Virus record (IMG/VR): IMGVR_UViG_3300028805_000019 | Coordinates: 1 to 37,489 of that record | Length of the DNA stretch: 37,489 nucleotides | Source of the DNA: a virus | Direction: 5' to 3' (one strand) | Shown here: positions 1-37,489 of the stretch, piece by piece | How positions within the stretch are numbered: the first letter of the stretch is position 1 | How the letters are laid out: the number at the start of each line of letters is the position of its first letter | Notes under the pieces: model-generated | Database searches by the model: none | Told to the model about the DNA's origin: nothing | Seen by the model: only the letters and a program-made list of their open reading frames with translations | Position numbers and translations under genes: made by a program

Positions 1-14
1 ATATCATATCTTTT

Positions 15-27
15 CCGTGAAATAGAC
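15..27 (-). promoter_or_regulatory. Conserved 13-mer GTCTATTTCACGG (wrap copy of 37377-37389)
   Basis: Same 13-mer as at 2330-2342 and 3593-3605, and a near copy at 9176-9188. Always on the minus strand upstream of structural genes. Confidence 0.5.
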
Positions 28-61
28 TTGCCGCCGAATTTGTTATTTAGGCCGATTTGAG

Positions 62-93
62 GGCCTTGAAGGCTTCCGGGGTATAATTTATCG
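62..93. repeat. 32-bp intergenic repeat (second copy at 9235-9266)
   Basis: ggccttgaaggcttccggggtataatttatcg versus ggccttgaagggcttttgggtataatttatcg. Contains the near-palindrome GCCTT-G-AAGGC. Confidence 0.7.
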
Positions 94-131
94 GGAAAAG
101 GTTTGAGGGCCGCAGAATCGAAAAGTATCAC

Positions 132-160
132 GGAAAAACCCGGCCTTGCGGGCCGGGTTG
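132..160 (-). terminator. Rho-independent terminator of the 650-182 cassette
   Basis: Minus strand reads AACCCGGCC-cgcaa-GGCCGGGTT followed by TTTTT. The stem is 9 bp and sits just after the stop at 182. Confidence 0.8.
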
Positions 161-181
161 CAGATTGGAAACGGGTGAGGG

Positions 182-466
182 TTATGCGAGAATCTTGTTA
201 AGCGCTTCGGCAACAAGCCGGGCGCGGGCCTGGTAGTGCCCCCGTTCATAGAGGTTGGCGTATATCTTCCGGGCGATTGTCCCGGCATCCACCGCCCCGG
301 CGCGAAGCAGGGCATATTGGTCTGCGATGTAGAAGCGGTAGTACAGGTGACGGATTTCTCCGGCCACATAGTTGATGTCCCAGCCAATCGGTTCGCCGCG
401 GAGAAGTTTCTGCTTGACGGCTTCACAAAGGATTTCGCGGGTCATTGTTTCCATTGAGAGTTTCAT
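182..466 (-). CDS. Hypothetical protein (94 aa), second gene of a moron-like cassette
   Basis: ATG start preceded by the conserved junction CCCTTTAATCTCATACCTT. Followed by a strong terminator. No recognisable motif. Confidence 0.6.
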   Translation of the reverse strand: MKLSMETMTREILCEAVKQKLLRGEPIGWDINYVAGEIRHLYYRFYIADQYALLRAGAVDAGTIARKIYANLYERGHYQARARLVAEALNKILA

Positions 467-485
467 AAGGTATGAGATTAAAGGG

Positions 486-650
486 TTATCGGATTGCGGT
501 AATGATTCGGGATTTCAGTTCAACAGCCTGTGCCGGAGAGAGGTGATTGGTGGCAGAGAGAACCGCGACCGCTATTCCGACGGGTGTGCAATCAAGAACC
601 ATCTTAACCCCCAAGTAGGTCAGTTTGTCAAAATTGATTTCGTGTTTCAT
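486..650 (-). CDS. Small hypothetical protein (54 aa), first gene of the moron-like cassette
   Basis: Below the ORF-track cutoff. Hand translation gives MKHEINFDKLTYLGVKMVLDCTPVGIAVAVLSATNHLSPAQAVELKSRIITAIR. It sits about 30 nt downstream of a consensus promoter. Confidence 0.5.
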   Translation of the reverse strand: MKHEINFDKLTYLGVKMVLDCTPVGIAVAVLSATNHLSPAQAVELKSRIITAIR

Positions 651-679
651 AAGGCGTTGTTTGTTTTTGTTTTCGTATG

Positions 680-710
680 CAAATATACAAACAATAATTG
701 AATATCCAAA
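680..710 (-). promoter_or_regulatory. Bacteroidota sigma-A type promoter (TTTG-N19-TATATTTG)
   Basis: Minus strand: TTTG at 710-707, a 19-nt spacer, TATATTTG at 687-680. The region 647-720 is homologous to 28358-28440. Confidence 0.7.
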
Positions 711-749
711 ACTTTTTCAAAAAAATGTGAAGATTTTTTTTCATATAAC

Positions 750-776
750 GGAAAGACCCCAGCCGAAGCCGGGGTC
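750..776 (-). terminator. Rho-independent terminator after the 798-1310 gene
   Basis: Minus strand GACCCCGGC-ttcg-GCTGGGGTC followed by TTTCCGTTAT. Confidence 0.65.
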
Positions 777-797
777 AATCGCATAGAAACGCAGCTT

Positions 798-1310
798 TTA
801 CAGGAGGTCGGAGATGATGGATTCCTGCACCTCGAACGGGAGTTCCGCGCTCTCGTCAATGAGGGTGACATCGTACCCGTTGCGGTCGGCGCGGGCCGTG
901 CCGGACAGGGCAGCACCATCGGACAGGCGAAGCGGGGCATCCTTGCCGAGATACCAGTACTTGCCGTTCATATCCTCCACGATGGCTACGAGGTCGGCCT
1001 GTGCCAGCGCGACAATCGCGGCCCGCTTGGCGGTCTCCATTCGGTTGAAGGCCATAACGAGGTCGGTCTGCACATAGTTGCTTGCGCCCGTGTCGGGCAC
1101 TTGGTATTTGGAGGAAATCGAACCCGTGTTCGGGCGGAAGTTATACTCCAGGAACTTCTTGCTGGCGGTCATCGTGATAGCCGTGATGATATTGTCGGTC
1201 ACGGCCACGGCGGTCACATCGTCGAAGTTGGCGAGAAGAACCCGCTTAATGCCTCCGAGGTTGGATTCGCAATCTTTCGGGATTGCGGAAAGGACTTGAC
1301 TACAAGACAT
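798..1310 (-). CDS. Putative major tail (tube) protein, 170 aa
   Basis: Start moved to the ATG at 1310 (MSCSQVL...). GGIKRVLLANFDD...DMNGKYWYLGKD...ADRNGYDVTL resembles siphovirus tail tube proteins. Called from memory only. Confidence 0.4.
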   Translation of the reverse strand: MSCSQVLSAIPKDCESNLGGIKRVLLANFDDVTAVAVTDNIITAITMTASKKFLEYNFRPNTGSISSKYQVPDTGASNYVQTDLVMAFNRMETAKRAAIVALAQADLVAIVEDMNGKYWYLGKDAPLRLSDGAALSGTARADRNGYDVTLIDESAELPFEVQESIISDLL

Positions 1311-1335
1311 ATCTATTAACTTTTTTGTGTTATCG

Positions 1336-1367
1336 AAGAAAAAGGGACGGGCGTTGCGGCCCGCCCC
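1336..1367 (-). terminator. Rho-independent terminator after the major capsid gene
   Basis: Minus strand GGGGCGGGC-cgcaac-GCCCGTCCC followed by TTTTTCTTCG. Confidence 0.75.
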
Positions 1368-1390
1368 TCTTGGTTTCGGTTTCGGTGTGC

Positions 1391-2302
1391 TTAAGCCGTA
1401 CCGAGGACGATCTGTGCCGGGAAGTAGTAGGCCACGCCGGAAGTCCATTTGACCTGCCACTTGAACAGGCGGTCATCCTGCGACCACCACAGGTCGACAT
1501 CCACCTCGTCACCATCCACATCGGTGAGGTAGGTGAGGTTGTCGGCGAACGTGCCCACGATAGCGTTGCTGCCAGCGAGGCCCGGGGTCTTGACCACCAC
1601 GACATCGCTGCCGGGGAACACGAAGGTCTCCGGGGCGGCATCGTTCGGGCCAGCATAGTGGTAGTAGTTCTTCGCCACCATTGCCTGGAGGAAGGCGCGG
1701 TAGTTGGCCGGGGAGATGAAAATCATACCGCCGCGGTCAAGGGTCTCATCCGGCATCGCCATATAGACATTCTGCACGGACTCATAGATGTCATTGCCAG
1801 CGGTGGCGGTGAGGACATCGGTGTCGCCCGCGAACTGCGCAAGGAAGCCGTTGAGCATTGCCATATTGCCCTGTCCGCTGGTGGTGTTGCCCTGCCAGAT
1901 GAGTTTTTCGATGACCTTGTTGACCTCGCGGCCCATCACGTCCATCAGATAGGCCTCATACGGGAGGTCGTTCTCGGTGGCGTTGATGCGGACAAGGTAC
2001 TCGGCGTACTTGCCCAGCAGGGTCTCGGGGCAGAGCTGGCCGTCGTGTTTGAGGGCCACGACATTGACAGTCTTCTGCGTGAGGGTAGCCTCGTCAAGCG
2101 GGTTGAAACCGCAGCCGGAGCCGGACTGAAGGACGAGGTTGAAGTCAAGGAAGGGAAGATGCTCGCCGGACTTGATGCCCGTGCGCAGACCGATGCGGCG
2201 GCGGGTGTCGGAACCTACCAGCGCAAAGTTCTTGATGATGAGGTCACGGCTCTCCTGCACATAGGCGGGGAGGGAGGTGACGAGGAAATTGGTAACTGCC
2301 AT
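1391..2302 (-). CDS. Major capsid protein (HK97-fold type), 303 aa
   Basis: Lies directly after the protease/scaffold gene. Size and motifs (KLIWQGNTTSG, FISPANY) are typical of HK97-like capsid proteins. Confidence 0.8.
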   Translation of the reverse strand: MAVTNFLVTSLPAYVQESRDLIIKNFALVGSDTRRRIGLRTGIKSGEHLPFLDFNLVLQSGSGCGFNPLDEATLTQKTVNVVALKHDGQLCPETLLGKYAEYLVRINATENDLPYEAYLMDVMGREVNKVIEKLIWQGNTTSGQGNMAMLNGFLAQFAGDTDVLTATAGNDIYESVQNVYMAMPDETLDRGGMIFISPANYRAFLQAMVAKNYYHYAGPNDAAPETFVFPGSDVVVVKTPGLAGSNAIVGTFADNLTYLTDVDGDEVDVDLWWSQDDRLFKWQVKWTSGVAYYFPAQIVLGTA

Positions 2303-2329
2303 ATCTTTTCAGTTTTTGAGTGATTTCTG

Positions 2330-2342
2330 CCGTGAAATAGAC
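2330..2342 (-). promoter_or_regulatory. Conserved 13-mer GTCTATTTCACGG upstream of the capsid gene
   Basis: Lies 28 nt upstream of the ATG at 2302. Confidence 0.5.
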
Positions 2343-2366
2343 TTGATTAAGCGAGTGTTAAAAAAC

Positions 2367-3581
2367 CTACTTGCTCATCAGTTCGGCCACGCGGTCAAGG
2401 CCCTTTGCCCCGGTCTTGCGGAAGGACTGCTCCTTCACTTCTTCGTGGGCGGGCTTGGCGGCGGGCTGGGCTTTCAGTTCGGTCACCTGTGCCCGGAGGG
2501 ATTCGACCTCGGCGGAAAGGGTCTCGGCTTCGGCCTGTGCCTGCTGGGTGGCTTCGACCCCGGCGTTGCGGACTTCTTCGAGGGCCGCTTCCAGTTCCGC
2601 AATCTTCGCAAGGGCTTCTTCGTACAGGGCCTTGTAATCGGGTTCGGCTTCCGGCTCTGCTTCAACATCGGCGGCTTCCTCGCCCTCGGGTGCAACCTCG
2701 GCTTCCGGGTCACGAATCTCCGCGACCTTGCCGTCCACGACCACGATGGTCTTGCCGTCCTCGGTCTTGTAGTCCCCGTCGGCGGCAGCTTCGCGGGTGT
2801 CATCCTCGGTGACGACCTCCACGGAATCACCTTCCTTCAAGTCCTCCTCGCCGGGCCATTCGATGATGCCCTTGTCGGTGGTTACACGGCCAAACTTCTG
2901 CTCGGCCTTCTGCTCCGCTTCCAGCCGGGTGCGGAGAAGTTCTAAAATGCGTTCAATCTTTGCCATAATCGTATTCTTGGTGTCTTTGTTTGCTGCTGAA
3001 AATTCCCCGGCCAGCCCGTCCACGATTTCGTCTATGTCCTGCTGGTTGGGTTCGGTGGCGAATCCGAAAACACCTTCAAGGGAGAAGCCTTGATAAGTGC
3101 CGTCCTTGATTGCGGCCCACACATCGTCATTGGTAACGTGGAACTCCGCGAACAGGGAGCCGTCCGCGATGTCGTCGAAGCCCTCGGGATTGATACCCTT
3201 GCTTGTGTCCTTGATAAAGAACTGCACCATCTCCACGCCGTCCACCTCGTTGCCGTCGTGCATCGTGTCCACGTTGTTCTGCCGGGATTCGGCAAGGTAC
3301 TTCTCTGCCATTTCCCGGATGGTGTCAGCCCGGTAGATGATATAATACTCGCCGCCCTTGTTATCCACTCGATAGATAGGGAAATCGGCCCGCATCACCA
3401 CGCCCCGGACAAGTCTCTGTTCCTCGTCCTGCACGGCGTACATTTGTACCTTCTTGAAGGTCTGCCAGCCGGAGAGAACCGCCGGGGCATCCACAAGGGA
3501 AATCCGAATCATCCCGCACTCCTCGTCGGAGAGCAGGGCTTCGTATACGGGGATTCCGTCAATAGTAGAGGTCTTTGCCAT
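2367..3581 (-). CDS. Prohead protease (XkdF-like) fused to an acidic coiled-coil scaffold-like C-terminus, 404 aa
   Basis: IRISLVDAPAV...MHDGNEVDG...GFSLEG resembles XkdF-type proteases. The C-terminal half is E/A-rich coiled coil. The ATG is at 3581; the track start at 3584 is TTG. Confidence 0.65.
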   Translation of the reverse strand: MAKTSTIDGIPVYEALLSDEECGMIRISLVDAPAVLSGWQTFKKVQMYAVQDEEQRLVRGVVMRADFPIYRVDNKGGEYYIIYRADTIREMAEKYLAESRQNNVDTMHDGNEVDGVEMVQFFIKDTSKGINPEGFDDIADGSLFAEFHVTNDDVWAAIKDGTYQGFSLEGVFGFATEPNQQDIDEIVDGLAGEFSAANKDTKNTIMAKIERILELLRTRLEAEQKAEQKFGRVTTDKGIIEWPGEEDLKEGDSVEVVTEDDTREAAADGDYKTEDGKTIVVVDGKVAEIRDPEAEVAPEGEEAADVEAEPEAEPDYKALYEEALAKIAELEAALEEVRNAGVEATQQAQAEAETLSAEVESLRAQVTELKAQPAAKPAHEEVKEQSFRKTGAKGLDRVAELMSK

Positions 3582-3592
3582 CAATTCACTTT

Positions 3593-3605
3593 CCGTGAAA
3601 TAGAC
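3593..3605 (-). promoter_or_regulatory. Conserved 13-mer GTCTATTTCACGG upstream of the protease/scaffold gene
   Basis: Exact copy, 12 nt upstream of the ATG at 3581. Confidence 0.5.
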
Positions 3606-3641
3606 AAAGACCCCTTTTTGTTAAAACGCCCCGTTTTTGCC

Positions 3642-3660
3642 GTCTAAAACTCCGTTTCCC
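3642..3660 (-). promoter_or_regulatory. Conserved motif GGGAAACGGAGTTTTAGAC (family AAATCGAGTTTTAGA)
   Basis: One of four copies; the others are at 9216-9234, 13066-13084 and 27217-27235. This copy overlaps the last codons and stop of the tape-measure gene. Confidence 0.45.
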
Positions 3661-5578
3661 GCACCTTAACGCGGTGGGCGGTATTGGCTATTTCAAGGTC
3701 GCTATAAACGAGGAATACGCGCTGATTTTGGTACAATCGTTCTTCCTCCCTTTGCCCGGTCACGTTTCTTACTTGGGCCACATAGGGGGAGAAGGCCGGG
3801 GCGGGCACGGCTGCGCTGGAGGAATCATTCCCTACCTTGACTGAGTTCATTTGCTTCACCTGTGCGTACCCGGCTGCGAGGACGGCGGCTGCGTTCATCG
3901 GGGCGAGGACTGCCTTAACCGAGAGGGGCAGTTCGGCCGCAGACCAGGTGGAGGTGAAGGCGGATACCGCTCCATTGATGGTAGAAAGGATGGCGCTCGC
4001 AATCTTGAACCCCTTTGCCTTCTTCGCGGCGGCTTCGTCCGCATCGGCATCGGCTTCGTAGATGTCGGCAATCGCCCCGGACAAATCCGATAGGGTGGAG
4101 GTGTAGCCCATAAACGAGGCGAGTCGTTCCTTTTGGATGCGCTGCCGCTCCGCTTCCGCTTTCCGCTCAATTTCAATCGCGGCCCATTGCGCTTCCTCAT
4201 ACTCACCAAGCAGGGCGGTCACATCTTCCGTGATGCTCTGGAACTCGGTTTCGATGTCTTTGGTGATTTCGTCCGTCCAGAGTTTGTAGTTGGATTCCCT
4301 GCTCTTGCGCTCCTTCTCGAAATCCGCCCAAGTTTTAAGGGTTTTCTTTGCTGCCTTCTCGGAGGTCTCTGACGCCGTGTTGACTTGTTTTGATAATTCG
4401 CTGACCGCGCTGCTCTCCTGCTGCGTGATGGCCCGCTGCCGTTGCGCCCGCTCCCTGTCAAGGTTGTTGAGTTTGACCTTTGCCGCCACTAACTTTTCAT
4501 TCGTGGCCGCATCGTTCTGCGTGAGGGCCGCCCGTTGCTCCTGCAAATCCAAATCCCGCTGGGCGAGTTCGTATTGCTTGTTGAACAATTCTTCCGACAG
4601 GCGTTGCGCTTCCTCGGCAGCCTTCTTTCGCTCTGCCGCCGTTTTGTTGGTTCTGTCTGCCGCATCCGCTTGCAGTTTAGCAATATCGGCCTGTACCCGC
4701 GATTCATAGACCTGCATTTCGCGCTGGTCAAGAATAAGCTGCTGCTCGGCGGCGGTAAGGGCTTGCATCGCATCGGCGGCATCCCCTTTCACAAGGCCCA
4801 GCCACCGGGCCGCCTTGCCCGCGCCCTCCACAATCTTGACCAGCCACCCCGCCATCGTTTGCAGGGCGTTAGTGGTTGCATTAAGGATGGGCTGAAACAC
4901 GGCGAGGGCCTTCTGCATCGCCATCGTGTTCTGTTCGGAGGATTTCAGCCCCTCCATTACCTTATTCAGCACATTAGCCAGCAGACCGAGGATTGCGATG
5001 GCGGGCGTTGCGGACAGGGCCTTTAGGCCCCCGGTCACCGCAGTAAGCGGGGAAATGATACCAGCCGCACTTCCTGCCGTTGCCTTAAATGCCCCGGACA
5101 AACCCTCAATCGCGCTCTTGTAGTTACCCACGTTGCGCTGGTAGTTGCCCTGCATTTCGTCAAGGGCTTTCAGCTTGGAGTTGACCGCATCAATCTGCCG
5201 AGCCTTGTTCTTAAAAGCCTCCGTCCCTTCGACGGTGCTGGTGTCAATCGCCCGAAGTTCCTCCTTATAGATAGCCATCGTGCGGACAAGGCCGTTATAC
5301 GATTGGTCTTGTCCCTTCGCGGCAGCGGCTACCTGCTCCATCGAAGTGGCCGTCCCGTGCATCGCATTACGCAGGGCGGCCTGGTTTTCCTCCAGCTCTT
5401 TGAGGGCTTGCTTATACTCATCCGTGCCGATTTTTAGGCCCTCAATCTTGACCTTATTCCCGTCAATGACTTCGGTATAACCCTCAATCTGCTTCTTTAG
5501 TTCCCGGATATTGTCTTTGAGGTCGGAAATGGAATCCGCGCCCTCGACGGCGAACCTCAAAATCTGTACATCTTCCAT
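3644..5578 (-). CDS. Tape measure-like protein, 644 aa
   Basis: Long coiled-coil sequence with two hydrophobic G/A-rich segments (AGIISPLTAVTGGLKALSATPAIAILGLLANVL and ASAILSTINGAVSAF...), as in tape measure proteins. Confidence 0.65.
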   Translation of the reverse strand: MEDVQILRFAVEGADSISDLKDNIRELKKQIEGYTEVIDGNKVKIEGLKIGTDEYKQALKELEENQAALRNAMHGTATSMEQVAAAAKGQDQSYNGLVRTMAIYKEELRAIDTSTVEGTEAFKNKARQIDAVNSKLKALDEMQGNYQRNVGNYKSAIEGLSGAFKATAGSAAGIISPLTAVTGGLKALSATPAIAILGLLANVLNKVMEGLKSSEQNTMAMQKALAVFQPILNATTNALQTMAGWLVKIVEGAGKAARWLGLVKGDAADAMQALTAAEQQLILDQREMQVYESRVQADIAKLQADAADRTNKTAAERKKAAEEAQRLSEELFNKQYELAQRDLDLQEQRAALTQNDAATNEKLVAAKVKLNNLDRERAQRQRAITQQESSAVSELSKQVNTASETSEKAAKKTLKTWADFEKERKSRESNYKLWTDEITKDIETEFQSITEDVTALLGEYEEAQWAAIEIERKAEAERQRIQKERLASFMGYTSTLSDLSGAIADIYEADADADEAAAKKAKGFKIASAILSTINGAVSAFTSTWSAAELPLSVKAVLAPMNAAAVLAAGYAQVKQMNSVKVGNDSSSAAVPAPAFSPYVAQVRNVTGQREEERLYQNQRVFLVYSDLEIANTAHRVKVRETEF

Positions 5579-8202
5579 TAGTATTGATTCTTGTAGTTAG
5601 CAATGTCACGAACCTGTACGAACTCGCACTCCGCAGGGTCGAAGGTGGTCAGCGAGTAGTTGGAGATTTTATTGAGCATCCAAAGGCTTCCCCGATACCA
5701 GTAGAACTTCCGCAATGCTTCCGGGCCGGGGCGGTCAATCCACGCCTTGCAGGTCATCACCTTCCCGTGAACGTTCAGCCTGTCCCGGATATACTGCTGC
5801 CACGCCTGTTCATAGATGGTATAACCCGCCGCGTATCGGATGCCCGTAATATCCACCTCCCGCGGGAATCCGAAGTCCAGTAGCAACTCCGGGTCTTGCC
5901 CCCGGTGGGTGTACCTTGTGAATTGGGGAATATCCAACCCGTACTCGTTGAAGGCCGCAATCCAGCACGGCCCGCCGTTCACGGCATCCATCACCGGGAG
6001 GTCATCGGACAATCCGAAGTGCGGGTAGTTCAAAGAGTAGTTGAAGAACAGAAGCACATCTGCCCCGTCTATCCCCTTGTTCTCGCCGTCCCGGAACTCG
6101 GCCCGGCTCATAAGGTCATACCCCGGATAAGTGGTGTTCAGCGGGTCAAGGCTCGCCCCGGCGGGAAGGACAATATCGGTGTCCAGATTCTCGCTTCCGT
6201 TCCATAGGGTATAAGTCCCGCCGTCAATGAACGGGGACGGATAGAAGTCGTTATTATCCAAGATGGAGTACCAATACTTGCCCCGGTCTTGCACCGCTGC
6301 GCAGGATTTCAGCACCAATCCCGCAAGAAGGTCTTTGACTTCCGCGTCGAAATCATAGCCCGTGTCCACTCGCTGGATGCCGTACTGCACCCCCTCGGTA
6401 TTGAGGTATTCTTCCTCGAATCTCCCCCCGACACTCTCCGTCTTGAACTCGTACCATTTGGAATCGAAGGCCACGGGATTGATAACAACAGAATCGGCAT
6501 CTATCCTGTCCGTCAAGTCCTCGGTTTCATTCACGAAGAAGGATTTGCGTTTGAGGATGGTGACTTGCTTGGTAGCACTATCCGCAAGGATATACAACCC
6601 GAAGGACTTACACAGGGCAAGCAGGTATTCTGCCGGAGTGCCGGAGGTCGAAAGGAGCATCCGTTTGGTGATATACGCGCCGCTCCGCAGGTTTTCGGTC
6701 GAAGTGCTGGTGGCGGTACAACTGCCCTCCGTTGCCGCCCAAGCATCGGGGTTGTAGGCATTCGCGGAATCATACCACAGGATAGTCCCGGAGCCGGTTC
6801 CGCCCGCGAACGAATAGACACCGCCACCCAAGAGAATATAGGCGCGGTATGCCGTGACCTCAATGTCAATCCGCGCAATGTTCACCCCGGTTATCTCGCA
6901 CTCCAAATCCCGCTGCCGGACATAGTAGCCATTATCCAGCGAGTAGGAATGGTCAACATCTGCAGAAGCGAAGCCCGCATTCCCTTTCGGGATGAACCCA
7001 AAGGCGCTTGCAAGGGTTTCGGCATCGGCCACATTCGCGCTCTTGTAGTACGCCTTGACCGGGCCAGCGGTTACCTGTGTGTTATCGCTTGCATATCCTA
7101 CCGCTTGCACGAACAGGACTTGCTGCTCAATCCCGGCTGGGACATACGACTGCGCCCGCTTCTCATCCCAAGACCGCAGGGGCGTTCTCGGCGATGCCCC
7201 CGGCACAGAATAACGCAGATTGCACCTGACCCGGGCAGTCACTTCCGCTCCGCTGGGGACATTCGCCAGCGCAAAACGCCCGATAACGTTCCCGGAGGAA
7301 TACTGCACGAAAGTCCCCGTGATGGATTCCGTCATTTGCTTATAAGTTCCCAAACTCGGCAGCAAAGGCCGGGTTATCCAAGTGTCAAGATACGGCACAT
7401 CGGCGAGGTCGGAGAGGTCAACATTCCACCCGCCGTTATTATTCCCGTCCGCGATGGCATCCAGCAGTTTCCGAACCGAGAGGACGGGCCGCTGGAGGTA
7501 GGAGCGGAGGTCTTTCGCCGCCCATTCGTCCACATCATCGGGATAATTAATCAAGCATACCCCGTTGTTGGTGGTATAGGTCTTGCCGTCTTTGGTTATT
7601 GAACTCTGCAGCCCAAAAACACTTGGTTCTGCCACGGCCTTATCAGTCGTGAAGTTCTCCGGCAATCCGTTATAGCATGGGGCGAAGTTGATGATGTCCC
7701 ACTTCTCCGGCTTGCTGGTATCTCCATCCAATCGCGCCCACGCATCCGCGACGGCTTCCTTGTTGATAACGAAGTCCAAGTCCACGCCGTAGTCCAAGTC
7801 CGCAAGGGTCATCTTCTCCCCGGACGGGGTGAAAGACAGATTGTAGATGAAATCCCCAAGCCCCCCGAACAGGGACACGGAGTAGGTGTCTTTCGTGACG
7901 GAGTTGAGTTTCAAATACCCGGCGTAGATTATCTCCCCGGAATCGGCATAGAGGGCGAAGGAGGTTCTTTGTGATGCGTTGAACTGCGCCCCCGTGCCGC
8001 CGCCCCCGGCCAGCCGGTCGGCCCGGAAGGAGTGCCCGAATATCCTGTCATTCGCCGGGGTCGCGGGGAGGTCTATGTCCTGCGTCCAAGAGTTCTTTAA
8101 GACCGCCGGATTGGTGAGGTCAGTAATGGCGTAGTTCAAGAGGACGAACCCATCCTCCGTCATATCCGCCTTCTGACCTCCGATGTAAAGTGTCAATCTC
8201 AT
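5578..8202 (-). CDS. Large tail/baseplate structural protein, 874 aa
   Basis: Long well-formed ORF joined to its neighbours by TAATG and ATGA overlaps, adjacent to the tape measure-like gene. No enzymatic motif seen. Confidence 0.55.
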   Translation of the reverse strand: MRLTLYIGGQKADMTEDGFVLLNYAITDLTNPAVLKNSWTQDIDLPATPANDRIFGHSFRADRLAGGGGTGAQFNASQRTSFALYADSGEIIYAGYLKLNSVTKDTYSVSLFGGLGDFIYNLSFTPSGEKMTLADLDYGVDLDFVINKEAVADAWARLDGDTSKPEKWDIINFAPCYNGLPENFTTDKAVAEPSVFGLQSSITKDGKTYTTNNGVCLINYPDDVDEWAAKDLRSYLQRPVLSVRKLLDAIADGNNNGGWNVDLSDLADVPYLDTWITRPLLPSLGTYKQMTESITGTFVQYSSGNVIGRFALANVPSGAEVTARVRCNLRYSVPGASPRTPLRSWDEKRAQSYVPAGIEQQVLFVQAVGYASDNTQVTAGPVKAYYKSANVADAETLASAFGFIPKGNAGFASADVDHSYSLDNGYYVRQRDLECEITGVNIARIDIEVTAYRAYILLGGGVYSFAGGTGSGTILWYDSANAYNPDAWAATEGSCTATSTSTENLRSGAYITKRMLLSTSGTPAEYLLALCKSFGLYILADSATKQVTILKRKSFFVNETEDLTDRIDADSVVINPVAFDSKWYEFKTESVGGRFEEEYLNTEGVQYGIQRVDTGYDFDAEVKDLLAGLVLKSCAAVQDRGKYWYSILDNNDFYPSPFIDGGTYTLWNGSENLDTDIVLPAGASLDPLNTTYPGYDLMSRAEFRDGENKGIDGADVLLFFNYSLNYPHFGLSDDLPVMDAVNGGPCWIAAFNEYGLDIPQFTRYTHRGQDPELLLDFGFPREVDITGIRYAAGYTIYEQAWQQYIRDRLNVHGKVMTCKAWIDRPGPEALRKFYWYRGSLWMLNKISNYSLTTFDPAECEFVQVRDIANYKNQY

Positions 8203-9161
8203 CGCCTGTACTGCTCCCGGGCCAGCCGGGCATTGAAAGTGTAGTTGGTGAACCTCTCCCTGTACTCGGTGTCCGTGTTTTCAAGGTTGACCGGGATAAA
8301 GACCCCTTCCTCCAAGTCGTAGAGGTAGACGAAAGGAGAGTTGAGCAAGTGGTGCATCTTGTCCCCGCGGGTCAGCCAATCCGTTATCAGTTCCCACGAA
8401 GGGGACACCTCGACGGCGTAGTCCCGCGCTCCCCGGTTGGAGGGGTTGCTGTTGTCGTAGTCGTACTTCGTGGTGTGGCGGGTGAGGTTATCGGTTCTCT
8501 TGCCGTGGGCCAGCACCAGCGAATCCCAGCCCCCGTAGGCGTTGATATAATAGACCGCATACCTGGCGCACGTTTTCTTGACTTGATAAGTGATAGTCCC
8601 CACTTGAACGGACACCAGATTGTCAAAGGGGGCGAGGTCTATGATAGCAGCCCCGCCGATTGCGCTGGATGCTTCCGTGGAAAAATCCTCGTTGAAATCG
8701 TTATTGAAGTCTGCCGTCCTTTGGATAGGTCTTACCACCTGTGCGCTTGTTCCGTCCCCGAAGTAGAGGGTAGCCGTTATCTGCGTCCCCGTGATTGCGG
8801 AAATGATGAGCGGCTGGCGGGAATCAAGCGCCCCCAGCGGAACGGACAGGGGCATCGTGTCCGGGTCAAAACTGCAATCGTAAGACCAGTCGTTGTAGAA
8901 GATAATAGATTCCACCGAAGACCCCCCGGCGTAAATGTCGAACTGCTGCGCCATTGCGAAGGGCGTGAACCCCTGCTCCGGCGGCAGGAAGTGCGCGAGG
9001 TAGTCAGCCGCGATGTCGTTTATCTTGACCTTGATGGTGTCCTCATCGGGACGAAGGTAGGCCCGCCCGGAGAAGATGACCGCCCCGTCCACTTGCACCT
9101 CATAGTCCCGGGCCGCGTTCGCTCCAAGGTCAATGTAGTAGTCCTTCCAAATCGGTTGCAT
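8199..9161 (-). CDS. Tail structural protein (distal-tail-like?), 320 aa
   Basis: ATGA overlap with the 874-aa gene. Preceded by the 13-mer motif. Function assigned from position only. Confidence 0.45.
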   Translation of the reverse strand: MQPIWKDYYIDLGANAARDYEVQVDGAVIFSGRAYLRPDEDTIKVKINDIAADYLAHFLPPEQGFTPFAMAQQFDIYAGGSSVESIIFYNDWSYDCSFDPDTMPLSVPLGALDSRQPLIISAITGTQITATLYFGDGTSAQVVRPIQRTADFNNDFNEDFSTEASSAIGGAAIIDLAPFDNLVSVQVGTITYQVKKTCARYAVYYINAYGGWDSLVLAHGKRTDNLTRHTTKYDYDNSNPSNRGARDYAVEVSPSWELITDWLTRGDKMHHLLNSPFVYLYDLEEGVFIPVNLENTDTEYRERFTNYTFNARLAREQYRR

Positions 9162-9175
9162 ATCGTGTGTCTTTT

Positions 9176-9188
9176 CCGTGAAATAGAA
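9176..9188 (-). promoter_or_regulatory. Conserved motif TTCTATTTCACGG upstream of the 8199-9161 gene
   Basis: Near copy of the 13-mer, 15 nt upstream of the ATG at 9161. Confidence 0.5.
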
Positions 9189-9191
9189 AAC

Positions 9192-9218
9192 GAGCGCAAA
9201 TCGTTTCCGAATGCGCTC
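9192..9218 (-). terminator. Hairpin GAGCGCA-N13-TGCGCTC followed by GTTTTCTATTT
   Basis: Perfect 7-bp stem read on the minus strand with a T-rich tail. Lies between motif 2 and the 13-mer. Confidence 0.5.
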
Positions 9219-9234
9219 TAAAACTCGATTTCCC
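9216..9234 (-). promoter_or_regulatory. Conserved motif GGGAAATCGAGTTTTAGAG
   Basis: Copy of the AAATCGAGTTTTAGA family. Confidence 0.45.
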
Positions 9235-9266
9235 GGCCTTGAAGGGCTTTTGGGTATAATTTATCG
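9235..9266. repeat. 32-bp intergenic repeat (copy of 62-93)
   Basis: Direct sequence comparison with 62-93, about 85% identity. Confidence 0.7.
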
Positions 9267-9284
9267 TCTTTTGCTTTAAGGTCG

Positions 9285-9776
9285 CTATTTGGCCGCTATT
9301 TTGCGGATATAGTCCCGCATATCGTGCCCGAGGGCTTCCGCGATTCTCTGCCTGTACCTCTCCGTCACGTTCATCTTCGCTTCTGTGAGGTCTGCCCGGC
9401 CCTTTGTGCCGAACTGCTGAATCTTATGGGCCACCGCGTAGGCGAGTGACCGCTGCTCCGGGAGGGTTGCCGGGCGGGGGAATCCCGGCTTGATTTGAAT
9501 CCACTCCAGCAGTTTACTGACGGGCGGGAACTTGCGCCCCGGATTCCCGGTGTACCAGCCCTTCGTGCCGTATTCGATATATTTCCAGTACTCCTTCAAG
9601 TTCAGCACCACTTCGAAGGCGTTATCCCCGTACTCCACGCGGGCGGTCATCGTGTTAATCAGTTCCCCGGACGCGGGGCGGCCATCCCTTTCAAGGTTTG
9701 CGATGTACTCCTGCCGGACGGCTTCGGCGTATTCCTCCAAGACTTTACGGAGGTTGTCAAGGTTCATCAGTTCCAT
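9285..9776 (-). CDS. HK97 gp10-like head-tail/tail completion protein, 163 aa
   Basis: Start moved to the ATG at 9776 (MELMNLDNL...). RPASGELINTMTARVE...YWKYIEYGT resembles the gp10 family. Confidence 0.5.
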   Translation of the reverse strand: MELMNLDNLRKVLEEYAEAVRQEYIANLERDGRPASGELINTMTARVEYGDNAFEVVLNLKEYWKYIEYGTKGWYTGNPGRKFPPVSKLLEWIQIKPGFPRPATLPEQRSLAYAVAHKIQQFGTKGRADLTEAKMNVTERYRQRIAEALGHDMRDYIRKIAAK

Positions 9777-9777
9777 A

Positions 9778-10062
9778 TCAATGATTCTTCTTCCACTTCT
9801 CAATCTTGGCCTTTTCCTCGGCCTGCTTGTCCCTCCGATACGCAAGGAGGTTCAGAAACTCCAGCGCGGGCAGATTCCACACCTTGTCCCACTCGCAGCG
9901 CAGGGTCTCGCTGACCGCATCCACGCAGCTTATCCATCCCCATCTTTTCGCAAAAGGGCTGACATCCTCTTCCTCCGTTTCGGGTTGGTCTCCCGCTTGA
10001 TTGTCCTCTCCAAAGAGCGTCGGGTAGCCCGAATTAAGGCGGCGTACTTGTTCAAAAAAAAA
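9778..10062 (-). other. -1 frame extension reached by slippage at GCT TTT TTT TTG (GT-like 250-aa product)
   Basis: Hand translation of the -1 frame from the T9 run gives 92 stop-free, protein-like codons (FEQVRRLNSGYPTLFGEDNQ...LEFLNLLAYRRDKQAEEKAKIEKWKKNH). They end at the TGA at 9778-9780, next to the following ATG at 9776. Confidence 0.55.
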
Positions 10063-10529
10063 GCCGACAGGTTCAGCGCATCTTGTACGGACAAGTCCTC
10101 CCGGATGGCGTTCTGTACTTCGACTACATCATAGCCGTCATTGTACTTCATCCCCTCCGGGACAAGGAAGCAGGAAAGAATCTCCACAAGTTTCGCATCC
10201 CCTTCCGGGGCGAGAGTCTGGAAGTCAATGTACTGCGCCGTGGTAATCTTCCGCAAGTCCCCGGTCGGGATAAGGGTGAACTTCCCGGCGTGGTACTTCG
10301 ATGCAATCCTCCCTGTCTTGGTCACGGGCGTTTGCAGGTAGTCGGTCTTGGCTGCGAGTTGGGAGTACTCCGCGATTGGGAGGTTCAGCAGTTCTCTTTC
10401 CGACAGGCCCGTGAGGATGGACAGGACGGCCACTTGGCGGTCGATGTCGCTCTCAATCGAATTGGCCTTGATGATGTCCTCGTACTTTCCGAGGGACAGG
10501 TCTTTGTAGTTATCTATGCAAGGTATCAT
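9930..10529 (-). CDS. Chaperone-like protein, zero-frame product (199 aa); candidate tail assembly chaperone G
   Basis: ATG at 10529; the track start at 10550 is TTG. Contains a T9 slippery run at 10054-10062. The zero-frame tail after the run is basic and low-complexity. Confidence 0.55.
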   Translation of the reverse strand: MIPCIDNYKDLSLGKYEDIIKANSIESDIDRQVAVLSILTGLSERELLNLPIAEYSQLAAKTDYLQTPVTKTGRIASKYHAGKFTLIPTGDLRKITTAQYIDFQTLAPEGDAKLVEILSCFLVPEGMKYNDGYDVVEVQNAIREDLSVQDALNLSAFFLNKYAALIRATRRSLERTIKRETNPKRRKRMSALLRKDGDG

Positions 10530-12645
10530 ACGTTCTTTGTCTTGATGCAAAACCGATGGTATAGTTCCCGGTGTTTTTCCCGGCGAACTGCGTGTAGAGG
10601 GCGTACCTCAAAGCATCCGGGCAATTATGGGCCAGCACCCCGGCGGCGAAATATTCGTGACAATCAGCCACGGATAGGTCATAAACCACCCGCTTTTTGT
10701 TTTTGCCACCGATATTTTGCACCGCAACTACGCGAGCAGGTGCAAGTATCGGAGTAATGGTTTGCTCTGAATGTTTTTCCGCAAATAACGCAGGTTCGGG
10801 TCTCATCGTCAAGTTTTGCATCCCTGCGCCATTTTGATTTACAGGCATTGGAACAGAATCTTGGAATCGTTGCGGAGCGGTATTCAAATCGTTTCCCGCA
10901 ACACTCGCACACCATTTCCCGCACCGGGTAATCTTCCCACATTCTTTTTGCGTGTTCCTTGTGCCAATCCCGGCCTGCCTCGCTATGATGCCATTCCTTT
11001 GCGCTTTCGCTCGCAATACGAAGATGTGCCAGCGCCTCCGCAGACCTCGCGCGGCGCGAACTTTCTTCCCGGTGCTGGGCGTGATGTTCTTTTCTCGGCA
11101 AGCATTCCAAGTTTGAAATATCGTTGTTATGCGTGTTGCCATCCTTGTGATGAACATCATAACCCGCTGGGATAGGGCCGTTATAAAATTCCCACACATC
11201 CCGGTGCATCTTTCGTTTTGCGCGGTTAAAATATCGCTCCCCTTTGTAGAGGTAGTAAGTTTTTCCATTAAAGACCTGTTCAGCAATAGCACATCTCCGG
11301 CCTTGATTTCTTTTGCTTGTTTCCATCCTTTGTCAGTTTTGAGTTTGTGTTCGGGTGTTACCCTTATAACTATCTCAAAATTAACAAATTTTATTGATAA
11401 ATGCAATATCTTTTTGCATCCATTATTCCATCTTTTCAAGACCATTTTCGGGCCTTGCGATGTTATCACAAAATCGCCCGCCTTGATTCGCCGGATAGAT
11501 TTCTCGCCCCTATCGGTCAGCACCTTTGTGTCCCCGGTAAAACAATGTGACCATTCGTGTATCGGGTAGTCGGTAAGGTTCCCGTCCTTATCCTTCTCGA
11601 AGCAGTAATTTCGGAGGTCTTTGATGAGGTCAAGGGAATCCTTCGTGACAAATAATTTCCAGCCCTGCATCCATTGGATTTGGAACTTCCGCTTGTCACT
11701 TCTAACGGGGGCGGATTTGTCGCAGGGCCTTATCTTCAACCCTGTGGCATCCCCGATTTCCTTGATGCTCTTGGGGTCTTCGCAATCGGCCCAAATGTTC
11801 ACATACCTCCCCGGCGGGTCAGATACCAACTTGGCCGTGATATGCTCGTTCTTCATCGCCCGCTCGTAGCACTTCTGCTGGACATAGGCAACTTTCCGTC
11901 CAGGGTCGGCCAGCACCTTGACAATCGCCGTAGGGTCTTGAAAACCGAAGTCCATTCCCCATACCTCCGTTAAGTCCTCGTTCTCCGGGAGTTTGTCAAT
12001 GAGTTGGAAGTCGGGGTAGATAAGGCCCTCCAAACTGCCTACCAGCCCCAAACCATACACCCGCCACCAATTCGCGTCCCCTTGGTTGGCTTCGATTTCC
12101 CGCACCTGCTCCGGGGAGAGAAAAGAATTGTCCTTGTAGGTGGAGTGAATCGTAACGCACTCCTTCCGGGATTCTATTTGCTCCTGCACCCATCCTTCGT
12201 GTGTAGGGTTGTAGTCCATCAGTACCAGCCCACGGGTACGGACAAATAACTGCCGGGCGATTTCCCACGGGATATTCTGCACCTCATTGAGGAAAAGCCT
12301 GTCACGGGCCGGGCCGTGCACCTTCGCCGGGGCATCTGCCGAGAAGAACTCAATCCGGCTTCCGTTCCGCAGGGTGTAGATGCTCTCTCCCTTGCTCCAG
12401 CAGTCCTCGTCCCATAAGTCACCCAGCACCTCCCGGAAGTCACGAATCGCGCCACGTTTGAGGTGCGGGAAGGTCTCGGACACTACACTCGTTATCGTGG
12501 GCCGGGTATCGGACAGGGCCAGCTTGAAAATGAACTGCAAGGCAGCGAAGGTCTTGCCGCTTCGCGTACCGCCGCAGGACGAAACAAACCGCTCCGTCCT
12601 GCCGACAGCATCCACCAGCCTGTCATATACCGGGGTCGTGGTCAT
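10510..12645 (-). CDS. terL: Terminase large subunit (PBSX/Terminase_3-like) precursor containing an intein
   Basis: Walker A motif CGGTRSGKTF, then VWGMDFGFQDPTA, then the nuclease motif ...HEWSH/CPDALRYALY split by the intein. The ATG at 12645 overlaps the upstream stop as ATGA. Confidence 0.9.
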   Translation of the reverse strand: MTTTPVYDRLVDAVGRTERFVSSCGGTRSGKTFAALQFIFKLALSDTRPTITSVVSETFPHLKRGAIRDFREVLGDLWDEDCWSKGESIYTLRNGSRIEFFSADAPAKVHGPARDRLFLNEVQNIPWEIARQLFVRTRGLVLMDYNPTHEGWVQEQIESRKECVTIHSTYKDNSFLSPEQVREIEANQGDANWWRVYGLGLVGSLEGLIYPDFQLIDKLPENEDLTEVWGMDFGFQDPTAIVKVLADPGRKVAYVQQKCYERAMKNEHITAKLVSDPPGRYVNIWADCEDPKSIKEIGDATGLKIRPCDKSAPVRSDKRKFQIQWMQGWKLFVTKDSLDLIKDLRNYCFEKDKDGNLTDYPIHEWSHCFTGDTKVLTDRGEKSIRRIKAGDFVITSQGPKMVLKRWNNGCKKILHLSIKFVNFEIVIRVTPEHKLKTDKGWKQAKEIKAGDVLLLNRSLMEKLTTSTKGSDILTAQNERCTGMCGNFITALSQRVMMFITRMATRITTIFQTWNACREKNITPSTGKKVRAARGLRRRWHIFVLRAKAQRNGIIARQAGIGTRNTQKECGKITRCGKWCASVAGNDLNTAPQRFQDSVPMPVNQNGAGMQNLTMRPEPALFAEKHSEQTITPILAPARVVAVQNIGGKNKKRVVYDLSVADCHEYFAAGVLAHNCPDALRYALYTQFAGKNTGNYTIGFASRQRTYDTLHR
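10679..11326 (-). CDS. HNH homing endonuclease (215 aa) nested in the intein in a different frame
   Basis: PAGYDVHHKDGNTHNNDISNLECLPRKEHHAQH plus two CxxCG..F..FCSxxC zinc ribbons. The frame is offset 2 nt from terL. ATG start at 11326. Confidence 0.8.
   Translation of the reverse strand: METSKRNQGRRCAIAEQVFNGKTYYLYKGERYFNRAKRKMHRDVWEFYNGPIPAGYDVHHKDGNTHNNDISNLECLPRKEHHAQHREESSRRARSAEALAHLRIASESAKEWHHSEAGRDWHKEHAKRMWEDYPVREMVCECCGKRFEYRSATIPRFCSNACKSKWRRDAKLDDETRTCVICGKTFRANHYSDTCTCSRSCGAKYRWQKQKAGGL
11376..11383 (-). promoter_or_regulatory. Candidate -7 box TAATTTTG inside the intein, upstream of the HNH ORF
   Basis: Matches TAnnTTTG, with only a weak ATTG at the -33 position. About 50 nt upstream of the ATG at 11326. 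Confidence 0.3.
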
Positions 12646-13040
12646 TCGCCCTTCTTCCACTTGTTGAAGGCTTCCTGCTCCTCCTTCGATACCAGCACCG
12701 GGACTTCCTTCGTGAATCCAATCTCGGACACCTGCTTCGGCTTCCCGAACAAGCGGTCAAGGATGTCGGAGGTGTAGATGCCCGCCGTCTTACCCATCAT
12801 CCCCTTCGCGTACACCTGAATCAAGTAACCGAACTCCGGGAGTTCCTCGGCGGTCTTGTTCAGGTACTCCGCTGCCGTCTTCTGGTCGGGCAGGGTCAGC
12901 GCGTGGTACAGGGCTGCGTACACCTTCTCCCGGGCATCGGGCGGGATGGACTTTAACTTGGGCTTCCTGCCCGCCCCGGCTGGCTGATTTGTGGCCGAAA
13001 AGCGGTTGCCAATCTTGTTCCCTTTTTCAAATCGTCCCAT
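12642..13040 (-). CDS. Probable terminase small subunit (DUF5681-like N-terminus), 132 aa
   Basis: Sits immediately upstream of terL and is coupled to it. The N-terminal MGRFEKGNKIGNRF...GAGRKPK motif is common in small terminase-like proteins. Confidence 0.5.
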   Translation of the reverse strand: MGRFEKGNKIGNRFSATNQPAGAGRKPKLKSIPPDAREKVYAALYHALTLPDQKTAAEYLNKTAEELPEFGYLIQVYAKGMMGKTAGIYTSDILDRLFGKPKQVSEIGFTKEVPVLVSKEEQEAFNKWKKGE

Positions 13041-13065
13041 CGTAGAAAAATCGTTGATATTTGCC

Positions 13066-13084
13066 GTCTAAAACTCGATTTGCC
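13066..13084 (-). promoter_or_regulatory. Conserved motif GGCAAATCGAGTTTTAGAC upstream of the TerS-like gene
   Basis: Copy of the AAATCGAGTTTTAGA family. Shares 17 identical nt (GAGTTTTAGACGGCAAA) with the 3642-3660 copy. Confidence 0.45.
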
Positions 13085-13126
13085 GGGGTTGACGGACCGC
13101 CCCTGCACGTCGTATCATCGTGGGCG

Positions 13127-13270
13127 TTATGCGCCAAATCTAACCCGTATTCCAAAGAAAGGTGTGAAGTAGAAGCGCTCCGAGAAAATAGTATCCAGCA
13201 CGAAGCCGCCCCCGATTATTTGCGCCAGGATTCTATGCTTCCCATTTTCGCCAGCAATGTAGACATTCAT
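13127..13270 (-). CDS. Possible small ORF (47 aa)
   Basis: Hand-found. Its ATG overlaps the ParB-like stop as ATGA. Translation: MNVYIAGENGKHRILAQIIGGGFVLDTIFSERFYFTPFFGIRVRFGA. Could be a gene remnant. Confidence 0.3.
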   Translation of the reverse strand: MNVYIAGENGKHRILAQIIGGGFVLDTIFSERFYFTPFFGIRVRFGA

Positions 13271-13845
13271 ACTACCTTGCACCCGGGCCAATCCTGCAAG
13301 GTTACTTCGATGGCTGCAGAAATATCGCCCAACTTATCCTCATAGGCGGCGGGAATTTCGACCACGACCTTGATGGGCTTGGGCTTCCCCTCTCCGGCCT
13401 CCTCAAATAGGGCATCCAGCGCACCGGGGTCTTCCGGCTGGCCCGTTATCCACTCCGGCACGCCCCATTCGGCAAGATGCCCGTTATCCCATTCGTTGGC
13501 GAGCTGGTCAATATCCCACGCGCCGAAGGAGCCGTTATCAAGAATTGTCCTGCGCTTGATGGTTTCGTAATCTTCATCCGTTTCCGGGGTGTAGATAATT
13601 ACGGGGACTTCCTTCCGCTTTATCTGCTTCGCGGCGGTCAGCCGGAGATTCCCGGCAAAGGCAATCATTTCCGGCGTGAGCAGGATGGGCCTATCTTCAA
13701 GGAAATCCGGGTCGCGTTCCAGCGATGCGGCGGTCTTGTCAATGTCCGCTTTTGTCCATTGTCGCGGGTTACGGGGTAGCCATTCAAGTTGCCCGTCATT
13801 TGGCGTGATGTCTTTTACTTTTGCGGTGGTGCGTGTTTTTTTCAT
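13267..13845 (-). CDS. ParB N-terminal domain-like (nuclease-like) protein, 192 aa
   Basis: LPRNPRQW...SLERDPDFLEDRPILL...FAGNLRLTAAKQI resembles the ParB/Srx fold motifs often found next to phage terminases. Confidence 0.6.
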   Translation of the reverse strand: MKKTRTTAKVKDITPNDGQLEWLPRNPRQWTKADIDKTAASLERDPDFLEDRPILLTPEMIAFAGNLRLTAAKQIKRKEVPVIIYTPETDEDYETIKRRTILDNGSFGAWDIDQLANEWDNGHLAEWGVPEWITGQPEDPGALDALFEEAGEGKPKPIKVVVEIPAAYEDKLGDISAAIEVTLQDWPGCKVV

Positions 13846-14498
13846 TTTGCCATCATATAAGGGGCGTATATCCGGGCCAGCAAGTAGTCATACTTGTCGG
13901 CGAGGTATATCTGCCCGGTTTTGATAATGTATTCCTCAAATGTCGAATCGTGTTTGCGCGAGTTGCAGGATTTACAGGCGAGAACGATGTTGTGATTTGC
14001 GTTTGTCCCGCCCTTTGATACCGGGGTAAGGTGTTCAAGGGTCGCGGCGTTACCCATATATTCGCCGCAGTAAAAGCACTGATTTCGCTGCGCTGCTTTT
14101 AGTAGTTTGATATACTTCCTATCCACCGGGATTCCAGCAGTCTTATCGCGGCGGCGTTGGTTGTGTCCGCGCATCCGTTCAAGATAGGTTTCATCGCCGC
14201 CCTTCCAGTTGTAAAGTGCTGCGCCGTGGCATTTCGGGGATGCTTTGCGGGCCTCGCTCAACTTGCGGCGGTGTTCTTCCGAAAGGGGGACACCACGCAG
14301 GGCCGCAACTTTGCAATCGTGGCTGCAATACTTATCCCGCGTCCAATCGTAAAACTCCCGGCCACAATGGGCGCAAACTTTCATCTTTCGGAAGCTGACC
14401 GCAGCACATTCGCGGGAGCAGAATTTTGGCGTTCTGTTCTTGTCCGCTTTTTTGCTTTGGAACACATTTCCGCAGGTGGCGCAAACAAATTCTCGCAT
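13842..14498 (-). CDS. HNH endonuclease with N-terminal double zinc ribbon and a NUMOD3-like motif, 218 aa
   Basis: CFYCG...LEHLTPVSKGGTNANHNIVLACKSCNSRKH; GVPLSEEHRRKLSEARK; N-terminal CATCG..F..FCSRECx10CAHCG. Confidence 0.8.
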   Translation of the reverse strand: MREFVCATCGNVFQSKKADKNRTPKFCSRECAAVSFRKMKVCAHCGREFYDWTRDKYCSHDCKVAALRGVPLSEEHRRKLSEARKASPKCHGAALYNWKGGDETYLERMRGHNQRRRDKTAGIPVDRKYIKLLKAAQRNQCFYCGEYMGNAATLEHLTPVSKGGTNANHNIVLACKSCNSRKHDSTFEEYIIKTGQIYLADKYDYLLARIYAPYMMAK

Positions 14499-14504
14499 TG
14501 CGTT

Positions 14505-14843
14505 CTACTTTTCGATTTTAGCGGCCTTTGGCTTGCGGGCGGTGGTTTTCTTGTCTTTGGGTTTGGTGTCGCTTATAGCGGGTTTCTCGGCCTCCTGCGG
14601 GACTGCTGCTGCTTCTTCTCGGGCTTCTTTTTCGGTGAAGTAGAGTTTCCCGGCCTTCTGCAAGATGGAGAGGACACAGGACGCGCAGCCGGGGTTGAAC
14701 CTGGGCAGTTGCTCGGTTTCGTGTACGATGTCGTAGATGCCTTGCAGGGCGCTTCGTCCGGGGTTGCGTGCCCAGCCGGAGCGGACGGCGGTACGGAGGT
14801 TATCTTCGTACTGGCTTAAGTAGTTGAAATCGCGGTCAGTCAT
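14505..14843 (-). CDS. Hypothetical protein with a lysine-rich tail, 112 aa
   Basis: Clean ORF, ATGA-coupled to the next gene. No recognisable motif. Confidence 0.55.
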   Translation of the reverse strand: MTDRDFNYLSQYEDNLRTAVRSGWARNPGRSALQGIYDIVHETEQLPRFNPGCASCVLSILQKAGKLYFTEKEAREEAAAVPQEAEKPAISDTKPKDKKTTARKPKAAKIEK

Positions 14844-15094
14844 ATATCAAGTATCTTTTTCAGTCGTTCCCAAGTCTTTTGAAGGGCGGGGAGGTCTTTG
14901 AGCAAGTCCCGGTAGTGGTGGATGGTGGAGTGGTTCTTCCCCAGCAAGTCCCCGGTCTCCGTTTCGGTCATTCCCATCGTCAGCAGGGCGTTGGCCAATA
15001 AGGCCCGGGCTTCCACGTTCCCCCGCTTGCGCGTGTCTTTGAGCGGGTCGAACCCGGTCAGGTTCTCAACGATAACGGAGAGGTAGTCTACCAT
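14840..15094 (-). CDS. DnaA domain IV-like HTH protein, 84 aa
   Basis: RKRGNVEARALLANALL...TGDLLGKNHSTIHHY resembles the DnaA C-terminal DNA-binding domain. Confidence 0.5.
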   Translation of the reverse strand: MVDYLSVIVENLTGFDPLKDTRKRGNVEARALLANALLTMGMTETETGDLLGKNHSTIHHYRDLLKDLPALQKTWERLKKILDI

Positions 15095-15408
15095 TTGGGT
15101 GTCAGTTTGTCAAAAATCCACAACGAGCCTTCACGAATAAATAGCAGCGCGGCGGCGATTGTTACGGAGAGCAACGAGAGCGCGGCGGATTCAGCAACGG
15201 CGAGCAGCGAGAAATCCACGCAAATAGAGTAGATAAGGCATACCCACCACGTCATACATTGGCCGCAGTCAAATGGCTTCAGCGGCTTTAGTTCCCGGAC
15301 TTTGAGTTTCCGGGCGAGGGCATCCCGCCACGACTGCGTGAAGCCGGACACATCCACGATATAAACGACAATCGCGGCCACGATAGGAAGTTGTGCGTAG
15401 ATGGTCAT
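15088..15408 (-). CDS. Membrane protein, 106 aa
   Basis: Three hydrophobic segments (LPIVAAIVVYIV, WWVCLIYSICVDFSLLAV, LSLLSVTIAAALLF). Confidence 0.55.
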   Translation of the reverse strand: MTIYAQLPIVAAIVVYIVDVSGFTQSWRDALARKLKVRELKPLKPFDCGQCMTWWVCLIYSICVDFSLLAVAESAALSLLSVTIAAALLFIREGSLWIFDKLTPKW

Positions 15409-15686
15409 ATCTCATAGATATAGTCCCACTTGTGATAGCCCCCGATAAGGGTCAGCCGCTTGATCTCCTTCTCGGGGATGAAGTAATCATTTTCGGCCTT
15501 CCCGAAGGCGTAGTTCAGAGTACCGAGTTTGTCCCGGTTCGTGGGTTCGATACAACCGGCATCCTGCTTTCGGGAAAGGACATAATCAATCAAGTCCCCG
15601 GTGGTGAATCCTGGTTTAAGGATTGCCCGGAGTTCGCACGTTCCGTCCCCAAACTCCCGGATATGTTCAACTTCAAATGGTCTCAT
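15405..15686 (-). CDS. Hypothetical protein, 93 aa
   Basis: ATGA-coupled ORF with no recognisable motif. Confidence 0.55.
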   Translation of the reverse strand: MRPFEVEHIREFGDGTCELRAILKPGFTTGDLIDYVLSRKQDAGCIEPTNRDKLGTLNYAFGKAENDYFIPEKEIKRLTLIGGYHKWDYIYEI

Positions 15687-15979
15687 AATCGTTCCTTGAT
15701 TTCCTTTGCAGTCATTTCGTAGTATTCAGTAAGTATCTTCTCCTTGATTGGGTCAAGTACCCGCTTGACACTCCCGTAGGACATCCCCAATCTTTTCCCC
15801 AAATCCCGCAGACTTCCGCAGTCGGCGTACAGGAGAATAAGGGTGCGCTCCACTTGGTCAAGCCGATTCAGCACGATTTCCTTTATCCGGCGTACCTTGT
15901 CCGGCTCGGCGTTGAAGATAGAATCGTCTATCTCGAAGTCCTTGCGGATTTCCTTGTAGTCCCGTAGTACATCATTCAT
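15683..15979 (-). CDS. Sigma-70 region 4-like HTH protein, 98 aa (C-terminal half of a split sigma factor)
   Basis: LDQVERTLILLYADCGSLRDLGKRLGMSYGSVKRVL matches the ECF region 4 pattern. Overlaps the upstream ORF as ATGAATGA. Confidence 0.55.
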   Translation of the reverse strand: MNDVLRDYKEIRKDFEIDDSIFNAEPDKVRRIKEIVLNRLDQVERTLILLYADCGSLRDLGKRLGMSYGSVKRVLDPIKEKILTEYYEMTAKEIKERL

Positions 15980-16277
15980 CGGCGAAGTCTTTGTCCGTTA
16001 TGTCGTCTGTCCGGGATGAGAATCGCCGGATGACGGCGTGGTAGGGAGAGCGCGGGGAGCGCAACTGATTGACGATAACCCGTGCCAAGAAGAAGCGGAT
16101 TTGGCCCGATTCCCAAAGGTCTATGATTTTGTCCTCATCGTATTCCAGCAGGATAAGGTAGACCATTTGGCAGAGGTCTTTGAGATTCTGGGATAGGCGG
16201 GTATGGGCGATGTTGCAGACCATCTGCTCCACCACCCTGTCCCGAGCGAGCGCCGCGCCTATCTCCATCTTCGTCAT
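15972..16277 (-). CDS. Sigma-70 region 2-like protein, 101 aa (N-terminal half of a split sigma factor)
   Basis: Start moved to the ATG at 16277. KDLCQMVYLILLEY...IRFFLARVIVNQLRS matches the ECF region 2 pattern. GTCTATTT lies just upstream at 16286-16293. Confidence 0.5.
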   Translation of the reverse strand: MTKMEIGAALARDRVVEQMVCNIAHTRLSQNLKDLCQMVYLILLEYDEDKIIDLWESGQIRFFLARVIVNQLRSPRSPYHAVIRRFSSRTDDITDKDFADE

Positions 16278-16284
16278 TTCGCTA

Positions 16285-16746
16285 TTAAATAGACTTTCCC
16301 TGCATCTTGTCAACTTCCTGCTGGTAATGCTTGATAAGGAGTTGCAGTTCAAACGCGCTCCACTTCTTGGTCATCCGTCCCCTTGCTAATAGCATATCCA
16401 CGCGGTCTTTCCCGATTTTGGCTTCGAGGTTGCGCTGGTAGGCGATAATGTGGTCAGCGGAAAAGCGGTTGCAAAACCTGCACTCCCCGTGTGCGTTTTC
16501 CTCATCGAACCGGGTGGCTTGGTGCGTCCGGGAAATGAAGTGCCCGCAGTCCATTTGCTCAAAGGGTTTGATTTGCCCGCAGGAGATACAACGGAAGTAC
16601 TGATAGTTATACGCAGCCGAATCCCGGAGCCGGATATACAGGGAGAAAACCTTATCCAATTTCCGCACAAGGGCGGCGGTGCTGGGTTTCCTTTCATTGA
16701 TACCCGACTTCGGGGTTTTCGGTTTGCGCTTGATGTAGTAGGGCAT
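16285..16746 (-). CDS. ninG: NinG/Rap-like recombination endonuclease, 153 aa
   Basis: LDKVFSLYIRLRD...CISCG...DCGHFISR...RFDEENAHGECRFCN matches the lambda NinG family pattern. Confidence 0.75.
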   Translation of the reverse strand: MPYYIKRKPKTPKSGINERKPSTAALVRKLDKVFSLYIRLRDSAAYNYQYFRCISCGQIKPFEQMDCGHFISRTHQATRFDEENAHGECRFCNRFSADHIIAYQRNLEAKIGKDRVDMLLARGRMTKKWSAFELQLLIKHYQQEVDKMQGKSI

Positions 16747-16755
16747 TATTCCCGT

Positions 16756-17001
16756 CTACTTTTCCGTTTCAGCGGGTTGTTCGGCAATCGGGAATAGTTT
16801 TTCCATCATCAGGTCTGCGGCCTTCATAGACCATTCTACGGCCTGTTCCGCGGTCATCCCGAGGTTGGGGTTGTGTACCAATCCGAACAGGATGGAGGTT
16901 GCGTACTGCTCTCTTTTTTGGGAGAGGAAACGGAGGATTTGGTTTTTCTTTTCCTCCGGGGTGAGGGGCTTCGGCCCGCTCGGCTTCATAGATTTGTTCA
17001 T
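16756..17001 (-). CDS. Hypothetical protein, 81 aa
   Basis: Clean ORF with an ATG start. Confidence 0.5.
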   Translation of the reverse strand: MNKSMKPSGPKPLTPEEKKNQILRFLSQKREQYATSILFGLVHNPNLGMTAEQAVEWSMKAADLMMEKLFPIAEQPAETEK

Positions 17002-17039
17002 ATCTTGGTAGTTTATCTTGGTAGTTTATCTTGGTAGTT
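17001..17039. repeat. 3 x 13-bp perfect tandem repeat TATCTTGGTAGTT
   Basis: Read directly. Spans the stop of 17026-17337 and the start codon of 16756-17001. Confidence 0.9.
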
Positions 17040-17337
17040 GTTTGATATAAGACGCATCGTCATTGCGCGGGTTTCCCGTCTGCGCATCTTTGGTTGTATC
17101 GGCGAATCCAAGTGCGGCCAGTTCCCGGTACGCGGGGCGTTTACCAAAATTGCGTTCGTGTTCATCCATTTCCATAAGGAGCCGGGCGCGTTCCCGTTCC
17201 CCTCGCAGGAGTTTCTCCGCTTCGCGGGCAAGGCTGGAGATTTCCCGAGCCTGTGCGGGTTGCATCGCCCCGCTGGCTACATCGTCCATCGCGGCGCAAA
17301 GGAAATGAAAGAGAGATTTTTCGTTTACAGGTTTCAT
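17026..17337 (-). CDS. Hypothetical protein, 103 aa
   Basis: Clean ORF, ATGA-coupled upstream. Confidence 0.5.
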   Translation of the reverse strand: MKPVNEKSLFHFLCAAMDDVASGAMQPAQAREISSLAREAEKLLRGERERARLLMEMDEHERNFGKRPAYRELAALGFADTTKDAQTGNPRNDDASYIKQLPR

Positions 17338-17939
17338 AATGTGATAACTTTTGGTTTAATGCTAACTAATGTTCCAGAATTGACCAGCCCGAAATAACGG
17401 GCGAGGAAATCTATTTTCTTGGATAATCCCGACCGATGAATACTTCCAGTCTTACAGATATATTTCCAAACGGCCTGTTCTTCCTCCGTGGGCGGGAACT
17501 TCTTAAAGTCGCGGGTTAATATGGATTCCGTTGTGGCGGGTAAGTAATAATCCCGACATCGGGATGAATAGGCGCGGCAGACAAAACGGAAGGGACGAGT
17601 AGGCGGGATTCCCCAAAACACTATATCTTCAAGTCCAAGCCATTCCCGGAAAGCGCCATCAAGGAACTCACGGAATATATTTCCGGGATTGAAAACCAAG
17701 AAAAGGATTCTTTCGAAGTTATAGGTGATTTCTATATGGTCATAGCCATAAATCTTTTCCCCCCAATAAAAGTCCCTATTACCGAGTATCTCTCTTATTT
17801 TGGGTAGGATTTTCTGCTCAAAAATTTTTCCCGGAATAGCGGCCGGGTGTCCCTCCAGCCACCTATACTCATTAAATCCCCAAACCACTCGCAAGCGGTC
17901 ACCGAGAAAATCTGTTATATATTCCTCAAAAAACTGCAT
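17334..17939 (-). CDS. Hypothetical protein in an AT-rich island, 201 aa
   Basis: Start moved to the ATG at 17939 (MQFFEEYI...). Composition is clearly more AT-rich than the neighbours. About 140 nt of non-coding sequence with a GC hairpin lies upstream. Confidence 0.55.
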   Translation of the reverse strand: MQFFEEYITDFLGDRLRVVWGFNEYRWLEGHPAAIPGKIFEQKILPKIREILGNRDFYWGEKIYGYDHIEITYNFERILFLVFNPGNIFREFLDGAFREWLGLEDIVFWGIPPTRPFRFVCRAYSSRCRDYYLPATTESILTRDFKKFPPTEEEQAVWKYICKTGSIHRSGLSKKIDFLARYFGLVNSGTLVSIKPKVITL

Positions 17940-18081
17940 CTTGAAAAATTTAATCCTTGCGGCGGGAGGGTTTCGTACCTCCACCTCCTCGCGCCCGCCG
18001 AATGAAGTCTCCCAATTTTACCACATAGAACGATTGTTGGGGACGGGCCGGGGTGCTGCATCTGACACCGCGCCGCTTGGA

Positions 18082-18264
18082 TTATTTCGTTAAACTTTGG
18101 AGTTCGTTTTTGGTGTTTAGTAGTTCGGAGCGCAAGCACCCCTGTTCCACGTATCGGTCAATGGTTGCGACCATCTTCTTGGATGCTTTGAGCAGAGCGG
18201 CGTACCGATCACGGAGGACGGAGTTCTCCAGCTCAATCATTGAAGGGTTATTGTATCCGGGCAT
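18082..18264 (-). CDS. Hypothetical protein, 60 aa
   Basis: ORF starts 4 nt after the upstream stop. Confidence 0.45.
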   Translation of the reverse strand: MPGYNNPSMIELENSVLRDRYAALLKASKKMVATIDRYVEQGCLRSELLNTKNELQSLTK

Positions 18265-18267
18265 AGG

Positions 18268-18537
18268 TCAGAAGGGGAGGTCGTTATCGTCTTTCTCGGT
18301 GTGGTGCTGGGCGGGCTGCTGGTCGTACTCTTTGAGTTGCGCCCGGCCAATAAAGCACGGGCCGTCCGTCCTTTCCTCCTTCGGGATGAAGGCAGCGATG
18401 TAGTGGTCGTAGCCGTCCCGGTCTGTCTGCTTCCGGGGGCGAATGATTGCTTTGAGGTACTTCTTGCCGTTTGCGGCGGTTTTGATTCTCTCCTTCGGAA
18501 TATCGGAGAGGCAGATGTCAAGATAAAGGTTTGCCAT
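18268..18537 (-). CDS. Small protein with an SSB-like acidic C-terminal tip (DDNDLPF), 89 aa
   Basis: The C-terminus ...EKDDNDLPF mimics the bacterial SSB D-D-D-I-P-F tip. Lies in the recombination/replication module. Confidence 0.5.
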   Translation of the reverse strand: MANLYLDICLSDIPKERIKTAANGKKYLKAIIRPRKQTDRDGYDHYIAAFIPKEERTDGPCFIGRAQLKEYDQQPAQHHTEKDDNDLPF

Positions 18538-18542
18538 AATTG

Positions 18543-18665
18543 TTATGAATTTGAATTATTGTCTTTTGCCCCGAGGGCGAGTAATACGATGATGGTTACA
18601 AGAGTTCCGCCGATAAGGAGCACCAGCCCCGCGAGGACGGCGAAGATAATTTCTACGAGGTTCAT
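18543..18665 (-). CDS. Possible 40-aa transmembrane peptide
   Basis: Hand-found. The ATG overlaps the upstream stop as ATGA. Translation: MNLVEIIFAVLAGLVLLIGGTLVTIIVLLALGAKDNNSNS. Confidence 0.4.
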   Translation of the reverse strand: MNLVEIIFAVLAGLVLLIGGTLVTIIVLLALGAKDNNSNS

Positions 18666-19018
18666 ACTTCCAGCCAATAGAGTTTGTACCTGCCGTCTGC
18701 GGCCCACTCGGCGCGGAAGGTGTACTGCGGGTATTGTCTTGCGATAATCCTCCGGGCTTCGCAGATTCGCGTGTGGAACTCGCTGGTATCGAACTCGGAT
18801 TCATCCTTATAGGACAGGGTTCGCCCGGCGATGAGTGCGGCCACCACCTTCCGGGTGGAGGAATAGTGGTCGAGGACTTGGGACTGCGCCTGTTTCGCGC
18901 TCCTGCCGTTCAGCAGGAGGTAGATGCGGTCGCAGCGATTGATGACTTGGTTTCTTCTCCCAATCGGGAGGGATTGTGCCGACTTGCGGAGGACGGCGAG
19001 GGCTTCGGTGGTATTCAT
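18662..19018 (-). CDS. Hypothetical protein, 118 aa
   Basis: Start moved to the ATG at 19018 (MNTTEALAV...), 1 nt after the pentapeptide gene stop. Confidence 0.5.
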   Translation of the reverse strand: MNTTEALAVLRKSAQSLPIGRRNQVINRCDRIYLLLNGRSAKQAQSQVLDHYSSTRKVVAALIAGRTLSYKDESEFDTSEFHTRICEARRIIARQYPQYTFRAEWAADGRYKLYWLEV

Positions 19019-19019
19019 A

Positions 19020-19835
19020 TCAGTAATTAATAGCATCCTGTTTATTGATAAAGAAGTGAATCCCGTGAGAGCATTCGTTCCACCTGTTTTCATCGAAAGA
19101 ATCCGGATAAACCATTGCGCCCACCTTATAGAGCAAGTCATTATAGTTCGTATTGATTATCTCATTGATATGCCTATCTTCGTTACCAATCTCTACAATA
19201 TCAAGTACCTTCGCCTTATCGCAGCGGCATTTTTGTGTGGCTGCCGAGCAACGCCGCGCATCCTCTGGTATTTCCAGTTTCACAAGGTAAGCGCTCGATA
19301 AAGATTTCACCTTTTTCCAGCCAATAAAAGACCCATCCGATGGACAGGCGAGTGGGAGATATGGGGTTTCTTTTGCGTCACGGAGGTATGCGCCACGGAG
19401 GTCTGCGCCACCGAGGTATGCGCCACCGAGGTATGCTTCACGGAGGTCTGCGCCACGGAGGTCTGCGCCACGGAGGTTTGCGCCACCGAGGTTTGCGCCA
19501 CCGAGGTTTGCGCCACCGAGGTATGCTTCACGGAGGTCTGCGTCACGGAGGTCTGCGTCACGGAGGTATGCGCCACGGAGGTCTGCGCCACGGAGGTATG
19601 CGTCACGGAGGTCTGCGCCACCGAGGTTTGCGTCACCGAGGTCTGCGCCACGGAGGTTTGCGCCACCGAGGTTTGCGTCACCGAGGTTTGCGTCACGGAG
19701 GTCTGCGCCACGGAGGTCTGCGCCTTTCTCTACCGCTTCGACAAGGGTAGTCTTGATAGTATTATTCTCTTTCTCGAACTCAAAGAGAACCGAACCCGTC
19801 CAGCGGTTCTTGATTTGCAGTTTAATCTTTGTCAT
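19020..19835 (-). CDS. Pentapeptide-repeat protein with a DUF5758-like C-terminal domain, 271 aa
   Basis: About 24 consecutive A(D/N)L(R/G)(G/D) pentapeptides, then GWKKV...LVKLEIPEDARR...ECSHGIHFF. Confidence 0.85.
   Translation of the reverse strand: MTKIKLQIKNRWTGSVLFEFEKENNTIKTTLVEAVEKGADLRGADLRDANLGDANLGGANLRGADLGDANLGGADLRDAYLRGADLRGAYLRDADLRDADLREAYLGGANLGGANLGGANLRGADLRGADLREAYLGGAYLGGADLRGAYLRDAKETPYLPLACPSDGSFIGWKKVKSLSSAYLVKLEIPEDARRCSAATQKCRCDKAKVLDIVEIGNEDRHINEIINTNYNDLLYKVGAMVYPDSFDENRWNECSHGIHFFINKQDAINY
19374..19726. repeat. 15-nt periodic DNA repeat encoding the pentapeptide array
   Basis: Repeating units ggaggtctgcgccac / cgaggtttgcgccac. This explains the spurious repeat ORFs in other frames. 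Confidence 0.9.
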
Positions 19836-20323
19836 TTGATATGAGTGTTAAGGAGTAATTGTCCTGCATAGGATTCCAGCATCGCCCCGGGGGCGGATGC
19901 TTTCAGTTGGGCTTTCCGTTCAGCGGCCCGACGTTCATTGGCCTGCTGCTGGGCGTAGTGCCCTTCGCCGACACAATAGGCTCGGACTGCTTTGTACAGG
20001 CTGGCCACGTTAATTCCGTACATCTCGGTGGAAAGGATGGCCCGGCGAATGGCGTAGCCGATTTCTTCAACGGAGATATTCTTCGTTCCCACTCCGTCCT
20101 CGTCCAGCATTAACTCGGTATACAGGCCGTGCGCGACAAGGGTGAGGTCTGCGGGCTGGTATTGTCTGCCCGTATAGGTGTAGGCCATTGCGACGATACC
20201 CTGCAAGCGGTGCTGGGCCGTTTCTTGGTCAATGGTGGCCAGCCGGGGGAATCGTCTTGAATCGGCCCGCATATCCACAAGGGAAACGTTCTGCGGCTGC
20301 TGGTAGATAGTAACTTCGTTCAT
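19832..20323 (-). CDS. Hypothetical replication-module protein, 163 aa
   Basis: ATGA-coupled on both sides. No recognisable motif. Confidence 0.55.
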   Translation of the reverse strand: MNEVTIYQQPQNVSLVDMRADSRRFPRLATIDQETAQHRLQGIVAMAYTYTGRQYQPADLTLVAHGLYTELMLDEDGVGTKNISVEEIGYAIRRAILSTEMYGINVASLYKAVRAYCVGEGHYAQQQANERRAAERKAQLKASAPGAMLESYAGQLLLNTHIK

Positions 20324-21009
20324 TGCTCGTCGGGTTTAGGGCCAAATATTTCCGCCCATACTCGGGCGTTATGCTCATAGACGGACTCCTGCCGGGGCTG
20401 GGTGTTCACCCTGGGCTGGGTCTTTCGGTTCGCTTCCCAAGTACGGACGGCGGCTTTCCAATCCTTCATCTTGTTTTTCCCGACCATCCAGCCGTTCGCG
20501 GAGTAGTAGTCTATGAACCGCTGCGGGTCTACCGAATTGCCGCGCTCCCGGCAATAGTCCGAAACCTCTTGAATCGTCGGAATAACAAAACGGCCTTTAT
20601 TATTGTTTTCTTCTTTAATACTTGTATTATTATCCGTATTTATTAGGTCGTAATTTTTTGCTGGTCTGCCCACCAATTTTTTGCTGGTCTGCTCCGCAAT
20701 TTTTTGCGAGTCTGCTTCGCAACCATCCAGCACTCTACGGAAGGTGAGGGTCGTTTCGATAAAGCGGTGACGGCCATCGAATCCAGCCCGGCGGAGGTAA
20801 CCTTTCTTGACAAGCGAGGAAACCAACTGCCCGGCCCGGGATGCGCCAACACCCAGCAAGTCAGCGATATATTCATCGGAGAAGTAGCAGGGGTCTCCGA
20901 TAGAGGTGAATGAATCCACCTCCATCAGTAAGACCTTTTCGTTCCAATTAAGGTCGCGGGCTTCCCAAATCTCAATAGGAATCCAAATACCTTTAGTTTT
21001 CCTTTCCAT
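20320..21009 (-). CDS. Replication initiator-like protein (N-terminal winged helix, C-terminal DnaD/replisome-organizer-like), 229 aa
   Basis: WNEKVLLMEVDSF...LVKKGYLRR is HTH-like. PTIQEVSDYC...FIDYYSANGWMVGKNKMKDWKAAVRTW is typical of phage replication proteins. Carries internal iterons. Confidence 0.55.
   Translation of the reverse strand: MERKTKGIWIPIEIWEARDLNWNEKVLLMEVDSFTSIGDPCYFSDEYIADLLGVGASRAGQLVSSLVKKGYLRRAGFDGRHRFIETTLTFRRVLDGCEADSQKIAEQTSKKLVGRPAKNYDLINTDNNTSIKEENNNKGRFVIPTIQEVSDYCRERGNSVDPQRFIDYYSANGWMVGKNKMKDWKAAVRTWEANRKTQPRVNTQPRQESVYEHNARVWAEIFGPKPDEQ
20652..20715. repeat. Three 23-bp-spaced direct repeats AATTTTTTGC(T/G)(G/A)GTCTGC: candidate origin iterons
   Basis: Copies at 20652, 20675 and 20698, inside the linker region of the initiator-like gene. 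Confidence 0.6.
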
Positions 21010-21012
21010 CGT

Positions 21013-21663
21013 TTACAGGATTGCTTGCCCGGCCTGTGCGGCCTTATATCCTTCCACATCTGCGTCGAACTTGGCGATGTCCTCTTGGCTCGGGTTGTAG
21101 TTCTCTATCCAAGTCTGCCGATAATCACCGCCGGACTTCGTGGGCTTACCGCTGGCGTAGGCCCGGACGATAGCCCAATACTCGGAGTTCTGTATCGCAT
21201 CTTTCTTGTGCTGCTGGCGGGTCTTCTTAACTTCGGCGCGGGCTTCATCGTCGGCGGCATCGGGTAAGTCCTCCCCGGCGTAGATGTACAGGCCCAAGCC
21301 GTGCCGGGCGAGGGCTTTGGTGAGTGACCGCTGGATGGCTTTATTGACATCGAAACTTGTCACATCGTCAAGGATAATGGACTGATTCCGGGAGTTCATA
21401 ACCGGGAGGTATTCGATATGCTCCAGCCCGTTAATCGTGACCCCGGTCTTGACCCAAGCCGTCCGGCCATCGGTGTGATAGTTCCACCCCTTGTCATTCT
21501 CGTAGATGGTATAGGTGGCATCGGGGAAATTCTGCTTGCAGATTTGCCAGGCCCAAGCCCAAGAGAGATAAGTAAGAGTTGAGTACCCGGCCTTCTTCTG
21601 CTCGGTGTGGTCATTGCAGTTGATTTCGTTCAATACTGCGAAAACGGATTTCTTTTGTTCCAT
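21013..21663 (-). CDS. Sak/DUF1071-like single-strand annealing protein, 216 aa
   Basis: LTYLSWAWAWQ...YLPVMNSRNQ...NKAIQRSLTKALARHGLGLYIYAGEDLP matches the Sak (Rad52-like) annealing protein pattern. Confidence 0.75.
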   Translation of the reverse strand: MEQKKSVFAVLNEINCNDHTEQKKAGYSTLTYLSWAWAWQICKQNFPDATYTIYENDKGWNYHTDGRTAWVKTGVTINGLEHIEYLPVMNSRNQSIILDDVTSFDVNKAIQRSLTKALARHGLGLYIYAGEDLPDAADDEARAEVKKTRQQHKKDAIQNSEYWAIVRAYASGKPTKSGGDYRQTWIENYNPSQEDIAKFDADVEGYKAAQAGQAIL

Positions 21664-21683
21664 AAGATATGAATGTTAAAGGG

Positions 21684-22064
21684 TTAGTATCTGTTGTATC
21701 CAGCCATTCGGTAGTCACTCCGTGACCCGCCGGGGAGGTGGTCGGGATTCCCGCCGTATTGCCCGCTATTTTTCGATTCTCCGGGCCTTGAATACCGCAT
21801 CGGTATATTTCCCCAAGCGGACGGGTAATGCGTCTCTATGGCGGGTTTCCGCACATCTTGGTGCTCCAGCTGGTCTTTCTGCCCCTGCCGGAAGTCGGCC
21901 ATTGCTTCAAACAGGAAATTGAAGTGGTGCTGCTCCCATTCAAGGGTGTCGTAGTTGAATCGGGCAACGATATAGGAAGGCTCGTTCTCGGCCAGCCATT
22001 CATTCATCGCAGTCTCAAATTCGAGGTCGCTGCGGAATTGGTATCTTGACGGGGCGTAGTTCAT
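21684..22064 (-). CDS. Hypothetical protein, 126 aa
   Basis: Clean ORF, ATGA-coupled upstream. Confidence 0.5.
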   Translation of the reverse strand: MNYAPSRYQFRSDLEFETAMNEWLAENEPSYIVARFNYDTLEWEQHHFNFLFEAMADFRQGQKDQLEHQDVRKPAIETHYPSAWGNIPMRYSRPGESKNSGQYGGNPDHLPGGSRSDYRMAGYNRY

Positions 22065-22585
22065 TTTGCGTGGTTTGCTTTGTGGGTTTCGACTGCCCGG
22101 GAGATATTCTTCTTCCCGGTTTCGGCTTTCTTCATTTCGTAGGCTTCCCGGCGGGCCTGTACGACCTCGGGGAGTTCATCGGATTCCGAACCGCTGGCAA
22201 AGGAGTTCATCTTCATCAGCGCGGAGCGGTAGAACAGGTAGGCTTCCTCGCCCTCCGGGGTAATCTGCTGACCGAGTTCGATAAGGTTATGCAGACCTTC
22301 GAGGGTGTCCCGGAATCGGGCCGGGGAGGAATTAATCAGCAGGGCGTTATTTCTTACCTCCGTGCGGAATCTCTTGAATAACTCCACTTGCTCGGTCATT
22401 CCCGGATAGACGGCTTCCAAGAGGGTGTCCAACACCTTCGTAGTGGTGGAGGGCCGGAAGTCCCCGCCCTTGAAGGGCTTTTCGGGAAGTCGCATTGTGA
22501 TTTCCTCGGTCTGCCGCCCGGCCTTGATAGTGAATACTATCGAGCGCATCCCGTCGGCGTGGGCTATATTGGTGCAGGTTCTCAT
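22061..22585 (-). CDS. Hypothetical protein, 174 aa
   Basis: Clean ORF, ATGA-coupled on both sides. Confidence 0.55.
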   Translation of the reverse strand: MRTCTNIAHADGMRSIVFTIKAGRQTEEITMRLPEKPFKGGDFRPSTTTKVLDTLLEAVYPGMTEQVELFKRFRTEVRNNALLINSSPARFRDTLEGLHNLIELGQQITPEGEEAYLFYRSALMKMNSFASGSESDELPEVVQARREAYEMKKAETGKKNISRAVETHKANHAK

Positions 22586-22791
22586 AAGACAATCTGGAGG
22601 TGCGGGTTGTTAATGGCTTGGATGGTGAAAACGCAAGTGCGGTCGTTCTTCCGTGCGAGGTCTGCAATCTCCTTCGCGGCGTACCCGGCGATGGCGTAGC
22701 AGTCAAGGTTCACAAGGATATTCCCGTTCTTTTCCTCAAAGGAAATGTTATCCGCTTGCCCGGCAAGGATTCTTCGTATCTCGTTTTTCAT
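22582..22791 (-). CDS. Hypothetical protein, 69 aa
   Basis: ATG at 22791; the track start at 22797 is TTG. Confidence 0.5.
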   Translation of the reverse strand: MKNEIRRILAGQADNISFEEKNGNILVNLDCYAIAGYAAKEIADLARKNDRTCVFTIQAINNPHLQIVL

Positions 22792-22793
22792 TT

Positions 22794-22958
22794 TCAATAC
22801 TTTTCAATCCAATGCGTGTTCATCTTAATGAGGGAGATTGCACCTGCGTACAGGAGCGGGAAGGCAACCAGCCAAACGACCCACCAGCGGGCTTTGACGG
22901 AGAGGGCAAGCCCCGCAATGATTGCGAGAACTGCGAGAGTGTTGTAAATCTTTTTCAT
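22794..22958 (-). CDS. Small two-TM membrane protein, 54 aa
   Basis: Hand-found. The ATG overlaps the upstream stop as ATGA and is preceded by the junction motif. Translation: MKKIYNTLAVLAIIAGLALSVKARWWVVWLVAFPLLYAGAISLIKMNTHWIEKY. Confidence 0.5.
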   Translation of the reverse strand: MKKIYNTLAVLAIIAGLALSVKARWWVVWLVAFPLLYAGAISLIKMNTHWIEKY

Positions 22959-23212
22959 AAGGTATGAGTATTAAGGAGTTGTGCTTTTCTTGTGTCCTCG
23001 GCCTTGCAAGCGAGGATGTCCGCGACCCGGTAGAACTTCGTCCCGGCGTGGCCTTTCTCCGTGTGTACAGGGGTGATTCTTCCGGCCTTAACGAGTTCCA
23101 CGAAGTATCCCCCGTAGACCTTTTTGGCCTGCCGCTGGGACATTTCCCCGGCAGTTAATCCCAGTTGTTCAAGGACAACTGCCACCACCTGTGCAACCTC
23201 GGAATTATTCAT
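22955..23212 (-). CDS. HTH_17/excisionase-like DNA-binding protein, 85 aa
   Basis: ELVKAGRITPVH...GTKFYRVADILA resembles excisionase-family HTH proteins. Second gene of the early leftward operon. Confidence 0.35.
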   Translation of the reverse strand: MNNSEVAQVVAVVLEQLGLTAGEMSQRQAKKVYGGYFVELVKAGRITPVHTEKGHAGTKFYRVADILACKAEDTRKAQLLNTHTL

Positions 23213-23387
23213 AGCGGTTTACGATAAACGTGTCACCCTTCTTGCTGACCGAGAAGGTCTTGTCGCAAAGGTTGGCGATAGTCGAGCAGGTGTTCCGCAA
23301 AGTCCCTTCGTGGACACCCCGGAAGATAATCTGCCCGCCCTTCTGCAAGGCGATTATCTGACTTCTAATCGAGTTCGTTTTTCTCAT
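23205..23387 (-). CDS. First early-operon protein (Cro position), 60 aa
   Basis: Start set to the ATG at 23387 because the -7 box at 23418-23425 excludes the track start. The ATG at 23402 is an alternative. Function assigned by position only. Confidence 0.4.
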   Translation of the reverse strand: MRKTNSIRSQIIALQKGGQIIFRGVHEGTLRNTCSTIANLCDKTFSVSKKGDTFIVNRYE

Positions 23388-23430
23388 ATTTTTTCGTATC
23401 ATTATGTAAATGCAATGCAAATATATATAT

Positions 23431-23438
23431 TATTTTTG
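23431..23438 (+). promoter_or_regulatory. Candidate -7 box TATTTTTG for the repressor operon
   Basis: Matches TAnnTTTG on the plus strand, about 80 nt upstream of the repressor ATG. No clear -33 TTTG. Confidence 0.35.
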
Positions 23439-23448
23439 AATAATTCAA
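23436..23448. promoter_or_regulatory. Perfect palindrome TTGAAT-A-ATTCAA (candidate operator)
   Basis: Read directly. Overlaps the -33 element of the leftward promoter and the candidate rightward -7 box. Confidence 0.45.
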
Positions 23449-23516
23449 CGATTCATCTAAAAAAATTTCGATGAAAGTTTGAAAACCATAGAAAACAACC
23501 ACAAAATCAATCCATT

Positions 23517-23900
23517 ATGTCACACGAAGAAAGATTAGAAATTTTGACTTCCATCTACCGCAAGGCCCTGGGGCTGGGGGTAGTTAAGACAGTCAAGGAG
23601 TTTGCAGAGGCTCTTGAAATGAACGTGTCCGGCATATCGTCGGCGCTGAATGGCTCGGAGAAACATCTAACAAAATCCCTTATCACAAAGGCCCAGCGGT
23701 GGGAAGAACGCACCTTTCCCGGCGGGGAACTGCCCAAGCAGGAGAAGCGGCCCGATGTCGTTATCCCCGCCGAAACTCTGGACTTGTATAACAATATGGC
23801 CCGGGCCATCGCAGATCTCTCCGATATTCTCCGCCGGGCTGGATTCTCGGTCGGGGTCGGGTCAAACTTGGAAAAAAACTTCTATCGTAATGGAAAGTGA
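23517..23900 (+). CDS. CI-like repressor (XRE-type HTH), 127 aa
   Basis: One of only two plus-strand genes, divergent from the early operon. TVKEFAEALEMNVSGISSALNGSE is an XRE-type HTH. Confidence 0.65.
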   Translation: MSHEERLEILTSIYRKALGLGVVKTVKEFAEALEMNVSGISSALNGSEKHLTKSLITKAQRWEERTFPGGELPKQEKRPDVVIPAETLDLYNNMARAIADLSDILRRAGFSVGVGSNLEKNFYRNGK

Positions 23901-24018
23901 ATCACCCCTCGAAAGGGCCATCCGGGAGTGCCCCGACATTGAGCAACACCCCGAACTCATCCTCCGGCTGGTAGACCTCCTGTTCCTCCTATCCGATAAG
24001 GAACCCGTACAGAGTTAA
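23890..24018 (+). CDS. Possible small ORF coupled to the repressor, 42 aa
   Basis: The ATG lies 8 nt before the repressor stop. Translation: MESESPLERAIRECPDIEQHPELILRLVDLLFLLSDKEPVQS. Followed by a hairpin. Confidence 0.35.
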   Translation: MESESPLERAIRECPDIEQHPELILRLVDLLFLLSDKEPVQS

Positions 24019-24023
24019 CGAAT

Positions 24024-24047
24024 ACGGGCCGCATCACTGCGGCCCGT
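24024..24047 (-). terminator. GC hairpin 1 of 3 (ACGGGCCGCA-tcac-TGCGGCCCGT)
   Basis: Perfect 10-bp stem between the convergent repressor and integrase units. Confidence 0.5.
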
Positions 24048-24112
24048 ATCGATGAAAACAATCTTAAAAATAAAATGGCTAAACCATTAAGGTTCATTAT
24101 TAAATAGAACAA

Positions 24113-24132
24113 GGGTCGCATCCCTGCGACCC
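24113..24132 (-). terminator. GC hairpin 2 of 3 (GGGTCGCA-tccc-TGCGACCC)
   Basis: 8-bp stem. On the minus strand it is followed by TTGTTCTATTTAAT. Confidence 0.5.
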
Positions 24133-24191
24133 CTGCCATCGAAACCTAAAAAACAATTCACTAATGAAAAAGTCTTCATCTTAAAATAGAA

Positions 24192-24217
24192 CCGGGGGTG
24201 CATCGCTGCATCCCCGG
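24192..24217 (-). terminator. GC hairpin 3 of 3 (CCGGGGGTGCA-tcgc-TGCATCCCCGG)
   Basis: 11-bp stem with one G-T pair. On the minus strand it is followed by TTCTATTTTAAG. It is the first hairpin met after the int stop. Confidence 0.55.
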
Positions 24218-24300
24218 ACTATAACCAATCTAACCCATAGACACAATGAGAAAAGAAATTCCCCTGCTTCTATCCATAAATAGACCTTGACCCGATTTTG

Positions 24301-25536
24301 TTACGGCCAGCGGAAGGATTCTATCACCTTCCTGTTCGCGGCGTTCATCAAGTCGAAATCTCTTTCCGCATAAATATCCGTCATCCGATAGTCCCCAACG
24401 TGGCACAGGCACTCATCCACAAGGGCCTTCTCTACACCGAGTTTCCGGGCAATCGTGGCCCACGTTTTCCGGGCCGAATAGAAGGAGATATGTTCCGTGT
24501 CAGGGAGGTGGTTTTCCGTGGCCCATTCTTTCAACCCGGCGTTCACCCGTGCGGTGCAGCCGTTACAGGTGGAGTACCGATGCAGGGCCGGGAGCCACCA
24601 GCCCGCCGGGCCAGCTTGTAACCTCCCAATAATCCCGGACACTTCGCCGGGAATATCCACCTTCATAATCGCCCCGTCTTGCCGCCTGTGTTCCGTTTTG
24701 CGGCGGTTATAGACCCAGCGGGATAGTTGGGGTTTGGCGGCGTACATATCCGCGAGATTCGCGCCCATTGTGGCAAAGGAAAGGAGGAAGATGTCGCGGG
24801 CGAAGTCAGGCCCGGAATCAATGACCATCTGCAATTCCTCGGCGGTCAGCGCCCGCGCCCCCTCGGACGGCGGGACGGGCTTGGGGATGGCATCAAACGG
24901 ACTGCGCGGAATCAGTATCTTGTCATCATCATTGTACCTTTGCTTCGCGGCGTTGAACAAGTGGGCGAGTTTGGCCAGATGCCGGGAACTCGCACCGCCC
25001 TTCCTCGGTTTCCCGGTATCAATCCATTCCCCCGTCCGGGGGTTGTACTGCATCTTGGTTTCCGAGTCGTTCTTCTCCACGAAGTCCAGCAGCAGGGCTT
25101 TCGTGATGTCGTTTATATCTATCGTCCGTCTCCCAAGAAACCGCTCGAAAGCCCGGAGTGCCATATCGTAGGCCCGCCGGGTGCTGGGCGATTTTCGAGA
25201 CAGGTACGAATCGCTCCACGCGAAGAAGTCCAGCGCGAAGTTTTCCTCCCGCAGTTTGGTATGTATGTGCGCCACCACCCTGTCCACATCCCAGCCCTCA
25301 ATAACGAAAGGGGAGAGGTCGGACACCGCCGCACGCATCTCCTTTATCAGTTCGTTTGCCCGGTTGAGTATGTCCGGGGACTTGATATGCAATGAGCGGG
25401 ACAGGTCTGTCTGCCGGGCTACAAGTGTTGTGGCCAGCCGCCGGGTCTTTCCCCTGAACGTGACGCGAATCTTGACGGGGTATGTGCCGTCCTTCCGGCG
25501 GTTGCCGGGGATTACGATGGGTTTGAAGGTTATCAT
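24301..25536 (-). CDS. int: Tyrosine integrase with an N-terminal arm-binding domain (Bacteroidetes phage type), 411 aa
   Basis: MITFKPIVIPGNRRKDGTYPVKIRVTF is an arm-binding N-terminus. C-terminal ARKTWATIA...LCHVGDYRMTDIYAE holds the catalytic R/H/Y region. Start moved to the ATG at 25536. Confidence 0.85.
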   Translation of the reverse strand: MITFKPIVIPGNRRKDGTYPVKIRVTFRGKTRRLATTLVARQTDLSRSLHIKSPDILNRANELIKEMRAAVSDLSPFVIEGWDVDRVVAHIHTKLREENFALDFFAWSDSYLSRKSPSTRRAYDMALRAFERFLGRRTIDINDITKALLLDFVEKNDSETKMQYNPRTGEWIDTGKPRKGGASSRHLAKLAHLFNAAKQRYNDDDKILIPRSPFDAIPKPVPPSEGARALTAEELQMVIDSGPDFARDIFLLSFATMGANLADMYAAKPQLSRWVYNRRKTEHRRQDGAIMKVDIPGEVSGIIGRLQAGPAGWWLPALHRYSTCNGCTARVNAGLKEWATENHLPDTEHISFYSARKTWATIARKLGVEKALVDECLCHVGDYRMTDIYAERDFDLMNAANRKVIESFRWP

Positions 25537-25744
25537 TCTGACAAAATAGTGATAAATTTTGAATCCATCAAGGGTCACTTTCCCGATTCGGATGGACGGC
25601 CATAGGATGGTAGAATAGGATTCCGCGCACGCGCACCCGGGCGCGGGGGAGAGATTAGGTTAGAATTGCGTTAGTACCCTGCCGGGAGGTTGGGTGCTAA
25701 CTATTTACGGATTTCGGGCTTGAGAAGTATGACATCATCGTGAC

Positions 25745-25790
25745 CAAAACTGCAAAGAACAAGCGGGGCGAACCTCCCGGCCCGCCCCGC
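25745..25790 (-). terminator. Rho-independent terminator of the 28.4-25.8 kb leftward operon
   Basis: Minus strand GCGGGGCG-N12-CGCCCCGC followed by TTGTTCTTTGCAGTTTT. Confidence 0.65.
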
Positions 25791-25812
25791 TCTTTCCTTT
25801 AACACTCGCGCC

Positions 25813-26040
25813 TTATGAATTACGCGATGGCGCAAAGGTAGTCATTTCTTTTGAATCCGGCAAGTACCGCCGGAGAAAGGCGTCTACCATTCCATTGACA
25901 TCCAGCCCGGCATCCCGGAGGTGTTCACGCGCCGCCCAGCCTTCCGGGGTCAGCATTATCGCGGCGGCTTTCTTTCGTCATGTTCCTTGCAGGGGTCGGC
26001 CCGCTCCGGGCCGTGCGCCCCCTCGTTTTGTCTTGCTCAT
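25813..26040 (-). CDS. Small RHH/CopG-like ORF with an in-frame TGA at codon 21 (readthrough, pseudogene, or restart at the ATG at 25956)
   Basis: Hand translation: MSKTKRGGARPGAGRPLQGT*RKKAAAIMLTPEGWAAREHLRDAGLDVNGMVDAFLRRYLPDSKEMTTFAPSRNS. The ATG abuts the upstream TAA. Confidence 0.4.
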
Positions 26041-26346
26041 TTACTTGTCCTCCTTTCTTGCGTTCTTGCCCAGCTCGTAGAAGTAGCGAGCGCAGTTTTC
26101 AAGGCTCGTAAACGGGGCCTCCTGTATTTGCCAAGCCTGTATTTGTTCACAATATTCATCAATCTCCTTCTCCAAGTCCACCTCCTGATGCTCCGGGAAG
26201 GTGTCGATGTACTGCTCAAAAAGGTCAAGCGCATCTGCCATACCTTCGTAGTAGGTGAAGTCATCGGTCTTCATCTTGGCGCGATATTCTGCATATCGCT
26301 TATCAATCTCGGCGCGGATTTGTTCTGCGTCAATGTGGTGTGCCAT
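26041..26346 (-). CDS. Hypothetical acidic protein, 101 aa
   Basis: Clean ORF with an ATG start. Confidence 0.55.
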   Translation of the reverse strand: MAHHIDAEQIRAEIDKRYAEYRAKMKTDDFTYYEGMADALDLFEQYIDTFPEHQEVDLEKEIDEYCEQIQAWQIQEAPFTSLENCARYFYELGKNARKEDK

Positions 26347-26347
26347 A

Positions 26348-26779
26348 TCAAAGTTGTTTTAGTTGTTCGTAGAGTCCCGCCAGCACCTTATTCCCAGCCG
26401 CAAGTGCCACAGCATTTTGTAGTGCGTTCATCTGTTCCTTGCTTGGTTTCCAAGAAGGACGGAGGGATTTGAGGAAATTAGAATAAGGTGATTTTACAAT
26501 ATCATAATCTCCCTCCCAACCGCTGACTATTCTGATACACTGCTCCAGTTTGTCCTCATCTTCCTCGCTCCATTCCTGCTTTTCGAGACAAGAAATGATG
26601 TCTTTTACTGGGATGTTGCACCACTTCTCTTTCGTCTTGTTCTTGAAATGTTGCAGCATCGCCTTCCGTATCTGCTCGTCCCGGCTCTCCTTCAACTGAG
26701 GGAACAAGAACTCCAGGGTAGCGTCATCGTATGCGCCAGTTCCATAGGCGGCGCGAGCCCTCTCAAATGCGTTATCCAT
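26348..26779 (-). CDS. Hypothetical protein, 143 aa
   Basis: Start moved to the ATG at 26779 (MDNAFERA...), 1 nt after the upstream stop. Confidence 0.55.
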   Translation of the reverse strand: MDNAFERARAAYGTGAYDDATLEFLFPQLKESRDEQIRKAMLQHFKNKTKEKWCNIPVKDIISCLEKQEWSEEDEDKLEQCIRIVSGWEGDYDIVKSPYSNFLKSLRPSWKPSKEQMNALQNAVALAAGNKVLAGLYEQLKQL

Positions 26780-26780
26780 A

Positions 26781-27167
26781 TTATTCACAAGGTTTATAAT
26801 TATCGGTATCGTAAGCAATGGTATCCAGCCGCTCCCATAGGTTCTGTTTCGTTTCCGGGGTTAGCAGGGGGCATTCTTCGGTAGCCTTCAAAAAATCCTC
26901 CGGCTCAAAGACCTCATTAATCTCAAAGATGTCGCAGCTACAAGACCTATCGTAGCCGTCCGTGATATAGGCTTCGACCTTAATGCTATCGTCATTGATT
27001 CGCTGGGAGAGCCACGCCTGTACCGCTTCATCGTCGGTTAGTTCCTCAATTAAAATCAGTTTGTAGTACAGGGCGGTGCAATCGTAGAACTCGCCGCCTA
27101 CCATCCCGTTTCCGAGATTTGGAACGAAGCCCCGGTGTTCACTTTTTATTGTTGGTCTAATTTCCAT
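26781..27167 (-). CDS. Hypothetical protein, 128 aa
   Basis: Clean ORF in an AT-rich stretch. Confidence 0.55.
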   Translation of the reverse strand: MEIRPTIKSEHRGFVPNLGNGMVGGEFYDCTALYYKLILIEELTDDEAVQAWLSQRINDDSIKVEAYITDGYDRSCSCDIFEINEVFEPEDFLKATEECPLLTPETKQNLWERLDTIAYDTDNYKPCE

Positions 27168-27216
27168 ATCCTGTTGTGTTAATTGTGGCGTTTCTGCCCT
27201 ATTCCCTTATAATGTT

Positions 27217-27235
27217 ATCTAAAACTCGATTTTAG
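27217..27235 (-). promoter_or_regulatory. Conserved motif CTAAAATCGAGTTTTAGAT
   Basis: Copy of the AAATCGAGTTTTAGA family. Here it forms the inverted repeat CTAAAA-TCGAG-TTTTAG. Confidence 0.45.
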
Positions 27236-27241
27236 GGGATT

Positions 27242-27269
27242 AAAGGGGGCGGGCGGTATTCCCACCCCC
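27242..27269 (-). terminator. Rho-independent terminator after the ArdC-like gene
   Basis: Minus strand GGGGGTGGG-aataccg-CCCGCCCCC followed by TTTAAT. Confidence 0.6.
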
Positions 27270-27277
27270 GGAATCAT

Positions 27278-28171
27278 TTAAGCGGCCTGTGCGGGCTTTT
27301 CTACGAGGATATACCGGGCGGCTTTCTCGGACCGTCCAGCGGCCCAGACAATCATCTTGGGGTCGTTCTTTAATTCCTTGAGCCAGCCCTGTATGTAGGC
27401 CACCGAATTGCGGAAGGCTTTGGCAGAATCAATCCCGGAGTTGGAGCAGAGCATCGCCGCGCCCATCTCGGCAACAAGTTCCTCGCGGGAGTACTCGGAG
27501 TTGCCGAAGAATGATCGCTTATTGTCAGCCACCCGGTTGCAGCGGGATTCCTTCATCGTGGAGTGGACAAGTTCGTGGAAGGTCGTGGAGTAATACTCGG
27601 CGGCGATGTCGTACTGCCCCAGCATCGGAACGACAACCTTGTCCTCGGCGGGGGAGTAGTAGGCTTTCCCGGAGGGCTTGTCATTGAAGAATTTGAGGTC
27701 GGCTTCGCGGGTCAAGTAGCCGAGGATGGCGGCTTCTGCTTCGGTAATCGGGTCAAGGGCCTTGACTTCCTGCTCCCCGGTCTTGACCTTGGATTCGATA
27801 CCCTCCGTCTGATTGATATGCCATACATTGTAGTAGCGGAGCAGGGGGTAGGATTTCAGTACTTCTTCGCCCGTCTCCGGGTCTTTCTCCTTGTACTGGG
27901 ATTGTTTGAAGAAAACCACCATCCGGGCCTTCTCGCCCTTCTTGATGTGGCCCTTCCGCTCTTGGATTTGGTTGAAGGTAAGGTACTCGCCCGGCTCGCC
28001 GAGCAGCCACTGATTCAGTACCGAGTACGCCCGGCGTGTGGTGTAGGAGATGGCGCAATCCTCGCCGTCGGAGAGGGTGTTGAAGTGCCACGGCTTCTGC
28101 CACGGAATGATGCCCTTGTTCAGCATTTCACAGATGCGGTCGGTGACCATTTGATAAACGTTGTTGTTCAT
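27278..28171 (-). CDS. ArdC-like protein: N-terminal ssDNA-binding (DUF1738-like) domain plus HExxH zincin domain, 297 aa
   Basis: KGIIPWQKPW...YSVLNQWLL...YLTFNQIQERKGHIKKGEKA is an ArdC-type N-domain. The metallopeptidase motif is FHELVHST. Start at the ATG at 28171. Confidence 0.75.
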   Translation of the reverse strand: MNNNVYQMVTDRICEMLNKGIIPWQKPWHFNTLSDGEDCAISYTTRRAYSVLNQWLLGEPGEYLTFNQIQERKGHIKKGEKARMVVFFKQSQYKEKDPETGEEVLKSYPLLRYYNVWHINQTEGIESKVKTGEQEVKALDPITEAEAAILGYLTREADLKFFNDKPSGKAYYSPAEDKVVVPMLGQYDIAAEYYSTTFHELVHSTMKESRCNRVADNKRSFFGNSEYSREELVAEMGAAMLCSNSGIDSAKAFRNSVAYIQGWLKELKNDPKMIVWAAGRSEKAARYILVEKPAQAA

Positions 28172-28205
28172 AAGGTATGAGTGTTGATGGTTAATTATTA
28201 AGGGA

Positions 28206-28361
28206 TTAGTTGTTCTTGACTTCAACGAATCTGCAAGACTTGGTAATGTCAATCCCGAACTCATCGAAGATGTGCCAGCAGCCATCATTGCCGGAAACCA
28301 GTTTAACGATGGAGGTGATGTCCGTACCAAATTCCTTTTTGATAATTTTGTATGCTTTCAT
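28206..28361 (-). CDS. Small hypothetical protein, 51 aa, first gene of the ArdC cassette
   Basis: Start moved to the ATG at 28361 (MKAYKIIKKEF...), downstream of the -7 box at 28399-28406. Confidence 0.5.
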   Translation of the reverse strand: MKAYKIIKKEFGTDITSIVKLVSGNDGCWHIFDEFGIDITKSCRFVEVKNN

Positions 28362-28398
28362 AAGGCGTTGTGTTTTGTTTGTCGTTTGTTTTCGTATG

Positions 28399-28429
28399 CA
28401 AATATACAAATGATTTTTGAATATGCAAA
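28399..28429 (-). promoter_or_regulatory. Bacteroidota sigma-A type promoter (TTTG-N19-TATATTTG)
   Basis: Same geometry and about 80 bp of homology with the promoter/leader at 647-720. Confidence 0.7.
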
Positions 28430-28481
28430 ATATTTTCAACATTTTTGCAAAAAATATTCAAACTTTCTTTGCCGGGTACGC

Positions 28482-28508
28482 AAAACCCCCGCCCGGACGG
28501 GGCGAGGG
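28482..28508 (-). terminator. Terminator after the lysis cassette
   Basis: Minus strand CCCTCGCC-ccgtccg-GGCGGGGG (one mismatch) followed by TTTTGCG. Confidence 0.5.
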
Positions 28509-28535
28509 TACACGATAATAAGACGGGGTACTTGC

Positions 28536-29054
28536 TCAAAGATTTACACGCAGACCGACCACGATACCAACACCGGGGGTCACATTGTCCATCCCGGGTT
28601 GCCAAAAGACACCCGGCCCGGCACTCACGCCCCAGCCTATCCGCTTCCATCTTTGGGGAGAAGGGACGGGGACTTGCTGCTGGATGGTTATTGTCTTGGG
28701 GAAAACTTCGACCCAATCCAAACAGGGTTCAATCCCCGACACTTGGGCCTTGTAATCTTCTCCTTCGTAGCCCTTCACCTCCCGCTCCATCGCCACATAC
28801 AGGGTGTCTTTCAAACGTATCGTGTCTGTCACCTTGACCAACTGCACCCGGTCAACATACTTGGTCACAAAAACGGGCTTTTCAAGGCGTATTGTGTCGC
28901 GCCTAATAACTACTACCGAATCGGTCTTTGTGGCCGCAGAATCGAGTTTTAGGGGGTATTTTTGGCCTGTTTTGAAGGCAACGAAAAGCAGGGCCGCGAG
29001 AAGTAGCCCCGCCGCCCCGCAAAGGAGGTAGTTCTTTATTCTATCGTAATCCAT
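28536..29054 (-). CDS. Membrane-anchored lysis-cassette protein (spanin-like?), 172 aa
   Basis: Start moved to the ATG at 29054. N-terminal TM segment LLCGAAGLLLAALLFVAF. Last gene of the lysis cluster. Confidence 0.45.
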   Translation of the reverse strand: MDYDRIKNYLLCGAAGLLLAALLFVAFKTGQKYPLKLDSAATKTDSVVVIRRDTIRLEKPVFVTKYVDRVQLVKVTDTIRLKDTLYVAMEREVKGYEGEDYKAQVSGIEPCLDWVEVFPKTITIQQQVPVPSPQRWKRIGWGVSAGPGVFWQPGMDNVTPGVGIVVGLRVNL

Positions 29055-29542
29055 ATCTCTTGCTTTCGCTGGTAGGCTGGCCAGATATAGAAACGCATCA
29101 AATCCTGCCACGCCTGCACACTATCGAAAATTCGACCCCGGATGCCGGCGTGCAGCATTCCCGGCCCGATGCAGCCAGCCGTTTCCTCCGGGCGGTTTAA
29201 TGGATGAATCATAATCCCGCTGAATCCCGGCACATCGCACAAGTACGGGAACTTGCCCCCGTACTCCTTTGCGTACCACTTATCCTTGAACTTGGGGGAC
29301 ACTCGCATCTGCACCCGGTATGTCCCCTTCGGGATGGCCGTCTTGCCCTTCACCTTCTTCCGCTCAATCTGCGGCAAGGCCATCTCTTGAAGCAACCCCC
29401 TGTCCTCCGGCTCTAATGTCCAGCACAGGAAACCGCCCTCATCCGTGGTCATCCGGGCGTGGGTGTAGCCCGCGCCGCTCTCATACGCATTGCGCTTGAC
29501 CCGAATCTTTAACGGGGATGGTTTGGTCTTAATCGCTGCCAT
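29036..29542 (-). CDS. DUF5675-like putative cell-wall hydrolase (endolysin candidate), 168 aa
   Basis: CWTLEP...TAIPKGTYRV...SPKF...VPGFSGIMIHPLNRPEETAGCIGPG resembles DUF5675 and the YkuD-like H...GC catalytic arrangement. Confidence 0.55.
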   Translation of the reverse strand: MAAIKTKPSPLKIRVKRNAYESGAGYTHARMTTDEGGFLCWTLEPEDRGLLQEMALPQIERKKVKGKTAIPKGTYRVQMRVSPKFKDKWYAKEYGGKFPYLCDVPGFSGIMIHPLNRPEETAGCIGPGMLHAGIRGRIFDSVQAWQDLMRFYIWPAYQRKQEIWITIE

Positions 29543-29545
29543 ATC

Positions 29546-29842
29546 CTACACCTTCGCAAGCAAGTTCTTGACCTGCGCCCGCAGTTCACTGATATCCTCC
29601 GTGTTGCGCTCGATTTGCGCCTTCAATTTCTCGTTCTCCAGCTTCAAGTCAACATTCTCGCTCCGCAATTCATCAATCTTTTTCTCCAAGTCGGCGTTCC
29701 GGGCGCGGGTTTCATTATACAAACTCTGCCACTCCTCGTTGCTGGCCTTCTTGTCCTCCCGGCGTTGTACACGCCAAGTGGCAAGCCATCCACCTCCGAA
29801 GATGACGGCAAGCGCTGAAGTAATTATCGTTGTCCAATCCAT
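29546..29842 (-). CDS. N-terminal TM plus coiled-coil protein (holin/spanin-like), 98 aa
   Basis: TIITSALAVIFGGGWLATW is a TM segment, followed by a heptad-rich region DLEKKIDELRSENVDLKLENEKLKAQIE. Confidence 0.5.
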   Translation of the reverse strand: MDWTTIITSALAVIFGGGWLATWRVQRREDKKASNEEWQSLYNETRARNADLEKKIDELRSENVDLKLENEKLKAQIERNTEDISELRAQVKNLLAKV

Positions 29843-29844
29843 CT

Positions 29845-31794
29845 TTACAGAATTTTGTTCAGCATCTTTGTGTAAATTCCATTCAGCCGGATATTGGCGT
29901 TCCCGGTTAGGTCGGAATGCGGGTGCACCTTGTCGGGGCAGAACAACTGCAAGAACATAATCTCCCCGTCAGCATTTGGCTCAAGTTTGGTGTAGCTCGT
30001 TCCATAGGTCGTATTGTACTGCGCGATATAGTTGGACGAACCGGGGACATATTGAGCGGAAAAACCGCTCTCTTTCCACGCGGCAAGCAATGGAAGTTCC
30101 CACCGAGTTGCAACGAGTTCCTGCATCCGGCATACATCCGCAGAGTAATATGCCGCATATTCATTTTGGAAATATCCGCCGATGACAATCTTGATAAATG
30201 GATTAATGGCGGTAATTTTTTCCAATAGATAGTTCCACGCCCCGACAAAATTGGAGCGGTCTTTTGATGTCCAATCAATCGCGCCCTCATTCTGCAAGAG
30301 GTTATGGATGTTTATGCGGTCATTAAAGCCGTGGTCAAGCACAATCATTGATACCTGCGCCGGGTTTGTGCCATCAATATACGGAATGACTGAATTTTCA
30401 TAACTCCCGTTTTTCCACGCCGTCAACCACGATTCGGGTATAATGCCCCCGGTGACATCTGCCCGGTATAACGCCTCCAACTCGGCAACGGTGGCGGTCA
30501 AGCAACGCCCGGATGATTCCAAGACACTCTGCGGATGCGTGTTGGTAAACGAGAGTTGTGAGCCACCAACCGCCTTATTGATACAAGTATAGCCGTTATG
30601 CTCGCACGATTTGGCAGGATACTCCGCACCGGCAGGGATAGATGTGCCGAGCCATAGTATGTTACGGGTCGGCGTATATGCGTGCGAGGATGCCTCTGCA
30701 ACGAGCGATGAGAATATAGGCACATTTATCAACCGATATATGCCAGCTTTCCCATTGTTTACCGCAGTAGTACTTTGGGCTAATCGGATATATACGCAGT
30801 TATCCGGGACGGCCAGCACAACCAATTTATTGGCGATGGCGAGGCCATCAGGAGCACCGCCGCGTACATCAATGAGAAGATTCTTGTCCTTGTCATAGAA
30901 TTGGACAAGGCTGAAATTTGCGCCGAAGTATTCAGTAATATAGATGGCATATTTCCTCACCGAACTATCAAGTGCGATGTAGTCGGATGTGCTATACCCG
31001 GAGATGGCTCTGTCGAAAATATAGCCGGAAGTATAAGTTGTGACAATCTTCTCAAAATCGGAATCCGTGTACGCATTATCCAATGGTTCAAGCCATCGGT
31101 ACGCATTGACATTGTATCCAATTTGTTTTCCCTCCATTGCGTAAGGGACATACACCGGGAGCATTTCGCCCTCGGTTATCATAGTCGCAGATAGTTTGGA
31201 AATGTCGGAGGAAAATCGTACGAAAGCCGAACCTGCGGTTGCCGTGATTTGCCCCACCGAACTATTGGTAATAGAGGCAAGTATGACATTTTTCTCGCTA
31301 TCATATAGCGCAATCTTCGCGCCCGTTCCGTAGTCCGTGTTGCACCGATATGTCTTGCCGACTACTACGGGGATAAAATCCGAAATGAAGCAAGCCGCGC
31401 TATTGCTCTCCGTGCCTGATGCGTTGATGAACTTGCCGGGGGTAATCCTCGTTGTATCCAAAAGATTGAGCGGCGTTTTGTTAATGCTGGAAACATTATC
31501 TTTGCTCCAGCCGTTGCCGTCATACTTGATGACCGACACCTCGCCGTCAGCCAAGACCAGCCCGCCGAAGTTGGTGTAAGTCCCTGCCTCGCCCGCCAGC
31601 CAAAAGGCCCGCAAGTCCGCGTAGCCGCTCGGCGTGTCGGCGATGTGCGCCACGCCCATAAATTGATAACCAGCTCCCAACGATGCAACCATTGCGTTTA
31701 CGGCAGCCTGCACTCCGGCAGCCGTAACCTCGTTGTTATTGTTGGTGTAGATATTCGCGGCTATGGTAGCCAGCAGATTCGCATAGTTTGCCAT
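29845..31794 (-). CDS. Tail fibre/receptor-binding protein with a C-terminal SGNH/GDSL-type esterase domain, 649 aa
   Basis: The N-terminus LLATIAANIYTNNNNEVTAAGVQAAVNAMV...GYQFMGVA is typical of Bacteroidota phage fibres. SGNH blocks: ILWLGTSIPAG, VLDHGFNDR, DKVHPH. Confidence 0.6.
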   Translation of the reverse strand: MANYANLLATIAANIYTNNNNEVTAAGVQAAVNAMVASLGAGYQFMGVAHIADTPSGYADLRAFWLAGEAGTYTNFGGLVLADGEVSVIKYDGNGWSKDNVSSINKTPLNLLDTTRITPGKFINASGTESNSAACFISDFIPVVVGKTYRCNTDYGTGAKIALYDSEKNVILASITNSSVGQITATAGSAFVRFSSDISKLSATMITEGEMLPVYVPYAMEGKQIGYNVNAYRWLEPLDNAYTDSDFEKIVTTYTSGYIFDRAISGYSTSDYIALDSSVRKYAIYITEYFGANFSLVQFYDKDKNLLIDVRGGAPDGLAIANKLVVLAVPDNCVYIRLAQSTTAVNNGKAGIYRLINVPIFSSLVAEASSHAYTPTRNILWLGTSIPAGAEYPAKSCEHNGYTCINKAVGGSQLSFTNTHPQSVLESSGRCLTATVAELEALYRADVTGGIIPESWLTAWKNGSYENSVIPYIDGTNPAQVSMIVLDHGFNDRINIHNLLQNEGAIDWTSKDRSNFVGAWNYLLEKITAINPFIKIVIGGYFQNEYAAYYSADVCRMQELVATRWELPLLAAWKESGFSAQYVPGSSNYIAQYNTTYGTSYTKLEPNADGEIMFLQLFCPDKVHPHSDLTGNANIRLNGIYTKMLNKIL

Positions 31795-31796
31795 AT

Positions 31797-32606
31797 CTAT
31801 TTTGTCTTTTTAAGTTCTGCAAGTTCTTTACGCAGTGCGTTCACTTCTTCGATAAGCCCTTTAATTGCGGCGATTTCGTAGCCTTGTATAGCATTGTAGT
31901 TGAGCGAGTGGAAATCCTCGAATCCAATAGACTTGCCAATGACAACGGCCTCTGGGACAACCTCTGCCACTTCCTGCGCGACAAGGCCCGCCGCTTTCTT
32001 CCCGGCGTTATCAGTCCGCGCGTTCCATTCCCAAGTCTTTGGCTTGAGTCGCGCGATGATGTCCATTGCCTCCTCCGGGAGAATATCTTGTTGCTTGTCT
32101 TTGATACGAGCATCCGAGCCGGGCGTGATTGTCCCGGTAGCAGCCACATTTCCATTGACATTCAATGCGGCGGCAGATGTTGCGTATATATTAGGGCCAA
32201 CGCCAATTCCATGGGCATCTACGGTCAATGTTGCGTTTGCAGCCGATTGCGACCCCTTGTCTTGCACACCGAACAATAGCCACCCTCCTGCCGTTGATGC
32301 CCAAATGTAGTTGACTCCACCACGCAGCATTTGGAGAGCTGCGCTTGATGTTGTGCCAATGGAGGTGACACCCTTTAGTGATACGTTTCCGCTTGCCTCA
32401 AGGGTTGAACAATTCCAAGGCGTAGAGCCTTGACCGCTTGCCGGAGTAATTGCCCCGGTCATCGTACCGCCGGAAAGTGAAAGTTTTTTCCCGAGTTCGG
32501 TCACAAGGTCATCCCCGTCATCATTGATGACCGCTTGCTGGTGCGTGATAGGAAAGAATTGGTCACCATTCTTGTCCTGCACTTTATTGATTGGTGCGCT
32601 TGCCAT
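31797..32606 (-). CDS. Tail fibre with a C-terminal peptidase S74 intramolecular chaperone domain, 269 aa
   Basis: GSDARIKDKQ...LKPKTWEW...AGLVAQEVAEVVPEAV...LNYNAI...IAAIKGLIEEVNALRKEL is the S74 autoproteolytic chaperone pattern. Confidence 0.8.
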   Translation of the reverse strand: MASAPINKVQDKNGDQFFPITHQQAVINDDGDDLVTELGKKLSLSGGTMTGAITPASGQGSTPWNCSTLEASGNVSLKGVTSIGTTSSAALQMLRGGVNYIWASTAGGWLLFGVQDKGSQSAANATLTVDAHGIGVGPNIYATSAAALNVNGNVAATGTITPGSDARIKDKQQDILPEEAMDIIARLKPKTWEWNARTDNAGKKAAGLVAQEVAEVVPEAVVIGKSIGFEDFHSLNYNAIQGYEIAAIKGLIEEVNALRKELAELKKTK

Positions 32607-32617
32607 ATCTTATCCGT

Positions 32618-33151
32618 TTAATTTGTCCACATTTTTTGCGCCACGCAAGCGGTGAGCATCCCGCCCCAAGAGTAGGTTGCTGACCGCCCGCGGACATAGA
32701 CAGTAATCACATCCCCAGCATTGCAAGCGATGTCCTGCGAGTTGGTTTGGATATAGGTCGAAGTCCAAGTGGAGTTCTCCGTCCCGATGGCCGTGGTGCT
32801 GCCGCTCCGGGTGCGGTACAAGCGGCTGCTCCAAGAGTAGGAGGTGCTATTGTTGCGCCGGAAGGCGCACCACTTAAAGCGGTATGTTCCCGTGACCGGG
32901 ATGGTCACGGAGATACCCGTAGATGTCAGCGCACTCCCACCGCCTCCAAGATCGCCATTGCCGACCACGGGATAATCTCCAGCCGTGGGCGTGAGGGTTG
33001 CTCCGCCACCCCCGGTCACGATTTGCCCGATGTAGCCGTCATAGGCATCCAGCTTCGCCGAGGACGGCACGGACACGCCCTTCGCTTCGATGGCGGTCTT
33101 GATGTCGGCCTTTGCGCCTTGCAGTCTGCTGATTTCCGTTTCTATGCTCAT
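32618..33151 (-). CDS. Tail fibre-associated protein, 177 aa
   Basis: The N-terminus EISRLQGAKADIKTAIEAKGVSVPSSAKLDAYDGYIGQI is common in gut phage fibre proteins. G-rich linker. Confidence 0.45.
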   Translation of the reverse strand: MSIETEISRLQGAKADIKTAIEAKGVSVPSSAKLDAYDGYIGQIVTGGGGATLTPTAGDYPVVGNGDLGGGGSALTSTGISVTIPVTGTYRFKWCAFRRNNSTSYSWSSRLYRTRSGSTTAIGTENSTWTSTYIQTNSQDIACNAGDVITVYVRGRSATYSWGGMLTACVAQKMWTN

Positions 33152-33468
33152 ATCGCTGCCAATAATGATTCAACATTCCCAACCAAATCGTAGACACATT
33201 TCGCGGACGGGTACTGCGTGTCGGTGGACTGCGCCGAGAGGGCGGTCACCTTGTTGGCGTTGTCCTCCTTCGTGGACACGTCGATAATCGTCCCGCCGTC
33301 CACATAGGTAGCCGTCCCGGCCTGCGCCCCGATGATTGCGACATTGCCCAGGGTTCCGGCGATCTGCGCCGGGGTGATGTACTGGGTGTCGCTGACCGGG
33401 AGTTTTTCCGTCCCTGCCACACTACCCTTTTGGGTGAGCTGGTTGATGTCTTTGTATGTTATCGCCAT
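33148..33468 (-). CDS. Tail fibre-associated protein, 106 aa
   Basis: EKLPVSD...TDTQYPSAKCVYDLVGNVESLL is a motif seen in phage fibre proteins. Confidence 0.45.
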   Translation of the reverse strand: MAITYKDINQLTQKGSVAGTEKLPVSDTQYITPAQIAGTLGNVAIIGAQAGTATYVDGGTIIDVSTKEDNANKVTALSAQSTDTQYPSAKCVYDLVGNVESLLAAI

Positions 33469-33470
33469 AG

Positions 33471-33740
33471 TTACTCATATCCGACCGCCACATTGTTGTC
33501 CACGGAGTAGACATCGTTGCGGATGATTATCGTAATATCCTTGCCCAGTTGTGTGACTTGCAGTGTAGCGGTGGCCGTAGGGCTTCCGGCCGTGGTCATG
33601 AAAGTGATGATGCGGGTGCGTGCCACATACCCGGCATTGGCTGGGGACGAGACCGAGATGGTCTGCGCCCCCAACGCCGCCGCGTAGGTAAGGGTGATTT
33701 TGTCACCGCTCCCATCATTCCAATCTACCTGCGTGGTCAT
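33471..33740 (-). CDS. BACON/Ig-like single-domain protein, 89 aa
   Basis: Start moved to the ATG at 33740 (TAATG overlap). WNDGSGDKITLTY...ISVSSPANAGYVARTRIITF...LQVTQLG. Confidence 0.45.
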   Translation of the reverse strand: MTTQVDWNDGSGDKITLTYAAALGAQTISVSSPANAGYVARTRIITFMTTAGSPTATATLQVTQLGKDITIIIRNDVYSVDNNVAVGYE

Positions 33741-34345
33741 TAGGAGATAGTCCAGGAGGTGTTGGAGGAAACCGCAACGGATACCGCCGTGCCAGCCGCC
33801 GTGAGGTTGATAGTGGTCGGGCTGATAGTGAGGTACGCATCGCCAGCGGCCTGTGTAATATCGCAAACGGCAGACTGATTGTTGTTGGTCTTGACCGTCA
33901 ACTGCGAAGTTAGCGAAGCAATGGAGGTATTCTCCGCGATGCCCGTAAAGGTAATCTCAAAGGCGTATTGCTGGGCCGCGCCGGGGTCACCCGTGATGGC
34001 CGCGCCGTTGTTCGTGGAGATACTTGCCGCCGTGTACGAGGACGGCAGAACGAGGCCGATATTGTTCGCGCCCGTCAGCGAGAAAGTCAGTTTGGAGGAA
34101 TTGGAAGTGCCGTGGATGGTAAGAGTGCCGCCCGTCTTGTCAACGGCGGCGGTTGCATCAATGCTCACAAATTCCGTCTTTCCTGCTTGAATAATAGTGA
34201 GGGTCTTGCTCTCCACCCCGGAGGCCGCAAAGGTCGCGGTGGTGGTGCGGCTGCTTCGCCCGGTATGAGCCGAGCCAGTCCACGCAACGGAATCGTTGCC
34301 ATTGCCGGACACTTTGTCGGGGGTTACCCAAGATGCGTATGCCAT
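33740..34345 (-). CDS. BACON/Ig-like repeat structural protein, 201 aa
   Basis: SWVTPDKVSGNGNDSVAWTGSAHTGRSSRTTTATF...LTIIQAGK, and a second unit ending VAVSSNTSWTIS. Confidence 0.5.
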   Translation of the reverse strand: MAYASWVTPDKVSGNGNDSVAWTGSAHTGRSSRTTTATFAASGVESKTLTIIQAGKTEFVSIDATAAVDKTGGTLTIHGTSNSSKLTFSLTGANNIGLVLPSSYTAASISTNNGAAITGDPGAAQQYAFEITFTGIAENTSIASLTSQLTVKTNNNQSAVCDITQAAGDAYLTISPTTINLTAAGTAVSVAVSSNTSWTIS

Positions 34346-34363
34346 ATTCTAAAAGTTTTTGAA

Positions 34364-34666
34364 TTATTGAACTATCCAATCGGTGTTGCTATAAACATCA
34401 TTCACGGCCCAATCCGCAAGCCACAGGATGCTCGGCGCAATCTCCAAGTACGGCCCGGCGATACTGCCCTTGCAGACCGGGATAAGCCGGACACGCATAT
34501 CGCCGCCAACCATCCGCAGGGATGCGCACCGCAGGGCCGCGACCACCCCCAGCGATACCGCCGAGGCGCACGGCTGGAGCGAGGCCCGCAGACCCGCGCC
34601 CGGATGTACGCAAACCTCCGCGCAAACGCGGGGGGCGAGTTCGATATGAGCATCAATACAGGTCAC
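34364..34666 (-). CDS. Hypothetical Cys-rich protein in a GC-rich patch, 100 aa (GTG start)
   Basis: It is the only protein-like frame of five overlapping ORFs here. The GTG overlaps the upstream stop as GTGA. Confidence 0.35.
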   Translation of the reverse strand: MTCIDAHIELAPRVCAEVCVHPGAGLRASLQPCASAVSLGVVAALRCASLRMVGGDMRVRLIPVCKGSIAGPYLEIAPSILWLADWAVNDVYSNTDWIVQ

Positions 34667-35001
34667 GGCTCAACCAGCAGGAACTCTATTCGTTTTACCT
34701 CCTTGCGTGTCCCGTCCGGGAAGTCCGTGTCCGGGATGTACGCCGCGATGGTGGCGGTGTACCTTCCAGCCCCGAAGTCGGCGGTATTGAAGGCTACATA
34801 CCAGCCGTCAATCGCTTGGATACAATCGGCCTTCGCGTAGGTATGCGAGGTGCTTCCCCGCTTGATGGTCACATCCCAATTATCGGTATCTTGGTCGAAG
34901 CCGTCTGCGGTAATCGTGACCCGGAACTTGACATCCGAGCCGACAAATACCCGCTTCTCCTTGCAACATTTATTGTCTATCATAGCCGTATCTAAATACA
35001 T
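34663..35001 (-). CDS. Small beta-rich virion-associated protein, 112 aa (alternative start at 34983)
   Basis: Clean ORF in the head-tail joining region. Confidence 0.5.
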   Translation of the reverse strand: MYLDTAMIDNKCCKEKRVFVGSDVKFRVTITADGFDQDTDNWDVTIKRGSTSHTYAKADCIQAIDGWYVAFNTADFGAGRYTATIAAYIPDTDFPDGTRKEVKRIEFLLVEP

Positions 35002-35447
35002 TCACATTCACACTCGCCGAGGGGGAAGCCCTCGCCCGCATCGCTGGCGCATACCCACGCAATCGGGGCTTGCAGACGGACGGAAGCGAACACGCCCGCG
35101 CACTCATCAAGGAATCGCTGGTTGAAGGTCTGCGCCGTCCAATCCGCGTAGGGGATGCCCCACTCATCCAGCAGCCGCAGTATGTTCGTGAGGGTTTGGA
35201 TTCCAACGGATTGGATTTCCACTTCGTTGCGCTTGTCTGCCGTTAGCCTGTCCACATAGAAGAAAGTGAACACGAAGGTCTGCAAGTCCATCCCGATTTC
35301 GTGCTGGCCCTGTGTCCACGCGAATACGCCGTACTTGGCATCCGCGTAGGTGTTAAGCCGGAAGATGTCATTGCGGACAATCATATTGACGGAGGGCTGG
35401 CGGCTGGCCGCCACCTCAATCGCGTTTATGGTTTCCAGCAGGGTCAT
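34992..35447 (-). CDS. Head-tail joining region protein, 151 aa
   Basis: Start moved to the ATG at 35447 (ATGA overlap). Function assigned by position only. Confidence 0.45.
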   Translation of the reverse strand: MTLLETINAIEVAASRQPSVNMIVRNDIFRLNTYADAKYGVFAWTQGQHEIGMDLQTFVFTFFYVDRLTADKRNEVEIQSVGIQTLTNILRLLDEWGIPYADWTAQTFNQRFLDECAGVFASVRLQAPIAWVCASDAGEGFPLGECECECI

Positions 35448-36001
35448 CGGCAGCACCCTCCCTTCTTGATTTGCTTTCCGCGTGGGCCTCCTAAAAAGAC
35501 CCCACAAGTGGCGGCAGAATAGAGGTTCGCCTTAATGCGGTTGCAGTCGCACTCATCCAACTCCGGGAAACTTGCCCGGCGGTCGTAGACCCATTGCTGC
35601 AAGAGCAGACAATGCGCGTCGGCCTTCGATTGGTAGTAATACTGCTGCCGGGCCAATTCCTCCACACTCGCCACATACAGGTTCTCGTCCTGTGACTTTG
35701 AAAGCCCAAAATTCCCGACCTTGTAACTGACTTTCGGTATCAGTTCCACGATGGTTTGGTAAGCGAGGAAATATTGGCACTCATCTACCAAGTCCTTGTA
35801 CATTTCGTTCCCATCGTCCCCGATTGTACCCTCCTTTACCAAAGACTTGATGGCATCAAGAAGGCAACTTCCGAGGATGCCCCGGAGGTTGATTTCCTGC
35901 GCTTCCCGTATGGACGGCTGGATGAACTTCCCGGCCACGTTGTCGGAGATATTCGTCACACTCTTGACGAATTTCTCGCTGGTAAGAAGAACCTCTGCCA
36001 T
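35444..36001 (-). CDS. Head-tail connector/adaptor-like protein, 185 aa
   Basis: Lies immediately after the portal gene (TAATG overlap). IREAQEINLRGILG...LY pattern resembles gp6/gp15-type adaptors. Confidence 0.4.
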   Translation of the reverse strand: MAEVLLTSEKFVKSVTNISDNVAGKFIQPSIREAQEINLRGILGSCLLDAIKSLVKEGTIGDDGNEMYKDLVDECQYFLAYQTIVELIPKVSYKVGNFGLSKSQDENLYVASVEELARQQYYYQSKADAHCLLLQQWVYDRRASFPELDECDCNRIKANLYSAATCGVFLGGPRGKQIKKGGCCR

Positions 36002-37089
36002 TACTGTACGCTTTGCTCCGCGCCTTCAAGGGTGAAGGGCCGGATGGTTAACACTTCCTCGCCGTAGATATACTTGAACTCGTCGGCGATGTCCCGCTGA
36101 ACGGGACGGATAGCGGTTCTGTTGTAGAGTTTGAAGGCTTCGGAAAATTCCTGCTCCGAGAACCCGGTGCTTTCGTCCATCAGTCCAAACAGGGCCGGAA
36201 TCGCACGATAGGCCGTGAAAATCTGCTGGCGGCTGAACTTGGAAAGGGCATCATACCGCTCCCCGAAATTCTCCACCTTTAGCGGCGTTATCGTGGTCAT
36301 CGTGTCCTTCGATTCATTCCAGCTGAACATCATTCGCATCGCGTTCTGGTGGCCGGAGAACTTCTCCGTCATATCCCGCTCGATTTCCTTTTGCATTTCT
36401 TCCGTCGGACGGCCTTGATTAAAGTTCACCAGCACCGAACCCGTGAAGCAGTTTTCCAGCGCATTGAGGTGGTAGTCCGCAATGCCCCTTTCGATTTCGC
36501 AGTCCTTGACGGCAGACTGAACCGGGGAGATAGGGTAAGTCCCCGCGCCCACGTTCTTCACGAACAGGATGGAACTCGCGTGGCGGTTCTTTTCCTCATC
36601 CTCCAGCGCGGCCCATTCCTCCGGCTTGAAGGGGTAGAACTTGGGATATACCACGCAATCCCGTGCACCCTTCCCCCATTTCTCGGAGTAGTAGAAACTC
36701 TCGTTGTCCTCATCGCTGCGGATATACCGAACGGGCAGGGGGTGGGTTTCCGCTATCCCTCCGTCCCGGCTGCGGATAATTTGGTAACACCTACCTCCGT
36801 ACAGGAAGGAATCAAGCCCGAGGGCCTGCACCATCTTGCGCGGGGCATCCCCGTTGATTCTCCGGGTGGTCAGCACATCGTCTCCGGCCACGAACTTCGC
36901 CGAACCCTCCACGATGGTTTGCAGGGTCGTGACATTGAGGTACAAGTCCCACAGATAGTCCGGGTACTTGTTCAGTTCTCCCCAATCCACCCGGTTTCCG
37001 TGCTTGCGCTCCACCGGGGTCACGATGTTCTGCTCCAAGTACGGGTCAATCGCCGCGAAGGTCAGCCGCTTAACTTCCGTATTGCTCAT
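36001..37089 (-). CDS. Portal protein (HK97-family type), 362 aa
   Basis: DSFLYGGRCYQIIRSRDGGIAETHPLPVRYIR..., GRPTEEMQKEIERDMTEKFSG and AIPALFGL match the Phage_portal pattern. Confidence 0.7.
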   Translation of the reverse strand: MSNTEVKRLTFAAIDPYLEQNIVTPVERKHGNRVDWGELNKYPDYLWDLYLNVTTLQTIVEGSAKFVAGDDVLTTRRINGDAPRKMVQALGLDSFLYGGRCYQIIRSRDGGIAETHPLPVRYIRSDEDNESFYYSEKWGKGARDCVVYPKFYPFKPEEWAALEDEEKNRHASSILFVKNVGAGTYPISPVQSAVKDCEIERGIADYHLNALENCFTGSVLVNFNQGRPTEEMQKEIERDMTEKFSGHQNAMRMMFSWNESKDTMTTITPLKVENFGERYDALSKFSRQQIFTAYRAIPALFGLMDESTGFSEQEFSEAFKLYNRTAIRPVQRDIADEFKYIYGEEVLTIRPFTLEGAEQSVQ

Positions 37090-37369
37090 ATTCTATCGTT
37101 TTCTCAAATTCCGTCCTGTCCGGGGTGTAATCACCCTTGATTGCCAACCCCTCGGATATGATTTCTTCTCCGGCCATCAGCCTGTAAGTGTACTCCCCGT
37201 CCGGGAGGTCGAAGGCCATCTGCCCGGAAAAATAGAGCGGGCCTTGCGTCAGTTCGACGGCCTCCGAATAGACCTGCAACCCGACATTGTTCACCAGCAC
37301 GAAGCGGTCCGCCGCCGGGGCATCCCACGGCTTCGGAATGTACAGGGTATCGGAATCAAGGTATATCAT
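37070..37369 (-). CDS. Hypothetical protein, 99 aa, first gene of the portal operon
   Basis: The ATG at 37369 lies 7 nt downstream of the conserved 13-mer. Overlaps the portal start by 20 nt. Confidence 0.5.
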   Translation of the reverse strand: MIYLDSDTLYIPKPWDAPAADRFVLVNNVGLQVYSEAVELTQGPLYFSGQMAFDLPDGEYTYRLMAGEEIISEGLAIKGDYTPDRTEFEKTIEYEQYGS

Positions 37370-37489
37370 ATCTTTTCCGTGAAATAGACTTGCCGCCGAA
37401 TTTGTTATTTAGGCCGATTTGAGGGCCTTGAAGGCTTCCGGGGTATAATTTATCGGGAAAAGGTTTGAGGGCCGCAGAATCGAAAAGTA
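37363..37489. repeat. Terminal direct repeat identical to 1-127
   Basis: Read directly. Confidence 0.95.
37377..37389 (-). promoter_or_regulatory. Conserved 13-mer GTCTATTTCACGG upstream of the 99-aa/portal operon
   Basis: Exact copy, the same as 15-27 through the terminal repeat. Confidence 0.5.

Follow-up and report, generated by a model that had tools for sequence, protein, structure and literature searches.

A terminase intein with an HNH endonuclease gene overprinted in a second reading frame: a phage locus and its relatives

Introduction

Can one stretch of phage DNA encode a protein-splicing element in one reading frame and, in another frame of the same strand, the nuclease that would spread it? 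The question is raised by the terminase gene terL in the viral record IMGVR_UViG_3300028805_000019, which was analysed over all of its 37,489 nucleotides (the window hereafter). An earlier note, made from the letters and their open reading frames, described there a Hint-type intein with an HNH endonuclease overprinted on it at an offset of 2 nt. Having followed this up with profile searches, structure models and a survey of relatives, we consider the locus very probably to be a composite homing element in the terL nuclease motif, composed of a cis-splicing Hint intein and an overprinted, separately initiated HNH gene, with splicing, cleavage and homing as its predicted activities.

Results

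Anatomy of the interrupted terL gene

Profile searches were run on each frame separately, as the earlier note had proposed, and recovered Hint families in the terL frame and HNH_3 in the offset frame (Table 1). The terL frame matched Terminase_3, Terminase_6N and Terminase_3C, together with PT-HINT (43.9 bits, 3.6e-11; cutoff 27.7) and Intein_splicing (39.9 bits, 4.6e-10; cutoff 35.8). Only terminase and Hint/intein families were matched in this Pfam search, and no nuclease family was among them. The intein comprises residues 373-679 of the precursor, from a first Cys codon at 11542-11544 to a terminal Asn at 10624-10626. It contains the blocks CFTGDTKVLT, TPEH and VVYDLSVADCHEYFAAGVLAHN/C and ends in ...LAHN|C, the His-Asn being followed by a +1 Cys (10621-10623) as a class-1 intein requires. 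C1, T63, H66 and N307 were invariant among 49 related inteins, and nearly all relatives had the insertion in the TerL nuclease motif. Both lobes were beta-rich in the AlphaFold2 model. GC content was 0.471 in the intein and 0.550 in the exteins. We infer that the precursor is spliced, terL being essential and its exteins under purifying selection. A group I intron carrying an HNH ORF was also considered and rejected, as no Rfam intron was matched at E <= 1 in positions 10300-11900; the in-frame Hint blocks and a frame kept open across the family also disfavour it.

Table 1. Features of the terL locus (positions in the window)
Feature	Positions	Strand	Evidence or remark
terL precursor ORF, 716 aa: N-extein, intein, C-extein	10510..12660	-	ORF list; Pfam
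TerL N-extein, 372 aa, C-terminal ...PIHEWSH	11545..12660	-	
Class-1 Hint intein, 307 codons, C1 ... HN	10624..11544	-	Pfam, invariant residues, gap in L109
Hint N-lobe, intein residues 1-98; block A Cys 11542-11544, block B TPEH 11347-11358	11251..11544	-	AlphaFold2 pLDDT 85-94
terL-frame linker, intein residues 99-267, translation of the overprinted region	10744..11250	-	pLDDT <50, no secondary structure
Hint C-lobe, intein residues 268-307; blocks F and G, VVYDLSVADCHEYFAAGVLAHN	10624..10743	-	pLDDT 72-93
TerL C-extein, CPDALRY..., 37 aa and stop	10510..10623	-	
HNH homing-endonuclease ORF, 215 aa and TGA stop, 2-nt offset from terL	10679..11326	-	ORF list, Pfam, homologues, model
HNH catalytic motif HHKDGNTHNNDISNLECLPRKEHHAQH, HH...N...N...H	11072..11152	-	H59, H60, N68, H81 invariant
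Zinc ribbon 1 of the HNH protein, CECCGKRFEYRSATIPRFCSNAC, four Cys	10841..10909	-	YacG-like fold matches
Zinc ribbon 2 of the HNH protein, CVICGKTFRANHYSDTCTCSRSC, four Cys	10724..10792	-	Homologues, model
TAATTTTG, candidate Bacteroides-type -7 box, 57 nt upstream of the HNH ATG	11376..11383	-	

The first base of the HNH ORF falls on terL codon position 3, and the ORF overlaps intein residues 73-289. Its product matched HNH_3 (PF13392) with 64.5 bits (6.9e-18; cutoff 24.8). We found 183 homologues; the 120 listed were 173-292 aa long and had HNH_3 as their sole nuclease or Hint domain, one of them with an additional, unrelated Pfam entry. The eight ribbon Cys and the catalytic His and Asn were invariant in 30 homologues, while D62, N67, N72 and H85 were nearly invariant and are all present in the window. 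The protein was modelled with a pLDDT of 91.1 (AlphaFold2). The top PDB match of this model in Foldseek was I-HmuI (1u3e), a weak match (E = 0.03, probability 0.90, TM 0.22-0.26), and the ribbons matched YacG in the fold search. The last knuckle of zinc ribbon 2 overlaps the first strand of the Hint C-lobe. A second, free-standing HNH gene is located elsewhere in the window (13842-14498).

The earlier note had thus described the anatomy of the locus accurately. This applies to the 307-codon intein in the terL nuclease motif, to the lack of an endonuclease domain in the intein frame, to the 215-aa offset ORF with its HNH motif and two ribbons, and to the higher AT content of the element. Its view that functional segments of the two proteins share nucleotides at both ends agrees with the extent of the overlap and with the position of ribbon 2, and its impression that the terL-frame translation of the overlap looks off-frame agrees with the lack of a Pfam domain there and with the poorly modelled linker.

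Start and candidate promoter of the HNH gene

Judged from the sequences, the HNH has its own start, because its frame is closed by a TGA 2 codons ahead of the ATG (the median distance in 54 loci being 4 codons) and because Shine-Dalgarno motifs are enriched in relatives. Such motifs were present in 20 of 54 loci against a background of 9.4%, a four-fold enrichment (p = 4e-8). The start codon was ATG in 48 of 55 loci, and free-standing homologues begin at the same point as the embedded ORF. At the other end, the HNH stop precedes the end of the intein by 18 codons. The TAATTTTG box, proposed earlier as a source of a separate HNH transcript, is indeed present on the minus strand, but its conservation among relatives is only partial: the window and L017 share it, in other close relatives a box lies at -46 or -33, and L001 and L002 lack it and have TAACTTTA in its place.

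Significance of the open terL frame

As previously noted, the terL frame is open over the whole overlap; it contains no stops across the HNH ORF, compared with 12 in the third frame. The earlier note considered a run of this length very unlikely by chance, and for a single sequence this argument fails. With the HNH protein fixed, only 9 dipeptides could create a stop in the terL frame, so that the probability of finding none is about 0.1-0.2 and not about 1e-5. The estimates for the window were 0.19 by synonymous permutation, 0.09 with extein codon usage and 0.014 by codon-order shuffling. The naive calculation, (61/64)^215, was therefore rejected, as P(0) was 0.09-0.19 once the protein was fixed. 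At the window locus alone the open frame is statistically unremarkable.

Its significance comes from the comparison with other loci. The per-locus probability of no stops given the protein had a median of 0.018, and the joint probability over 48 loci was about 1e-93. Free or split HNH homologues had 3-12 stops in the frame that embedded copies keep open, and at-risk dipeptides were less frequent in embedded copies (7.1 per 100 codons) than in free or split ones (8.6; p = 7e-5).

The HNH family and frame-specific selection

A contiguous Hint intein with an HNH at relative frame 2 was found in 64 of the surveyed HNH-family hits. In these loci the intein frame had no stops and the third frame 4-32. 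Among these loci are those of three isolated phages, phiCDHM19, TJE1 and Highwayman. No relative with the HNH in frame with the intein was found among the surveyed hits or the 120 listed HNH homologues. From the intein side, a single-sequence protein search gave 1 hit and a 49-sequence profile 14, word-indexed search being insensitive to a frame that evolves this fast; these 14 TerL-intein proteins sufficed for an alignment, and none of them had an HNH domain. The compensating indels by which the earlier note's claim could have been refuted were thus looked for in homologues and did not appear.

The family was always associated with terL, in relatives of gut Bacteroides phages and in Clostridioides, Acinetobacter and Tetrasphaera phages, and overprinting occurred in two different registers. 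Other layouts were found as well. In PAE1 a family member is free-standing just downstream of an intact, intein-less terL, and in Shemara a free-standing member lies next to terL. In Lactobacillus phage CL2 and about 10 metagenomic loci (among them L027/L028, L036, L048/L054, L077 and L092) the HNH lies between the halves of a broken terL intein. The HNH frame has internal stops in L004, L019, L024, L071 and L081, and in L009, P0132 and P0121 the HNH has been deleted, leaving a mini-intein. We suggest that these layouts may form an evolutionary series, from a free-standing gene beside terL through a fractured terL and a contiguous overprint to a mini-intein.

Selection on the two frames was assessed from family-wide differences by codon position together with an identity null. 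Pairwise differences at codon positions 1, 2 and 3 were 0.49, 0.46 and 0.65 in the overlap read in the HNH frame, 0.51, 0.45 and 0.71 in Hint-N read in the intein frame, and 0.27, 0.24 and 0.62 in Hint-C read in the intein frame. Across the family, identity in the overlap was 36% in the HNH frame and 20% in the other. The terL-frame linker was 20.3% identical between loci, compared with 19.7% expected from HNH-frame conservation alone. These patterns support purifying selection on the HNH frame in the overlap and on the intein frame in the flanks. The earlier suggestion that both frames are maintained is therefore upheld by comparison, through the 64 hits, the codon-position periodicity and the joint probability.

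Intein-less alleles

The comparison of alleles with and without the insert, another of the checks proposed earlier, was made with the phage contig L109. L109 is 95-97% identical to the window at the DNA level and lacks exactly 921 nt (3 x 307), a gap bounded by window positions 10623 and 11545. At the junction its TerL has His-Gly, as opposed to His-[intein]-Cys in the window, so that the +1 Cys replaces a Gly. The N-exteins were 99% identical as proteins (2 of 371 aa differing), and 33 of their 38 nucleotide differences fell at codon position 3. Three further segments differed between the two phages, one of them including the second HNH gene of the window. Beyond two junction bases, no co-conversion tract was found around the insertion. 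Lacking such a tract, the comparison makes precise loss in the L109 lineage, via recombination with an empty allele, equally possible as recent homing from a diverged donor.

Among TerL relatives of 50-100% identity the intein was mostly absent and its occurrence sporadic. The TerL of BU1-1 reads WNH|ALDALRY at the insertion site. L099, 67% identical, has an intein at the same site. Between the window and L099 the intein was 38%, the HNH 61% and the exteins 67% identical; as neither intein nor HNH exceeded the exteins in similarity, this pair gave no direct indication of recent horizontal transfer. A scan of genome contigs with the N-extein gave no match, hence no prophage copy or host assignment.

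Discussion

Proposed mode of action and alternatives

In the composite element that we propose, the terL frame would be read straight through the insert, giving a class-1 Hint intein in which an unstructured linker of ~170 residues connects the two lobes. The intein would excise itself after translation and leave active TerL. The DNA of the linker would double as the body of an independently initiated gene, offset by 2 nt, for an I-HmuI-like HNH endonuclease that bears two YacG-like zinc ribbons at its C-terminus. This nuclease would presumably cut or nick an intein-less terL at or near ...CAC|GGC... during co-infection, and repair would then copy the whole intein-plus-HNH unit into that allele. 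Selection would be split, the flanks being maintained as Hint and the middle as HNH, where the terL frame would need only to avoid stops, which is cheap in this register. The anatomy, the conserved register, the frame-specific purifying selection, the avoidance of stops, the precise presence/absence polymorphism and the signals of independent initiation are results of computation, whereas splicing, nuclease activity with its target, and homing are inferred. Cleavage and homing are hinted at indirectly by the polymorphism and the sporadic distribution.

Several other explanations were weighed. Inteins with in-frame HNH domains exist, and as one metagenome-like sequence alone cannot rule indels out, two compensating frameshift errors might mask such an intein here. 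The chance of this is negligible, however, given that independently assembled hits and three isolate genomes share the register, that all relatives have the pattern of an HNH-frame stop just before the ATG and an HNH stop before the intein end, and that an in-frame homologue was found from neither the HNH nor the intein side. Programmed ribosomal frameshifting from the terL frame into an N-extein-HintN-HNH fusion is formally possible given the same-strand overlap, and phages use frameshifting elsewhere. The TGA so close to the ATG leaves almost no room for it, though, and the prevalence of ATG, the enriched Shine-Dalgarno-like motifs and the shared start of free-standing homologues make it scarcely credible. 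We also think it very unlikely that the TerL halves are made separately and trans-spliced, with the HNH as the gene between them. This exact layout occurs in CL2 and in the split metagenomic loci, but the window has 716 terL codons without any stop, so that an internal restart is unneeded, and this lineage actively maintains the open frame.

A service to the phage, for instance as a packaging-associated HNH working with the terminase and located in terL for compactness of the genome, would fit the constant association of the family with terL, and PMC3592412 describes HNH proteins beside terminase genes as assisting packaging. Against this stand a 95-97% identical phage entirely without the HNH ORF, the sporadic distribution among close TerL relatives and the frequency of decayed and deleted copies. 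The window also has its separate free-standing HNH, though L109 lacks that gene as well. Altogether we hold such a role to be very unlikely. Somewhat less improbable, yet still unlikely, is that the intein splices while the HNH ORF is a dead passenger, the element being a vertically inherited mini-intein with a long junk loop. Stops or deletions in the HNH frame of some relatives, the missing co-conversion tract against L109 and an intein divergence from L099 no lower than that of the exteins would all agree with a relic. The ORF of the window is nevertheless intact with all catalytic and zinc ligands, the overlap has HNH-frame periodicity and higher HNH-frame identity family-wide, the start codon and Shine-Dalgarno motifs are conserved, and presence or absence is polymorphic within 95-97% identical genomes. 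We therefore retain the composite homing element as the preferred reading.

Relation to known systems

The earlier note knew of no described intein with an overprinted nuclease. Out-of-frame and antisense cases have, however, been published: the concept is already known, and it is the HNH_3/zinc-ribbon TerL family that is absent from the literature searched. From actinophage inteins, Gosselin et al. (bioRxiv 10.1101/2025.01.02.630785) report an EndoVII-like HEN that is out of frame, as well as LAGLIDADG and VSR-like HENs that are antisense. The window has the features of an out-of-frame, same-strand HEN, with an ORF between the lobes, in another frame, and an unbroken intein frame. In the EndoVII-like case the HEN is likewise on the same strand and occupies the endonuclease-insertion region, its frame being given as ‘frame 3 relative to the intein’. 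No structure is recognisable in the in-frame translation there, and a free-standing HEN invading the intein is the proposed origin. Many of the non-canonical inteins of that survey, including the out-of-frame type, are also in terL. Its HNH domains, however, were in-frame only, and our family differs in its HNH_3 domain with two YacG-like ribbons, its broad host range and its two overprinting registers. No PhagesDB-type actinophages were among the tblastn hits to the HNH family, which we have therefore treated as a different nuclease family. Identity with the EndoVII-like HEN was rejected, although a distant His-Me-finger relationship is possible.

A dnaX intein of cyanobacteria whose LAGLIDADG HE is out of frame (Phillips, DeSimone & Gogarten, bioRxiv 10.64898/2026.09.14.751524) is similar in being contiguous with its HE in an overlapping frame, in an overlap that is under purifying selection in the HE frame and relaxed in the extein frame, and in the coexistence of mini-intein and empty alleles, in-frame relatives being unknown. 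The arrangement was first noted by Gorbalenya in 1998, as cited in that preprint. Unlike our locus, dnaX is a cellular gene with a LAGLIDADG nuclease, and its layout, called ‘a rarity’ by the authors, is here the dominant state of a large phage family. As an HNH_3 protein, the nuclease of the window belongs to another family than the described EndoVII-like and LAGLIDADG ones. Fractured genes, in which a free-standing HEN lies between the halves of a split intein (Dassa et al. 2009, PMC2677866), share a free-standing endonuclease gene inside an intein, mainly in phage, and are seen as an entry route of nucleases into inteins; relatives of our HNH are in that state. The nuclease of half of those loci is Vsr-like. 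The stop and restart that break the host gene there are present in CL2, L027, L036, L048, L077 and L092 but absent from the window, where the unbroken host frame leads us to expect cis-splicing of one polypeptide.

In a phage DNA methylase, the ‘hidden’ out-of-frame HNH insertion of ShiLan type (Arsenault et al. 2025, PMC11855218) is likewise free of stops in the host frame while an HNH ORF is overprinted on it. Its distribution also suggests homing, and it raises the same question of how the HNH comes to be translated. The overprint of our locus is flanked by canonical Hint blocks, whereas ShiLan has no splicing domain, so that the host protein retains its insert. Canonical inteins whose HNH domain is in frame (Dalgaard et al. 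1997, as quoted in a citing paper) likewise unite a Hint domain and an HNH-superfamily nuclease in one mobile unit, but their nuclease forms one domain of the intein polypeptide, whereas here it is a separate protein of another frame. The earlier note had likened the locus to collaborative homing compressed into one locus, and the members of the HNH family that stand free beside terL (PAE1) or lie in broken inteins (CL2) fit this comparison. In collaborative homing, which Bonocora and Shub and Zeng and colleagues are said to have described in 2009, a free-standing HEG acts with an endonuclease-less intervening sequence. In both systems a nuclease gene and a target-protecting splicing element would cooperate, and PAE1 and Shemara have HNH family members adjoining terL. 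That system, however, involves group I introns at separate loci, in contrast to one segment with overlapping coding.

Implications

The annotations of isolate genomes, those of phiCDHM19, TJE1 and Highwayman among them, omit the HNH ORF within terL; a gene caller that bars nested genes on the same strand would systematically miss the overprinted class. The window and L109, 95-97% identical and with terL genes differing by exactly the 921-nt intein, make homing and splicing directly testable.

A wider reading, which we put forward tentatively and regard as possible rather than probable, is that these loci form part of an old and large family, as yet undescribed, of intein-HNH elements that are obligately overprinted and specialised on the terL nuclease motif. 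The HNH would have adapted at the amino acid level, with at-risk dipeptides depleted and a second, much harder register solved; all evolutionary stages would be preserved, and the overlap might couple the two products. If such coupling is real, ribosomes in the terL frame could block access to the HNH start and thereby limit the output of a toxic nuclease; another possibility is that the disordered linker of 170 residues tunes splicing. In this dual-coding arrangement about 650 nt serve two proteins of unrelated fold, and sequence comparison shows directly how constraint is divided between them. That a single nuclease family, in a single host gene, includes all the intermediates is relevant to the ‘splicing first, nuclease later’ view of intein origin.

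Anatomy of the terL intein and its nested HNH ORF

The earlier note described a terminase intein with an HNH ORF in another frame at a 2-nt offset, and each of its descriptive claims (ORFs, motifs and coordinates) proved correct (Table). Between its terminase-like ends, the terL frame matched only Hint/intein families in Pfam (PT-HINT, 3.6e-11; Intein_splicing, 4.6e-10). The first base of the HNH ORF falls on terL codon position 3, and across this ORF the terL frame contains no stops and the third frame 12. The catalytic His and Asn of the HNH and the eight Cys of its two zinc ribbons were invariant across 30 homologues. The element is indeed more AT-rich than the flanking terL, with a GC content of 0.471 in the intein vs 0.550 in the exteins (the TerL parts on either side).

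Table. Coordinates of the terL intein, its HNH ORF and other features in the window, and of overprinted HNH ORFs in phage isolates.
Source	Feature	Position or sequence	Strand	Remarks
Window	terL ORF	10510..12660	minus	716 aa; ends match Terminase_3, Terminase_6N, Terminase_3C
Window	intein	10624..11544	minus	TerL residues 373-679; 307 codons
Window	intein Cys1	11542-11544	minus	splicing landmark
Window	intein block B TPEH	11347-11358	minus	sequence check
Window	intein blocks F/G	VVYDLSVADCHEYFAAGVLAHN	minus	sequence check
Window	+1 Cys of C-extein	10621-10623	minus	sequence check
Window	HNH ORF	10679..11326	minus	215 aa; offset 2 nt; HNH_3 6.9e-18
Window	box TAATTTTG	11376-11383		candidate promoter element
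Window	adjacent gene	13267-13845		192 aa
Window	second HNH gene	13842-14498	minus	218 aa; free-standing; PF01844/HNH_5
phiCDHM19 (L011, NC_028996)	HNH ORF	2062-2721		overprinted in terL; TerL annotated 800 aa
TJE1 (L012, NC_019930)	HNH ORF	2378-3025		overprinted inside over-long annotated terL
Highwayman (L014, OZ038341)	HNH ORF	about 2510-3154		overprinted inside over-long annotated terL

An AlphaFold2 model of the HNH product, built from the HNH-family alignment (A1), had a mean pLDDT of 91.1. Its best PDB match, I-HmuI (1u3e), was weak (probability 0.90, E = 0.03), with a low TM score, as expected because the protein is extended and modular. The ribbons matched YacG zinc fingers in a structure search. 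In the intein, modelled from alignment A4, pLDDT was 85-94 for residues 1-98 and 72-93 for residues 268-307; residues 99-267 scored below 50 and were without secondary structure. Since the HNH ORF covers intein residues 73-289, about 25 of its 5′ codons and about 20 of its 3′ codons also encode structured Hint. The partner in the 5′ overlap is the N-terminal extension of the HNH, which is poorly conserved and of low pLDDT. In the 3′ overlap, the last zinc knuckle and C-terminal helix of the HNH lie on the first strands of the Hint C-lobe, and on these models structured segments of both proteins are truly dual-coded at this end.

Insertion site and empty allele

A near-identical contig without the intein, IMGVR_UViG_3300021399_000307 (L109; 36,355 bp; 95-97% DNA identity to the window), places the breakpoints at window positions 10622|10623 and 11545|11546, a net insertion of 921 nt (307 codons). 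The empty allele reads TCA CAC|GGC CCG (His-Gly), its intein-less junction being CACGAATGGTCACAC|GGCCCGGATGCTTTGAGG; the window reads CAT-intein-TGC (His...Cys). Of 371 N-extein residues, 2 differ between the window and L109. The nucleotide differences number 38, 33 of them at third codon positions, and the intein-bearing terL is thus under purifying selection. The intein was absent from the TerL relatives L098, L100-L108 and L110-L113 (50-100% identity), and the TerL of Bacteroides phage BU1-1 (44% identical) is uninterrupted at WNH|ALDALRY. An intein and HNH (P0004) occupy the same site in L099 (67% identical). Across the family, insertions lie at most a few residues from the last acidic motif in the nuclease domain of TerL (H|C.DA.RY, HDDx|CDA or DA|C), and C-exteins are short. 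No co-conversion tract relative to L109 was found beyond the junction bases, and the difference may be either a recent gain or a loss via recombination with an empty allele.

Two short segments of unequal lengths were unaligned between these contigs (window 13087-13260 and 14844-15118; L109 2202-2574 and 833-1303) and look like cassette-like replacements. The second HNH gene of the window is missing from L109, where the neighbouring genes abut. Its two N-terminal CxxCG..F..FCSxxC ribbons resemble the C-terminal ones of the intein-borne HNH, and the gene is perhaps an HNH of the packaging type or a further mobile nuclease gene. The adjacent gene has an N-terminus that has diverged between the window and L109.

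Occurrence in other phages

The layout of the window was also found in MT838676.1 (L001), an AT-rich human-gut phage contig, and in further loci recovered with the intein as query. IMG/VR was scanned with an HNH profile (alignment A1). Home-made HMMs for Hint-N, Hint-C and the HNH served to classify the best 80 of at least 220 confirmed relatives along with annotated phage records. In this set, 64 matches had a contiguous Hint intein with the HNH in the same relative frame, no stops in the intein frame and 4-32 in the third frame. Four loci (L070, L085, L090 and L096) used a second register, in which the other frame is open. About 10 loci were "fractured", with Hint-N and Hint-C split by many stops or in differing frames, and 12 had a free-standing HNH with no Hint nearby.

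Nowhere in the classified set (the best 80 of at least 220 relatives plus annotated phages) did Hint blocks share their frame with an HNH. All 120 listed HNH homologues were 173-292 aa long and had no nuclease or Hint domain other than HNH_3 (an unrelated extra Pfam entry was present in one), and none of the 14 TerL-intein proteins found by the intein profile had an HNH domain. The homologues thus gave no refutation of the reading by way of compensating indels, a possibility that the earlier note had raised.

Three isolates with published genomes carry the overprinted ORF, unannotated in each: Clostridium phage phiCDHM19, Tetrasphaera phage TJE1 and Acinetobacter phage Highwayman (Table). No literature linking inteins to phiCDHM19, phiCD119 or TJE1 was found in a non-exhaustive search, and no PhagesDB-type actinophage was among the tblastn matches to two HNH-family members. 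Loci L006 and L007 (about 2242-4008) encode a TerL-like protein with two tandem inteins, each carrying, in the same alternate frame, an ORF of the HNH family or what is left of one.

Maintenance of the open frame

If the HNH protein is held constant, a stop in the terL frame needs a codon ending in TA followed by one starting with A or G, or a codon ending in TG followed by one starting with A. At-risk dipeptides of this kind number 9/215 in the window HNH. The probability of no stops was 0.19 under synonymous permutation, 0.09 with codons drawn from extein usage and 0.014 with codon order shuffled, so the argument that the open frame is very unlikely by chance was overstated for a single sequence; in the window alone it is not convincingly beyond chance.

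Judged by comparison with the other loci, maintenance of the open frame is settled. The frame kept open in embedded copies, those with the ORF inside a contiguous intein, has 3-12 stops (mean about 8) in free or split homologues. Given each locus's own protein and codon usage, the probability of no stops across 48 embedded loci had a median of 0.018 and a joint value of 1e-93; codon choices are effectively independent among loci because synonymous sites are saturated at 36% mean protein identity. At-risk dipeptides were rarer in embedded than in free or split copies (7.1 vs 8.6 per 100 codons; Mann-Whitney p = 7e-5), which shows that the nuclease has adapted somewhat in its amino-acid sequence. 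In the other frame embedded and free or split copies did not differ (about 34 per 100 each). One register dominates because, with few at-risk dipeptides, it is intrinsically cheap to hold open.

The second register (about 2676-3560 in L070 and L085) has a shorter, one-ribbon HNH offset +1 to the intein frame. In all four loci the intein frame lacks stops despite 46-51 at-risk dipeptides per ORF, and by this measure the second register is a much harder constraint than that of the window.

Pairwise differences at codon positions 1, 2 and 3 of the overlap were 0.49, 0.46 and 0.65 in the HNH frame and 0.46, 0.65 and 0.49 in the intein frame. The corresponding intein-frame values were 0.51, 0.45 and 0.71 in Hint-N and 0.27, 0.24 and 0.62 in Hint-C. 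The intein frame of the overlap, varying most at the second position, is thus not coding-like, and the flanks have the normal pattern. Intein-frame identity in the overlap between distant pairs was 20.3%, vs 19.7% predicted by stop-free synonymous resampling of the HNH frame. We suggest that the terL-frame peptide across the overlap is essentially a passenger.

Predicted expression of the HNH

In the window, a TGA lies two codons upstream of the HNH ATG in the HNH frame; the median distance in 54 loci is 4 codons. The start is ATG in 48 of 55 loci, and its location 72-95 residues into the intein is conserved. In embedded loci the ORF always ends 10-25 codons short of the end of the intein. SD-like motifs 5-17 nt upstream of the start were present in 20 of 54 loci, vs a background of 9.4% (p = 4e-8); examples are AAAGGAGG, GAGGAGG and, ahead of the GTG start of phiCDHM19, AAAGGAG. 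The window and its closest clade have an A-rich leader instead, as expected for Bacteroidota-type initiation. Independent initiation is well supported as a prediction from these signals. A frameshift fusion to the HNH was not supported, given the upstream stop, the conserved starts and the SD-like enrichment.

The proposal that the HNH has its own transcript held up in part. The promoter-like box is where it was said to be, 57 nt upstream of the ATG, and is also present in locus L017; in several related loci such a box lies at -46 or -33, and L001 and L002 have TAACTTTA instead. The pattern TAnnTTTG is found 8 times on each strand of the window. The HNH may plausibly have an internal promoter.

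Origin and precedents

Members of the HNH family occur free-standing, either right after an intact terL (Pseudomonas phage PAE1) or, on the opposite strand, in the interval from terL to portal (Salmonella phage Shemara). They also occur between the two parts of a terL intein that is broken (Lactobacillus phage CL2 and, similarly, several metagenomic loci). Overprinting in a contiguous intein is the majority state. Mini-inteins from which the HNH was deleted remain in locus L009 and proteins P0132 and P0121. In CL2 (L013, NC_028835; 506-2730), the annotated "terminase large subunit" comprises TerL-N/Hint-N and ends at a stop, and the annotated "HNH endonuclease" then follows in the same frame. 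Hint-C and the C-extein (about 2616-2730) are unannotated, in another frame, with no obvious ATG. This is likely a split-intein ("fractured gene") state, the alternative being a sequencing frameshift. The in-frame deletion in L009 (about 2800-3075) has left a short stub of the HNH ORF on either side, one N-terminal and one C-terminal; in P0132 and P0121, the closest Hint relatives of the window intein, the HNH region is wholly gone. Five loci (L004, L019, L024, L071 and L081) have an embedded HNH with 1-5 internal stops and an intein frame still open; these HNH copies resemble nucleases in decay, as would be expected towards the end of a homing cycle.

Free-standing, fractured, overprinted and mini-intein states would be the series expected from invasion of an intein by a homing endonuclease gene (HEG), the model of Dassa et al. 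2009 (PMC2677866) and Gosselin et al. 2025 (bioRxiv 10.1101/2025.01.02.630785). A free-standing HEG targeting terL would invade an intein located at the site that the HEG targets, and the two would fuse into one unit. The earlier idea of a compressed form of collaborative homing fits this series.

The architecture is of a known kind, since out-of-frame homing endonucleases (HEs) have been published. Gosselin et al. describe an EndoVII-like endonuclease in frame 3 of an intein, and antisense LAGLIDADG and VSR-like ones. Many non-canonical inteins there sit in terL, as the window's does, whereas HNH domains in that survey are in-frame only and the window's HNH_3 is out of frame. Phillips et al. 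(bioRxiv 10.64898/2026.09.14.751524) describe a cyanobacterial dnaX intein with an out-of-frame HE, termed a rarity, and cite Gorbalenya 1998. Arsenault et al. 2025 (PMC11855218) report an out-of-frame HNH in an insertion without a splicing domain. No literature on an out-of-frame HNH_3 within an intein was found in a non-exhaustive search.

On the sequence evidence, the overprinted terL intein is real, correctly read and mechanistically coherent. We consider a composite homing element a probable explanation, and the main residual alternative is that the HNH of the window copy is no longer active. Relative to the literature searched, this family of overprinted HNH nucleases, its abundance, the host breadth, the two registers and the complete evolutionary series appear to be new.

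What the first reader, a model, noticed from the sequence alone, without database searches (positions are those of the whole stretch)
15683..16277. Phage sigma factor split into separate region-2 and region-4 polypeptides
Two ORFs overlap as ATGAATGA at 15972-15979. The upstream 101-aa product carries an ECF region-2-like sequence (KDLCQMVYLILLEYDEDKI...IRFFLARVIVNQLRS). The downstream 98-aa product carries a region-4-like HTH (LDQVERTLILLYADCGSLRDLGKRLGMSYGSVKRVL). Together they would make one small ECF-type sigma factor, but they are encoded as two coupled proteins rather than one chain. The genome has no RNA polymerase gene. It does have a strongly conserved non-host-like motif in front of the structural operons (reported separately). 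A two-piece sigma that redirects host RNA polymerase to late promoters is therefore a reasonable hypothesis. GTCTATTT also occurs at 16286-16293, just upstream of the region-2 ORF.
Basis: partly seen in the sequence, partly recalled or inferred. Interest (0 to 1): 0.65.

Follow-up and report, generated by a model that had tools for sequence, protein, structure and literature searches.

The report
Two-gene split sigma factor of phage
A temperate phage of gut or rumen Bacteroidota-type bacteria encodes what looks like one small sigma factor cut into two translationally coupled proteins. This split is conserved across a very large uncultured phage family and comes with its own promoter motif, but no function has been tested.

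Summary
Two minus-strand ORFs, A (16277-15972, 101 aa) and B (15979-15683, 98 aa), overlap in ATGAATGA. It is not a sequencing indel: in 38 related loci plus the window, A is always followed directly by B, with nine different junction geometries and both frame offsets. All roughly 280 close homologues are about 100 aa.

B is sigma-region-4-like (Pfam Sigma70_r4 23.5 bits against a cutoff of 24.1; hhalign E 6.7e-5; fold hits led by ECF sigma-4 domains). A is only weakly sigma-2-like on its own (hhalign P 0.0011, no Pfam hit, no PDB fold hit). However, rare natural A-B fusions exist, and one of them passes NCBIfam's sigma-70/ECF cutoff along its full length. Concatenated A+B pairs align end to end with an ECF profile (P 4e-8).

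A bipartite motif, T(A/G)AC-N17-TATTT, sits just upstream of gene A in 28 of 39 loci. In the window it also precedes virion genes. It differs from the Bacteroidota-type promoters at early genes.

Best reading: a two-subunit, autoregulated late sigma factor acting on host RNA polymerase. That is a new variant of a known kind (SigO-RsoA, T4 gp55/gp33). Function is inferred, not shown.

The parts
15972..16277 (-). Gene A: 101-aa divergent sigma region-2-like half. The stop TGA is at 15972-15974.
   Evidence: ORF and translation. hhalign against an ECF profile aligns A 14-73 with RpoE 31-83, P 0.0011, above all 60 block permutations and both reversed controls. Twelve of 146 A-only relatives hit TIGR02937 and 13 of 146 hit Pfam Sigma70_r2. 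A sigma-2-only HMM ranks the A ORFs within the top 224 of 4,399 ORFs.
15683..15979 (-). Gene B: 98-aa sigma region-4-like helix-turn-helix half, with an acidic N-terminal segment.
   Evidence: Pfam Sigma70_r4 E 4e-5, 23.5 bits against a cutoff of 24.1. TIGR02937 E 4.5e-5. hhalign aligns B 29-89 with RpoE 128-188, E 6.7e-5. The AF2 model has pLDDT 91.5. Foldseek hits are led by ECF sigma-4 domains such as 3vep, 3hug and 2h27. A sigma-4-only HMM ranks B ORFs 1-23 of 4,399.
15972..15979 (-). ATGAATGA start/stop overlap, the translational-coupling junction.
   Evidence: In the 38 related loci plus the window the junction is always an overlap or a 1-nt gap: ATGA in 15, 8 nt in 7, 11 nt in 6, 17 nt in 4, and others. 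Both relative frames occur.
16287..16312 (-). Bipartite promoter-like motif TGACA-N13-GTCTATTT, 9 nt upstream of the ATG of A and inside the 3' end of the NinG-like gene.
   Evidence: The same T[AG]AC-N17-TATTT architecture lies directly upstream of gene A in 28 of 39 loci, with an unconserved spacer.
3598..3623 (-). Motif TAACA-N13-GTCTATTT(CACGG) upstream of the capsid/protease-like gene (3581-2367).
   Evidence: Relatives carry a bipartite motif at the same position.
2335..2360 (-). Motif TAACA-N13-GTCTATTT(CACGG) upstream of the 303-aa virion structural gene (2302-1391).
37382..37407 (-). Motif TAACA-N13-GTCTATTT(CACGG) upstream of the 99-aa gene and the portal gene. It is the same site as 20-45 because of the 127-bp terminal repeat.
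9181..9206 (-). Weaker motif copy, AAACG-N13-TTCTATTT(CACGGAAAAGA), upstream of the 320-aa gene (9161-8199).
   Evidence: It has 3 mismatches in the core but shares the downstream CACGGAAAAGA with the other structural-gene sites.
24278..24303 (-). Motif TAACA-N13-GTCTATTT that overlaps the integrase stop codon and points antisense toward the plus-strand repressor-like ORF 23517-23900.

Best explanation
[quoted passage not shown] They are made as two polypeptides in roughly equal amounts through start/stop-overlap translational coupling.

Proposed mechanism, which is inferred and not shown:
1. The pair is first transcribed by read-through from the early operon (replication genes, then NinG).
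2. A docks on the beta-prime clamp helices of the host (probably Bacteroidota) core RNA polymerase through its region-2.2-like helix (invariant D34/Q37). A also reads the TATTT '-10-like' box.
3. B docks on the beta flap and reads the T(A/G)ACA '-35-like' box.
4. The resulting holoenzyme fires the promoter directly upstream of A (positive autoregulation; this transcript continues into HNH and terminase). It also fires the copies in front of the capsid, structural and portal genes.

The break lies in the sigma-2/sigma-4 linker. Rare relatives carry the same two halves fused in one chain.
For: Conserved split:
- All 163 A-homologues and all 118 B-homologues found are about 90-140 aa; none is fused.
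- A and B are adjacent in 38 related loci plus the window, with 9 junction geometries and both frame offsets.

Functional unity:
- Natural fusions P0253, P0274, P0297 and P0359 (190-226 aa) exist.
- P0274 and P0253 were each recovered from contigs of more than one sequencing run.
- The fusions are scattered among split relatives.

Sigma identity:
- P0274 scores 43.2 bits on TIGR02937 (cutoff 42.9) in one stretch, 15-184 against model positions 6-164 of 165. P0253 scores 35.8 bits. The artificially joined window pair scores 31.3 bits (E 1.4e-7) against 23.1 for B alone.
- hhalign of 40 concatenated or fused pairs against an ECF profile gives a global P of 4.1e-8 (probability 93%). The alignment is colinear, query 2-214 against template 1-200.
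- A alone aligns to regions 2.1-2.4 with P 0.0011 and invariant-on-invariant matches. B aligns to sigma-4 with E 6.7e-5.
- Domain-specific HMMs rank A with sigma-2 and B with sigma-4, and not the reverse.
- B's fold hits are ECF sigma-4 domains.

Promoter class:
- T[AG]AC-N17-TATTT occurs 35 times on the gene strand and 2 times on the other strand in 423 kb.
- It lies directly upstream of A in 28 of 39 loci.
- In the window it also precedes structural genes.
- The extended '-10' box is identical at the sigma gene and the capsid gene within a phage but differs between lineages.
- It is distinct from the canonical TTTG-N-TAnnTTTG boxes found upstream of the anti-restriction gene. TAnnTTTG -7 boxes alone also occur in the immunity region.

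Context:
- The pair sits between NinG and HNH/terminase, where late activators are usually found.
- No RNAP family was detected.
Against: - A alone hits no curated sigma model.
- A profile of the A family finds no sigma factor in PDB sequences.
- A's confident AF2 model (pLDDT 86) has no significant PDB fold match. The best hit has E=2.
- The hhalign probability for A alone is only 20%.
- A-family members hit an archaellum coiled-coil model (ArlX/FlaX) as often as they hit sigma models.
- B's best PDB sequence match is the TyrR HTH, not a sigma factor.
- The '-10' half in relatives (TATATTT) resembles the Bacteroidota primary-sigma -7 box TAnnTTTG (my own knowledge of that consensus).
- The two fused-type phage lineages examined (four loci) lack the motif upstream of their gene.
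- No binding or transcription data exist.
Confidence: 0.6

Rival explanations
1. A and B form a two-component late transcription activator rather than a sigma factor. B binds the T(A/G)ACA box as a class-II-type activator, with A as a co-factor. The host primary sigma, still on the polymerase, reads the TATTT box.
For: - In relatives the downstream box is TATATTT(C), one base from the Bacteroidota -7 consensus TAnnTTTG (the consensus is from my own knowledge).
- B's HTH also matches the TyrR/Fis-type HTH_50 family.
- A's sigma-2 similarity is weak.
- The genome position is the same as that of late activators such as Q, RinA and ArpU.
Against: - Fused relatives match a full-length sigma-70/ECF model, with the A part on region 2.
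- A's invariant residues fall on the core-binding D..Q motif and on the W/N positions of region 2.3-2.4.
- The window's own box, GTCTATTT, departs from TAnnTTTG, while true TTTG-N-TAnnTTTG boxes occur at early genes.
- The 17-nt fixed spacing from T[AG]AC to TATTT is sigma-like.
Confidence: 0.2
2. B is an ordinary HTH regulator (repressor, activator or packaging-site binder). A is an unrelated small helical partner protein. The sigma resemblance is superficial.
For: - Window A has no significant curated hit.
- The Foldseek PDB search for A is negative.
- Small HTH domains cross-match many families.
Against: - The full-length match is colinear, with P 4e-8.
- A fused relative passes the TIGR02937 cutoff.
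- Adjacency is strictly conserved and fusions recur.
Confidence: 0.08
3. A single fused sigma factor is the real product, made by programmed ribosomal frameshifting at the overlap.
For: The two frames overlap by 8 nt, and fused single-chain relatives exist.
Against: - There is no slippery heptamer at the junction.
- Junction sequences are not conserved, and relatives need +1 in some loci and -1 in others (22 against 17 loci).
- B always has its own ATG at the expected position.
Confidence: 0.03
4. A sequencing or assembly indel has artificially broken an ordinary ECF sigma gene.
For: A single-base change at 15972-15979 would join the frames.
Against: - The split is present in every one of 38 independent related loci, and in hundreds of protein clusters from different studies.
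- Near-identical contigs L009 and L010 have the identical junction.
Confidence: 0.01

Closest known systems
SigO-RsoA (YvrI-YvrHa) two-subunit sigma factor of Bacillus subtilis
   Same: A sigma-70-family factor whose promoter-recognition functions are divided between two separately encoded polypeptides. [quoted passage not shown]
   Different: SigO-RsoA is cellular and stress-responsive. Here the pair belongs to a phage, and the halves are about 100 aa each, cut in the linker. No Pfam or NCBIfam hit named SigO or RsoA. Direct sequence comparison was not done, and the primary papers were not available. PMC10141391 tabulates a different domain split for SigO-RsoA (sigma-2 and sigma-3; sigma-4).
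Phage T4 late transcription factors gp55 and gp33
   Same: A phage replaces host sigma function with two small proteins. One is sigma-2-like and binds the clamp helices. The other binds the beta flap in place of sigma-4 (PMC7824862).
   Different: T4 gp33 lacks promoter DNA recognition, T4 late promoters have only a -10 box, and activation needs the sliding clamp (my own knowledge). Here B keeps a sigma-4-type HTH, and the promoters carry a fixed-distance upstream box. No PHROG hit to gp55 or gp33 families was found.
Single-chain phage or prophage ECF-like late sigma factors and 'positive control factors' (for example PBSX Xpf; the RinA/ArpU-type late activators)
   Same: A small sigma-like regulator encoded just upstream of the packaging and structural genes of a temperate phage. 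The fused relatives (190-226 aa) have exactly this architecture, and P0253 weakly hits the 'positive control sigma-like factor' model (E 0.026). Xpf is listed as a sigma-2 plus sigma-4 group IV factor in PMC10141391.
   Different: The window's form is split into two genes. No RinA or ArpU model appeared in the NCBIfam or Pfam scans.
Canonical ECF (group 4) sigma factors such as E. coli RpoE and B. subtilis SigW
   Same: Colinear sigma-2 and sigma-4 similarity. An AAC-type upstream promoter box and a promoter in front of its own gene (autoregulation), as is typical of ECFs (PMC7826278).
   Different: Two chains rather than one. The similarity is below the curated cutoffs. No recognisable anti-sigma gene was found. 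The distance from T[AG]AC to the downstream box is shorter or different from the classical AAC-N16-CGT layout (my own knowledge).

Membership tests
Sigma-70 family, ECF/group 4 (TIGR02937; Pfam Sigma70_r2 plus Sigma70_r4) | A sigma-4 domain (regions 4.1-4.2, HTH) that recognises the -35 box. | tested here: met
   B scores 23.5 bits on PF04545 (cutoff 24.1, so marginally below). hhalign aligns B 29-89 with RpoE 128-188, E 6.7e-5, while reversed controls score 10.4 against 34.4. Foldseek top hits are ECF sigma-4 domains, although with E of at least 0.2. A sigma-4 HMM ranks B ORFs 1-23 of 4,399.
Sigma-70 family, ECF/group 4 (TIGR02937; Pfam Sigma70_r2 plus Sigma70_r4) | A sigma-2 domain (regions 2.1-2.4) with the core-binding D..QE helix and the aromatic/N motif of regions 2.3-2.4. 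| tested here: inconclusive
   Window A has no Pfam or NCBIfam sigma hit. hhalign gives P 0.0011 and probability 20%, with D34 on D48, Q37 on Q51, F63 on W73 and N70 on N80. Thirteen of 146 relatives hit PF04542 and 12 of 146 hit TIGR02937. The Foldseek PDB search was negative.
Sigma-70 family, ECF/group 4 (TIGR02937; Pfam Sigma70_r2 plus Sigma70_r4) | A whole-protein score above the curated cutoff of the family model. | tested here: not met
   The joined window A+B scores 31.3 bits against a cutoff of 42.9. The naturally fused relative P0274 does pass, with 43.2 bits.
Sigma-70 family, ECF/group 4 (TIGR02937; Pfam Sigma70_r2 plus Sigma70_r4) | Sigma-2 and sigma-4 in one polypeptide joined by a linker. 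| tested here: not met
   There are two ORFs in the window and in all 38 related loci. Single-chain forms occur only in rare relatives.
Sigma-70 family, ECF/group 4 (TIGR02937; Pfam Sigma70_r2 plus Sigma70_r4) | Binds core RNA polymerase and confers promoter-specific initiation. | not testable with these tools
   This needs biochemistry.
Sigma-70 family, ECF/group 4 (TIGR02937; Pfam Sigma70_r2 plus Sigma70_r4) | A cognate bipartite promoter, usually also in front of its own gene (autoregulation). | tested here: met
   At sequence level only. T[AG]AC-N17-TATTT lies upstream of gene A in 28 of 39 loci and shows strand bias of 35 to 2. In the window the same motif precedes structural genes.
Two-subunit sigma factor (SigO-RsoA type) | Sigma functions divided between two separately translated, co-encoded polypeptides. 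| tested here: met
Two-subunit sigma factor (SigO-RsoA type) | Sequence homology to SigO or RsoA themselves. | not tested
   No SigO or RsoA sequences were at hand. No named hit appeared in the Pfam or NCBIfam scans.
Two-subunit sigma factor (SigO-RsoA type) | Both subunits are required together for transcription from the target promoters. | not testable with these tools
   This needs genetics or in vitro transcription.
T4-type gp55/gp33 late system | Homology to gp55 and gp33. The flap-binding partner has no DNA-binding function, and the promoters have a -10 box only. | tested here: not met
   The PHROG hits of B were to sigma and regulator families, and A had none. B keeps a sigma-4-type HTH. 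The promoters have a fixed upstream box.
RinA/ArpU/Xpf-type phage late activators | A match to the family models (TIGR01636, TIGR01637, PRK06930). | tested here: not met
   No RinA or ArpU hit for A, B or the fusions. The only related hit is a weak PRK06930 match for the fused P0253 (E 0.026).

The most novel reading that the evidence does not exclude
This locus represents a very large, uncharacterised family of natural two-subunit sigma factors in Bacteroidota-type temperate phages. The family has at least 1,460 clusters at 50% identity and is absent from 50,697 GenBank phage records. In this reading, sigma-2 and sigma-4 assemble on host core polymerase without a covalent linker, autoregulate, and drive a private late-promoter class. 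Repeated independent fusion or fission events would show that the sigma-2/sigma-4 linker is dispensable in nature.
Probability: 0.5. Interest if true: 0.7.

Novelty: new variant of a known kind. Interest (0 to 1): 0.6.

Why it matters
Natural sigma factors that work as two separate chains are very rare. SigO-RsoA is the bacterial example, and T4 gp55/gp33 is a functional analogue.

A family this large would be useful in several ways:
- The split form is dominant and fusions are occasional, so it offers a natural experiment on what the sigma-2/sigma-4 linker is for.
- It would explain how many uncultured gut and rumen Bacteroidota phages time their late genes.
- It could supply orthogonal split-sigma and promoter pairs for engineering Bacteroides, whose promoters differ from the E. 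coli type.
- It would give an annotation to more than a thousand 'hypothetical protein' clusters.

Tried and rejected
- DNA and protein searches against GenBank phages found nothing.
- PDB sequence searches with A-family profiles returned only noise.
- The Foldseek PDB search with the A model gave no significant hit. The best was 9n9q_C at E=2. That entry is probably the dCas12f-sigmaE-RNAP complex, but I did not verify what chain C is.
- The BFVD fold search found only uncharacterised 160-232-aa phage proteins.
- hhalign of the A profile against single RpoE or FecI sequences was uninformative.
- The third large protein search, seeded with RpoE plus FecI, listed only RpoE orthologues of at least 85% identity. 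It was of little use for building a diverse profile. I therefore fetched ten diverse plasmid ECF genes instead.
- I looked for co-variation between B's recognition helix or A's region 2.4 and the promoter boxes. It could not be separated from phylogeny.
- The fused-type phages show no motif upstream of their gene.
- No terminators or unusual sigma-70-type sites lie around the locus.
- There are no tRNA or Rfam features in the window.
- The SigO-RsoA primary papers were not in the library.
- Rejected: indel artefact, programmed frameshift, and small terminase. The pair lies about 3 kb upstream of TerL, with six to seven genes in between.

Full report
**Observation**

On the minus strand, ORF A runs from ATG 16277 to TGA 15974-15972 (101 aa). 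ORF B runs from ATG 15979-15977 to the stop at 15683 (98 aa). They share the octamer ATGAATGA, and B is displaced by one base. GTCTATTT lies at 16287-16294, one base off the reported position. It sits inside the last codons of the upstream NinG-like gene, 9 nt before the start of A.

**Genome context**

The window is a complete circular assembly of 37,362 bp with a 127-bp terminal repeat. It is a temperate, siphovirus-like phage. Almost all of its genes are on the minus strand:
- integrase, 25578-24301
- NinG/Rap endonuclease, 16746-16285
- HNH endonuclease and a ParB-like nuclease, 14498-13267
- large terminase, 12660-10510
- tape-measure-like, protease/capsid-like and portal genes

The A/B pair therefore sits at the end of the early/replication block, just before the packaging genes. 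That is the position where temperate phages usually encode their late-gene regulator.

No RNA polymerase family was detected among the large ORFs. However, an 874-aa ORF has no hit at all.

Only 6 of 53 genes have a Shine-Dalgarno-like sequence, and the leaders are A-rich. Canonical TTTG-N17-23-TAnnTTTG boxes occur upstream of the anti-restriction gene and near position 700. Divergent -7 boxes lie in the repressor/cro-like intergenic region. MAG labels of related contigs are mixed but include three Bacteroidales. Together these point to a Bacteroidota host from rumen or gut. Nothing similar exists among 50,697 GenBank phage records.

**The split is real and conserved**

All 163 homologues of A and all 118 homologues of B found in the 5.8-billion-protein collection are short: the 120 listed A homologues are 96-143 aa and the B homologues 62-136 aa. 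None is fused.

In 38 related loci from viral contigs and MAGs, plus the window, an A homologue is always followed immediately by a B homologue in another frame. The junction is ATGA in 15 loci, an 8-nt overlap in 7, 11 nt in 6, 17 nt in 4, and five other geometries in the rest. B is in the +1 frame in 22 loci and the +2 frame in 17.

This excludes a sequencing indel. It also argues against programmed frameshifting, because there is no conserved slippery site or direction. It indicates selection for translational coupling of two separate products.

**The two proteins are one functional unit**

A profile search of 1.84 billion cluster representatives found 1,460 relatives of A at E of 1e-3 or better. 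Nearly all are about 100 aa. Four of the best 150 are 190-226 aa. Their C-terminal halves are clear B homologues.

For the two fusions checked (P0274 and P0253), the same fused ORF occurs in contigs from more than one sequencing run. P0253 sits in a phage context with ERF and terminase genes. Each fusion's nearest relatives by A-domain identity are split proteins rather than other fusions. Fusion or fission has therefore happened several times.

**Is it a sigma factor?**

B:
- Pfam Sigma70_r4 E 4e-5, 23.5 bits, just under the 24.1 cutoff. Also Sigma70_r4_2, PHROG 'RNA polymerase sigma factor' at 4.8e-6, and TIGR02937 at 4.5e-5.
- hhalign against a profile of 15 bona fide ECF sigmas (RpoE, FecI, ten diverse plasmid ECFs and three RpoE orthologues) aligns B 29-89 with RpoE 128-188, E 6.7e-5. 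Reversed-sequence controls score 10.4 against 34.4.
- The AF2 model (pLDDT 91.5) retrieves mainly ECF sigma-4 domains: SigD4, SigL4 and sigmaE region 4 at rmsd 2.3 Å. The E-values are poor, at 0.2 or worse.
- One competing signal is the TyrR-type HTH (PF18024; PDB 1g2h, E 3e-4), which covers only the 32-residue HTH.

A is much more divergent:
- No curated hit for the window protein.
- Nothing in PDB sequence searches.
- No PDB fold match, despite a confident model with pLDDT 86.

Positive evidence for A:
- The A-family profile aligns to RpoE 31-83 (regions 2.1-2.4) with P 0.0011. Reversed controls score 15, and all 60 block permutations score 24.2 or less against 27.1.
- In that alignment the family's invariant D34 and Q37 fall on D48 and Q51, the only invariant sigma-2 positions of the ECF set. 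F63, I67 and N70 fall on W73, I77 and N80.
- Among 146 A-only relatives, 13 hit Pfam Sigma70_r2. Twelve hit TIGR02937, with scattered hits to six further sigma models. An archaellum coiled-coil model is hit about as often.
- A sigma-2-only HMM ranks all 40 A ORFs within the top 224 of 4,399 six-frame ORFs, while B ORFs rank 112-1490. A sigma-4-only HMM does the reverse.
- Fused relative P0274 passes NCBIfam's curated cutoff for TIGR02937 (43.2 against 42.9 bits) in a single stretch, 15-184 against model 6-164 of 165. P0253 scores 35.8 bits. The artificially joined window pair scores 31.3 bits, against 23.1 for B alone.
- Forty concatenated or fused pairs align globally and colinearly with the ECF profile, P 4.1e-8 and probability 93%.

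I take the homology of the pair to a small ECF-like sigma factor as likely (about 85%). B is secure; A rests on convergent but individually modest evidence. The break falls in the sigma-2/sigma-4 linker. A keeps a conserved basic tail (RSxxSPFHxxxRKF), and B keeps an acidic N-terminal segment.

**Promoter evidence**

The window's GTCTATTT sites are the downstream half of a bipartite motif with fixed spacing, T(A/G)ACA-N13-GTCTATTT. Put another way, it is T[AG]AC-N17-TATTT.
- Exact copies precede the capsid/protease-like gene (3598-3623), the 303-aa structural gene (2335-2360) and the small gene before portal (37382-37407).
- A one-mismatch copy (TGACA) lies directly before gene A.
- A degenerate copy precedes the 320-aa gene (9181-9206).
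- One copy overlaps the integrase stop codon (24278-24303).

Across 423 kb of related loci plus the window, the motif occurs 35 times on the gene strand and twice on the other strand. In 28 of 39 loci it lies just upstream of gene A's start, and the spacer sequences are unrelated.

Relatives also carry a bipartite motif before their capsid gene (TTTACA-N-TATATTTCC). The extended downstream box is identical at the sigma gene and the capsid gene within a phage but differs between lineages. It is GTCTATTT in the window clade and AAGTATATTTCC in two others.

This pattern is what an autoregulated, phage-encoded specificity factor would produce. It is distinct from the host-type boxes at early genes. 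It does not prove that A/B read the motif. In addition, the TATATTT variant is close to the Bacteroidota -7 box.

**Mechanism proposed (inferred)**

1. Early read-through expresses A and B in roughly equal amounts.
2. Each half occupies its usual site on host core RNAP.
3. The holoenzyme fires the promoter in front of A (positive feedback, with transcription continuing into the packaging genes) and the internal promoters that boost virion genes.

The main rival, at about 20%, is that A/B act as an activator pair with host sigma still bound.

**Comparison with known systems**

The literature I could search describes SigO-RsoA as the bacterial case of sigma-2 and sigma-4 on separate polypeptides, and notes that phage ECFs are poorly captured by current classifications (PMC7826278). 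It describes T4 gp55/gp33 as a minimal sigma plus a flap-binding partner (PMC7824862). It lists Xpf as a prophage sigma-like positive control factor (PMC10141391). I found no paper describing this family.

I therefore rate it as a new variant of a known kind. It is a large, uncharacterised phage family in which the two-chain form is the rule.

Noticed in passing
window 1-127 and 37363-37489: There is an exact 127-bp terminal direct repeat. The window is therefore a circularly closed assembly of a 37,362-bp genome, and the motif site at 20-45 is the same site as 37382-37407.
   Followed up: yes
window 24278-24303 (minus strand), next to 23517-23900 (plus strand): One copy of the late-type bipartite motif overlaps the integrase stop codon. 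No ORF longer than about 60 aa follows it. A transcript from it would run antisense into the plus-strand repressor-like HTH gene, across the probable attP region. It may be an antisense or lysogeny-control transcript.
   Followed up: partly
window 28399-28429 and 680-710 (minus strand); 23425/23431: Two near-identical canonical Bacteroidota-type promoters (TTTG-N-TATATTTG) are present, one of them upstream of the anti-restriction-like gene. Divergent TAnnTTTG boxes lie in the repressor/cro-like intergenic region. This is a second, host-type promoter class, distinct from the late motif.
   Followed up: partly
window 5578-8202 (minus strand): The largest ORF in the genome (874 aa) lies among the structural genes and has no hit in Pfam or PHROGs. 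The neighbouring 320-aa ORF (8199-9161) also has none.
   Followed up: partly
L040-L043 (Logan contigs SRR29188468, SRR30832678, SRR14298101, SRR14298102): Related phages carry the two halves fused in a single 192-aa or 210-aa gene. These loci lack the bipartite motif directly upstream of that gene.
   Followed up: partly
L033 7877-8345, L034 3803-4223, L035 7606-7969, L036 2478-2841: Non-A ORFs 1.3-2.5 kb downstream of the A/B pair score as high as A with the sigma-2-only HMM, at 5-7 bits. This could be chance or a further sigma-like gene.
   Followed up: no
window 14840-15094 and 15088-15408 (minus strand): Downstream of B, after one further small ORF (15405-15686), lie a predicted membrane protein (106 aa) and a small HTH protein (84 aa, weak Xre-like/HTH_23 hits). 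Whether either modulates the sigma pair, for example as an anti-sigma, is unknown.
   Followed up: no
whole window: Only 6 of 53 genes have a Shine-Dalgarno-like sequence, and the leaders are A-rich at positions -11 to -14. Several late-motif promoters end 9-16 nt before the start codon, which implies very short leaders.
   Followed up: partly
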